A stretch of 64,000 nt of DNA, from contig NC_058380.1 in the NCBI RefSeq assembly GCF_018350175.1, forward strand, positions 56,420,001 through 56,484,000. The letters run 5' to 3'. The translations under genes and the position numbers were made by a program. The notes beneath the pieces are model-generated. The model saw only the letters and a program-made list of their open reading frames with translations, was not told where the DNA came from and searched no databases. Origin of the DNA: Felis catus (Eukaryota). Positions 1 through 64,000 of this stretch are shown here, piece by piece. How positions within the stretch are numbered: position 1 is the first letter of the stretch; every line of letters starts with the position of its first letter.

Positions 1-148
1 GAGACGGGGCAGAGAACGCAGAGGGCTAGGACTGAGGGGCCGCGAGGACAGAGGGTGGCGGGGGGCAGAGCCCCGGACCGGGCGGGCTGAGGACCGCTGG
101 GTCTCGACGCCCGCTCTCTGGCTCCCCACGGCCCGCGGCCGCACTCAC

Positions 149-340
149 CAGCCTGGCGCGCCCCGGTGCCCCCGGCGTCTCCACGGCGTTCCCTCTGCTC
201 TGCCCGCCTCTCGGGCAGCCCCTACCTCGGCTCTGCTCCCTGCGCGGGGTCCCCAGCCGTGCGCTCCCGCAGCGGTGCGCTCTTCTGGCCGCGGTGCGCT
301 CACGCGCCGCTCTGCTGGCGGCGGCCGCGGGGGCGGGACC
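149..340 (-). other. CpG-island 5' exon, probably first exon of ARID3C (rest of gene lies left of the window)
   Basis: Very GC/CpG-rich region 1-400. Consensus donor CTG|GTGAGT on the - strand at 149/148. Synteny (ARID3C-SIGMAR1-GALT-IL11RA-CCL27-CCL19) puts ARID3C here on the - strand. The 5' boundary is approximate. Confidence 0.5.
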
Positions 341-1581
341 GGAGAGGGGCAGGGCGGGCGGGGGCGCGGGGGGAGAGGCCCCCCGGGGCTCTGCCGCTCC
401 CAGCCCCCCAACAGGTGTTCCCCCTCCACACTGCCAGAACGGGAGGAGGGGGCGCTGGAGAGCTGCCAGGAATCGTTCGAAGGAGAGTGAGGAGTCTAAC
501 ACCATTGGACTCTGGACCAGGGCCCCGCCACACCCACAAGTCGTGCCCCCCACATCCACACTCAGTGCCTGGCATTCATACACGAACAGCCGTGTTCACA
601 CACCAACACATACTGTCACAAGTTCGGGCACACAGCTGCCCTGTCTCACATACTTGGTAACATAGACACTACAGCGCCAATGGCCTGGGCAGGTTGTGAT
701 CATGAAAGGGGAATCACTCTGCAAGATACTGAGATGAATATGGAGGGTCTGCACAGAGCAAATGCTTCTCCCCCTGCCCTGCACAAGTGCTGTCCCCAAC
801 CGCAGGGAGGTTGCACTTTGTGCAATAGGTGCCCATGGTGGTGGACTCCCATGTCTGCACTCTGGCACTCAGAGGTCTCTGAACTGAGTCCACATCCATG
901 GCAGGGTACACACATACCACATGCAGATACATAGTTACACTTTTTTCTTTTTAATCTCTTGTGACCTTCTATTATGGAAATTTTCAAACATATACACAAG
1001 AATGGTGAATAGTATTATGAACCTCTGGTACTCATACCACATTTCAACAGTGATTAGAATTTTGCACATCCTCAACCCTGTGTGTGTGACTCCAGTCTGT
1101 ATCTCTAGACCCCTCAGCCAACTACTGCAGGTCCACCCTAACTCTAGTTATCCCCCAGATGCATATTTCTTATTTTCTTTTGCCACTGTCCTGAGTAGCA
1201 GGCCACAATTTCTTCTCTCAGCAGCCTGGACCCCATTCCTCATAGGAACCCTCATACATTCCTCAGTTGTTTCCTGTGCCCAAGGGGGTGGACCTACCAA
1301 ATGAATGAACAAAACAACCCGTATCTGTCGGGGTGACACCTGGCATGAGTATGAAACTCGGCTATATCACACCCAGTACCAGGGGCCATCTCCTAACCTC
1401 ATACTTAGTGAGGTGCACTGTTCCCAGGGCCAAGATTCCTCTAGGAGGCAGAAATTCAGGTGTGACTTTTGCCTACTTTCTCCTCCCCCAGTCAGTCCCC
1501 TCCTCTCAGACCCAGCTTGCCCTGGCCTGGACCACTAGCTCTTCTCACCAGATTCTTGTGGTAGGTGACACCCCTCTGCTC

Positions 1582-1825
1582 TTTTTTTTTTTTAAGTTAA
1601 AAAAATTTTTTTTTGTTTTAAGTTTATTTTTATTCATTTTGAGAGGAAGAGAGAGAGCGAGAGAGCAGGGGAGGGGCAGAGAGAGGGGAGAGAAAGAATC
1701 CCAAGCAGGCTCTGCACTGTCAGCGCAGAGCCCAACTTGGGGCTCGATCCCACAAACCTTGAGATCATGACCTGAGCCAAAATCAAGGGTCAGACGCTAA
1801 ACCAACTGAGCCACCCAGGAGCCCC
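1582..1825 (-). mobile_element. Can-SINE
   Basis: tRNA-derived head, (CT)n and poly(A) on the - strand, with TSD acccctctgc. Confidence 0.9.
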
Positions 1826-2799
1826 ACCCCTCTGCGTTCCTTGTCTCTATCCTCCACACTTGTCCCTGACCCACATTCCACTGTGGCACTAAGTCCTTGT
1901 TCTCTTTGGCCCACCTCTGGCCATACTGAAGCTCAGTACTGCTCATAACTTTGGCTCACTCCAGTGTTCTGCTCAGATTTCAGATCTGACAGCCAGTCAG
2001 ACCCCAATCCCCCAAGAAGCCTTGGTCATCCAACTGTCCTCAGTACTGATGCTCCCTCTCCAGTGGCTTTGGGTGGTGTGAATACTCCTAAAAAGCATCA
2101 AGCCCCTTCCTCTGGGCCTAGAGGGGAGAATCTGAATACGCCATGGCAAACATTCCCTAGGGGCTCCTGGCAGAGGGTAGAGCTCTGCAGAACTCATATG
2201 GCCAGCTTGCTTCCCATACACCCATTTCCCCTTCAGTGCTCAGAGAACAGGAGGTGCCTGGAGAGAGATAGATGGTAAGATTCTTCTTGGAAAGGTAGGA
2301 ACTGGCTTGGAGAAATTCTAGTTCTGGGAGTTTTGGAGATTGCTTCACAAGGGGCAGAGGAGGAGAGGGGTAAGGGACTGAGCAGCTTCACCCAAAGAAA
2401 GGAATCAATCATTAATCAAGCATAGTAAACCTATCTTGGGGGTCCAGACCAGGAGGGTTACAACTGGGAAGGGTTGAGGGGAAGCAAGAAGCTTGGCTGG
2501 GACCCGGTTTATCTCTCTCTTCATCTGTGAAGAAGAAAGGATGTCTCTCATACCCTCACTTAGCTCCCATCTGATTCTATACCTCACAGAGACAAAGACA
2601 GATCTAGATCTCCATTGATCCAACATATATTTACCAAGCAGCTACTTTGTGCAAGACATTGTTGGAAATAGGAGTAAATAAAACAAAGTCTTTATTATAA
2701 TGGTATAATTCCAGTGGGGAAATACATAATGTATCAGATGGTGATAATTAAAATGGGGAAAAATAAATCTGGGTTGAGGGGAATAGAAAGAGATGGATG

Positions 2800-3270
2800 G
2801 ATGTTATGTATTCATAGTAAATTATACTCAAACTTAGCAAGCTTAAAACAACATTTATTTTCTCACAATTCTGTGGATCAGGAATTTGATAGTGGCTTAG
2901 TTGTATGGTTCTGGCTCACTGCCTCTCATGAGGTTGTAGTATAAATGTTGGCTGTAGCTACAGTCACATGAAGGCTTGACTGGGACTGGAGGATCCACTT
3001 CCAAGATGACTCACTCACATGGCTGTTGGTAGGAGGCTGTTCTCCCCAGGTGGACCTCTCCATAGGAAAGGATCTCCTGCCTGAGGGTCCTCCCTACATG
3101 GCAGTTGGTTTCTCCCAGAGAGAGTGACCCAAGAGAGACGAAAGGAGGCAGCAATGCTTTTTTGGTCTAGTCTTAGAAATTACATAGTCACTTCTGCCAT
3201 GTATTTGTTAAAATTACATGAATATCCAACCCACATTCAAGGGGAAGGAAATTAGTCTTCACTTCTTAAG
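2800..3270. mobile_element. MaLR (MLT1-like) LTR relic, flanked by L2-like sequence
   Basis: cttaaaacaacatttattttctcacaattctgtggatcaggaattt...ttccaagatgactcactcacatggctg is a typical MLT1 pattern. Confidence 0.6.
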
Positions 3271-3282
3271 GGAGATATATAC

Positions 3283-3606
3283 TTTTTTTTTAATTTTAAA
3301 AAATGTTTATTTATTTATTTAGAGAGAGAGCAAGTGAGGGAGGGGCAGAGACAGAGGGAGAGAGGGAATCCCAAGTGGGCTCTGCGCTGTTAGGTCACGA
3401 GATCATGACCTGAGCCCTTATCAAGAGCTGGACACTTAACTGACTGGGCCACCCAAGTATCCCAAGGATTATCAAAAATTTTATGGAGTTATTTTAAAAC
3501 CACCACAGAAGGAGGGGGTGTGGCTGGCTGGTTCAGTTGGTAGAGCATGTGACTCTTGATCTCAGGGTTGTGAATTTGATCCCCACATTGGGCATGTAAC
3601 CTACCT

Positions 3607-3608
<2 letters not shown>
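3283..3608. mobile_element. Two Can-SINE fragments (3283-3463 on -, 3515-3608 on +)
   Basis: SINE head motifs gagatcatgacctgagc and ggttcagttggtagagcatgtgactcttgatctc. Confidence 0.75.

Positions 3609-3691
<83 letters not shown>
3609..3691. repeat. Compound (CA)n(GA)n microsatellite
   Basis: Directly visible. Confidence 0.95.
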
Positions 3692-3693
<2 letters not shown>

Positions 3694-4557
3694 CTGCTAT
3701 TACAGAAATGTTAGGGGAAGAAGCAAGAATTGAAGGAGGGGAGGAAGAGAGCCATAGGAATACCTAGGGAAGAGCTCTGCAGCCAGAATAGCAGGTACGA
3801 ACATCCTGAGATGGAAGTTTGCTTGATGTGTCAGAAGGAAAGCAAGGAAGCCACTGAGCTAAATTGGGGTGGCTGGGGTAAATGGTTGGATGTTTGGTCC
3901 ATAGGTAACAAGGGCCTTGGGAGTAGGTTCCTGGAGGCAGTGAAAGGACTAAATGAGATGGAAACCATTGAAAACGTCTGAGCAAAGGAAACAAAGCAAA
4001 ACAAAACAAAACAAAACAACAAAGAAATGTCTGAGCAGAAAGTAGAAGTCTTGACTCTGGCTACTGTGTAGAGAATCCTCCACACAGGATATAAGCATGA
4101 AGATCAATTAGGAGGCTATTGCAGTAATCCAGGCAAGTGATGATGGCTTGGACCAGGTGGTAGCAATGGAAGTGTTAAGACATAGGTAGATTCTGGATAT
4201 GTTTTTAAGATAAAACTGACAGGATCTGTTGATGGCTTGGATTCTCATTCTCATTCTCTCGATGTGAGAATGAAAGATATCCAAGATGGGGAGCCTGGCT
4301 GGTGTACTTTTACTTAAAAATAAAATCTCAAAAAAAGAAAGGTATCTATGATGACTCCAAGGTTTTTGGCACCTGAGTAAATGTAGGTACCTTTAACTCA
4401 GACAGTAAAGACTGTAAGATGTGTTGGTTTGGGAGAGAAATCAGTTTGCGTGGCCATTTTAAGTTTGAGATGCCAATTAGACAGGGGAGAGGGAGGCAGT
4501 CAGATATCTGAATCTGGTGCTGAAAGGTTTAGGCTAAGATAAAAAACTAGGAGTCAA

Positions 4558-4775
4558 GGGGTGCCTGGGTGGCTCAGTCGGTTGAGTGTCTGACTTTGGC
4601 TCGGGTCATGATCTCACAGTTTGTGAGTTTGAGCCCCACATCGGGCCCTGTACTGACAGCTCAGAGCCTGAAGCCTGCTTCAGATTCTGTGTCTCCTTTC
4701 TTTCTGCCCCTCCCCTGCTCGCTGTCTGTCTCTCTCTCTCAAAATAAATAAACATTAAAAAGCTAAAAAAACCCA
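4558..4775 (+). mobile_element. Can-SINE
   Basis: ggggtgcctgggtggctcagtcggttgag...aaaataaataaacattaaaa, with imperfect TSD aaactagga(g/t)tcaag. Confidence 0.9.
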
Positions 4776-4800
4776 AACAAACTAGGATTCAAGATGTACA

Positions 4801-5030
4801 GGGGCGCCTGGGTGGCGCAGTCGGTTAAGCGTCCGACTTCAGCCAGGTCACGATCTCGCGGTCCGTGAGTTCGAGCCCCGCGTCAGGCTCTGGGCTGATG
4901 GCTCAGAGCCTGGAGCCTGTTTCCCATTCTGTGTCTCCCTCTCTCTCTGCCCCTCCCCCGTTAATGCTCTGTCTTTCTCTGTCCCAAAAATAAATAAACG
5001 TTGAAAAAAAAATTAAAAAAAAAAAAAAAA
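4801..5030 (+). mobile_element. Young felid Can-SINE (SINEC_Fc type)
   Basis: CpG-intact ggggcgcctgggtggcgcagtcggttaagcgtccgacttcagccagg, long poly(A), TSD aagatgtaca. Confidence 0.95.
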
Positions 5031-5039
5031 GATGTACAG

Positions 5040-5617
5040 ATGGTCCTTGAGGTCCACCCATGTTGTTGTAAGTGGTAGGGTTTCCTTTTTTATGGTTGCA
5101 TGATATCCCAGCACATGTATGTATGTACTTTTTTTTTTTTAATCCATTCATCCTTGTGGGCATTATGCTAAGTGAAGCAAGTCAAGATGAAGACAAAATA
5201 CTGTATGTTCTCACTTATATGTGAAATCTAAAAAAACCCCAAACTCATAGAAATAGAGAACAGATTAAGAGTTGCCAGAGGCAGGGGGTATGGGCAGGTA
5301 GAGGTGGAATGGAGGAATGAGAAAGGTGGCCAAGGGGCATAAACTTCCAGTTATAAATAAGTCCTGGGGATGTAATGTGAAGCTTAGTGCTCTTATACTA
5401 TATTAGTAGTATATTAGTACATTAAATACTGTATTGTACATTGGAAAGTTGTTAAGAGAGATCTTTAAAGTTCTCATCTCAAGAAAAAAAGAATCTGTAA
5501 CTATGTGAGGTGATGGATGTTAACTTATTGTGGTAATCATTTCACCATACATAGATCAAATCATTATATTGTACACCTTTAAGTAATTTGTTATACTAAC
5601 TATATTTCAATAAAACT
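5040..5617 (+). mobile_element. Old truncated L1 3' fragment with inverted 5' piece
   Basis: L1 3' end cattatgctaagtgaa...tcaataaa from about 5160. Region 5040-5160 is L1 sequence in the opposite orientation. Confidence 0.65.
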
Positions 5618-5804
5618 TTTTTATTATTGAGGGACAGAGAAAGACAGAGCATGAGCAGGGGAGGGGCAGAAAAATAGGGAGACTCAGAATCCAGGCTCCA
5701 GGCTGACAGTAGAGAGCCGGATGTGAGGCTCGAACCCATGAACTGTTGAAATCATGACCCGAGCTGAAGTCAGATGCTAACCAACTGAGCCACCCAGGTA
5801 CCCC
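5618..5804 (-). mobile_element. Can-SINE
   Basis: TSD tcaataaaact. Confidence 0.9.
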
Positions 5805-6110
5805 TCAATAAAACTATTTTCAAAAAAGGCACATAGATGGTATTTAAAGTCATGAATGGCTAAGAACTCCTGGGAAGGGTATAGACAGAGAAGTTTGAGA
5901 ATTAAATCTTGGGAAGTCAAAGGCTGGAGATAAGAAAGATCAAGCAAAGGAGGCAATTTTAGGAAGAGTAGTGTCCTAGAAGCCAAGAGTATTTTAAGAG
6001 TGTTTCAAATGAAAGTTAAGAAATAGCCACTGGACCTAGTAGCTGAGACAGGGAGGAGCCTGGAAGCAGAGTCTTATGTGGAAGGGAAGGGGGAGATTAT
6101 AAGGGAAGCT

Positions 6111-6315
6111 TTCAATTTTTTTTTATTTATTTTTGAGACAGAGACAGAGCATGAAAGGGGGGAGGGTCAGAGAGAGAGGGAGACACAGAATCTAAGCAGG
6201 CTCCAGGCTCCAAGCTGTCAGCACAGAGCCCGATGCGAGGCTCGAACTCACAAACTGTGAGATCATGACCTGAGCCGAAGTCAGACGCTTAACTGACTGA
6301 GCCACCCAGGCACCC
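6111..6315 (-). mobile_element. Can-SINE
   Basis: Standard Can-SINE structure on the - strand. Confidence 0.9.
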
Positions 6316-6524
6316 CTGGGCATTTCTGATAGATGTGGGCTCTGAGCATAGAGGGAGAACTGGGTTACAGGGTGGGAGAAATCCTTGGAGGTTTGGCTTT
6401 GCACTGTTGTCAATGAGGCCTCAGCCAAATTCTGTCATGGCCAACATGATGGTGCGAATGGGGTGTTGGAATGGTCATCTTGCCTGGGCCTCACATTCAC
6501 TCAGAGTAAGAAATTTATAAACTT

Positions 6525-6750
6525 AAAAACAATTTTTTTTAACGTTTATTTATTTTCGAGACAATGCAAGAGACAGAGTGCAAGCAACGGAGGGACAGAC
6601 AGAGGGAAACACAGAATCCGAAGCAGAATCTAGGTTCTGGGCGATCAGCCCAGAGCCTGATGTGGGGCTCGAACACACGAACTGTGAGATCGTGACCTGA
6701 GCTGAAGTCAGACACTCAACCCTCAACTGACTGAGCCACTCAGGCACCCC
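6525..6750 (-). mobile_element. Can-SINE
   Basis: 16-bp TSD agaaatttataaactt. Confidence 0.9.
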
Positions 6751-7358
6751 AGAAATTTATAAACTTTTGATGTTGTTTCCAAATGGCCATACATGTAGTC
6801 TTCTGTATTTCGTTCACTAGAAATTTGAGTTTTTAGAATCTACAATTTTTATAACCATGTTCCTTCCACTTTTGATATATCAGGAGGCCTAAGAAGTGAG
6901 AGTGGCCTGGATCTTACTCAACCTCAGAGAAGGTGAGGTAGGTGAGGTGTCAAGGCGCAAAATTTAAGAAGGCAAATGCAGAGTCCCTGGGACGAGTGTA
7001 CCTTACACACCTCTTTTGCCTCACCCACCTCAGACACCACCAGGGGGTATGTCTGCTCTCTACCCCTGAGGGCCTCTACAAGTCAGGTGTCCTGGAGAAG
7101 TTAAGACTTTCTACTCTGGGTGGGGGTGGACAGGATATACTGGAAAGACGAAAATGATTATCGTGCCTCCATTACCCAAAAGTGGGTATACACTGCCACC
7201 CCGTGGCCACCCAGGATCGGACTCCAGGACTATTTTCAGAATGGCACCAGCAGAAGGCAAGACCAAGACACACACCATCTTACCCACCCCTGCATTTCTT
7301 CAAGTTAGCAGGTTTTCCTGCTGTTCAGACACACAAAGAAATGACTGTTCAACAAGTC

Positions 7359-7364
7359 TTTATT
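7359..7364 (-). terminator. SIGMAR1 polyadenylation signal AATAAA
   Basis: tttatt on the + strand, about 820 nt downstream of the stop codon. Confidence 0.75.
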
Positions 7365-8179
7365 AACAGAGACAGGTGGACAGACATCAAGGGCAGTATG
7401 TGGAAGCTGTGATGAGGGTGTATGTGTGCAGAAAAGGCCTTTGTAGGCCAGGGATGGCCCCCTGGACCTAGGCTAACTTCTCTAGGTCCTCTGCCCAGCA
7501 GTGGGCCCTGAGCTGAGGCCAGCCTCCCCCAATCACACTCCTAAGGGACGAATGGGGGAAAGGCATGGGGTCTTTTAGGATAGAAGGACCCTGACCTCAG
7601 CATTCTCCATTCTTACGGTTCTCCCAGCTGACTTAGTTGCTAAGAGTGGGGACAGGCCATGAGAGCACTTGCATAGTAAGGGGAACAGAATGAGGTAAGG
7701 CATATGGTGAGGATGGGGAGATGAGGGGGGCCTCCACAGGCAACCCTTCATCTCCCTCCCACCTCAGCTGCTGTTGGGTTGAAGGGTCAGGCCCAGACAG
7801 AGTATAATACCTACACCCATCACCAACTCCAGAGCCTTGACTGGTGGCAGGAAAGCTCTGGAAAAGGCTTGAGTTAGTGATTCAAGCTTGTGGTATGTCT
7901 GAATATGACTGGCCCCCTTGGTACATGTGGGGTTCCCTCTCTGGATGGTTGTGAACGTATGATGCTGCCGTACACATGGGATTGTATCTGCATGTATGTC
8001 CCATATGTTCCCACGAGTCTCTGTATTTGGTTACATAAGCATGTATGTCCCTGCTCGTACATCAGGAACTTAGTAGTTGCATGTTGTGTCCCTGTCTTTT
8101 CACATGGGCTCCAGAAAGTGGATGTATGCAGGCCTGCCTGCTCCTGTCCATCCACAGGTCCTCGTTCAGGCCTGGCTGG

Positions 8180-9944
<1,765 letters not shown>

Positions 9945-10270
9945 CCCGGCAGGCGTCCTAGCAGGAAGAAGTGAAGGAACAAACCGGGGCCTGGAGCTGT
10001 GACTTTTACAGCCTCAAAACCTGCGGCGCGCAGTTCACAACCGTACCCCCGCCACAGTCGTGGTACGGCTCGCCCTGGCCAATCAGAACAGTCCGAGCAC
10101 CCGGGCACCACCCCTTGGGTTGAACCATTTCCTCGCGGGGAGTGTGGAGCGCCGAGGAGTGGGGTGGAGCTGCGCGCGTGACGCGATGGGACGGGGCTTA
10201 ACCCTCCTAGCTGTCTGTGTTAGGGCCTAAGAGCAAGGTCTTTCCGAGTTCCTTACCGCGTGTGGGTGGT
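9945..10270 (-). promoter_or_regulatory. SIGMAR1 CpG-island promoter / 5' UTR
   Basis: CpG-rich, GGCCAATCA box at about 10077-10085, GC boxes, no TATA. Confidence 0.7.
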
Positions 10271-10659
10271 GGTCGGGGTAGGTGGCTGTGACAAGCAGAG
10301 TGGATTGGCCCCCTTCTCAAATTTGCAGCAGGCGATCGACTTGTGATTGTGATCTTTGCTAGCACAAAAAGTGGGAGGAGGCGCTTCTACCTAGGAAAAG
10401 TACGGAAGGCTTTCTGGAGGCGGTGACGCCTCTAAATGGTGTTTAGAAAAATGGGGAGGAGCATTCAGCGAATGAGACGTACTCTAAGAACAAAAGCACT
10501 ATGAAGAGACAGCAAGGAGTCTTTTGGGGCCTTTTGGGGCCTACGATTCATTCTTTGTTTTGGAGCACAAAATGTGAGAGGAGAGCATTGTACACCAACA
10601 GGGTTATGGGGAGGGAATGATAAAGGAAGAGAAGCAAAAGAGAAAAGCGGCAGCAGGGT

Positions 10660-10900
10660 GCAGTGATTAAGAAAGAAACGCTGGAACTGGATTGGTTGTT
10701 AAAAGACTGGCTCCTGCCAACCTACCAGTTGTGTGATCATGGGTAAGCTACTTAAGCCCTGTGACTCGGTTTTCTCATCTGGAAAGTGGGATGAATAAAA
10801 GTGTCTACCTCATAGTACATACCTTAATTGTGATGAAGGTTAAATGAGTTAATATTTATAAAGCAATTAGTGCCTGGCAAGTGGTGTCATATGTGTTAGT
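10660..10900 (+). mobile_element. MIR relic
   Basis: Core ...ctcggttttctcatctggaaagtgggatgaataaaagtgtctacctcatag. Confidence 0.7.
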
Positions 10901-11796
10901 TACATAAATAAAACACAAAGGAGAAAAGAACTAGAAGGACACAGCATCACACATGATAGTGATGGAATGAAGGGTCAACACAGTCAAATGCAATTAAGAG
11001 GTCTGATAAAATGATGGGAAATGGTCATTAGGTTTCTCAGTAAGGGCATGCAACAGAGATGATGCTATACAAATCTATTTCTTTTTGCTCTTGGGCAGCC
11101 ATATTACATTCCACAGTATACTCTGTAGCAGATGAAGCCATATGATTGTGTTCTGGCCAATGAAGTATAGGCAGGAATGAGGTATGCCACTTCCAGGTCT
11201 GGCTCCCAACATCCTCTGAAATTCTTTACATTCTTACTCTTCCCCCATCTAATATCTTAGTAATAGGGAATTAAGTAGTGGAGAATTCTGAATGCTGCTT
11301 CATCTCTCCCCCCACAATACACTTGCTAAACCACTGAGTTTGCGGGGGTGGGGGGGGTGGGGGGGGTGGGTGGGAAGGGTGTTGTTTGCTACAGTAACTA
11401 AGTTTACTTAGCCTATTACAGGCTGCTAGACATATTACAGTGTATCGTGTAGGTAAGAGTAGAGGCTGGGAAGCTGGACTATTTTCTGAGAAACTTGGCC
11501 AAGAAGGGAAAGATAAAGAAGGGATTATCTAGAGGGGAATGCATGGTGGAGGGAACATGTTTTTGTATTGGCTCTGGCTTCTGTGATGCTTCTGAGCTGA
11601 CCATCCTCTTAAGAACCTTGAGACTGAGGGGCTAACCTCAAAATCTGGTCTCTGCACCCCTGTTCCAGGCAAAGCCCTCTGGGACTGTCTAGGCCTGTGG
11701 CTTCCTTGGTCTTTCACAAGGATAGCACACAATGCTTTAAAAAAAATGGTCACAGCCATATTCTCCAGATGTTGTTAAGAAATAAAATTCAACAGA

Positions 11797-12012
11797 GGGG
11801 CGCCTGGGTGGCTCAGGCAGTTAAGCATCTGACTTCAGCTCAGGTCATGATCTCACAGTTTGTGAGTTTGAGTCCTGCATCCAGACCTGCGCTGACAGCT
11901 CAGAGCCTAGAGTCTGCTTCGGATTCTGTGTCTCCCACTCTCTCTGCCCCTTCACTGCTTGCATTCTGTCTCTCTCAAAAATAAATAGACATTAAAAATT
12001 AAAAAATAAAAT
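11797..12012 (+). mobile_element. Can-SINE inside the outer LTR
   Basis: TSD aaataaaattcaac. Confidence 0.9.
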
Positions 12013-12341
12013 AAAATTCAACCAAGTAAATTTGAAGATATAATTGGCCTTATTAAACAATTCATGAATCAGGCAGCACCCCATCTAGCAAGTAGAAAGG
12101 ACCTCCAAGCAAGAGATACACAAAATGTAAGATTTTTATAGGAAGAAATCTGGAAAAAAAAGTTTTTAGCAAAAGAAAAGGACTGTTCCAGGCAAGTTTC
12201 TTTTCTGTTAGGGGGAAGAGCAGGGGATCTTACCATACAGATTACCTTATCTTCCTCTGGGGGAAGGAAAGGGCCCCATTGGTGCTAATTAGAAAATTCC
12301 TGACTGACCAGTTAAGACTACATCTCTGGGAAGGTTGAAAC

Positions 12342-13062
12342 TGATGGGGTTTTATAGTGATGAGGGTTTGGAGCTGACAGCCAAGAGAGAATTTTCTTGA
12401 GACGTCTTTGGTGCAAAAAAGGTGATTTTATTAAAGCACAGGAACAAGACTTGTGGGCAGAAAGAGCTGCACTGGGGTTGTGCAGAGTGACTGGTTACCT
12501 ACTATGGAGTTGAGGGAGGTAAAGGCAAAAGGGAGACCTACAGGAGGACTTTGATATGCTAAAGAAGACTTATACATAAGATGCCTGCGACCTTGCTATT
12601 GCCAAGCTAAGGTTGTTTTCCCTCTAGTAAGGCATTAACATTAAAACAGTAGGAGGTTCCTGGAGAAAAGTTACACTCTATTTTTACCTCAAGTATTTGT
12701 CAATGGGCTGCAGGTTATGAGGAAATTTAATTTTACCCCCCATTTCCTTCTTCCCTTTGTACCCTGTATCACCATGGAGGGGAGGGTGATACTAGGCGTT
12801 CCAGGAAACTGGGTCTGTAGGTTTCTGGAGATTAGGCTATTGATAAGATTGCCTTTTTCTTGTAATTTACTAAGATATTTGTAAACCGATGGAGACTCAT
12901 GTCCTGTATGACTGTGATCTCTGTCAGTTGGCCATTTGTTTTCTTTCCTTTCCTTTGCTCTTGGGCAGCCCAGGAATGCCTGAGGAATATCACACATATC
13001 CTACCTGGTGTGTGTGTGTGTACACACGCTTTGCCCTCAGCTTGCCTTTTGCTCCCTCATCA
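12342..13062 (-). mobile_element. ERV1-type solo LTR (inner)
   Basis: Termini TGATG...CATCA, 4-bp TSD AAAC at 12338-12341 and 13063-13066, AATAAA on the - strand near 12427. Confidence 0.85.
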
Positions 13063-13841
13063 AAACCACAATTAGTTTAGGCATTATGCCCCGGTTTGGA
13101 GACTCCACTTAAGTGATGCTGGTTTGGGCCTGTGGTTTTCTTTTTAACAATGTTGCAGAAGAGATCACTCCTCTGGGATTTTGTAGGCAGAGAGCTCCAT
13201 AGGCCCCATCTCAGCCATTCTACTCTTCCCCCAAAAAGTGATCTTGGGGAGACAGAGGGGGAGGTTTGGAAATGTTCCTGATGTTTCTGAAAGGGATTAG
13301 GAATTAGTTGGTATGATCCAAGAAGTGGCACCAAAGCATTGGTGTTCTTGGAAAAATAGAGCTGCCTCCAAAATCCAGTGACCCCAACAACAAAGATAGC
13401 TGAGAGAGAAAGGAAAGCAAATCTTGTATCCCAGCTCCACCCCCAAGGATGAAAAGCCAGTGGTACGTGTAAAATCCTCGTTTCTCATTTCCCTGCTCCC
13501 TGCCCCCTACCTAGTGGCCTCTTCAGATTCCAGTCTGAGGACCTAGGGCAGAGATTAGGTAAATGAACTGTGACCCAGTTTTTGCATTTGAGCTGCAAAA
13601 CACCTGGGTTGACCTGGCCTGGGTTGGGGGAAGGGGCCTTCCTGCTACTGCCAAGCTCTGTCCTGAGTCTCACTGAAATCTCAGAGCCATTTTAGAGCAG
13701 TGAGAAGAATCTGGAAACTTGGGTTCAAATTTTAGCTTGGCCAGTCATCCTCTGGGTGAACTTGACGCTTCTGTTCCTCACTGTGGAATGAGGAGGAGGT
13801 TCAAACAATATTTAGACATCTCTCTAAAATTGCTAGGGGAG

Positions 13842-14710
13842 AGGGCACCTGGGTAACTCGGTTGAGTGTCCAACTTCGACTCAGGTCATGATCTCACAGT
13901 TTGTGAGTTCAAGCCCCATATCAGGCTTGCTGCTGTTAGCATAGAAGCCCACTTCAGATACTCTGTCCTCCTCTCTCTGTCCCTCCTCCACGTCCCCGCG
14001 TGCGTTCTCTTAAAAATAAATAAAACAGGGGCGCCTGGGTGGCGCAGTCGGTTAAGCGTCCGACTTCAGCCAGGTCACGATCTCGCGGTCCGTGAGTTCG
14101 AGCCCCGCGTAGGGCTCTGGGCTGATGGCTCAGAGCCTGGAGCCTGTTTCCGATTCTGTGTCTCCCTCTCTCTCTGCCCCTCCCCCGTTCATGCTCTGTC
14201 TCTGTCCCAAAAAATAAATAAATGTTGAAAAAAAATTAAAAAAAAATAAAACATTAAAAAAAAGTGCTAGGGGAAGGGCATTGGGTGGCTCAGTCTGTTG
14301 AACTTCTGATTCTTGATTTCGGCTCAGGTCATGATCTCAGGAGTTGGTGAGATCGAGCCCTGCATCAAGATTGAGTCGAGTCCTGCTCTGCCCTATCAGT
14401 GTGGGGGGCCTGCTTCGGATAGTCTCTCTCTCTCTCTACCCCACCCCCCACCCTTACCCTGCTTGTACTCTCTCTCTAAAAGAATAAACATTAAAAAAAA
14501 AAAAAAGAGTCTACAACTCTTTTAATGTTTATTTATTTTTGAGAGAGAGAGAGATACAGAGCACAAGTAGGGGAGGGGCAGAGTCGGATGTTTAACAGAT
14601 TGAGCCACCCAGGCACCCCAAGAAGAGTTTACAACTCTTGATCTCGGGGTCATGAGTTTGAGCCCCACGTTTGGTGTAGTAATTACTTAAAATAAAATCT
14701 TAAAATAATA
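13842..14710. mobile_element. Cluster of about 5 Can-SINEs/fragments, including a young SINEC_Fc copy at 14027-14245
   Basis: Repeated SINE heads and A-tails. The young copy sits in the A-tail of an older one. Confidence 0.9.
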
Positions 14711-15459
14711 AATCAATGTGCCAGCAGAGGGATTGATTTGAATTTTATCCTAGTATTAGCCAATTGGTTTGATCCAAGGAAACATTGGGAGAAGGGAAAG
14801 GGGTATGTAAAGGAAACACCCCTGATCCCACCTAGATGGTGGCTGGAGCTACTGACAGTCAAGCCCTCTCCCCACTTTCAGGTTTCTTGTAGCCCTCTCA
14901 CACTGCCCACTTCTTGTGCTTTAGGCATGAGCATATAAGAGAGAGAATATGGTTACTTAGCCTTTTTTCCCCCCAAACATGTTCTCCTGCCTGGAGGGGA
15001 TGGGGTATGATTTTGGTAAAGTATTTACTCCTCCATGTAACAGCTGAGGCCAGGGGTACAGCGGAAGCAGATCAATCCCACCCTCACCGCCATGCTAGTT
15101 TGCCTCTTCTACACCATAGGCATTGAGCAAGTAAGTGAGGTGATTGTGGATCCAGGGTTATATCCTTACTTGGCCGTAGAATTTAAGCCGCGGGAAGGCC
15201 GAGGCCATGCCTGACTTGTGTAGGGGATCCCTTTGTCCAAGTGGAGCCTAGGTGCCTGGCACACAGTAAATATTCATAGATATTCAGTAAATATTTGCTA
15301 AACAAATGACCTCGAATAGAGCAAAGAAATCTAAGCACCTTGGAGCTGAGGAATCTGCCATAAGCAGCTTTTACAGAGATTCTTCTAGGGTAGTAACTTA
15401 GCCCTGGGGTGTACGGGGAGGACCAAAGTCACCCCCCCCCCCAAAATACCAGGCTTTCC

Positions 15460-15611
15460 AGAGTCCCGCCCGCGGTTGAGCGGGCGGTCCCTTACGCAGT
15501 CACGTGCAGGCATATGGCCAATCACCGGGGAAGAGGCGGGGCATACCCAGAGGGTGGGAAGAGTCCGCGCTGCTGACTTTTCAGACGAATTCCACACCCG
15601 CAAGTGGTCTG
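15460..15611 (+). promoter_or_regulatory. GALT promoter / 5' UTR
   Basis: GC boxes (cccgccc, gggcgg), E-box GTCACGTG at 15499-15506 and CCAAT at 15518-15522, directly upstream of ATG 15612. Confidence 0.75.
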
Positions 15612-18791
<3,180 letters not shown>

Positions 18792-18857
18792 CCACGCTGA
18801 CCACAGGGCCTTCTGCTTGAGGGATCCAGGGCCTAGGGTTTGGGAAGATGTGGGATC

Positions 18858-18863
18858 AATAAA
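18858..18863 (+). terminator. GALT polyadenylation signal AATAAA
   Basis: AATAAA about 65 nt after the TGA, followed by GT/T-rich sequence. Confidence 0.8.
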
Positions 18864-20339
18864 ACTAAACTGTGTTTCTCAAACTTTAATCACATAGTCT
18901 AATGCCAGAGGATTATGAACTATAACCCTTGGGGATCTGGGTTAAAGGCACAGTGCCAGCCACAACTTTCCTTTGTCTACAGATGTGCAAAAACTTAGAG
19001 TACAAATATTCCACCCCAAATCTCTGAACAAAATTAATACTTAATGTTATGTCTGGCCTATAGATTCTTTTACTCCTGGAGTAAACAAAGGCATCACAGT
19101 TTAAGAAACTTTTAAAATCTTGTGTTCTTGTCTGTGGCTAAGGGTTTGGGAAAGCCAAAGCACCCTTTACTGCCACCCCTAGGGTGTCAGCTCATCAAGC
19201 CTGGGCCTGAGGGTTTGGTGGGGAGCTGGTGAGCAAGATCCTGGTACCGGTGGTCAGTGGCCAGACACTGGGCTGCTGGCCAGAACCTTAGCTTTGTGAG
19301 AGACTGCAGCTTGGCTCTGCTCCAGCCCACAGGGGCTGAAGGGGCGGGTAGGGAGTGTACATGGCTTTGTGTCCTTCTCTAGACTCTCACGTGCCGTATA
19401 TATGTGCAGACTCTGCACACTTGTGTTCCCCATATGCCCCAGTCATTGCAGGGGAAGAAAGGAAAAAAACAGCTCTGGCAGGGAAGGGGCTATCAGAGTT
19501 AGGAGCCGCAGCACCTAGAAGGAGGGGGTGGTTTTTGGAGGGACCCTGGGTTCTACTCCCTCTCCTCTGGATGGTTTCCTTGGCAAGAATGTATACTGTA
19601 ACAGTAACGGGGCATGCAACCCAGGAGACCTGATGCCACCTAGTATCCTCCAAACTTTTAGGTGAGGATAGGGCTTGTGAGCAATGCAAGGATGGCCAGA
19701 GGCTTTTTATCTTCATCTTCTCTCAAGGGACCTGAGTTTGGCAGGGGCTATCATGCCAAGACTAGACAGTGATGACTTGGCCCAGGAGAACCTTGGCTGC
19801 CTGCCTTCCAGTCCAGGGTTTTTTCTTGAGACCCTGAACAGGTAGGATCTGGGACTTGGAGTCTCTGGAAGGAGCTCAGAAAGACAAGGTACACATCTTC
19901 CTTGAGGTCCCAGTGACTGGGGAGTGGATGTGAACCCTGGGTGATTGGCTGGTTTCTTAAGGCATACACCTACACAAACACCGGACCCCACACTCGATTT
20001 GGCTGCCTTTTGGAATCATTTGGGAAATTTAAACACTGATGCCAAGGCCAGTTTCCAGAGATTCGGATTTAATTGGTTTGGAGTGTGGCTTGGCAATTTT
20101 AAAACCACAGTGTTCGGCAAAGTTTCAGAACCATCGCACCACACAAGTCCTTATCTGGAGTCAGGGGTACCACAGCTCCTCCAGTCACCTGCCCAATGGC
20201 TCCTGAGCCACTGAACTTGAGGTTTTGTTTTTGGACTGATGGAAGGAAGAGGGGCCTGAAAACTTCCAGTCCTGCGGTCCCAGGACAGGACTCTAGGCAA
20301 GGACCTAGGAATCTAACTCCAGACTCCGTCTCTCTCAGT

Positions 20340-20552
20340 CCCGGACGGGACAGGAAGTGTCCGGCAGAGGTGGGGTGGCGGTGATTGGCAGTTGGAGGCT
20401 CCAATGGGCCCAGACCCTCCCCCTTTTCACCCTTGTCCTTCCATTGGTGCCTGGGTGGAGCCGCCCCCACTGCGGGGGCCCCGGGGCGAGAGGGAGTAGA
20501 GGCCGGGGCAGAGGGCGAGGGCGGAGGGCGCTGGCGGCGGAGGCCGCAGAAG
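20340..20552 (+). promoter_or_regulatory. IL11RA distal CpG promoter and non-coding first exon (donor at 20552)
   Basis: CpG-rich patch with CCAAT/ATTGG boxes and an ETS-like CAGGAAGT. Ends in the donor GAAG|GTGAGG. Confidence 0.6.
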
Positions 20553-20657
20553 GTGAGGCCTGGTGGGGCCGGCGGGAGTATTGGAGGAAGCCTTGCCAGG
20601 AGAGGGCGGGGCAGGGTAGTGTACGATCTGAAGGGCCTGGAGTGATTGACCGACTGT

Positions 20658-20659
<2 letters not shown>

Positions 20660-20696
<37 letters not shown>

Positions 20697-20699
20697 TGT
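20660..20699. repeat. (GT)n microsatellite in IL11RA 5' intron
   Basis: Directly visible, followed by GT-rich low-complexity sequence. Confidence 0.9.
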
Positions 20700-22149
20700 C
20701 TCGATGTCAGTGTGTGGACCTGTAACTGAGGGTCACTTGGTGCAACTGGCAGTTAATATGACTGCGTGTGTCAGTGTGCGTGTGGTTGAGTCTGCATGTG
20801 GCTGTGCAAGTGTGGGATTATGTGTTCTGTCAATGTGCAGTTTTTGGGTTGTGTGTTTGTGTGAGAGGGCCTGTGACCACATGGGGAATGTATTTTGGGA
20901 AGGTCTCTGTGGGATTTAAGACTGTCTGCCAGTGTGAGAGTCGGGGGCTGGGTTTGTGTGTACCATTGTGTGACTTCAGCAGTAGCAGAGCAAGAGTGAG
21001 AGTTGTACTATGTGTGTGTCCTGTGTCCTGTGTTAGACTAGAAGTGGAGCTGTGTTGTACTTGGGGACCAACTTCAATAGTCAGTGGGACTGACCTTTCT
21101 ATTTTAATGTCCAGAAAAGACAGACTCACCCCAACACACTTGGCTTCCCTTCCTTTCTGTGCTCTAGAGTCCCTGTCATTGGTCTACTGCTCCTTATTTT
21201 CTGTTTCCCTCAGTTTCCTTATATGTCTTTTTCTCTCCCTACTACTGCTTTCCTAGAGCTGTCATTTTCTGTGTCTCCTCACAGTTTTGTCTCCCCTGGT
21301 ATCTCTGTGTCTCTGCTTTTTAGTTCTGCTTCTCATGTCCTGTGCATCTCTGTGCCCCTATGCCTGACTTCCCTGTTCACCTTTGTCTTTTTGGCTACGT
21401 GGGGGCCTGGGGCAGTGATGAGATGTGGGATTTGCCATACTAAGAGCTCCCTAGAAGAGGGGACTCAAACCATGATGAAGATTTGCTTTTAGGGAGTGCT
21501 GTGACCCCATTGCAGGGGCAGAGTGCTAAGTATCTGTGTATCTATGTGAGGGTATGAGTCTGAGTGACAATGAGTGTATCCATGTGACTGTGAGTGGCTG
21601 TATCTGAGAGTGTGTGTCTGAGGGTAAGTGTGGGTCTTATGTATCTGGCACCAAGGGACCAAAGGCATTTCCTGGTGCTGGGGCCCAAAGAGTGGAGGGG
21701 GAGGTGAGAAATGGCTGGAACGTCCCGGGGCGGAGGAACTGGACTCTGGATTTTCTTTATATCCCCCAACCTGGGGCCTCCTTTCCCCTCAAAAAACAGC
21801 TAACTATGCCCTAAGGAAATATTTACTGGGGAGTGAAAAGAGTGGGGCACGAATCTCTGATTTTTCATTTGGTTATGTCCACATGTGTTCAAGGGAGTGT
21901 CTTTTTATTGATTGTGTCTATTAAGTCCACACATGAATGTGGCTGGGTGAAAACATAGGGAATCTCTCCCTGACAGGGATATAAGCAGCCCTCCTTTCCC
22001 TCTTGCTGGCCCTGGCTGTGCCTGTGGCTTCATTTCCAGACTGGGGGGAGGCCTCTTCCCTTCCCAGGGCCTCGGTGGGAGGGGGGTGAAAGGAGAGGAG
22101 GGAGGAGGAGAGAGGGAGGTGGGGGCCTAGCTCAGGGCGGCTGAGCTCT

Positions 22150-22291
22150 AGGGCCCAGAGGGGCGGGGGGAGGGAAAGGGAAGGAGGGGATGATTCTGGG
22201 GTCCCAGAACTGAGTGGAGCTGAGACGGGTGCTGTAGCTGGTGGGAGGAAGTCCTGGAGGCCATGGACACTCAACCACTGGGATCACCGAG
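22150..22291 (+). promoter_or_regulatory. IL11RA proximal promoter and alternative first exon (donor at 22291)
   Basis: GC boxes, then ...gctgtagctggtgggaggaagtcctggaggccatggacac...gggatcaccgag|GTAGGG, matching the IL11RA 5' UTR as I recall it from human. Confidence 0.7.
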
Positions 22292-23266
22292 GTAGGGCGG
22301 GGCTGCGTAGGGTAAATGTTCTCTGGGTGGGGGGTGGGGGAGTGGGTAGGGGTGAGCCACTAGACACATTCAGACAGACACATGGAGGCCCTTACTCTGC
22401 TCTACTTGAGAGGGATCTGTGCTCTTCCTCTCCTGGAGCCCTTGCCTGCCTGGGCCCTCTCTGTTTCTGCTTCTTCTCCTGTCCGCATGGCCACTTCCCC
22501 ACTGCTTTTCTCATCCTGCCCTTCTCCCATCCAGAATCCCTCTCTCCTAGCACCCCCACCTCCATATACACATGGTTGCTTACTCCCTCTGCCCTTCTAC
22601 TTCCCTGCTGCCCAAGCCCATCCCTTGCCTCACTGAGCCCCTACCACCTCCCAGTCCTGTTTTCTGAGCATCTCCTGGTTCTGTAGCCTCCACTCCAGGC
22701 CCCTTTCCCTGCAGGCTCCTAGCTCCTCTCAGCCTCCTCTCCCCTCCCCGACACCCTGTCTCCATCTCCTGGCTCTTCGCCCGCCCCCAGCCTCTGGCAG
22801 CAGCCAAGGCATCTGGATCTGCTTAACTCTGCAGTCTCAGCCTGCACCCTCGCCCCATCCAGCCTCACAGGCTCAAGACCAACAAGATTCCAGAGTCAGG
22901 CCCAGATGAGTGGTCCAAGGAGCCAGGCCCAGGAGAGAAGAGGCCTGGCAGCCAGAGCAGGGCTAGGCCTCATGGTAGGAGTACAGAGGGGACTCAGACC
23001 TACCATGACAGCCCTCCACCCAAGGGTGATGAAGGCTGTCTCAGGTCAGTCAGAGGCAAAGACTAGTCCTGGGCCAGGTGGGGGTAGACACTGGAATTCC
23101 CAACAGCTGGGTTGGAGGAGTTAATGGGAGTGACTGCGCTGGTGCCAGCACTTGGTGCCAGGGGTGGGTGCCAAGAGTGGTGTGTGTGTGGGGGGACTGC
23201 TGGCACAGTCTGTCGCCTCCGGCTTTTGTTCTGGGCCCTAGGCCCAGCACTGAGATGGAGGGTGTG

Positions 23267-23269
<3 letters not shown>

Positions 23270-23300
<31 letters not shown>
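23270..23300. repeat. (GT)n microsatellite
   Basis: Directly visible. Confidence 0.9.
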
Positions 23301-23301
<1 letters not shown>

Positions 23302-23495
23302 ATGCATGCACACGCAGCACTGGGTATATGGTGGAAAGGAGACTTAGATCAGATCCCCTAAAGTTTTCTGATATCCTTACCCAATTTGGTACCTTAGTTT
23401 TCTTCCTAGAACATCACAGTTTAGAAGAGGAAGAGGCAGGCTTTAGCCTCCAATCTGGGAATGGGGGATTGCTGACCCTACCTCTCTCCCCATAG

Positions 23496-28980
<5,485 letters not shown>

Positions 28981-29367
28981 ATGACCCAGGAGGGCTTCAG
29001 CTGATTCCACCTATAACTCTGTCTTGCTGGTGTGGATGGACAGACAGATAAAACCCAGGCAGGATAGATCCCCATGGAGGCAGGGGGGCAGGGAGTGGCC
29101 TCAGCTGGAAGTTCTGTTTGGAGCCCATTTCTATGAGACTCTGTGTTCCCAACCTGCCAGCTGGAAGTGTCCAGACGTCTGATTTCATCTCAGAGTTGGA
29201 GGTCTACCAGAGTATGTGTGTAGATGAGTACGTTTGTGTCCATGTGTGCCCATGTGTATGTGAGGTAGGGAATGTGTGTTCTCTAAATTTATGCATGTAG
29301 GTGCCTGGGGAGTATGTGTGGGTCCTTGGCTCTTGACCTTGCCCCTGGAGGGGTTTGTGAAGATGTG

Positions 29368-29373
29368 AATAAA
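29368..29373 (+). terminator. IL11RA polyadenylation signal AATAAA
   Basis: AATAAA about 390 nt after the stop codon. Confidence 0.75.
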
Positions 29374-29487
29374 GAGAATGAAGAGGTTCTTCTGTTTATT
29401 GACATGTCACCCAGCTTCAGATTCAGGGCTCACAGGAGAACGCATAGAACTTGGAGACCACAGTCAGAGACTATTATCCAATGATGC

Positions 29488-29493
29488 TTTATT
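29488..29493 (-). terminator. CCL27 polyadenylation signal AATAAA
   Basis: tttatt on +, 10 nt past the stop codon. A second candidate lies at 29395-29400. Confidence 0.7.
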
Positions 29494-29503
29494 ATTTTGG
29501 CTA

Positions 29504-30198
29504 TTAGGGCCCCTGGTCCATTTTCCCTATCAGCTCCAAATTCAGGTTAGGCAGAATACCCTGGAATCTCCTCCCTTGGCGCTCAAACCACCGAGCCAGG
29601 CTGCGGTTCTGAGGATGGATGCAGACACTGCGTCGAGACAAGTGAAGCCTGGGAAAGGAAAGGTGCAAAGCCATAGTCATAGCTTGGAGATGACATTAGG
29701 GTCCAGGGGTTAGGGCAAAGGCTAAATGAAAACCTGAGTCAGCATCAGAATTAGCAACTGGGGCTGGGGCTGGGGCTGGGGTTGGGGTCAGCATCAGGTT
29801 GGGACTGAGGTCAGAGTCAGGGGTCAATATGAGGGGCAGGGTCAGAGCTCACACGAAGGCCTGGAGGTGACAGTCCCCATCAGCTTCCTGCAGTTCCACC
29901 CGGATGACTTTCCTTAGTAGCTTGTTCGAGAGTGGCTGGCGGTAGAGCTGAGTACAGCAGGTAATGCTGGGTGACAGTAGCAGTGCTAGGGGACAATGGG
30001 GCCATGTGTTCAGAGGACTCCTGACCCCAAACCCTTCTATCAGACAGCTGGAGGATGGACTTCCTGGGTCCCTTTCCCTCCACCCCATTTACCCAAATCC
30101 CTGGCCTTCTAGACCCCCAAGCACTCACCTGCTCCAGGGTCTGGGGTCAGCAGCAGCAGTAGCAGAAGGAGGCTGCTTGTGGGTGAGGGCCCCTTCAT
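29504..30198 (-). CDS. CCL27: C-C motif chemokine 27 (CTACK/ILC), 115 aa, 3 exons
   Basis: Exons 30129-30198, 29853-29985 and 29504-29648 (348 nt). MKGPSPTSSLLLLLLLLTPDPGAALLLSPSITCCTQLYRQPLSNKLLRKVIRVELQEADGDCHLQAFVLHLSRRSVCIHPQNRSLARWFERQG...MDQGP*, with four chemokine cysteines. Confidence 0.97.
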
Positions 30199-31037
30199 GC
30201 TGCTCAGCTTGGATACTTCTCTCTTCTCCTCCTCCCCTACCTTTTATCTGGGTGCCTTTTACCTGGGGCACCAGGTGAGTCAGAGGCAGGTGAAGATGTA
30301 TTGCTCATCCTGTGACATTCCTGAGCCCTAATTGCCACAGACCCCCTCCTCTTCTAGGGCTGCCATTTCCCATGGCTTCTAAGCCCTGGACAGAGAAGCT
30401 GGAGAGAGGGGTACTGCATGATGTGAAGGCTGATGACACAGTGGCCAAGTAAGGGCAGCTAAGGATCCACGGTGGTATCCAATGATGGACATTCATACTC
30501 ATATACCCATAGTCACATTCATAGTCACACCTCAATCACTCAGTCAACCTCACATGGTCAGACAACCAAGGACAGAATCATATTGCCCCAGTTGGCCTCA
30601 AAGTCCCACTCCCACACAGTTGTGTCTTCACAATCATCCAGTCACACAATCATATGAACACACACAAATTCTGATAGGGGAATTTTGGGTGGAGTGGGAG
30701 CAGAGGGCAGGCCAGCACCAACTTGCCTTCATCTTCCCCTCTATATACTTCCTGTCCTAGCCTGCCTGTCTTATCAGGAGAAATTGATGAGAATGGGTCC
30801 CTAAAGCAAGTCCTTCTGGCTGAGGATGAGTCTTGGCTGGAACAGTTACATCCAGAGTGAGAAGCCGGGACAAGGCCCTTTTTGGTACTGGGGTACCTTG
30901 GGGATGATGAAGTAGGGGCTGCTTTTCCCAGGGAGATGAGACAGGGAGGAAGGATGGGGTGGAAAGATGAAAGAAGGTAAAGTTCTTTGGTGCCAGGTTG
31001 CTGATGTCGAACAGAGAAAAGACCCAAAAAATCTTAC

Positions 31038-31138
31038 CTTCCTGTTTGTGCCTAGTCCTATCCCAGAAATGCCAGCCTCTTGCCAGGAGGGGTGCCTGGG
31101 GTTTCCAGAATCAGTCTCTGGTTTATGCAGACATCAGA
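31038..31138 (-). pseudogene. Decayed homologue of the rodent CCL27 'PESKY' alternative exon
   Basis: ATG at 31134 and a strong phase-1 donor GAAG|GTAAGA at 31038/31037. Pieces translate to MS..INQRLILETPG and RGWHFWDRTRHKQE, resembling mouse PESKY MSPTSQRLSLEAPS...RSWHPWNKTKQKQE (recalled). The ATG frame has TAA at codon 4. Confidence 0.7.
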
Positions 31139-33041
31139 CTCAAGAGCTCAATGAGCTTTCTTTTGTTCTATTCAAATTCCAGCCAGGCCCTGCTCCCCAG
31201 CCAGGTCCTGTAATACCACCCCTGCCCCAACCCAGGCCCCAACCCTTACTCTCTGCATCCCATCCTCTTGCTAAAGCCCCAACCTCTCATCTCCTCCCTG
31301 TCTCTTCTCTCCTATCCTATAACCAGCCCTAATTCCCTTTTTCCCCTCACCCTCTAAAACAAAAGTTCTCCTCCTCTTCTTGTGCTTTCAAGGAAGCTGG
31401 GAACTGCCTATGGTGGGGGCAAGTTGCTAAGTTTAGTGCCCCTGGCACCTTGAAGAAATTCCCACTCCTGGTCTGGGGATTTCAACCCTCAAGTCTTGCT
31501 CTGTATTCGAAACATAAACTGAGTCATAACCCAGTAATCCAGACTTTATCTGGTTGTTGCAGGGGTGCCTTGTGCAGCCTTCTGCTGTGTGGCCAGCTAT
31601 CCTCTATGGGGCAGGCCTTCTCTTGGGATAGGGACCCAAACCTATCCTGGGCATCTTTCTGCTGCAGGGTTGCTGAAACAATCAGGAGGGACCATCAGTT
31701 CCAAGAGTAGGAACCAGTCCCCCTCCCATGCTGAACAATTCAAGTTTCTCCTCTCTTCTGTCCAGGGTGAGGCTTGAAGGTCTTTCCCTGGAGTTTGTCT
31801 TGTGAATACTCAGGAATTCCGATAGTGTCCTGGTGAGGTGTAGGCCCTGGGCTTGACAGGGTACTCCACTTTTGACAGGGTTCTTGATGTAGACATTGTG
31901 AGGAAATGGCTCAAGAGTCTGGGTCTGTTCTTGAAGGTGGCCACAACCCAGAGGTCACTCATTTTGAACTGATAGTACCAGAGGCCTTAGGGTCTCTCTC
32001 CCACCCTCCAGTCCGGACATGTACCCCAGAGCTCAGGTGCAGCTCTTGAGGTGCTATTGTTTTATTACAGATCTCCATCAGCTGGCTGTCTGCCATATAC
32101 TTTGTGGTCTTTTCTGGACCAATCGGTCCAGACACCTGGGAAGGCAAGAAATGAGTTCTTTTGGGTATGTACCCATTTCTCCCCTTTGGCTTCTCCAAAG
32201 ATAGGGCCAAGTGGTTTCCCCAGCCACAAGCTGCTGTGGCAGGGGCAGCCCCAGGCTAAAAGTTAGCTTTGCCCTCATCCATACACTGGGCTGTCTCTTT
32301 AACTTAATCTTCTGGTACCTTTTCTGATGCTGGAACCAGTCCCTAACAGAAGCAGGCCCACCAGGAGGCCCTCACCCTCAGCACTTTAAGACCTAGAGGG
32401 TCTCAGGTTAACTAGATGACAAAATAGAAAGGGGTGGCAGGGAGCAGTGGCCTTTGAGTTCTAGGGACACAGCAAGAACTGTTAGGTAAGCTGATGCCAA
32501 GTATCTTTAAACCTGGGAAAAGACTGGAGGAGCCAAAAGTTGGGTTATTAACTGTAAGAAAGATCTCCAACAGTCCCAAGTAATTCCCCTGTGGCAGGTT
32601 GAGGGAGTCAGCCTCTAAGAATCTTCCCCTCCCCTCCCTGCCTACTTCCTACAACCCTGGGCTTAAAATATTTTAGATTCACTCTCAGACAAAGAAGATG
32701 CTTCAGACACCTGGCAAAGTCCTTTCTAGGAGGGAAGTGGAACACATCTATGTGGGGATACGGGTGGGAGAAAAGACCAGGACAGGACTATTTAGTTCTC
32801 TGCATATAGGCTACTTACAGGGAGGGGTGGGGAGATTAGGTGGCGGAGGGCAGTTAAAGACAGTAATGGGAGGCCTGATACTGATGAGGGATCCTTAGGA
32901 ATAACGGGGGCCTGGATATGGAAGGGCACCCAATCAGGGAGGGAGGCCCTGTCAGTAACGAGAAGCAGGCGTGTAGAGGGGCTCCCAGACCGAATGGCGG
33001 CAGCGGCGGCAGAGTCAGGAGGGCAGCATGGTGACTTCGGT

Positions 33042-33378
33042 TTAAATCTTTAATGCACCGGCTGGCTGGGCAGTGGCGGCGGGGGTGCGGCGAGGGAGGC
33101 CGCGACCCGAGCGCTGGGGGGCAGGGCCCAGTCCGCTTGACAGACAGCTCATCAGGCCTCGCAGAGGCTCCAACTTCTGCTCCCGCGGATGCGCCGAGCT
33201 GCAGGGCAACCCGACACTGGCATAAGGCAAGGAGGGGACTCCCAGATTACCCCCATCCGTCCCCCGAGGCTGAGCCTCGTATGCCCCGGGCGGGTCCGCG
33301 GCGTCGCAGCCCCCTCACCTCCTGTCCCTCCGCCACATGCGCAGCCAGGGGAAAAAGTAGAAGCAACCCCAGTAGATC
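33042..33378 (-). CDS. Conserved uncharacterised microprotein gene upstream of CCL27 (probable orthologue of human LOC730098, about 87 aa); last two coding exons visible
   Basis: Exon 33319-33378 (cag|G...AG|gtgagg, 60 nt, IYWGCFYFFPWLRMWRRDR) joins in phase to exon 33042-33198 (cag|C, SSAHPREQKLEPLRGLMSCLSSGLGPAPQRSGRGLPRRTPAATAQPAGALKI*). The start exon is not visible and probably lies in the N gap 33566-33697. Confidence 0.8.
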
Positions 33379-33565
33379 CTGCGGAGAGAAGGCAGAGCCG
33401 GCCGGGGGGGCGGGGCTGACCCCACAGACTCTGCGGTTTAGACGCCTCGCCCCTCTCTAGGAAGGCTCCGCCCCGCCCTTTAGAGGCGGTTCCCTTCGCA
33501 GCCCACGCCCCTTGAGGGGCCCCACGCCTCCCGCCCGCAGAGAACTCGCGCCCTCCCCCACCCCG

Positions 33566-33697
33566 NNNNNNNNNNNNNNNNNNNNNNNNNNNNNNNNNNN
33601 NNNNNNNNNNNNNNNNNNNNNNNNNNNNNNNNNNNNNNNNNNNNNNNNNNNNNNNNNNNNNNNNNNNNNNNNNNNNNNNNNNNNNNNNNNNNNNNNN
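33566..33697. other. Assembly gap (others at 39443-39580, 39831-39989, 60917-61080, 61120-61252, 63317-63445)
   Basis: Runs of N. Confidence 1.
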
Positions 33698-34937
33698 CAA
33701 GGATTCTCCAACCCCATGTCCCCCTCTCTGTCATTCTCAGGACCCGTCTGACCTGTTCTCAGGTAATCTGAGGCAGGTGCCCCCCGGAAGCCTCAATTGC
33801 CACAACGGGATAGGGTGGGGGATTGAAAAATTGGGAGGCACCAGACGTTAAGAAATTAGGAGGTCGGTCACCTCGGGGATCTGGGACATTTAGGGGATCA
33901 GGGAGAAAGGCTTTGCGGTCATGGACCTGGGATATTCGGGGCCCTGGGTGAGGATTTCGGGGGTGGGGATCACCTGGAGGGGGGCTGAGGGGTCGGCGCA
34001 GCCTAAACTCCCGCCCTCCTTGGCTCCACCCCGGAAACAGACCGTTACCGTTACGTCATAGGGACTCCGTCGCGCACCAGGGGTGGGGTTTGCCTATTAC
34101 CCGGAAGGAGCGAAGTCAGGGCTTTCCTTCAACGGAGGCGGAGTCAAAGTGACACCCTGGAGGTGGAGCCAGGGTCTATCTATCCTAAGGGGGCGGAGTC
34201 GGGCCTTATTACTAGGATGTGGAGCACAGGACATTCTTTTACAGGGATAGAGTCAGATTTTGTAGCTCTCTCCCTGGAGACCAGGGAGCAAGAAAAGAGC
34301 TTTGGGACGCAATCCAGTACTGTTTTCCCAATCCTCTCTCCTCTTTCTTCGGCTTCTGCCCTGCCACTTGTCTTTCTTGTCTGCCTTATTCCACTTGTAT
34401 GACCCGGGTCTGAGGAGGAATAGGTCTCCAGAGAGGGCCCAGCCTAGATGGAGCAGGCTGCGGGAGTACTTGTGTGAGTGGCCTCGTTAATGGTCAGAAG
34501 GTTACAACCCTTCCTCTCTGAGCTGAAAGCTATCTTCCTGTGATTTTTGTTCCTACTGTCATTCAATTCAGCAAATTTATCATGCTATGAATGGGTATAC
34601 AGCAGTAGAGAATACAGATTATTACAGTACACAGCACACTGGATGGAGGCAACAGAGGGTGCTGCAGTAGAGTCCAGAAAGAGCAATTAACCCATTATGA
34701 AACGTTGGACATAGCTGCCCCAGTTGGTCTGGGGATGGAGGAAGGGAGCCTTCTAGCTGGACTGTAAGGGAGAGAGTGACCAGAAATAAGTGAAGTGAAA
34801 GTTCCCTCAGGCTGAAGTGTGGAGAATGGAGACAACTACTCTCTCCCCTCATCCCACCTTCTTTCTCCCTGTCTCATACCTCTTTTCCTATGCTTGGGCC
34901 ACAAGATGGCAGACAGATCCGCGGGTACTAGTTGGGC

Positions 34938-36256
34938 TTTATTGGAAACATTACAGTCTGGGTGTGGAGGAGAAGCTGTGCTCCTGCCACACTCATCCCT
35001 GCTTACACTTAGACTCACATTCACACTGCAGGCCCTGTCCCGGCAGGGTCAGGTCTGGTGCAGAGTTGCCAGAAGGCTGGTCCTCTCTTCTGGTCCTTTG
35101 TTCCTCAGAGCCTCGATGATTCACGGGGCTCCCTCTGAGACTGTCATGGGTTAATGACTGTGGTACTTGTTCTAGGGGAAAGAGAGGCAGGGTCACGGGT
35201 GTCTTGGGCAGGGGCTCTGAGGGAGAAGGCAGGGCTAAGGGAGAGCTGGGCTTGCCTTTGCAGAGTTCTGCGATTTCCAGATGATGTCCATCGAGGGCTG
35301 TTCTGGGGTGTACAGAGCTGGTGACCTCTCAGCACAGTGAACCTGGAATCAGAAGGAATGGAACAGCCCTGAAACCCAGCTTCCTGGCAGGCCCTGGTGT
35401 GAGGGGCAGAAACTGAGGACCATATCTGGGAACCTGTTTCAGGGGCTTCCTTGTGGGGAGGAGCTTGGCAAGGAGAAGGGGAGTAAGATGGTGAGTGGAG
35501 GCCCAGGTGATGGAGCAAGTGATTGGGAGAAGTAGAGACTGGTTACTCTTCACCCCCCACCCACAAGACAACAGCACCTTGTAGCCATTGTTGAGGAGGA
35601 GGTAGCAGCAAAAAGGCACCAAAAATGTTCCTGGGAATTGGTGTTGGTTCACCAAGAGAGTCCTCAGAGTTGTTGGCATCATTCAGAGCTGGGTGGGTGG
35701 GTGGGTGTAGGGGTTAGGGCTTGAGGGGCTTTAAGGTGGGAAGACCATAGTCCTGACTAGAATTCAGGATGCCTGTGTCTAGGGTCATAGCTTTAATGTT
35801 CCTCTCTTTCCCATCCATGTGCACTGTCCTTTTCTTCCTCTGGAAACCTAGGCTAAAGGAGATAGAGCCTCTAGAGAGAAGGGCAGCCAGAGTACTGACC
35901 CATGTAGGAATACTGGGGACACAGGCACATCTATATCACACAGGTGCACACATGGGACACAGGAACACCCACACTACACACGCCCATGTATAGATTGCAC
36001 AGGAATATACACAATGCACAGGTAAACCCACAGTACACAAGGACACATAATCACAAGGACACACCCATTTGGCACATGTACACTGTCAGGTTCACAGACA
36101 CACTTGGACCTGGGTGTTGACCTGAACTCACAGTCTCTTTCACAGATTCCCTGATCCCTCCTCTGCCCCTCATCTTACCATTTGCTTACTTACTTTCCAG
36201 GGGAGACCAAGAAATCAGTATGCTGAGAAGAGGAGAGGTGCTGTGCGGGGGGCCAT
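34938..36256 (-). pseudogene. Unprocessed CCL19-like pseudogene (tandem duplicate)
   Basis: Four exons collinear with CCL19: about 36198-36256, 35565-35688, 35256-35342 and 35151-35171, with AATAAA at 34938-34943. Exon 1 frameshifts give TGA at codon 14, the exon 1 donor GT is changed to GA, the CC motif is deleted, and exon 3 is frameshifted. Confidence 0.9.
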
Positions 36257-36522
36257 GGAAGATGGATAGAGATGGACAAATGGGTAGAATTTTTGGGAGC
36301 AGCAAATGTGTGGCTTGCAGGAATCCTTCTGCTTTGTGTGGAGCCTGTGTGAGACTGTGAGACTGGGTGGAAGAGAGTGAGTGGAAGAGTGAGAGTGAAA
36401 GTAAGGGAATCCACGGTGGTCCCGTGATGTGTGCGTGAGCCTGTGTGAGACTATAGTTATCTCTTGTTTATGGCCTCCTGAAGCTTTCTTTTTTTACATC
36501 CAGAAATTTTTTCCTTTCTGTT

Positions 36523-37450
36523 GTGTAATAAAGAATTTTGACTGCTCTTTGTTCCTGATTTCTGAAAGTTAGACTTTAAATCTTTGAATTTCCCAAGTAA
36601 TAGGAGTGTCTTTGTTATTTATGAGTCCTGCTGATTGTGACACCTGAGTTTATGCTAAGAGATGAGATGACTTAGGATCATCTGGGGGCTGGTCACCAGG
36701 AAGACTAACCATGTCACTGGAGAGCTGGAGCTTTGAGCCTGCACAACCTCTGGGAAGGGGAGGTGCGCTGGAGATTGAGTTCAGCCAACAATGCAGTCAT
36801 GCTTACGCAATGAAATCTCAGTAAAAATTCTGGACACCAGGGGTTCCTGGGTGACTCGGTTGGGCACCTGACTCTTGATTTTGGCTCAGGTCATGATCTT
36901 GCGGTTTGTGGGTTCAAGCCCTGTGTTGGGCTCTGTGTGGATGGAGCAGAGCCTGCTTGGGATTCTTTCTCTCCTCTCTCTCTGTCCTTCCCCTGCTCTT
37001 GCCTACATGAGCTCTCTCTCTCAAAATAAATGAATAAACACTTAACCACAAAACTCTGGACAGCAAAGCTCATAGAACTTCCTGGTTGGTGAACACACTA
37101 ATATGCCAGGAGAGTGATGTGCCTTATGTGTCTTAGTGGGATTAGAGCATGAAGTTCTGCATTTGAGACCCTCTCAAACTGCCCTGTGTGTCTTTTCATT
37201 TGTCTTCCTGATTCATATCTTTTATAAAAACTTATTGTAAGTATAGCATGCCTGACTGTTATGAGTCATTCTAAGGAATTATTGAACCTGAGGGGTTATG
37301 GGAACTCCCTGGGCTTGTAGCCAGTTGGTCAGAAATGCAATTGGCCTGAGGACCCTACAAGTGGGGGCACAGATGTTGGGGACTGTGCCCTGAAACTTGT
37401 GGAATCTGACACTACCTCTGAGTGGTTAGTGTCTGAATTGAATTGGAATA
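36523..37450. mobile_element. MER21-like LTR with a Can-SINE inserted at about 36840-37045
   Basis: tgtgtaataaagaatttt...aatttcccaagtaataggagtgtctttgttatt...cacctgagtttatgctaa resembles MER21-family LTRs. Absent from the homologous CCL19 upstream region. Confidence 0.65.
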
Positions 37451-38714
37451 TATGAGTTGGTAGGATACCTTTATGCTACATATTTTATCCACTGTCTCTA
37501 TCTGGAAGAACCTTTTTCCCTTTCATAACTCCTCAGTAGCCTCCCGGTCCCCATTTTCCATTCTTTATCTTTAGGTCTGAGAATCTTAGCAATCATCAGA
37601 TTGGACAAGGCAAGGTGTGTGTGGGGTGTTTCACTGTCACCCTTTAGGGGAAGGTTTACAGTGTAATTTCCTTGGAGGCATTTGAACAATGAGTCTCAAG
37701 ACTAGGAGTCAAGGCTTGGTTCCAGATTAGAGGTCAGAGTAAGGAGTGCCTCCTTCTTTCCCAGGCTTCTCCTCCTCCCCGCAGCTCTTTGTGGTTGTAT
37801 ACCTGGGGGTGGGAGGAGTGGGGAAAGTGGGACTCACCTAGTTCTTCATATTCCCCAGAACAATGACAAATGGCAGGGAAAGCTGGAGAAGGTCCCTTCC
37901 TGGGTTCACCAAGTCTCCCCGGGGCCCATCACAGTGCGTATGCATCTGTCATCTGAGACCTGGTCTTCCCTTGGAAAAGCTTTGCTAATGCAAAAGATTT
38001 TTGGAAGCAGGTCTAATTCCTGTATCTCACATCTAAGGACTCTAGGGCTTCACTCTCCTGGCCCAGCCAACACTGACCCTTTCCCCAGTTGACCCATTTT
38101 CCTATGCGCCAAGCTGAGTCAGAGGAATAGCATGAGTGAAACCTGGCCTAGAATATCCACTTCTACCACGCCTTCCCTATCCTGGGAATTGAGAGAATTT
38201 CTGAGGAAAAGAGCTGGTCAGCTCACAGAGACAAGGAAACTAGAAATGAGGGAGAGGAGCAAGTGCTTCCCCCATCTGATGAGAGGCCCCAGAGACAGAG
38301 ACCAAAGGGGGAGACCTCTCCTAAGAGACTAATTGTGGAGTGCTATTCTGTTTCCTTTTCCAGCCCTAGAGCATGTGATGTAACAAACTTAACTGTGGGT
38401 ACAATTTTTTATGCCTTCTCTATTATCCATCCATGTGTCCATATGTTCACCTATATTTGTCTCTTTATCAGTTTATTCTTCCTTCTTCCATCTTTCATTT
38501 ATCTTTTTATATCTTCATTTCTATTCCCTCATGCATATGTTCAACCATTATAATTCAATCATCATTAATGCATCTATTCACCCATCTATTATGCTAATAA
38601 TTCATATTTGTTGACACTGGAGTGCCAGGCACCATGCTAATTGTTTCATGACAAATCTATGAAGTAGAGTACTATGGGCTATGCTTTTGTTCATGTAGAC
38701 ATTTTTTATACTCT

Positions 38715-38862
38715 TTTCTTCTTTTTCTTTTTTTTTTTTCAAAGTAGGCTTTACACCCAGAGCAAAGCCCAGTGCAAGGCCTAATAACTCACAACCATGA
38801 GATCAAGACCTAAGCTGATATCAAGAGTCAGATGCTCAACCAACTGAGGCACCCAGGGTCCC
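38715..38862 (-). mobile_element. Can-SINE (short/old)
   Basis: SINE head on the - strand, TSD-like tatactctttt. Confidence 0.8.
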
Positions 38863-39102
38863 TGCTATACTCTTTTTTTATGTTTTCTTTAAGGAACTCC
38901 TCTCCCATCTCATGTGGTTTTGGTGGGTCTGTCAACCACAGTGCTCTGATCAGGGTACTCCACTTTCTGGCCACTCTAATATATTGAAGAACTGTGTGTG
39001 TGTTATAACCACAGTTAGTTGGAGCTTTTCATGAGATTTGCTATTAGGAGAAAGAGGGCCTCTGTTTATTTATTTTTGTATTTTTAAGATTTAAAAGCAA
39101 AA

Positions 39103-42100
39103 TTTTTTTTAAATTTACATCCAAATTAGTTAGCATACAGTGCAACAATGATTTCAGGGGTAGAGTCCTTAATGCCCCTTACCCATTTAGTCCATCCCCC
39201 CTCCCACAATCCCTCCAGTAACCCTCAGTTTATTCTCCATATTTAAGAGTCTCATGTTTTGTCCCCTCCCTGTTTTTTATTATTTTTGCTTCCCTTCCCT
39301 TGTGTTCATCTGTTCTGTGTCTTAAAGTCCTCATATGAGTGAAGTCATATGCTATTTGTGTTTCTCTGACTAATTTCATTTAGCATAATACCCTCTAGTT
39401 CCACCCATGTAGTTTCAAATGGCAAGATTTCATTCTTTTTGGNNNNNNNNNNNNNNNNNNNNNNNNNNNNNNNNNNNNNNNNNNNNNNNNNNNNNNNNNN
39501 NNNNNNNNNNNNNNNNNNNNNNNNNNNNNNNNNNNNNNNNNNNNNNNNNNNNNNNNNNNNNNNNNNNNNNNNNNNNNNNNTTGATAGTGCTGCTATAAAC
39601 ATTGGGGTGCATGTGCCCCTTCGAAACAACATCCCTGTATCCCGTGGATAAATGCCTAGTAGTGCAATTGCTGGGTCGTAGGGTAGTTCGATTTTTAATT
39701 TTTTGAGGCACCTCCATACTGTTTTCCAAAGTGGCTGCCCCGGTTTGCATTCCCACCAGCAATGCAAAAGAGATTCTCTTTCTCCGCATCCTTGCCAACA
39801 TCTGTTGTTGCCTGAGTTGTTAATGTTAGCNNNNNNNNNNNNNNNNNNNNNNNNNNNNNNNNNNNNNNNNNNNNNNNNNNNNNNNNNNNNNNNNNNNNNN
39901 NNNNNNNNNNNNNNNNNNNNNNNNNNNNNNNNNNNNNNNNNNNNNNNNNNNNNNNNNNNNNNNNNNNNNNNNNNNNNNNNNNNNNNNNNATTTGTTTTTT
40001 GGGTGTTGAGTTTGAAAAGTTCTTTATAGATTTTGGATACTAACCCTTTATTTGATATGTCCTTCGCAAGTATCTTCTCCCATTCCGTCGGTTTCCTTTT
40101 AGTTTTGCTGATTGTTTCCTTCGCTGTGCAGAAACTTTTTATTTTGATGAGGTCCTAATAGTTCATTTTTGCTTTTGTTTCCTTGCCTCTGGAGACATGT
40201 TAAGTGAGAAGTTGCTGCAGCTAAGGTCAAAGGGGTTTTTGCCTGCTTTCTCCTTGAGGATTCTGATGGCTTCCTATTTTACCTTTAGGAATTATCTTTC
40301 ATCCATTTTGAGTTTATTTTTGTGTGTGGTGTGAGAAAGTGGTCCAGGTTTTTTGCATGTAGCTGTCTAGTTTTCCCAGCACCACTTGCTGAAGACAGAC
40401 TGTCTTTATTCCATTGGATACTCTTTCCTGCTTTGTCAAAGATTAGTTGGCCATACGTTTGTGGGTCCATTTTTGGGTTCTCTATTCTGTTCCATTGATA
40501 TGAGTGTCTGTTTTTGTGCCAGTACCATACTGTCTTGATGATTACAGCTTTGTAATACAGCTTGAAGTCTGGGATTGTGTTGCCTCCTGCTTTGGTTTTC
40601 TTTTTCCAGATTGCTTTGGCTATTCGGGGTCTTTTCTGGTTCCATACAAATTTTAGGATTGTTTGTTCTAGCTCTGTGAAGAATGCTGGTGCTTTTTGAT
40701 AGGGATTGCACTGAATGTGTAGATTGCTTTGGGTAGTCTTGACGTTTTAACAATAATTGTTCTTCGTATCCAGGAGCATGGAATATTTTTCCATTTTTTT
40801 TTTTGTGTGTGTGTCTTCTTCAATTTCTTTCATAAGCTTTCTATAGTTTCCAGTGTATAGATTTTTCACCTCTGGTTAGATTTATTCCTAGGTATTTTAC
40901 GTTTTTTGGTGCACTTGTAAATGGGATCAATTCCTTGATTTCTCATTCTGTTGCTTTTTTGTTGCGGTATAGGAATGCAACTGATTTCTGTGCATTGATT
41001 TTGTATCCTGCAACTTTGCTGAGTTAATGGATCAGTTCTAGCAGTTTTTTGGTGGAATCTTTTGGGTTTACCATATGGAGTATTATGTTATCTGAGAAGA
41101 GTGAAAGTTTGACCTCCTCCCGGCTGATTTGGATGCCTTTTATTTCTTTGTGTTGCTGATTGCTGAGGCAAGACTTCCAATGCTATGTTGAATAACAGTG
41201 GTGAGAGTGGACATCCCTGTCTTGTTCCTGACCTTAGGGGGAAAGCGCTCAGTTTTCCCCATTGAGGATGATATTAACATTGGGCTTTTCACATATGGCT
41301 TTTATGATCTTGAGGTATGCTCCTTCTATCCCTACTTTCTTGAGGGTTTTTATCAAGAAATGATGCTGTATTTTGTCAAATGCTTTCTCTGCATCTATTG
41401 AGAGGGTCACATGGTTCGTGTCCTTTCTTTTATTGATGTGATGAATCACATTGATTGTTTCATGGATATTGAACCAGGCATGCATCCCAGGTATAAATCC
41501 CACTTGGTCATGGTGAATAATTTTTTTAATGTGTTGCTGGATCTGGCTGGCTAATATCTTGTTGAGGATCTTTGCATCCATGTTCATCAGGGAAATTGGT
41601 CTATAGTTCTCCTTTTTAGTGGGGTCTTTGTCTGGTTTTGGAATTAAGGTAATGCTGGCTTCATAGAAAGAGTTTGGAAGTTTTCCTTTCATTTCTATTT
41701 TTTGAAACAGCTCCAAGAGAATAGGTGTTACCTCTTCCTTAAATGTTTGGTAGAATTCCCCTGGAAAGCCATCTGGTCCTGGACTCTTGTTTTTTGGGAG
41801 ATTTTTGATTACTAATTCAATTTCTTTACTGATTATGAGTCCGATCAAGTTTTCTATTTCTTCCCGTTTCAGTTTTGGTAGTGTATATGTTTCTAGGAAT
41901 TTGTCCATTTCTTCCAGGTTGCCCATTTTATTGGCATACAATTACTCATAATATTCTCTTATTTTTTAATTTCTGCTGTGTTGGTTGTGATCTCTCCTCT
42001 TTCATTCTTGATTTTATTTATTTGGGTCCTTTCCTTTTTCTTTTCTTTTTTTTTTTAAATATAATTTATTGTCAAATTGGTTTCCATACAACACACGGTG

Positions 42101-45100
42101 CTCATCCCAACAGGTGCCCTCCTCCCTGCCCAACATTCACTTTCTCCTTTTTTCTTTGTGATCAAATTGGTTAGTGGTTTATCAATTTTGTTAATTCTTT
42201 CAAAGAGCCAGTTTCTGGTTTCATTGATCTGTTCTACTGTGTTTTTTTTTTGTTTTTTTTTTTTTTTTTTGGTTTCAATAGCATTGATTTCTGCTCTAAT
42301 CTTTATTAATTCCTGTCTTCTGCTGGTTTTGGGTTTTATTTGCTGTTCTTTTTCCATCTCTTTAAGGTGTAAGGTTAGGTTGTGTATCTGATACCTTTCT
42401 TTCTCCTTTAGTAAGGCCTGGATTGCTATATACTTTCCTTTTATGACTGCCTTTGCTGTGTCCCAGAGGTTTTGGGTTGTGGTATTATCATTTTCATTGG
42501 CTTCCATGTATTTTTTAATTTCCTCTTTAACTTCTTGGTTAGCCCATTCATTCTTTAGTAGGATGTTCTTTCGTCTCCAAGTATTTGTTACCTTTCCACA
42601 TTTTTTCTTGTGGTTGATTTTGAGTTTCATAGCATTGTGGTCTGAAAATATGCACAGTATATGATCTTGATCTTTTTGTACTTGTTGAGGGCTGATTTGT
42701 GTCCCAGTATGTGGTCTATTCTGGAAAACGTACCATGTGCACTGGAGAGGAATGTATATTCCACTGCTTTAGGATGAAATGATCTGAATATGTCTGTTAA
42801 GTCCATCTGATCCCGTGTGTCATTCAAAGCCATTAATTTCTTGATTGTCTGTTTAGACGATGTGTCCATTGTTGTAAGTGGAGTGTTGAAGTCCCCTACC
42901 ATTATGGTACTAGTATCAATGAGTTTCTTTATGTTTGTGATTAATTGATTTATATATTTGGGTACTTCCACATTTGGAGCATAAATGTTTATGCCTTCTT
43001 GGTGGATAGACCCCTTCATTATGATATAATGCCCTTCTTCATCTCTTGTTACAGTCTTTGTTTTGAAGTCTAGATTGTCTGATAGAAGTATGACTACTTT
43101 GGCTTTCTTTTGTTGACCATTAGCATCATAGATGGTTCTCCATCCCCTTACTTTTAATCTGAAGGTGTCTTTAGGTCTAAAGTGGGTCTCTTGTAAACAG
43201 CATATAGATGGATCTTGTTTTCTTATCTATTCTGTTACCCTATGTCTTTTGATTGGAGCATTTAGTCCACTGATGTTTAGAGTAAGTGCTGAAAGATATG
43301 AATTTATTGCCATTATGTTACTTGTAGAGTTGGAGTTTCTGGTGGTGTTCTCTGATCCTTTCTTGTTTCTTGCTTTTGGTATGTATGTATGTATATATGT
43401 ATGTATGTATGTCTTTTCTCCCCTCAGAGAGTCCCCCTTAAAATTTCTTGCAGGGCTGGTTTAGTGGTCACGAACTCCTTTATTTTTTGTTTGTCTGGGA
43501 AACTTTTTATCTCTCCTATTTTGAATGACAGACTTGTGGGATAAAGAATTCTTAGCTGCATACTTTTCTGATTCAGCACATTGAATATATCCTGCCACTC
43601 CTTTCTGGCCTTCCACGTTTCTGTGGATAGGTCTGCTGCAAACCTGATCTGTCTTCCCCTGTAGGTTAAGGACTTTTTTCCCTTGCTGCTTTCATGATTC
43701 TCTCCTTGCCTGAGTATTTTGTAAATTTGACCATGATATGCCTTGTTGATGGCTGGTTTTTGTTGAATCTAATGGGAGTCCTCTGTGCTTCCTGGATTTT
43801 GATGTCTGTGTCTTTCCCCAGGTTAGGAAAGTTTTCACTATGATTTGCTCACATAACTCTTCTACCCCCTTTTCCCTCCCTTCCTCTTGATTCCCTATGA
43901 TTCTGATGTTGTTCCTTTTTAATGAGTCACTAATTTCTCTAATTCTTAAATTGTGCTCTTTGCCTTAGTCTCCCTCTTTTCTTTTGCTTCATTATTCTCC
44001 ATAAGTTTGTTCTCTATATTACTTATTTTCTGCTCTGCATCATCCATCCTCCGCCATAGCATCCATTCAAGATTGCAGCTCAGTTATAGCATTTTTTCAT
44101 TTCATTCTGGCTAGCTTTTACTTCTTTTGTCTCTGCAGAAAGGGATTCTAATCTATTTTTGACTCCAGCTAGTATTATTATGGTGATTCTAAATTCTTGT
44201 TCAGACATCTTATTTGTATCTGTGTTAGTTAAGTGCCTGGCTGCCATTTCTCCCTTCTCTTTCTTTTGGGGTGAATTCCTTCGTTTCATCATTTTGAAGG
44301 GAGAAAAGCAATTAATGAGGTAAAAAAATAAAAAAAAATTAAACTTAAAAAATTAAAAATTTAAAAACAACAAACACACACATAAAAAAGAAATAAATGA
44401 TGCTAGAGCCTAGGTGTGTTGTGGTCTGGGTGTTTAAAGGGGCTTAACAGTTTAGAGAAAAAAGGGGAAAGAAAAAAAGGAAATCGTTTGAAAATTTGAA
44501 AAAAAACACTGAAATAAAATGAAGTGATGGAAGTAAAATAGAATTTGAAAATATTTACACAAAAGTAAAAAATATAGTAGAAAAAATAAAGAAAAATATT
44601 TTCAATAAAAATTGAAAATAAAAATAAAATTTTCTCTTTCTCTATTCAAGAAAAAGAAAAGAAATGAAAAAGAACAAAAACAAGAAAAAAAAAAAAAGAA
44701 AATTGAATAGATGTACCAGTGAACAGACTGAAATACGATTGAAATTACTTCGTTTTCCCCTAGAAGTCAAACTATGAAGTGCTTTATAGTCTGTAAACTA
44801 AGCAGGCAGAGAGACTTGTGTTCCTGAAGAGTGAGGTTAGCCCATTGCGGTGGGGCTTAGTGTAATGGCTCCGATCTCCACTAGATGGTGCTGCTTAGCC
44901 TACTGGTGTGGATTGTTGTGGCGCTTGTAGGTGTGTATCTGCGTGCATGGGAGCGGTGAAAATGGCATCACCTAGCTATCCAGCCTGTAGTATTGGAACT
45001 CTGTTTTCCTAGGTCAACAATTGCGCCCCCATCCTTTGTCTTTGGCTTCTGCCTGCTCCTCACTTTTACACTGTCTGTGACCAAGCCCCAGGCAGCACCT

Positions 45101-46004
45101 CCCTCCTGAGTTTTATTTCAGATGCGGCTGGGTTTCCTGACCCCTTACTTCTGAGGGACTTTGGCTTTGACCCGGTCTGCCCTTCTGCGGGAGGTTCTCA
45201 CCCAGCAATGGCCAGGTGCCGGCTACACCCAGGAACATTTGCGGTACTGTGCTGCTGCCGATGGCCCCAGAGACTGCTGTGGGTCCCAGTCCACCACAGA
45301 ATAAGTTCATGTGATTGTATGGCAGCAGTGTTTCAGGGATTATGGCCAATCACAGCACACATCTGACACCAGGCTTCACCCCCAGCGACCTTGTTCCAGC
45401 ACCAGCGAATGTGGTTGTTCTCCGGGGCCCACTGGAGCCTTTGCCTTTGGGGGAACCACAGAGCCTCTACCAGATGTCTTCCCAGCGGGGGAACCACCTC
45501 TCCTGTTGTGGCCTGAAGACCCTAAACTTCACTCTGCTCCTGGGGATTCACCCTTCCCACCAAAGCACCACCAGGTATCGAGCTGTGGAGTTTCAGACTC
45601 TGCACTCCCCCTCTTTATATAGTCTTAGTGGAATTTAAACCTTCTCCTTTCTCCTTTCTCCCTTTTTAGTGCAGTCCCTGTAGCTGTTTCCACTTTTCCA
45701 CTTTCTCTCCTGCTGCTTTATTTTGGGGGGGGAGGGTTGCTTTTCCTGTACTCTCCCCCTGTCTCTGTCTTCTCTCCACAAGCAAAAACAGCTCCCTGCC
45801 CTCCGCTGCTTCTTTCTCCTCCAGTTCACCTCTCCGCACCACATACCTGCTGAGTTCTGTGGTTCAGGTTGTGCAGATTGTTGTGTTAATCCTCAAATCA
45901 GTTTTTTAGGTGTGCAGGATAGTTTAGTGTTGATCTGGCTGTATTTCATGGATGTGAGACGCAAAAAAACTTCCATGCTTCCACCATCTTGGCTTCTCCC
46001 CCTC
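39103..46004 (-). mobile_element. Near full-length degenerate carnivore LINE-1 (about 6.9 kb)
   Basis: 5' end ggggagaagccaagatgg (YY1-like). ORF1 starts at 44292 (MMKRRNSPQKKE). ORF2 starts at 43313 (MAINSYLSALTLNISGLNAPIKRHR), with EN motif VGDFNTPL, RT motifs [17 protein letters not shown] and [11 protein letters not shown], and C-terminal HCWWEC. Many frameshifts and stops. Confidence 0.95.
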
Positions 46005-46214
46005 TTTTTAAATTTTTTTTTTTATTTTTTTTTATTTTGAGAGAGACAGAATGCAGGAGAGGCAGAGAGTAAAAGACAGAGGCAGAATCCCAAGCAGGCT
46101 CTGCACTGTCAATGCAGAGCCTGATGTGGGGCTCAAGTCCACAAACCATGAGATCATGACCTGGGCTGAAACCAAGAGCTGGATGCTCAACCGACTGAAC
46201 CACCCAGGTGCTCC
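46005..46214 (-). mobile_element. Can-SINE abutting the L1 5' end
   Basis: Standard structure. Confidence 0.9.
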
Positions 46215-47529
46215 ACAAAACCTCTTTTCTAGGAGAAAAGATTATGTTCATGTGTGTTTGTGTGTTTGTGTGTCTGTGATTATGTGTGTGAATTGTGTGT
46301 GTCTGATACGCCTCTGTGTCCATATTGTGATTATAAGATTAAATGTCTATGGTGTGTCCTCTGATGCATATGGGTGATTGACTAGGTGCCTGTGTATGTG
46401 TATGTGGGTATGGACATATGTGGGTGGGGGAGGGTGTTGGCACTTGTTTGTGTGTGGCTGTGTATTCTGGCTGCTTCAGTCTATCCATTTGTGGTTTCCA
46501 ACCTCACAGGGCCTACAGGGAGCATCTATTGCATAGGGTAAAGGGGTTAGGAGGCCCCTGGCCTGGGCTCTAAACCTCAAAGGGCCTCTAGAGGGCGTCT
46601 AGTGTATACAGAAAATGAAAATGTGTGTCTCCTGGCCTGAGGAGCCTGGGCTGTCTTGTTCCAGAAAGGAGCTGGAATTGAGCAAGAAACCAAATGACTC
46701 AGCCCCTGAAAGTCCCTGATCCTTGGGAAGGGGTCTGCTTTATACCTCATCCTTCTTCAAACCTTCTGTCGTATCCAGAGGGTCCTGGCCCAGCCAGAGG
46801 GTCAGAGCTTAGCCCTTCAGTCTCAGAGTGTGGGTAGAATGTTGCACAGGACTTCCAGAGGTGACAGGACATCAGAATGGGGAGAAGTCTTGAGCAATAG
46901 TACACCCCCCTTTCCTACCTTCTGTGCTCTGGAGCTTGAAGTAACAACATTGCCAGGGGTTCCTGAGCACCTCCTCTCCTTAATTTCCTGCACTTTGGGC
47001 TAATCCTGGCCCCAGGGTTCCTGGGCCTGGGCTGAGCTTGCTTGGGGGAAGTATAGGAAACAAGTGCTCCTGAACCCAGAGCAGAAAGTGATTTTTGTGG
47101 CTGGAGATGAAGAGCCCTGGGGCCCCAGAGAGAATGCAGAGGAGGCTGCATGAAGGAGGGATCTCTGCAGAGCCTCGAGGATGGGTGAAGCTGGAGGGAG
47201 GATATTTCAGGTAGAATAAACAACAAGTACAAAAGCTCAGAGGAGAGACAGGGGTTTGGGATTAATCCCAATGTGGGTGAGAAAGGGGAAGGGTACATGG
47301 TGACAGAGGCTATGTGTGTGTGGGTAACACCTGGGGTACTTGGGGCGCTTTCTCCTGGTGATGCCATGCCTAGTGGTCAAAGTTAATGGAAGTCCCATGT
47401 GACCTTAATCAGGCAGGACTACTAGGGGCTTGTCTTCCTTGGGCATGAAGGTTTGGGTCCCTTAGCAGTCATAGAATGTCAACCAAGTGAACTACCAGTT
47501 GGAGGTAGAGAGGGAATGAATCACAGAAG

Positions 47530-48720
47530 AAGTGTGGTGAACATAATTCTAAAATTCCTGCCCCCTGGTGTGTATGCTCCTTGCTTTGAGGTGATCCCCT
47601 TGACCTCTAGACCTGTATATGATGGGATATCATTCATGGGATTAGGTTATGATATATGGCAAAATGGAAGGATTTTGCAGATGTAATTAAGGTCCCTAAT
47701 CAGTTGACTTTGAGTTCATTGAAAGAGAGATTACCCTGGATAGGCCTGACCTAATCAGGTGATCCCTTTAAGAAAGTGTCTAGGGGCACCTGGGTGGCTC
47801 AGTCGGTTGAGTGTTGGACTCTTGATTTCGGCTCAGGTCATGATCTCACAGTTCCTGAGACTGAGTCCTGCATCAATCTCCACGCTGATAGCTGATAGTG
47901 CGGACCCTGCTTGGGATTCTCTCTCTCCTCTCTCTCTGCCCCTCCCCCTGCTCATGCTCTCTTTCTCTCTCTCAAAATAAATAAATAAACATTTTTAAAA
48001 AATGTCTAGAGGTAAGAAAAAAGCAGCAGCCTAAAGTTTTTTTTTTTTTTTTTTTTTTTTTTTAGTGTTTATTTATTTTTGAGACAGAGAGAGACAGAGT
48101 GTGAGCAGGGGAGGGGCAGAGAGAGAGACACACACACAGAATCTGAAGCAGGCTCCAGGCTCCGAGCTGTCAGCACAGAGCTTGATGCAGGGCTCAAACC
48201 CACGGACCATGAGATCATGACCTGAGCTGAAGTTGGATACTTAACCAACTGAGTCACCCAGGTGCCCCAGCCTTAAAATTTTTTTAAAAGGTGTGCCTGG
48301 CTGTCTCAGTTGGTAGAGCATGTGATTCTTGATCTCAGGGTCATGAGATCAAGCCCCACATGTAGCATAGAGTTTACTTTAAAAAAGAAAAGAAATAAGC
48401 ATCAGCAAATGCTCTCAGATTGGCTTTGAAGAAGCAAACTACAATGTTGTAGACAGAGCCATGTGGCAGGCAGCTATAGGAACTCAGGGCCTCAGTTCTA
48501 CAAGCACAACTGCCAATATTTTGTGAGTTTGAAAGAGGACTCTGAATCTGAAATGAATTTGCAGCCCTGGCTGACACCTAAGTTCAGTCTGGTGAGACCC
48601 TGAGCAGAAGACCCAGTCAACATTTACCTGAACTATTGATCCCCAGAAACGGTGAGATAAGAAATTTGGATTTGCTAAATTTGTGGTGATTTGTCACACA
48701 GCAATAGAAAACTAGTATGA
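47530..48720. mobile_element. MaLR (MLT1-like) LTR interrupted by three Can-SINEs (47783-48002 +, 48036-48268 -, 48290-48392 +)
   Basis: gattttgcagatgtaattaaggtccctaatcagttgactttgag...tttgtggtgatttgtcacacagcaatagaaaacta. Confidence 0.75.
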
Positions 48721-48879
48721 GAAGGAAGTACATAATAAATGCTAATTAAGCCTCAGGGCTAGCTTCAGAACTACTGACTATAGCATTTAACCATATTTTT
48801 CTCCTGGTTTTGAAATGTCCCCATTTCTTTAACTGACTCCCCTTTTCTTTCATCCTCATTTAATCCATTCTTGAAGATA

Positions 48880-49260
48880 GATTGTTGTGGTGATTTATTT
48901 CTCTTCCTGGCAGTTGCTCCCTTAAAGTTAAGCATGGTTGTATGACCCACTTTGGCCAATGAAATGTGTATAGAAATGGCATGTGTCATTTGTAGATAGA
49001 AGTGTTTAAACAAGAGTTCCCCTGACTGTTTTTCCTGGCTGCAGTGATCATGGAAACATGTGTTGAGATGAAGAAGCATGCTGAGAGATCAAGGCAGTCT
49101 GGAATGTTGAACTACCACATGGAACACAGCTGTGCTAAAGTCCCGCCTAGACCCACAGCAGGCTTGATATGCATGGGGAATAGAATTTTGTTGTGTTAAG
49201 GTACTCAGATTTGGTGTCATTTGTTATTTCAGCATAATCCAGCCTATCCTTGACCAATCA
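48880..49260. mobile_element. MaLR LTR relic
   Basis: tttggccaatgaaatgt...ttttgttgtgttaagg...ttgttatttcagcataatccagcctatcct. Confidence 0.6.
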
Positions 49261-49369
49261 GGTGTGTTGGTGGTGGTTACAAGGTTTTGTAGAATAGAGA
49301 TGATATAATAACAAACTAGAAGAAGAATGGATGCCACCCTGAGATCTTGGATTTAGAATTGGATTTTTT

Positions 49370-50180
49370 GCTATGGGCTGAATTGTATCCCCTGAAAATT
49401 CATATGTTGAAGCCCTAAACCTCAGACTATATCTGGAGATAGAGTCTTTAGGAAGTAATTTAAGTTAAATGAGGTCAAAGGGTAGGACCTTAATCTGATA
49501 GGACTTTGGCCTTATAAGAAGAGAAAGAGAGGGGCACCTGGCTGGCTCAGTTTGTTGGGCGTCTGACTCTTGATTTCAGCTCAGGTCATGATCTCATGGT
49601 TTGTGGGTTTGAGCCCTGTGACAGTGTGGAGTCTGCTTGGAATTTTCTACCCACCCCGCATCTCCCCCATGCACACACACACACTCTCTCAAAGTGTATA
49701 AATAAGCTTTAAAAAAATTAAAAAAAAAAAGAGAGAAGAAAAAGAGAGATCTCTCTGTCATGGGACATAGTGAGAAGGTAGTCATCTGCAAGATAGGTAG
49801 AGAGGTCTCACCAGCTCTCAACAGAAATTGACTATGCTGGCACCTTGATCTTGAACTTGTAACCTATAGAACTATGAGAAAATAAATGTCAACTGATTAA
49901 GCCACCCAGACTATGATATTTTATTATATAAGACCAAGCTAGGGGCGCCTGGGTGGCGCAGTCGGCTAAGCGTCCGACTTCAGCCAGGTCACGATCTTGC
50001 GGTCCGTGAGTTCGAGCCCCGCATCGGGCTCTGGGCTGATGGCTCAGAGCCTGGAGCCTGTTTCCGATTCTGTGTCTCCCTCTCTCTCTGCCCCTCCCCC
50101 GTTCATGCTCTGTCTCTCTCTGTCCCAAAAATACATAAACGTTGAAAAAAAAATTTATAAGACCAAGCTAAATAAGACAG
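49370..50180. mobile_element. MaLR (MLT1A-like) LTR with Can-SINEs at 49531-49740 and 49942-50152
   Basis: tgctatgggctgaattgtatcccc...tcatatgttgaagccctaa. The young SINE at 49942 has TSD tataagaccaagcta. Confidence 0.8.
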
Positions 50181-52989
50181 ATGTGGTAATTGCTAAAGCT
50201 CTAAACAGTGTCTCTTTGGAGAGGGGTGAAGTTTTTTGGTTGTGTGAGCAAAAGAGATATTATATTAGATGATACCCTTAAATTTTTAAGAAGGCTAGGG
50301 TTTTGGACAAATGGTGTATGTTGATGTTGGATAGCCAGAGGATAGACTATAGAGGTATTTATCATTGTTTTCACTGCCCACAACCTTAACTCCTTCCTAT
50401 ATGTGAGGAATTTCCCATTGTATTAGTCTTAGTTAACCAATAGTTACTTTCCATCATATAATACCCAAAGGTCACATTCTAATTCTTCTAGCCCCCTTGG
50501 GCAAATGACTTAGGCTTAGCCAATTAGAAAAACCTTACCAAGATTGTGAATAGGAAGATAGTAGTGATGCAAAGGAGCAGGAGTAGTAGAGAATATATTT
50601 TGATAGTGGTCGGAATGGTGGCAGAGGTGATGTGTGTTTTCCAGGGGCACTGTAGCTGTGATTCCAGATGTAGAACCTGGCAAGCTGATCACCAGATACT
50701 CGTGGGGCTTGAAGTAACAGTACAAATGAAGGCCAACATACCGTGTATCTAAATATTTAAAAGTTATAAATCAAATAAAAATATACCTTTCTTACTGCCT
50801 TGAAAAATATGCTTTTAGAGCATCTTGAAGGTCAGGTTCAAATTTAGAATTCTTAGACTCCTTGGAGTTCCATGATGGAATGAGGTGATAAGGGGAGCTT
50901 ACTTCAGTGCTCTACTTGTCCTCCTCCTTTTCCTACCCTCAGTTATATGCTGTACCACAAAGAGCCTCATGTGCCTGGTGTAGACATTCTAGCCCCATAC
51001 ATACAAGCTCCTTCCATGTTCCCTGGAAATAGCTACCTCTTGGCAACTCTCTGGATGCAGAGAGTGATGCAGTCCATTCTAGGAAGGATGGCTCTGTGGA
51101 AGAGGACTGCCTGACTGTGGAAGCTGCTTGGGACTACTTGGGCAGGGAATTCTCTAGTTTTCAGTTCCTGAAATGTGATCTAGAAGGAGAAGCACAAGCT
51201 ACAGGTCAGCATGTCTCCTTATTCCTGTGTCCTCTGTGTCCTGTGTCCAGAGATATGACTGGAGGAGAGCCAGAGTAGAGCCCTCTGAAACATGGAATGC
51301 AGGGCAGGGGCTCCAGTTGTCTGGACATAAGGGTGGTACTGGAATTTGGTATCCCCTTCTGGGGATGCTGTCCTGGAGGGATGTCTGGACTATCCTGGTT
51401 CTATTGCAAGCTTTGCAAATGGTTCTGGCTGCTCAGCCTTCCTTAGTCATCTATTTTCTACAACTTCCTATGGTCTTTTCAATAAATTACTTTTCTGTTT
51501 AAATCAGCTAGTGAGTTTCAATAGCTTGCAAGTAAGAATCTTTATTAATACATTTGTATATTTGCCTTTTTTGGTGTGGTGTGCAGGTACTGTAACCTTT
51601 GTTAGAGGATTTCTTCAGCTTCATGAAGCCCAAGACCATATCTGTCTTGTTCACCTAGAACGGTGCCTGTTAAGAATAAATGTTCTGGGTTCCAGTGATG
51701 TGGCATCACTTTAGACACAATGATTTGCCAAGCTAGGACCCTATGTCATGGTAGCCCTTAAACTATGGGGAGTCCTACACTAACAGATATTTTGACACTT
51801 AGGGCTGCCATGCCAAGAGGTTCCATTTACTTAGACTACAGGGAAAATGGTGTCCCTGGAGTTGTACAATGTGGATGTCCTGCACTGTACATCCTGAACA
51901 CCAGGCCTGGTGTTCCTGACAGTGATAGACTTCCCTGAGAGGAATAGTGACCTTATAGTAATGGGGGACTTTGACATTCATGGGGGTTCTGTCAGCAATG
52001 GGGACATTATTAGGTATTGAGATGTCCTATCAGTAGGTGTTCTTGGATTGATGGAAGGCTTTTAAAGTGTTGGGCCCCTGGAAGGAAGGGGTGGTTTCTT
52101 CTTGGAGGACGCTCCTTGAAATGATGATCTGACAGGTATGAGATCAGCAAGATGATTGAGGTTTTGATGGTGATGGGTCCAGATTTCCAGGGACTGTGAT
52201 TCTGAGAACCAGAGCCCTGGGGGATCCGGTTGTCCTGGTAGGGCATTGTGGAAGCTGCTGGAGTTCAAACCATCCCACTTCTGCTGTGTTGGAGCCCAGG
52301 AAATCTCACATCTTGTGCCTCCCCACAGGATCCATGGAAGACTAGAAGTTCCTAGGAACAGGAGTAGGGCCTCCTCCCCTGTCCTGCCTGATCCTGGCCC
52401 CTCAGAAGATGGACATGGCCCTTAGATGCCAGTCCTTCTGGAATCTGATCCCACCCCTGTGGTCCCCAGATGCTCTGCTCTGTGGAGGTTCCCTCCAGAA
52501 CCTGGCTGGCTCAGAAGCCTGGCCCCATCCCTTCTAGGAGCCTTGCCCACAGCACCCCAATGTCTGGCCCCTACTTTTTGGGATCCCAGGTCCTACCCTT
52601 CTATTCCTCTTTTCCTTTTAACGTCACCTGGTCTTGGCCTCTGATACTCCCCTGGGAATGGAGTTAAGAATGTGGGCATATTTGTAGCCTGATCCCCATC
52701 TCCACTGCTCCACTTTGGGAAAACTGAGGCTTGAATAGACCTGGAGAGCTGTGCTTATTACCTCCTGGAAGCTTTGGGGAAGCTAACTTCCCTTTAGCTG
52801 GAGAGCCCAGGAGGCTAGAAGCCCTCCAGGCGGCATCTCTGTGTCTGGGCTCAAGCACTGATGTCCTGTCTGAGCCTCCAGCTTCTCCTCTGTTTTTTTT
52901 CCTAGCTTTTCCTAGCAAGGCAAGCCTTTCTACCCCAACTGAACATCTCAGCCCTCAGCCCAAGTGCTACCCCTCAAGCAGTCTTGGGG

Positions 52990-53430
52990 TGCAATCTCAG
53001 CTCTGCCACTCACTAGTTGAGTGAACTTGGTAGTTTACACTACCTCTCTGGGCCTCAATTTCTTCATATAAAATGGGACTAGTGATCTCCATCTCATAGG
53101 GTTGCTAGAGGATGCAATGATATAATGCACATAAAGGACTCAGCTTGGAGCCTGGCATGTGATTAGCACCCCAAAGTAATGACTTTCCCTGTTCCCCGAG
53201 GGTCACTTCCTCAGACCTGGCCTTGCTGTATTGTTTCCCACTTTTATTTAGGAAATGGGTCAACTCAGAGAGGTGGTATGTGTTGTAGCTAAGAGTACAG
53301 ATTCTGGAGCGAAACTGCCCAGCTAAGACCCCCCCCCCCCCAACACTTCACTATCTGTCCAGCCTGGGCAAGCTACTTAACTTCTGTACCTCAGTTTCCT
53401 CAGCTGTAACATAAGAATGATACTAGTACT
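52990..53430 (+). mobile_element. Two MIR relics
   Basis: ctctctgggcctcaatttcttcatataaaatggg and ctgtacctcagtttcctcagctgtaac. Confidence 0.7.
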
Positions 53431-56179
53431 TAAAGCAGTGCCCAGCACTAGTGGTGAAATAGCTGGTATTACAGAGCCATGTCCTTCCATGTGGACAAGT
53501 CTCAGGGACCACTGAGGAAGTTCTCTGATCAGAGAAATGCTGGCTTATTCTTACAGAGGGGTTCTTAGAGGAAATTCCCCCACTTGGGAGTCCTGCTCCT
53601 TTGTGAGACTGTGATTTCCAAGATTTTCTGGCTGGTTCAAAGTTTCCCGGAGACCAGAAAAGGGGGGGGGTTGGGGGTGGGGGCTTACCAAGAAATTGAA
53701 CATGAGCTGATGAAAGTATGATCAAAACCGTATGGGGCTGGCTCTTACCAAACACTTACCCATGCAACAGAGACAACCCCCATGTCTTGAGAACTGGATG
53801 TGCTCCAGGTATGAGTGGGATGGGGTATTGTGGGAAAGGGCCATTTTCAGTTACATTTTTTGTTAATCAAAAGAGTACTGGGCCTTGTTCTGTGCCAGCC
53901 CCTGAGCAGAACAATATTGACAGTTGAGATCAACAGGTCCAATCCCTTTTCCTGGGAACTCTATCAATAGACAGGACAGAGAGCTTTTTGTCCATCATGT
54001 AGATGGGAGCTGGGGAGCTCTCTGAGCAGGGATGTCAGGTCCCTTTAGGGAGATGTTGTTTGCTAGGGCCATAGGCCTTCAGGGTAGGGGGCTTTCACTT
54101 GCTGCTGACCTTAAACCTGTAGCAGGTGCCATGGGTCCTAGACAGGAGGGTGTCTATCTAGAGCCAGGCAGTAAGGCCCCTGTCTTCTGGTTGAGGAGCT
54201 GGAAGTCCATACTATCCCTTGGAGAAGCTAGAAGCCTCATCATTGTCAGGTAGTCTTCTGGCCTGCCATGACTTGGCAAAATGACATAACACTTGTGGGT
54301 AAATCATAGTGAAACAGGGAGCAGGTGTGAACAGATAAAGTCACAATGCTGAGAATATTTGAGTGGGGAAGGACAAGTCTCAGATTGCTGGGCTAAGAGC
54401 AATCTCCTGTATCTGGCAGGAGATAAGAGGATAAGACCTAGTGCCCAGGAGGGGCTGGTGGCTGGGGAAGAGAAGGCATTGGCTGGAGAAAGGTTGGGGA
54501 GGGCTGCATCCCTGCTCCCTGTGGTACTCTAGTGTTCACCCCCTCAGACTTCCTTGAAATTCCTCACTCACCAGGCCTCCAGGGTGTGGCAAGAGGCTGT
54601 TCAATCCAAGCTCCTTCACTAGCTCCTGAATTATTTTCTCTCTTCCTGAATCTCAGCTTCTTCTTTGTTCCCAGAGGGTATCCCTTGGGACCCAAGAAGT
54701 AGGGACATTTCTGAATGTGCATGACTTTGCAGGGGGAGGCTATGTGAATGCTGCGGTTTTAGCTTGAGACCCAAAGATGCATGAGTCAAATCTTTGGAGG
54801 GACTCTTAAAAATTAGGTTCCCCTCCTTGTACACCTGACTTATGGGGGAACTAAGGTGTTGGAGATGGGGAGTAAGGAAGGGACTTGATTGGAGTGGTAC
54901 AATGAAGTGCAGAAGTAGGATTGGGGGCTGGGCACTGAGTTCAGGACTTGTTCCTGTCCCCCTCCGTCCATCTCCCAGTGGCAGTATCAGGGAGGTAGTG
55001 TTCAAGGGGCTCTGTAATTGTAGCATTTCCCTCAGGGCTCCCTCCCTCACTTCCCCTACTTTATCTGGGTTTCTCTCCTGAGAGTCCAGAGGGAGGTTTT
55101 GTGTCTGCCTCTGTGGCAGGCTGACCTCCACTTGGCTTCACTGGAAACTGAGAAGGATTTGAGGCAATGTGCTCCCTTCACACCTGTGTTTGTCCTTTGC
55201 CTGCTGGAGAGCAGGGCACAGGGTTCAAAAGGTGTCTATAGCTGGGACCTCTGGAGCTCCATGGTTGACTGCCTTAATGAATGGATGGGTAGATGGGTTG
55301 ATGGATGGATGGCAGTCTAATGGATGCAGAGACAGCTAAATGGATGGATGCATGGGTGCATGGATTGGATGAGTAATTTCTTCCAGGCATCACAGCCAAA
55401 TTTCCCAGCCATAGCAGTTGTTTTTGCAAATTATCCCCATCCCACCCATTCCTTGTGACTCTAAGACCTGGGATATCTGAGGTTTTGAATACCTACTTCT
55501 GGAAGCAGAGGGCAGGAAGAAGTTGCTATGATTTCAGCTCAGTGTGGAGGGGCTGGCACAATCCCCTCACCACTGCTCCCCTTTCCAGGCTGCCCAGGCC
55601 TGGTTTTGTTGCCAGATGAGGAATATCTGGTACAGTGATCACCCTTCTTCTCAGGTGATGATGCTCAGTCCATTGTCATAGCTACCATCCAACCTCAGCA
55701 TCACAGACTTGCTGCTCTCAGTGGGACAGTCCCTTAGAGGCCATAGTTGGAGACCAGCAGCTTCCTCAGGGGACATCGCAAGCAGAGGGGTTCATTCCTC
55801 CCAGAGCAGCCCTGTAGTATGCTCCAAGAGTCACAGGGCTTTCATCTCTCAAAGAAGAGACTCCTTTATAACTCCCTGGTCTTAGTGTTGCCTTGGACCT
55901 GGTGCCCACATGGGCTGTAGAGATAGTGGTGGATTCCTCCATGCTGAATCTCCCTAGCTCCCTGGCTACTCCTTCTTCCACTTGCTGGGCCCTTTCCCAT
56001 TCTGACTTCTGGCTCCCAGGTCTATCTATCCCACACTACCAGATAAGTGTGGCCCCAGGATTGCTCAAACGGGGCTGGTCCTGGCCCAGCCTGACTGAGT
56101 GAGAGAGGAAGGCTGGCCTGAAAGTCAGATTCTGTATGGGCATATGGACACTCACTGCTGGCTGTTGAGCCTTTCCTCA

Positions 56180-56520
56180 CATATTTATTCATTTTCTAGA
56201 CAAATATTTATTGAGTGACTATTTTGTGCCAGGCAGTATACTGGACACCAGGGAGACAGTGGAAACCAAAATAGGCATCATCCCTATCCAGGAAGGCTGA
56301 CAAACTATCAGTTATAACTCAGTGTGATGAGTACTGCAAGGGGAGAGGAGCAGGGCTCTCTGAAGACTTGGGATGAAGGGAGGCTACCCAACCCAGCCTA
56401 GAGTCAAGGAAGGCCTCATGGAGAAAGAGTCATTAAGAACCAGATGGGAAGGTAGGTGAGCCAATGAGAGAGAAGAGTGTTCCTGACAGAGGGAATGGCA
56501 TGGCTGTTTGGGTACTTTCC
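56180..56520 (-). mobile_element. L2 relic
   Basis: attcatt...caaatatttattgagtgactattttgtgccaggca. Confidence 0.7.
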
Positions 56521-56911
56521 CCCCAGATAGTAGAGCTGGGCCTCTTCCTGCCCCTGGCCATGAGAACTGGTTCTTGATAAGTCCCTTCCCACCCTGGTGA
56601 AACCTGATCCCTGAGACATCTGGATACTTTGCCTTGGAGAGCAAAGACTGGGAGGCGTGAAAGAGTTTGGCTCAATCATTGAACAGACACAAGTTTGAGT
56701 GTCACAGGGCTGTGAAGAGACATGAGGTGGGGGCCCTGATTGTGGGAGTTGATCCTGAAAACCCAAGGTATTAAGTAGGAGTCCATGAGAAGATTGCTTA
56801 GGTTGCAGAGTGAAAATTAGATCTTGCCATTCCATCTCCCTATTTCCTATCCTGGTCCTCTTGGACAGAAAACAAACAGCAAACAGACAGATCCATGGGT
56901 ACCAGTTGGGC

Positions 56912-56917
56912 TTTATT
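56912..56917 (-). terminator. CCL19 polyadenylation signal AATAAA
   Basis: tttatt on +, about 225 nt past the stop codon. Confidence 0.8.
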
Positions 56918-57142
56918 GGAAGCATTGCAGTCTGGGTGTGGAGGAGAAGCCGTGCTCCTGCCACACTCATGCCTGCTCACACTCACACTCACATTGACAC
57001 TGCAGGCCCTGTCCCAGCTGGGTCAGGTCTGGTACAGAGTTGCTGGAGGCCTGATCCTCCCTTTTGGTCCTTGGTTCCCCAGGGCTGCAGTGATTCATAT
57101 CCCCTCACTCAGACACAGGGCTCCCTCTGGGGCTCTCATGGG

Positions 57143-58480
57143 TTAACTGCTGTGGCGCTTATTCTAGGGGAGGAAGAAGAGTCAAGGTCATGGGCTGGGG
57201 TCTTGGGCAAGGACTCTGAGGGAGGAGGCAGGGCTGGGGAGGGCTGGGCTTGCCTTTGCAGTGTTCTTCTGCAGTCTCCGGATGATGCGGTCCACCCAGG
57301 GCTGGTCTGGGGGTGCACAGAGCTGGTGACCTCTCAGTGTGGTGAACCTAGAGTCACAGGTCAGTTATCAGAAACAGTGGAGCCCTGGAACCCAGATCTC
57401 TGGTAGGCCCTGGTGTGAGGGGCAGGAAGATGTGGGAACCACCTCTGGGAACCAGTTTCAGGTGCTTACTTGAAGAGGTTGGGCTTGGCAAGGAGAAGAG
57501 AGATAAGATGGTGGGGGTATTACCAATGGCTGATGGGGGAGAGGAGGCTGAGGCTAGACAAGTCCCTCCCCACAACTCACACGACAGCAGGCACTCTACA
57601 GCCATCCTTGATGAGGAGGTAATGAAAGGCCCGCACGATATTCCCAGGGATGGGGCGCTGGGTTACAGACAGGCAGCAGTCTTCAGCATCGTTGGCACCA
57701 CCCAGAGCTGGGATATGGGAAAGAAAGTAGTGTCAGGGCATAGGGACCCTGAGGAAGGGAGGCTGTAGATAGCCCTAACTGAGGTTAAGGACACACGTCT
57801 GTGTGTGTAGGCAGCTAAATCAGTTATTCAGCTGGTATATATCAATATGGCCCTAGTGGTTGCTAAATATATTGAAGTACTTCTAAGCTGTTTGGTAAAC
57901 AACCACTGCCCTAGGCCTCATAAATGCCTTTCTGCTGCCCTGATCATCCCAACTTCTCTCCCAGGACCTCTCAACTGCTGCATCAATGAAGAGTTGATGC
58001 TGTTCACAGCACGGGGGTGGGGAGGGGAGGTGGGGAGTCGGGGGTGGGGAGTAGCAGGAGGCTGGGGTTAGAGGACTTATGAATTGTTAAATATTTTGAC
58101 TACTAGCCCTGTCTCCCATTTTCTCTCCTGTAAGCAAATATATACTATTTTCTCCTGTCTGGGAAACTGAGGCAACAGGAAACAGGCTGCAGAGAGAAGG
58201 TAGCCATAGGCCTTGGGATACACCAAGAGACGGACAAACATTGGAATTCAGGGGCCCAGGCACTCACAGGCACACACACAGGCACACACACAGTCACACA
58301 CACAGTGTTCAAGGAACCTCCGGATTCACCCAAACATGGAGACCTAATTCAGTGTCCCCACATCCAGCATCAAATAGTCTGACATTTAGACACCCCCACC
58401 CCCTGTCCCCAGGGCTTACCAGGAGAGGTCCAGAGAATCAGCAGGCTGAGGGTCAGTAGTGCAGCTGCAGGGGATGCCAT
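57143..58480 (-). CDS. CCL19: C-C motif chemokine 19 (ELC/MIP-3beta), 100 aa, 4 exons
   Basis: Exons 58420-58480, 57581-57707, 57254-57347 and 57143-57163 (303 nt). MASPAAALLTLSLLILWTSPALGGANDAEDCCLSVTQRPIPGNIVRAFHYLLIKDGCRVPAVVFTTLRGHQLCAPPDQPWVDRIIRRLQKNTAKNKRHSS*. Intron 3 is GC-AG. Confidence 0.97.
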
Positions 58481-58674
58481 GGAGGGTGAACAGAGGCAGA
58501 CCAGCAGTGAGCAGGAGTACGGGTGAATCTCTGGGTGTGTGCAAGAGTCTGTGTGACACTGAAAGTTGGCTGGGAGTGGGAGGGAGCAATGGGAAGTGCA
58601 CAGGAGTCCTTGTGGGATGTGAGGGGGTCTGGGAATGTGAGTGCGAAAGCCTGTGTGAGGCTGCGACTGCCTCC

Positions 58675-58745
58675 TATTTATGGCTTGGAACTTTCACTTT
58701 CCCTGCTCAGAAATTCCCCTCCACATCCATTCCGTGGATTCCCCT
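58675..58745 (-). promoter_or_regulatory. CCL19 core promoter: TATA-like box, ISRE and two NF-kB-like sites
   Basis: On the - strand: ATAAATA at 58675-58681, GAAAGTGAAAG at 58691-58701, GGGGAATTTC at 58710-58719 and GGGGAATCC at 58736-58744. Confidence 0.75.
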
Positions 58746-59611
58746 CTGCCCCCCTTTTTCTGACGGAACCTGACCCTGCCCTCCCTTTTCCCGCCTCAGT
58801 AGCTTCCCTGCTCTTCTGCTTTCTTTGGCTTCATCTCGGAGAAACTAAGCAGTCTGCCGTCTCGCCAAGAGAAGGGACCTTGCAATGTCAGCTCCAGATA
58901 GAGGTTCTCCATTATTGCATCAGTGGCATTTGCATCATTAACCATGGCTTTCAGTGGTGATAGTCAGGATTGGGGTGGGGAGTTGCATACCCTTCCCTAG
59001 CCTTATCCCTCATTTTCACTCTTGTCTCTGTGGTTATTCTCTCTGCTATGGGTGGTGGTGAGGAATGCTTCTCTGGTGCTCTCAGAACAACCATGGAGCC
59101 TGGGGTAGCCTCCTAGTGCCTGCCCATCCATTATCTGGGAACCAGTCCCTTCCTTGGGACAAGTATAGTTGAAAGAGAATTTCCTTGGGAGGATGCCCAG
59201 CACCTATCCCACATCTCAGGCCTCTGGGATTTAACTTCCTGGCTCAGCCAGCACTGCCCTTTTCTCTTTTACCATGTTCAGATGTTTAACACTTGGGTCA
59301 ACAGAACAGCTGGAGGGATGCTGGCCTGGAATAGCCCCCTTCATCTTTCCCCTCCTCTCAATCCTGGGAACCAAGAGGGGATTTTTAGGGAGAGGTACTG
59401 GTCAGCTCATATTCAGACAATCCCCAAATTTCAAGGAATCAACAGATGGAGCAGGGGACAAGTGATTTCCCATCTTTATGAGAAAGGCCAGAGATAGATG
59501 AGAAGAGAAGGACTCAAAAGGGAAATTAATATGGGAACACCCATTCAAAGATCCCACTGAAGTTTTAGACCCTCTTTTGGATTGGGGAGGTGTTTTCCTC
59601 ATAAGTTTCTA

Positions 59612-59790
59612 ATACATTAGTATATAATATTAGTATTACATTAGTAATAATAATAGTAACATATACATTAGTATATAATATTAATAATAGTAATATTATA
59701 ATAATATTAATAGTAATAGTAATAATAATAATAGTAACATATACATTAGTATATAATATTAGTATTACATTAGTAATAATAATAGTAACA
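59612..59790. repeat. AT-rich higher-order tandem repeat
   Basis: Unit atacattagtatataatattagtattacattagtaataataatagtaaca occurs twice exactly, flanking a variant middle copy. Confidence 0.85.
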
Positions 59791-60184
59791 GTATTTCTAA
59801 TTGTTTACTACACGCTAGGCTCTCAGTCAAGGACTTGATTTTACTAGCTTCCCCAACAAAAAGTGTGAAGTAATTTTTATTATTATCATATTATTATTCT
59901 GTTTTACACATAAAGAAAATGAGGCTCAGAGCACAAGGTCACATGGCAAGTAGGTGTCTTGTACTTATGGGTCTTTTGCTCTAAGGTTTACACTCTTTAC
60001 CACTATCACACAGTGCCTGTCTGCCAAATGTCCATTGATCATAGAACAGTACAGATGAGTGAGACTCTACAGATAGAATGCTTTGGCTGGGACTCAAATT
60101 CCATCACTTGCTAGCTGTGTCACCAAGTGCAAGTTCTCCTGTTCTTGTGTCTTTTATTTTTTTGAAGTCAGCGTTTTCATTTTT

Positions 60185-61550
60185 ATTCTCAAATTTTTAT
60201 TTAAATTCTAGTTAACATATAATATAATGTTGGTTTCAGGAGTAGAATTCAGTGATTCATCACTTACATATTAACACCTAGTGCTCATCGTAACAAGTGC
60301 CCTCCTTAATACCCATCACCCATTTAGTCCATCACTCCACCCACCTCTCTCCATCAACCCTCAGTTTGTTCTCTATTGTTAAGAGTCTCTTGTGGTTTGT
60401 TACCATCTCTCTCTCTCCCACCCCATATGCTCATCTGTTTTGTTTCTTAAATTCCACATATGAGTGAAATCATATGGTATTTGTCTTTCTCTGATTGACT
60501 TACTTCGCTTAGCATAATACACTCTAGCTCCACCCACATCATTGCAAATGGTAAGATTTCATTCTTTTTGATGGCTAAGTAATATTCCATTGTATATATA
60601 TTCCACATCTTCTTTATCCATTCGTCAATCAGTGGACATTTGAGCTCTTTCGATAGTTTGGCTATTGTTGGTAATGCTGCTATAAACATCAGTGTGCAGG
60701 TACCCCTTCAAATCCGTATTTTTGTATCTTTTTGGTAAATACCTAGTAGTGCAATTGCTGGATCATAGGGTAGTTCTATTTTTAGTTTTTTGAGGAACCT
60801 CTATACGGTTTTCCAGAGTGGTTGGCTGCACCAGTTTGCATTCTCACCAACAGTGTAAGATGGTTCCCTTTTCTCCACATCCTGGCCAACATCTGTTGTT
60901 TCCTGAGTTGCTAATTNNNNNNNNNNNNNNNNNNNNNNNNNNNNNNNNNNNNNNNNNNNNNNNNNNNNNNNNNNNNNNNNNNNNNNNNNNNNNNNNNNNN
61001 NNNNNNNNNNNNNNNNNNNNNNNNNNNNNNNNNNNNNNNNNNNNNNNNNNNNNNNNNNNNNNNNNNNNNNNNNNNNNNNNATTTGCTTTTGGGTGTTGAG
61101 TTTGATAAGTTCTTTACAGNNNNNNNNNNNNNNNNNNNNNNNNNNNNNNNNNNNNNNNNNNNNNNNNNNNNNNNNNNNNNNNNNNNNNNNNNNNNNNNNN
61201 NNNNNNNNNNNNNNNNNNNNNNNNNNNNNNNNNNNNNNNNNNNNNNNNNNNNATTTTTGCTTTTGTTTCCCTTTCCTCCAGCAATGTGTCTAGTAAGAAG
61301 CTGCAATGACTGAGGTGAAAGAAGTTGCTCCTTGTGTTCTCTTATAAGATTTTAATGGTTTCCTGTCTCACATTTAGGTCTTTAATCCATTTTGAATTTA
61401 TTTTTGTGTATGGTGTAAGAAAGTGGTCCAGTTTCATTCTTCTGCATGTTGCTGTCCTGTTTGGAAAACTGTTTGTTGAAGAGTCTTTTTTTTTTCCATT
61501 GGATATTCTTTCCTGCTTTGTCAAAGCTTAGTTGACCATGTAGTTGTTCC
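60185..61550 (-). mobile_element. 5'-truncated LINE-1
   Basis: ORF2 C-terminal peptides MFIAALPTIAK...EWIKKMW and [13 protein letters not shown]. Contains N gaps. Confidence 0.9.
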
Positions 61551-62009
61551 TCCATAGGTGTTCCTGTGTCTTAATATCCTTCTGTGTAAAATAGGAATGA
61601 TGCTAGATCTACTCCTTAGGGCTAAGTGAGGTAATGCAAATAATGTCCTTAGTTTAGAGGCTGGCTCGTAATAAACACTCATCAACTGTTAACTATTGTT
61701 ATTATTCTATCCTTCATTCAGATATATGTCAGTTCATCTATCTATTCATTTTCCATTGATCTATGCATTCTTTTGCTTATGGTGGTTCGGATTATGCTCT
61801 GTCGTCCCACCCTCATCCACTCTTCACTCTTCTCTACCCTGCTCTGTTCTCTGGAAGGCTGACCTGTATAGACTGAATTGCCCTCCAGCTTCTGTTTTAG
61901 TTTGGTCCACAGGAGGCAGCAGCAGGAGATCAGTGGGTGGTAGGAGAGAGAGGTTAATTCCCTAGATCCTTCATTTTGCTGCAGTCCTGGCAGTGAATAA
62001 TTTTCTTTC

Positions 62010-62175
62010 TGGTAGTTGTTCTCAAAGAGTGGTCTTCAGACAGCAGCATCAGCCTCACCTGGGGGCTTGTTAGAAATGCAAATTCTGAAGTTCTATTCCA
62101 AACCTACTGGAATAATCTGTATTTTAACACACCTGTAGGTGACTGATACATGCTGGAGTCTGAAAACCACTGATC
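62010..62175. mobile_element. MER5-like DNA transposon relic
   Basis: gttctcaaagagtggtc...cagcagcatcagcctcacctggg..cttgttagaaatgcaaattct. Confidence 0.7.
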
Positions 62176-62770
62176 TATAGTTATAGATCCTTTGGGGCTC
62201 CCTCCTCTCTATGGGTCTCTCTGTAAGGCTCCTGAAACACTGTTCCCTCTTCTTGCCCCTTCAGGCTTTGGTATGATAATGGTTTCCCACTATTGCTAAA
62301 CCCTGGGTGCCTCACTGTCCCATGTTGGTTTCTTAATCTCACCTCACCCCTTAAATAGCTCCTTTATTAAAGTCTTTCTGGTTAAAATTTTTTGAGTGTG
62401 CCACCTGCCAGGATCCTGATTGATACAGTAAATGGTACCAGAAGAGATCCAAGGAAATAGATTCCCAAAATGGGATTCTAGGATTGGGCCGCTCAAATGT
62501 TTGACGAGTCACAGATAATCCCTTTACATGGGTAAAGAAGACACTAAGTAATCTGAAGCACAAAGAAACATCACAGTCACTTGGATTATCACCACTGAAG
62601 TATAGGGTGTAATGTTGGTGGAGGGCAAGGCATTAGGAGATAAAAATGACAGAGGTACTTAATTACTATGGCCACAAATGGGATTTCAAATGGTGATTAC
62701 ATATATAGTTGAATGGGCTGCCTGTTTGTGATAATGTTAGCAAAATTATATTAAAAAAAAAAAAAAGGTG

Positions 62771-62950
62771 AGGGATGCCTGGGTGGTTTGGTTGGTTGAG
62801 CATCCAATTCTTCATTTGGGCTCAGGTCATGATTTCACAGTTCATGAGATTGAGCCCTGTGTTAGGGATTCTCTCTCTCCCTCTTTCTCTGGCCCTCCCC
62901 TATTCTTGCACCCCACCCCTACCAAATAAATAAATAAACATTTTAAAAAA
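62771..62950 (+). mobile_element. Can-SINE
   Basis: Standard structure. Confidence 0.85.
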
Positions 62951-62975
62951 GGGTGAAAAGATACCATGAACTTCT

Positions 62976-63863
62976 TTTTTTTTTCTTTTTAACTTATTTT
63001 CTTTTTTATTATAATTTTTAAAATTTACATCCAAATTAGCATATGGTGCAACAATGATTTCAGGAGTAGATTCCTTAGTGCCCCTTACCCATTGAGCCCA
63101 TCCCCCCTCCCACAATGCCTCCTGTAACCCTCAGTTTGTTCTCCATATTTATGAGTCTCTTCTGTTTTGTCCCCCTCCCTGTTTTTATATTATTTTTGTT
63201 TCCCTTCCCTTAAGTTCATCTGTTTTGTCTCTTAAAGTCCTCACATGAGTGAAGTCATATGATTTTTGTCTTTCTCTGACTGACTACTTTCACTTAGCAT
63301 AATACCTTCCAGTTCCNNNNNNNNNNNNNNNNNNNNNNNNNNNNNNNNNNNNNNNNNNNNNNNNNNNNNNNNNNNNNNNNNNNNNNNNNNNNNNNNNNNN
63401 NNNNNNNNNNNNNNNNNNNNNNNNNNNNNNNNNNNNNNNNNNNNNGCTATTGTTGATAGTGCTGCTATAAATATGGGGGTGCATGTGTCCCTTCAAAACA
63501 GCACACCTGTATCCCATGGTTAAATTCCTAGTAGTGCAATTGCTGGGTCGTAGGGTAGTTCTATTTTTAATTTTTTTTTTTTTAATTTTTTTTTTCAACG
63601 TTTATTTATTTTTGGGACAGAGAGAGACAGAGCATGAAGGGGGGAGGGGCAGAGAGAGAGGGAGACACAGAATCGGAAACAGGCTCCAGGCTCTGAGCCA
63701 TCAGCCCAGAGCCTGACGCGGGGCTCGAACTCACGGACCGCGAGATCGTGACCTGGTTGAAGTCGGACGCTTAACCGACTGCGCCACCCAGGCGCCCCTA
63801 TTTTTAATTTTTTGAAGAACCTCCATACTGTTTTCCAGAGTGGCTGCACCAGCTTGCATTCCC
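62976..63863 (-). mobile_element. 5'-truncated LINE-1 with a nested young Can-SINE (63570-63798)
   Basis: 17-bp TSD agataccatgaacttct at 62959-62975 and 63864-63880. SINE TSD ctatttttaatttttt. Confidence 0.92.
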
Positions 63864-64000
63864 AGATACCATGAACTTCTAACTCAAAGTATGGGTGGAG
63901 ATCCAGATAAAGTCTATGGAATTCTTAAGAAATATTTATTGTATGTGATCACATGACAGATGTGGTTGAGGATCAAGCCCAAGACCTGATTGTATGGGTT

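Follow-up and report, generated by a model that had tools for sequence, protein, structure and literature searches.

Does the cat locus that carries CCL27 also encode a fusion protein, in which exons of an upstream microprotein gene are spliced to the chemokine domain? PESKY is described, in reviews (PMC5237636, PMC7590012, PMC12491177, PMC3346806 and 10.1101/526145), as a non-secreted nuclear splice form of CCL27 in mouse brain, eye and testis. An earlier note on this DNA had proposed that a single locus yields a secreted chemokine, a stand-alone microprotein and a fusion of the two, by way of a CpG promoter, a 60-nt exon, a PESKY-like exon and CCL27 exon 2 on one strand. The proposal was re-examined in the window, the whole 64,000-nucleotide stretch of Felis catus DNA analyzed here.

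Judged by its sequence, the locus is the cat-family orthologue of mouse Ccl27a, with an 87-residue microprotein gene and a secreted CCL27 gene that are both intact in the readable portion. The best explanation, which we consider probable, is that these are two tandem genes whose linking exon is frameshifted, so that they likely act separately. The three-output architecture itself is not new, as it is already annotated in mouse. RefSeq lists Ccl27a isoform 1 (NP_001041644), a 164-aa fusion, isoform 2, a precursor of 120 aa, and isoform 3 (NP_001157516), the 87-aa microprotein; rat has a fusion entry as well (NP_001102130). The 135-aa PESKY entry (UniProt Q9Z1X0-2) starts at a Met inside the 60-nt exon, and the Ccl27b isoforms are without the upstream Met.

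Tandem microprotein and chemokine genes

Both genes are located on the minus strand, with the microprotein gene upstream and CCL27 downstream (Table 1). The four elements described earlier were re-read from the window, and their order, strand, coordinates and splice phases proved to be as claimed. The succession of CpG promoter and 60-nt exon was right as to strand and order, but the 60-nt exon has its own acceptor and a further 5' exon intervenes between the two.

Table 1. Features of the microprotein-CCL27 locus, by position in the window
Feature	Position	Strand	Basis
Likely promoter of the microprotein gene	33900..34200	-	GC 0.62, CpG o/e 0.64; putative promoter role
Upstream 5' exon, GT donor after 33974, 5' end approximate	33974..34055	-	match to P0154/P0152
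60-nt internal coding exon, phase 2 to phase 2, IYWGCFYFFPWLRM motif	33319..33378	-	sequence, protein alignment
Last coding exon of the 87-aa microprotein, to the stop codon	33042..33198	-	identical to C-terminal part of feliform P0201
Likely terminal 3' UTR exon	32061..32135	-	strong acceptor 32135, AATAAA 32066; putative poly(A) use
Homologue of the rodent PESKY exon	31038..31138	-	strong donor, weak acceptors; frameshifts near 31127 and 31084-31078; stops 31125, 31113
PESKY-segment core, conserved beyond the donor into the intron	31011..31086	-	common to the inverted copy
CCL27 exon 1 (signal peptide), phase-1 donor	30129..30198	-	match to felid CCL27 P0103
CCL27 exon 2 (CC motif), phase 1 to phase 2	29853..29985	-	sequence; acceptor at 29985
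CCL27 exon 3 to the stop, phase-2 acceptor in frame with the 60-nt exon	29504..29648	-	sequence

The secreted CCL27 is complete, with a signal-peptide exon, the CC motif, four cysteines, an open frame across three exons and an IL8 domain (PF00048 above its cut-off). Its exon translations equal those of felid P0103. A TATA-like GATAAAA at about 30248-30242 precedes exon 1, exon 2 contains no in-frame ATG, and the acceptor of exon 3 has 15 pyrimidines in 17 positions.

In the microprotein gene, the 60-nt exon is bounded by an AG acceptor with 14/17 pyrimidines and by a GT donor, ends in phase 2 and reads IYWGCFYFFPWLRMWRRDR in frame +1. It is an internal exon, since it has this strong acceptor of its own, orthologous microproteins begin 15 residues before its reading, and the 5' exon ends at 33974. 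Read in frame 0, 33974..34055 matches, as far as the junction, the extra N-terminal residues of P0154/P0152, models from marmot and goat. The exons readable in the window supply residues 17-87 of feliform P0201, and the start-codon exon is not among them. The protein is the orthologue of human LOC730098. As expected of this family, the IYWGCFYFFPWLR exon and the KLEPL exon are in frame with each other, lie upstream of CCL27 and occur in a single copy. A CpG-rich interval at 32950-33565 (GC 0.69, CpG o/e 0.72) spans gene-body exons, and 33900-34200 is the likelier candidate for the promoter; by eye, the latter carries what we take to be CRE-like, ETS-like and GC-box motifs. At the other end of the gene, the AATAAA at 32066 is the only one from the microprotein stop to CCL27 and stands about 930 nt before the PESKY segment, which suggests that transcripts of the microprotein gene normally end near 32066, upstream of that segment. 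The putative terminal exon weakly matches the gopher model P0259.

The microprotein is well conserved. The IYWGCFYFFPWLRM motif is nearly invariant in alignment A2 and was also found in turtle, lizard and snake proteins. In this alignment one marsupial reaches 71% identity and the placentals 78-99%; P0201 shares 90% of its residues with the human protein and 91% with that of mouse, and a profile search returned 31 representatives at E up to 0.001. The microprotein is single-copy in this genome, in which a search revealed no retrocopies of the microprotein or of a fused mRNA (five matches at the locus, three elsewhere at E 0.11-0.84; a further search matched the query alone). No Pfam family covers it. 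Two PDB matches at E 0.002-0.003 had no passing stretch and were judged to be chance, and in the open-access literature we found no paper on its function.

The PESKY segment and its reading frame

The mouse isoforms do align to the exons of this locus, as had been proposed; over the PESKY segment 19 of 34 residues are identical when two frameshifts are allowed. A frameshift-aware alignment against mouse, rat, Peromyscus and hamster peptides placed a -1 shift near 31127 and a +4 shift near 31084-31075 with each of the four (4/4). The joined route from the 60-nt exon through 31138-31038 to 29985 is cut by two stops, again as claimed: a TAA at 31125-31123 and another at 31113-31111, after which the CCL27 frame resumes. 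In view of the two shifts against rodents, these stops are products of the frameshift. The earlier observation that the segment keeps its length phase although stops cut it holds for the length, as 101 nt is indeed in phase. This length is the net +3 of the two shifts, however, and so does not speak for a frame that was preserved and then interrupted by point stops. The match is in any case weak evidence, since 23 of the 47 AG dinucleotides in 31400-31040 would give an in-phase length.

The splice sites of the segment are of unequal quality. Its donor at 31038 is the only perfect MAG|GTRAG between 33040 and 30200. Its acceptor at 31138 compares badly with those of the 60-nt exon and of CCL27 exons 2 and 3: it is a GAG with 10/17 pyrimidines and a competing AG just 9 nt before it, against 12-15/17 pyrimidines and stretches of 33-38 nt that hold no AG. 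Rodent models use three acceptors within the PESKY exon, and all are closed to a fusion here: the long one leads into the stops, the middle one has no AG left, and the short one (31095) enters in the wrong frame. The AGs that are open to a fusion, at 31078, 31057 and 31051, are not homologous to those of rodents and have 8-11/17 pyrimidines. The lone ATG of the segment opens three codons. The first stop of the joined route precedes the last junction by 218 nt, and exceeds the usual distance of 50-55 nt beyond which a stop triggers nonsense-mediated decay (NMD).

The cat locus thus has the upstream homologous exons in order and a phase-1 donor that faces exon 2, and it lacks an open frame from an upstream start through the linking exon to the chemokine domain. 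The claim that one locus makes three products applies to mouse, on curated RefSeq annotation, but is not supported for this genome, where no homologous acceptor opens the fusion. None of the felid proteins retrieved shows a fusion through the PESKY exon.

Species range, a second copy and competing readings

Among the 162 chemokine-domain proteins retrieved, 39 join the microprotein N-terminus to a PESKY exon. All 37 named ones are from Muridae or Cricetidae, and the other two fall in a rat cluster. This census was shaped by the clusters chosen, and its rodent figure is inflated, since curated mouse and rat transcripts steer the annotation of other rodents; the search pattern also missed one hamster entry (P0071) and wrongly flagged one otter protein in another class. 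No PESKY-type fusion occurred among the listed members of the carnivore and primate CCL27 clusters, where the listing covered 15/20 and 15/23 members of the two largest, and none of the 162 proteins is a primate, ungulate or canid fusion with the microprotein N-terminus. Protein databases cannot show non-coding or NMD isoforms, and the frames of other species were read from proteins only. In a lynx fusion (P0005) the join falls midway through the last microprotein exon, which gives it the look of a forced prediction. Apparent fusions in marsupials (P0161, P0162, P0170, P0194, P0200) and woodrat (P0057) were treated as merged gene models, because they run through the last microprotein exon, their linkers differ, and other marsupials have a free 98-aa protein.

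Predicted proteins from outside the muroids, as single entries, hint at other read-through routes. The vervet model P0040 runs from the microprotein 3' region through the PESKY exon to exon 2, and squirrel and jerboa models join the PESKY donor to exon 2. The donor that corresponds to 31038 is seen in vervet, marmot, ground squirrel and jerboa models, and is therefore probably in use beyond the muroids. The rabbit model P0009 and the lagomorph-like P0282 contain a junction of the 60-nt exon to exon 2, in two frames, and P0282 ends at an early stop. P0283 joins the 60-nt exon in frame to a bovid-like exon 3. In the cat genome, splicing the 60-nt exon to exon 2 breaks the frame; splicing it to exon 3 leaves an open frame and would give 83 residues, in which the microprotein N-terminus is followed by the C-terminal half and tail of the chemokine, without the CC motif.

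A search of the cat genome against itself revealed an inverted second copy of the PESKY segment 54 kb away (L001:5153-5325), about 7 kb beyond a chemokine exon. From gene order, we take this exon to be that of CCL21. The duplicated block is about 750 nt long, with 485 of 751 positions identical, while shuffles reach at most 48%. Identity between the copies is 39/44 in 31086-31043, 21/24 in the intron just past the donor and 320/516 upstream; the excess of core over flank has a binomial p of about 1e-4, for windows chosen after the fact. The second copy has AT where the donor GT stands. Constraint that persists without the donor and reaches into the intron points to a DNA element, and suggests a non-coding element that rodents came to use as an exon. 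The identity between the copies may alternatively stem from gene conversion or a decayed repeat. A third copy was not found in a pattern search of the genome. The 19-nt core pattern occurs at four places, two of which are the known copies and two of which have no similarity beyond the pattern, and an origin from a dispersed repeat was rejected on these grounds; it may still derive from a very common or very decayed one. A search for Rfam families and structured RNA in 29000-35000 gave nothing credible (the single match, at E 0.15, fell far short of the gathering cut-off).

Three readings compete with that of two separately acting genes. The segment might serve as a conserved poison splice in cats, running from the 60-nt exon via 31138 to exon 2, with NMD tuning the microprotein or barring the chemokine outside skin. 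We judge this quite unlikely. The perfect donor has been kept, the stop satisfies the NMD distance rule, the surroundings of the 31138 acceptor are conserved in the second copy (43/59 identical), and the vervet model links the microprotein 3' region to the PESKY exon and exon 2; however, the GAG acceptor is weak and has a nearby competitor, the poly(A) signal stands upstream of the segment, and the donor-less copy is equally conserved. The phase match, at chance level and born of two frameshifts, adds nothing, as a poison exon needs no in-phase length. The vervet model figures again in the proposal that the short fusion route was open and coding in the boreoeutherian or euarchontoglire ancestor and was lost in the cat lineage via a small insertion. 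P0040 keeps one frame across the position of the short acceptor, differs from the cat in this short exon by a single 2-nt shift near 31090, and would be in frame with the 60-nt exon if the rodent AG were used, as read from the protein; an open short route is therefore possible in primates. Cat and vervet share 15 of 18 residues over the last 18 codons of the segment, a match that could reflect old coding constraint, and jerboa and squirrel models use the same donor. An ancestral coding route is nevertheless quite unlikely as well, given that the 162 proteins include no fusion with the microprotein N-terminus from primates, ungulates or canids, that conservation runs on into the intron and into the donor-less copy, and that the upstream half of the exon differs in frame among mouse, jerboa and cat.

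Least likely of the three is a cat chimera by another route, with the 60-nt exon spliced directly to exon 3, spliced to the weak acceptor at 31078, or read in an alternative hydrophobic frame via 31095. All three are open in the readable sequence, the phase-2 acceptor of exon 3 is strong, and P0283, P0282 and rabbit P0009 provide precedents for junctions of the 60-nt exon to exon 3 (P0283) or exon 2. Yet P0282 and P0283 are single entries each, the routes vary by lineage as splicing noise would, no CC motif would be present in the exon-3 product, an upstream start outside the readable sequence is required for the alternative frame, and lynx P0005 is of doubtful standing.

If the two genes act separately, transcripts from the CpG promoter would normally join the 60-nt exon to the final coding exon of the microprotein and end near 32066. 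On read-through, as models from other mammals suggest, the free phase-2 donor at 33319 could pair with downstream acceptors. In Muridae and Cricetidae the PESKY acceptors keep the frame into exon 2, and curated or predicted proteins show the resulting chemokine without a signal peptide. In the cat, a read-through RNA via the PESKY segment would be a minor by-product and an NMD substrate, because one of the three acceptors leads to a stop, another is gone and the third is out of frame. As the donor-less copy suggests, the segment itself has likely persisted as a DNA element, which muroid rodents turned into a coding exon. A broader and unlikely scenario would make PESKY no general mammalian isoform but a muroid invention. 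An old duplicated regulatory element, with two copies flanking the CCL27-CCL19-CCL21 cluster, would have become the linking exon that brought the first exons of an amniote-wide microprotein gene into frame with CCL27; read-through splicing between the two genes would be older and more widespread, and its open form in cats and ruminants would be an undescribed chimera of the microprotein and the CCL27 tail, with exon 2 skipped. Within the open-access literature we did not find the muroid recruitment and the exon-3 chimera in print.

Comparison with PESKY and read-through chimeras

The fusion claim itself matters little, given that mouse RefSeq already lists this architecture and that in the cat the route is closed. 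What matters more is the range over which PESKY is assumed to exist. Descriptions often assign PESKY to 'the CCL27 gene' as such, and the legend of a figure on the human locus (10.1101/526145) does the same; all PESKY-type fusions retrieved here come from mice, rats, gerbils, voles and hamsters. Neither the species range of PESKY nor the status of its N-terminus as exons of a separate conserved gene was the subject of any paper found in the open-access literature. Counts for mouse 'Ccl27a' outside skin would mix in an unrelated microprotein under the same gene. That microprotein, with a motif that extends from reptiles to mammals and no family, structure or function paper found, is the more worthwhile target.

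The closest systems are mouse PESKY (Ccl27a isoform 1) and the rat fusion NP_001102130, which share with the cat locus the exon order, the strand, the peptide of the 60-nt exon and the phase-1 entry to exon 2, and whose linking exon and donor are homologous to those found here. They differ in that the cat linking exon is frameshifted twice and closed at all three rodent acceptors, and the cat has no start codon for the 127-aa and 67-aa forms of rodents, the latter of which begins at an in-frame ATG of exon 2. Human LOC730098/G3V523, felid models of the LOC106975699 type (P0201) and mouse Ccl27a isoform 3 are the same microprotein, with no difference except in annotation, which treats it as its own gene in human and cats and as a Ccl27a isoform in mouse. 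In read-through chimeras, the donor of the upstream gene's penultimate coding exon commonly joins the second exon of the downstream gene. The likeness to such transcription-induced chimeric RNAs lies in the close tandem arrangement of genes on the same strand and in an upstream donor of this kind that faces CCL27 exon 2, and the adjacent genes here do have compatible splice sites. Unlike the usual read-through chimeras, this locus has an intergenic linking exon, and in muroids the product became a curated protein.

Duplicated segments on either side of the microprotein gene

The region of the PESKY segment, the homologue of the rodent exon that links the microprotein N-terminus to CCL27 exon 2, has an inverted second copy in the same genome (locus L001), which has lost the donor and kept the core and which lies in a duplicated block of ~750 nt. 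Another conserved segment is found within this block, where 18 of 20 translated residues match the N-terminus of the ground-squirrel model P0010. Immediately upstream of the probable microprotein promoter is a decayed copy of a chemokine gene that we take, from its own sequence, to be CCL19-like; the two match at 78% over 631 nt, and the copy retains its introns, has lost the CC motif and carries several frameshifts.

Positions of the features (window coordinates unless a locus is named)
Feature	Position	Strand	Basis
Decayed tandem duplicate of CCL19-like gene	34857-35693	minus	compared against 56828-57712
Intergenic stretch, translation resembling P0010 N-terminus	31475-31534	minus	protein match
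Inverted second copy, PESKY-segment region	L001:5153-5325 = G000:C31:56504652-56504824	plus	
Possible 5' extension of 60-nt exon	33379-33417		AG 39 nt upstream of exon acceptor

Alternative readings of the 60-nt exon

Use of the upstream AG would add 13 residues to the microprotein, and a 100-aa isoform with this extension is present in bear and bat models. Frame 0 of the exon (33319-33378) is leucine-rich and signal-like. This frame is joined to CCL27 in five rodent models and stays open via the short rodent-type acceptor at 31095 in the cat window. The leucine-rich stretch is probably a by-product of aromatic codons that the main frame uses.

Related models in other vertebrates

In the marmot and ground-squirrel "CCL27-like" models (P0015 and P0257), the PESKY donor is spliced to exon 2. 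Their contigs differ in size from those of the listed CCL27 entries, and each model may represent a second locus or a retrocopied PESKY-type mRNA. The IYWGCFYFFPWLRM motif encoded by the 60-nt exon also occurs in longer, acidic lizard and snake proteins (P0174-P0178, P0289 and P0293), where it is C-terminal, whereas in mammals it lies near the N-terminus.

Follow-up and report, generated by a model that had tools for sequence, protein, structure and literature searches.

A small annotated gene beside CCL27 in the cat encodes a microprotein with an aromatic core conserved across amniotes

The window analysed here is the whole stretch of 64,000 nucleotides of cat DNA, with positions counted from its first letter. 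It presents, in this order, an IL11RA-like exon encoding a WSxWS motif (27344-27571, plus strand), CCL27 (30198-29504, minus strand), a small gene for a microprotein and a CCL19-like exon (57732-57580, minus strand); the IL11RA and CCL19 names are our presumptive assignments from the translations. Protein-to-DNA matching resolves CCL27 into a signal-peptide exon (30129-30198), an exon 2 that starts in phase 1 (29853-29985) and the coding part of exon 3 (29504-29648), all on the minus strand. Its intron 2 contains short degenerate repeats of the CCCCAG/CTGA type (29740-29830, minus strand).

All features of the microprotein gene lie on the minus strand. The earlier note on this DNA had proposed two of its exons, and their consensus splice sites, phase and peptides are borne out by our reading of that strand. 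Exon 2 (33319-33378) is a coding cassette of 60 nt, in phase 2 at both ends by sequence and orthologue comparison, with a CAG acceptor and an AG/GTGAGG donor. Its peptide, in the reading frame from 33377, is IYWGCFYFFPWLRMWRRDR; it contains the core IYWGCFYFFPWLR (33339-33377), 13 residues (17-29 of the protein) whose columns are invariant among amniotes in alignments A3 and A4. A GT-AG intron of 120 nt in phase 2 (33199-33318) leads to exon 3, whose coding part of 157 nt (33042-33198) follows a CAG acceptor, reads SAHPREQ...GALKI and then TAA, and is predicted to form a short helix (residues 48-56) and a disordered tail. The pyrimidine share upstream of the acceptor is 82% at exon 2 and 53% at exon 3. 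The ATTAAA that had been noticed within the last codons is found at 33054-33049 as a candidate poly(A) signal; the AATAAA at 32066-32061, which TGTA closely precedes, is at least as good a candidate, and would give a 3' UTR of about 1 kb. The final residues A-L-K-I (33045-33056) are far better conserved than the tail that precedes them, and this end is absent in marsupials; its conservation could reflect the ATTAAA that overlaps it or a binding motif at the C-terminus.

Two further features of exon 2 were observed. An upstream AG (33379-33416) would lengthen it by 37 nt. Bear and Hipposideros models carry 13 extra in-frame residues at the equivalent position, and since the extension shifts the frame in the cat, this longer isoform is not conserved. 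The exon-2 frame from 33378, DLLGLLLLFPLAAHVAEG, resembles a signal peptide; it differs from the murine-type sequence at 4/20 positions, and is probably a by-product of the aromatic codons.

The start exon had been placed in the stretch of Ns at 33566-33697, and comparison with orthologues supports that location: the exon would supply 15 codons and 2 nt and end in a phase-2 donor, so that 47+60+157 nt give 88 codons. Sixteen residues precede the Ile at position 17 in 10/10 orthologues checked. The horse model (P0018) is collinear with 33805-33698, where the N stretch begins on its 5' side, and locates both the ATG, roughly 40 nt into the Ns, and the end of the 47 coding nucleotides within that stretch. 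A search of the genome with the aardvark orthologue matched the two visible exons and found no start exon elsewhere. A further 5' exon, probably untranslated and with an uncertain 5' end, is placed at 33974-34081 because models of marmot and marmoset have N-terminal extensions that align to 34081-33974 and end there at a GT donor (CAG/GTGATC). The microprotein exons sit within a CpG island, and a second CpG-rich stretch (33801-34200; observed/expected 0.65-0.71) would hold a probable TATA-less promoter and the first 5' exon. Within it, positions 34040-34075 show clustered TGACGTAA, GGTAAC repeats and TTCCGG; we take TGACGTAA to be CRE-like and TTCCGG to be ETS-like.

The leopard RefSeq protein XP_019279623.1 (P0051, 87 aa), common to seven Feliformia in UniRef, has exactly 16 residues before the Ile and is identical to the window at 19/19 exon-2 and 51/51 exon-3 residues. 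This identity at 70/70 visible residues places the exon structure far beyond chance and agrees with the spliced protein of 87 aa that the note had predicted. The small gene is almost certainly real and protein-coding. It is not the hidden gene it had been called: RefSeq annotates the felid protein and the mouse has curated NP_ records, and a gene already in the databases is no discovery. It is annotated in many mammals, as uncharacterised and without a study of its own. The proposed orthology to a human uncharacterised protein stands, with orthologue records that include human hCG2040265 (P0006), the human record returned, which is an exon-2-skipped form; LOC730098 is presumably the name of this human orthologue. 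The mouse orthologue is filed as "C-C motif chemokine 27 isoform 3" (NP_001157516.1 and NP_001157517.1, curated; UniProt A2AMS8), and the window matches it at 63/70 residues, against 64/91 for CCL27 compared with rat. All ten candidate proteins from a search with the exon-3 peptide matched, all of them mammalian where named, and a search with an alignment of four full-length forms matched 48/1190 candidates. Named orthologues come from Afrotheria, Xenarthra, Laurasiatheria, Euarchontoglires and marsupials, with the frame retained over three exons from marsupials to placentals. Contigs of Logan/ENA yield a contiguous spliced protein of 87 aa for 4/15 listed cluster members.

The description as a microprotein of no assigned function is sustained by the orthologue records, which carry no function, family or domain. 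Pfam returned 0 families for both window peptides, and for eight database proteins nothing beyond sub-threshold chance matches and the IL8 domain of a rat fusion (P0039, residues 62-120 only). P0051 lacks the Pfam match (PF00048) of a CC chemokine, a family defined by an IL8 domain with an adjacent Cys pair and a signal peptide. Alignment A3 gave 0 matches in the PDB sequence search at E 10, the predicted model 0 matches in Foldseek at E 0.001, and the ESM Atlas no usable match to the whole protein or to residues 5-40; Rfam had no match over 31000-35000 at E 0.1. The genome search for paralogues gave one extra match (E 0.38), rejected as it carries a stop. Among candidate relatives, one accession turned out to be CCDC188, and supposed likenesses to FFAT, LIR and caveolin-binding motifs, stathmin N-termini and BLCAP were dropped for want of Pfam support.

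The protein is conserved unevenly along its length. In 28 distinct orthologues of 87 aa the mean column identity is 0.967 for residues 1-16, 0.997 for 17-29, 0.98 for 30-36, 0.981 for 37-57, 0.835 for 58-83 and 0.973 for 84-87. The inference of purifying selection fares well by this measure and by the synonymous excess in exon 2. Against a murine-type sequence (assigned as murine by its exon 3) there are at least 4 synonymous changes at 10.0 sites and 1 non-synonymous change at 47.0 sites (Fisher p 0.002), and against Rhinolophus 3 synonymous and 1 non-synonymous (p 0.015). These counts are lower bounds over 19 codons, being minimum base changes recovered from database proteins that are erroneous predictions from the two other frames of exon 2, and both comparisons share the changes of the cat lineage. 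It is synonymous sites that carry the changes, and the other two frames both diverge; these sequence comparisons point to selection on the peptide, not on the bases. A metagenome scan for orthologous DNA gave 6 loci from 288 candidates; the four that were translated were AT-rich chance matches with in-frame stops.

The core reaches beyond mammals. It is exact in 95/98 core-bearing proteins, a figure that is no count of independent events because the set holds redundant isoforms and relatives, and in 15/16 sauropsid genera. The exceptions are two mouse duplicate-gene records (P0093 and P0094, both W27R), where the change suggests decay of extra copies, and an owl model whose 5' end differs. A profile search without filters yielded 31 proteins at E 0.001, of which two (P0114, P0119) look like chance; the named non-mammals are turtles, tuatara, crocodile, squamates and birds. 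No homologue from outside amniotes, whether amphibian, fish or invertebrate, appears among the 48 alignment matches (46-153 aa), the 31 profile matches of all lengths or the two matches from 8000 scored candidates of 267-2000 aa, which argues only weakly for absence. In six sauropsid genera (Pantherophis, Rhineura, Pogona, Pelodiscus, Liasis and Phrynocephalus) 67-293 variable residues precede the core and 10-11 follow it, although many sauropsid records resemble projected models with unreliable flanks. Since 58 residues follow the core in placentals, it is independent of position in the chain. Three turtle models (P0046, P0111, P0112) open with residues similar to those of the mammalian start exon, one of them with a long insert between these residues and the core, which suggests that mammals lost internal exon sequence.

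Database proteins also reveal how the exons are combined. Among the 129 that we classified, 58 contain all three exons and nine lack exon 2 with the frame preserved (human, gorilla, orangutan, marmoset twice, loris, beaver, bat and polar bear). Seventeen join exons 1-2 to a chemokine domain without exon 3; 16 are from muroid rodents, and the other, a wallaby model, has a signal peptide inside the chain. Five have other 3' ends, 23 show exon 2 only, seven exon 3 only, and ten fit none of these classes. By sequence, then, exon 2 is a frame-neutral cassette that contains the whole core. The earlier reading had overlooked this skippable exon, the reach of the core across amniotes and the first exons shared with the CCL27 isoform PESKY.

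The rodent fusion records are presumably the published PESKY. In these fusions a short bridging exon converts phase 2 to phase 1. A homologue of it persists in the window (31038-31095, minus strand; tblastn 43% over 23 aa, E 0.001) with an intact donor. Among 26 AG positions listed upstream of the 31038 donor, ten restore the frame and nine of these run into a stop, which leaves a weak 41-nt AAG option; no AG stands at the equivalent of the rat short acceptor, and the closest CAG acceptor would break the frame. A direct join of microprotein exon 2 to CCL27 exon 2 is likewise out of frame in the window, and such out-of-frame joins are on record in pika and in one contig. One deer model joins CCL27 exon 3 and three marsupial models continue into the signal peptide of CCL27, which extends read-through beyond rodents. 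Among the records found, in-frame fusions of the PESKY type come from muroid rodents alone. Read-through is thus common and its frame not conserved, whereas the stand-alone protein is. Rodent PESKY is probably a read-through hybrid of the microprotein gene and CCL27, and we consider it highly probable that PESKY is secondary to the microprotein gene. A published 67-aa brain form was considered as the exon-skipped microprotein (16+51 = 67 aa) and set aside, because a 67-aa C-terminal fragment of CCL27 (P0085) fits the description "truncated CCL27" better.

The net charge of the protein runs from -3 in residues 1-16 through 0 in the core to +4 in residues 29-44 and +5 in the tail. The core presents seven aromatics plus fixed Gly, Cys and Pro. 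Its Wimley-White interface sum over residues 17-31 is -10.9 kcal/mol. The best 19-residue Kyte-Doolittle mean is 0.46, and no 19-residue window qualifies as the transmembrane helix of a single-pass microprotein. Invariant Cys21, flanked by aromatics and placed before a basic run, lies in a context that fits S-acylation; the membrane association or palmitoylation suggested in the note is plausible on sequence grounds. AlphaFold2 predicts a helix over residues 2-37 (pLDDT 81-89 over 11-30), a short helix at 48-56 and a tail below 50, in a model that is weak overall (mean pLDDT 63, pTM 0.29, only 27 sequences). A homodimer prediction for residues 1-58 scored 0.00 and is uninformative either way.

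We propose tentatively, giving the mechanism as a whole a little less than an even chance, that the core is a docking element at the membrane. The locus would be an independent single-copy gene between CCL27 and CCL19 with its own CpG-island promoter, and its product a non-secreted microprotein of 87 aa. The working part would be residues 13-36 or so, where an acidic run, the aromatic core with its Cys and Pro, and a basic run may fold as a kinked helix that partitions into the membrane surface, possibly with S-acylation on Cys21. This helix would dock, lock-and-key, on a conserved protein partner, making the microprotein a small regulatory subunit or inhibitor, with the rest of the chain a tolerant disordered carrier. 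Skipping of the 60-nt cassette would remove the core without a frameshift and so act as an off switch, and rodent PESKY would be a read-through chimera restricted to its lineage, with its first two coding exons taken from the microprotein gene.

The alternative that survives best, although we think it unlikely, is that the aromatic, Cys and basic module only tethers the protein, by palmitoylation and interfacial partitioning, while the function resides elsewhere in the chain. The strong interfacial score and the aromatic-flanked Cys before a basic run are what such a tether would show, and conservation in placentals also reaches 98% over residues 37-57. But membrane anchors usually tolerate hydrophobic swaps, and here none of the 13 core positions varies across amniotes; moreover, the six sauropsid genera have almost nothing after the core, and their N-terminal part is unrelated and variable. 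A core that is unchanged position by position and mobile in the chain leads us to favour a specific docking element over a generic anchor, an argument from the usual patterns of variation in anchors and in binding motifs.

The exact retention of every residue in a short aromatic peptide could also mean that the core acts in cis as a nascent peptide, slowing or stalling its own ribosome and thereby controlling how stable its mRNA or read-through CCL27 transcripts are, or how they are translated. The stop 10-11 residues past the core in the six sauropsid genera and the recorded out-of-frame joins to CCL27 exon 2 (pika and one contig) are consistent with this. Against it, mammals retain 58 conserved residues after the core and exon 3 is itself conserved, and CCL27 has its own signal-peptide exon and a promoter region 3 kb away. 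We regard stalling as quite improbable.

The mouse RefSeq view makes these exons alternative 5' exons of CCL27, kept for nuclear PESKY, with the 87-aa form as a by-product. In agreement with it, rodent CCL27 isoforms share the first 35 residues and the bridging-exon homologue persists in the window. According to reviews, in the parts of their text available, PESKY is a nuclear form of CCL27 that is not secreted, differs in its first exon and occurs in eye, brain and testis (10.1101/526145, PMC5237636, PMC7590012; likewise PMC12491177, PMC3346806 and PMC3527566). Three observations speak against this view and make it very improbable. The direct join is out of frame in the window and the rodent-type acceptors are absent or blocked by stops, with the weak 41-nt AAG alone open; every placental group conserves exon 3; and database records of the 87-aa form exist for pangolin, Hipposideros and Rhinolophus sinicus, lineages in which CCL27 is reported as inactivated in the available part of 10.1101/526145.

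A nuclear role would follow if F-P-W-L-R in the core mimicked the Hox hexapeptide and plugged the PBX pocket, as a natural equivalent of peptides that block HOX/PBX. The hexapeptide core is given as Y/FPWM in the accessible text of PMC6450960, and HOX/PBX-blocking peptides are described in that of PMC5458287 as using this core plus arginines. The microprotein likewise has F-P-W and, after it, one hydrophobic and one basic residue, with a basic run after FPWL and a W27 that is invariant bar the two mouse duplicates. It differs in having L for M (3/4 of Y/FPWM), no linked homeodomain (no Pfam match) and a longer invariant context, eight other invariant residues being left unexplained. A rough estimate from composition expects the five-residue pattern about 7.5 times per proteome by chance, and a decoy of this kind has only a faint chance of being right. 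A genome search for PBX gave 14 matches, with no intronless copy among them. Conservation at the nucleotide level, as a splicing or regulatory element with no protein made, would suit exons in a CpG island beside a promoter and is scarcely credible given the synonymous changes while other frames diverge, the lack of an Rfam match and a frame kept over three exons from marsupials to placentals.

The docking proposal can be carried further, to a reading that we hold doubtful: an amniote-wide microprotein whose invariant helix is a splice-switchable inhibitor or subunit, in its boldest form a PBX-pocket decoy, and to which the effects ascribed to PESKY and Ccl27a largely belong. If true, 25 years of "nuclear CCL27/PESKY" work, the mouse Ccl27a effects and the expression in brain and testis would largely be those of the microprotein. 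Gene-level "Ccl27a" signals in brain, eye and testis may count its transcript, because the mouse annotation merges both. A PESKY that is a two-gene chimera of rodents also makes it doubtful to transfer PESKY biology to other mammals. Knockouts of chemokine exons would leave the microprotein intact, and the mouse duplicates could mask its loss. The mouse has three Ccl27 copies, and its total knockout was aimed at chemokine exon II according to the available text of PMC9157018, a design that would spare the microprotein. The published Ccl27a wild-type genotyping primer has its best window match at 33014-32995 (minus strand; 15/20, against a background of 14/20), directly past the stop codon; it hints weakly that the microprotein gene falls within the KOMP Ccl27a deletion, and the match is too weak to use.

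The searchable full-text literature, which leaves subscription journals outside, gave no paper on the function or conservation of the microprotein, although early PESKY papers may mention the isoform. Full-text searches with the core peptide, the mouse UniProt identifier and hCG2040265 returned 0 papers. Detection by Ribo-seq or mass spectrometry was not encountered in the literature and supplements searched, including 12 of the 19 files of PMC13577902 and 7 of the 9 of PMC6886504, none with a match. In the parts of the searchable literature available, LOC730098 appears in lists only, as invariant in ExAC (10.1101/739706) and in a carcinoma signature (PMC8529178). We found no account in that literature of the invariant core, the selection at the protein level, the exon-2 cassette or a PESKY that is a rodent chimera. 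Thirteen residues unchanged across amniotes, without a family, fold or paper, are a sharp and cheap target for a new interaction, and the natural exon-skipped form and the W27R duplicates of the mouse serve as ready-made controls.

Comparison with known systems places the gene as follows. The felid "uncharacterized protein LOC109252013" (XP_019279623.1) and its placental and marsupial orthologues are the same protein, with the same length and exon arithmetic, in records that have no function, family or domain attached. Mouse CCL27 isoform 3 is filed under Ccl27a, yet it has no residue in common with the chemokine and no IL8 domain. The PESKY-type isoforms of muroid rodents draw their first 35 residues from the same two exons as the microprotein; they run through the bridging exon into the chemokine, whereas the microprotein ends in its own conserved exon 3. 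Small membrane-associated regulatory microproteins form a general class in vertebrates. Our protein is unlike them in having no transmembrane helix and no sequence or fold match, and we infer the likeness in action; it resembles them in its length below 100 aa, its short conserved hydrophobic core and its disordered remainder.
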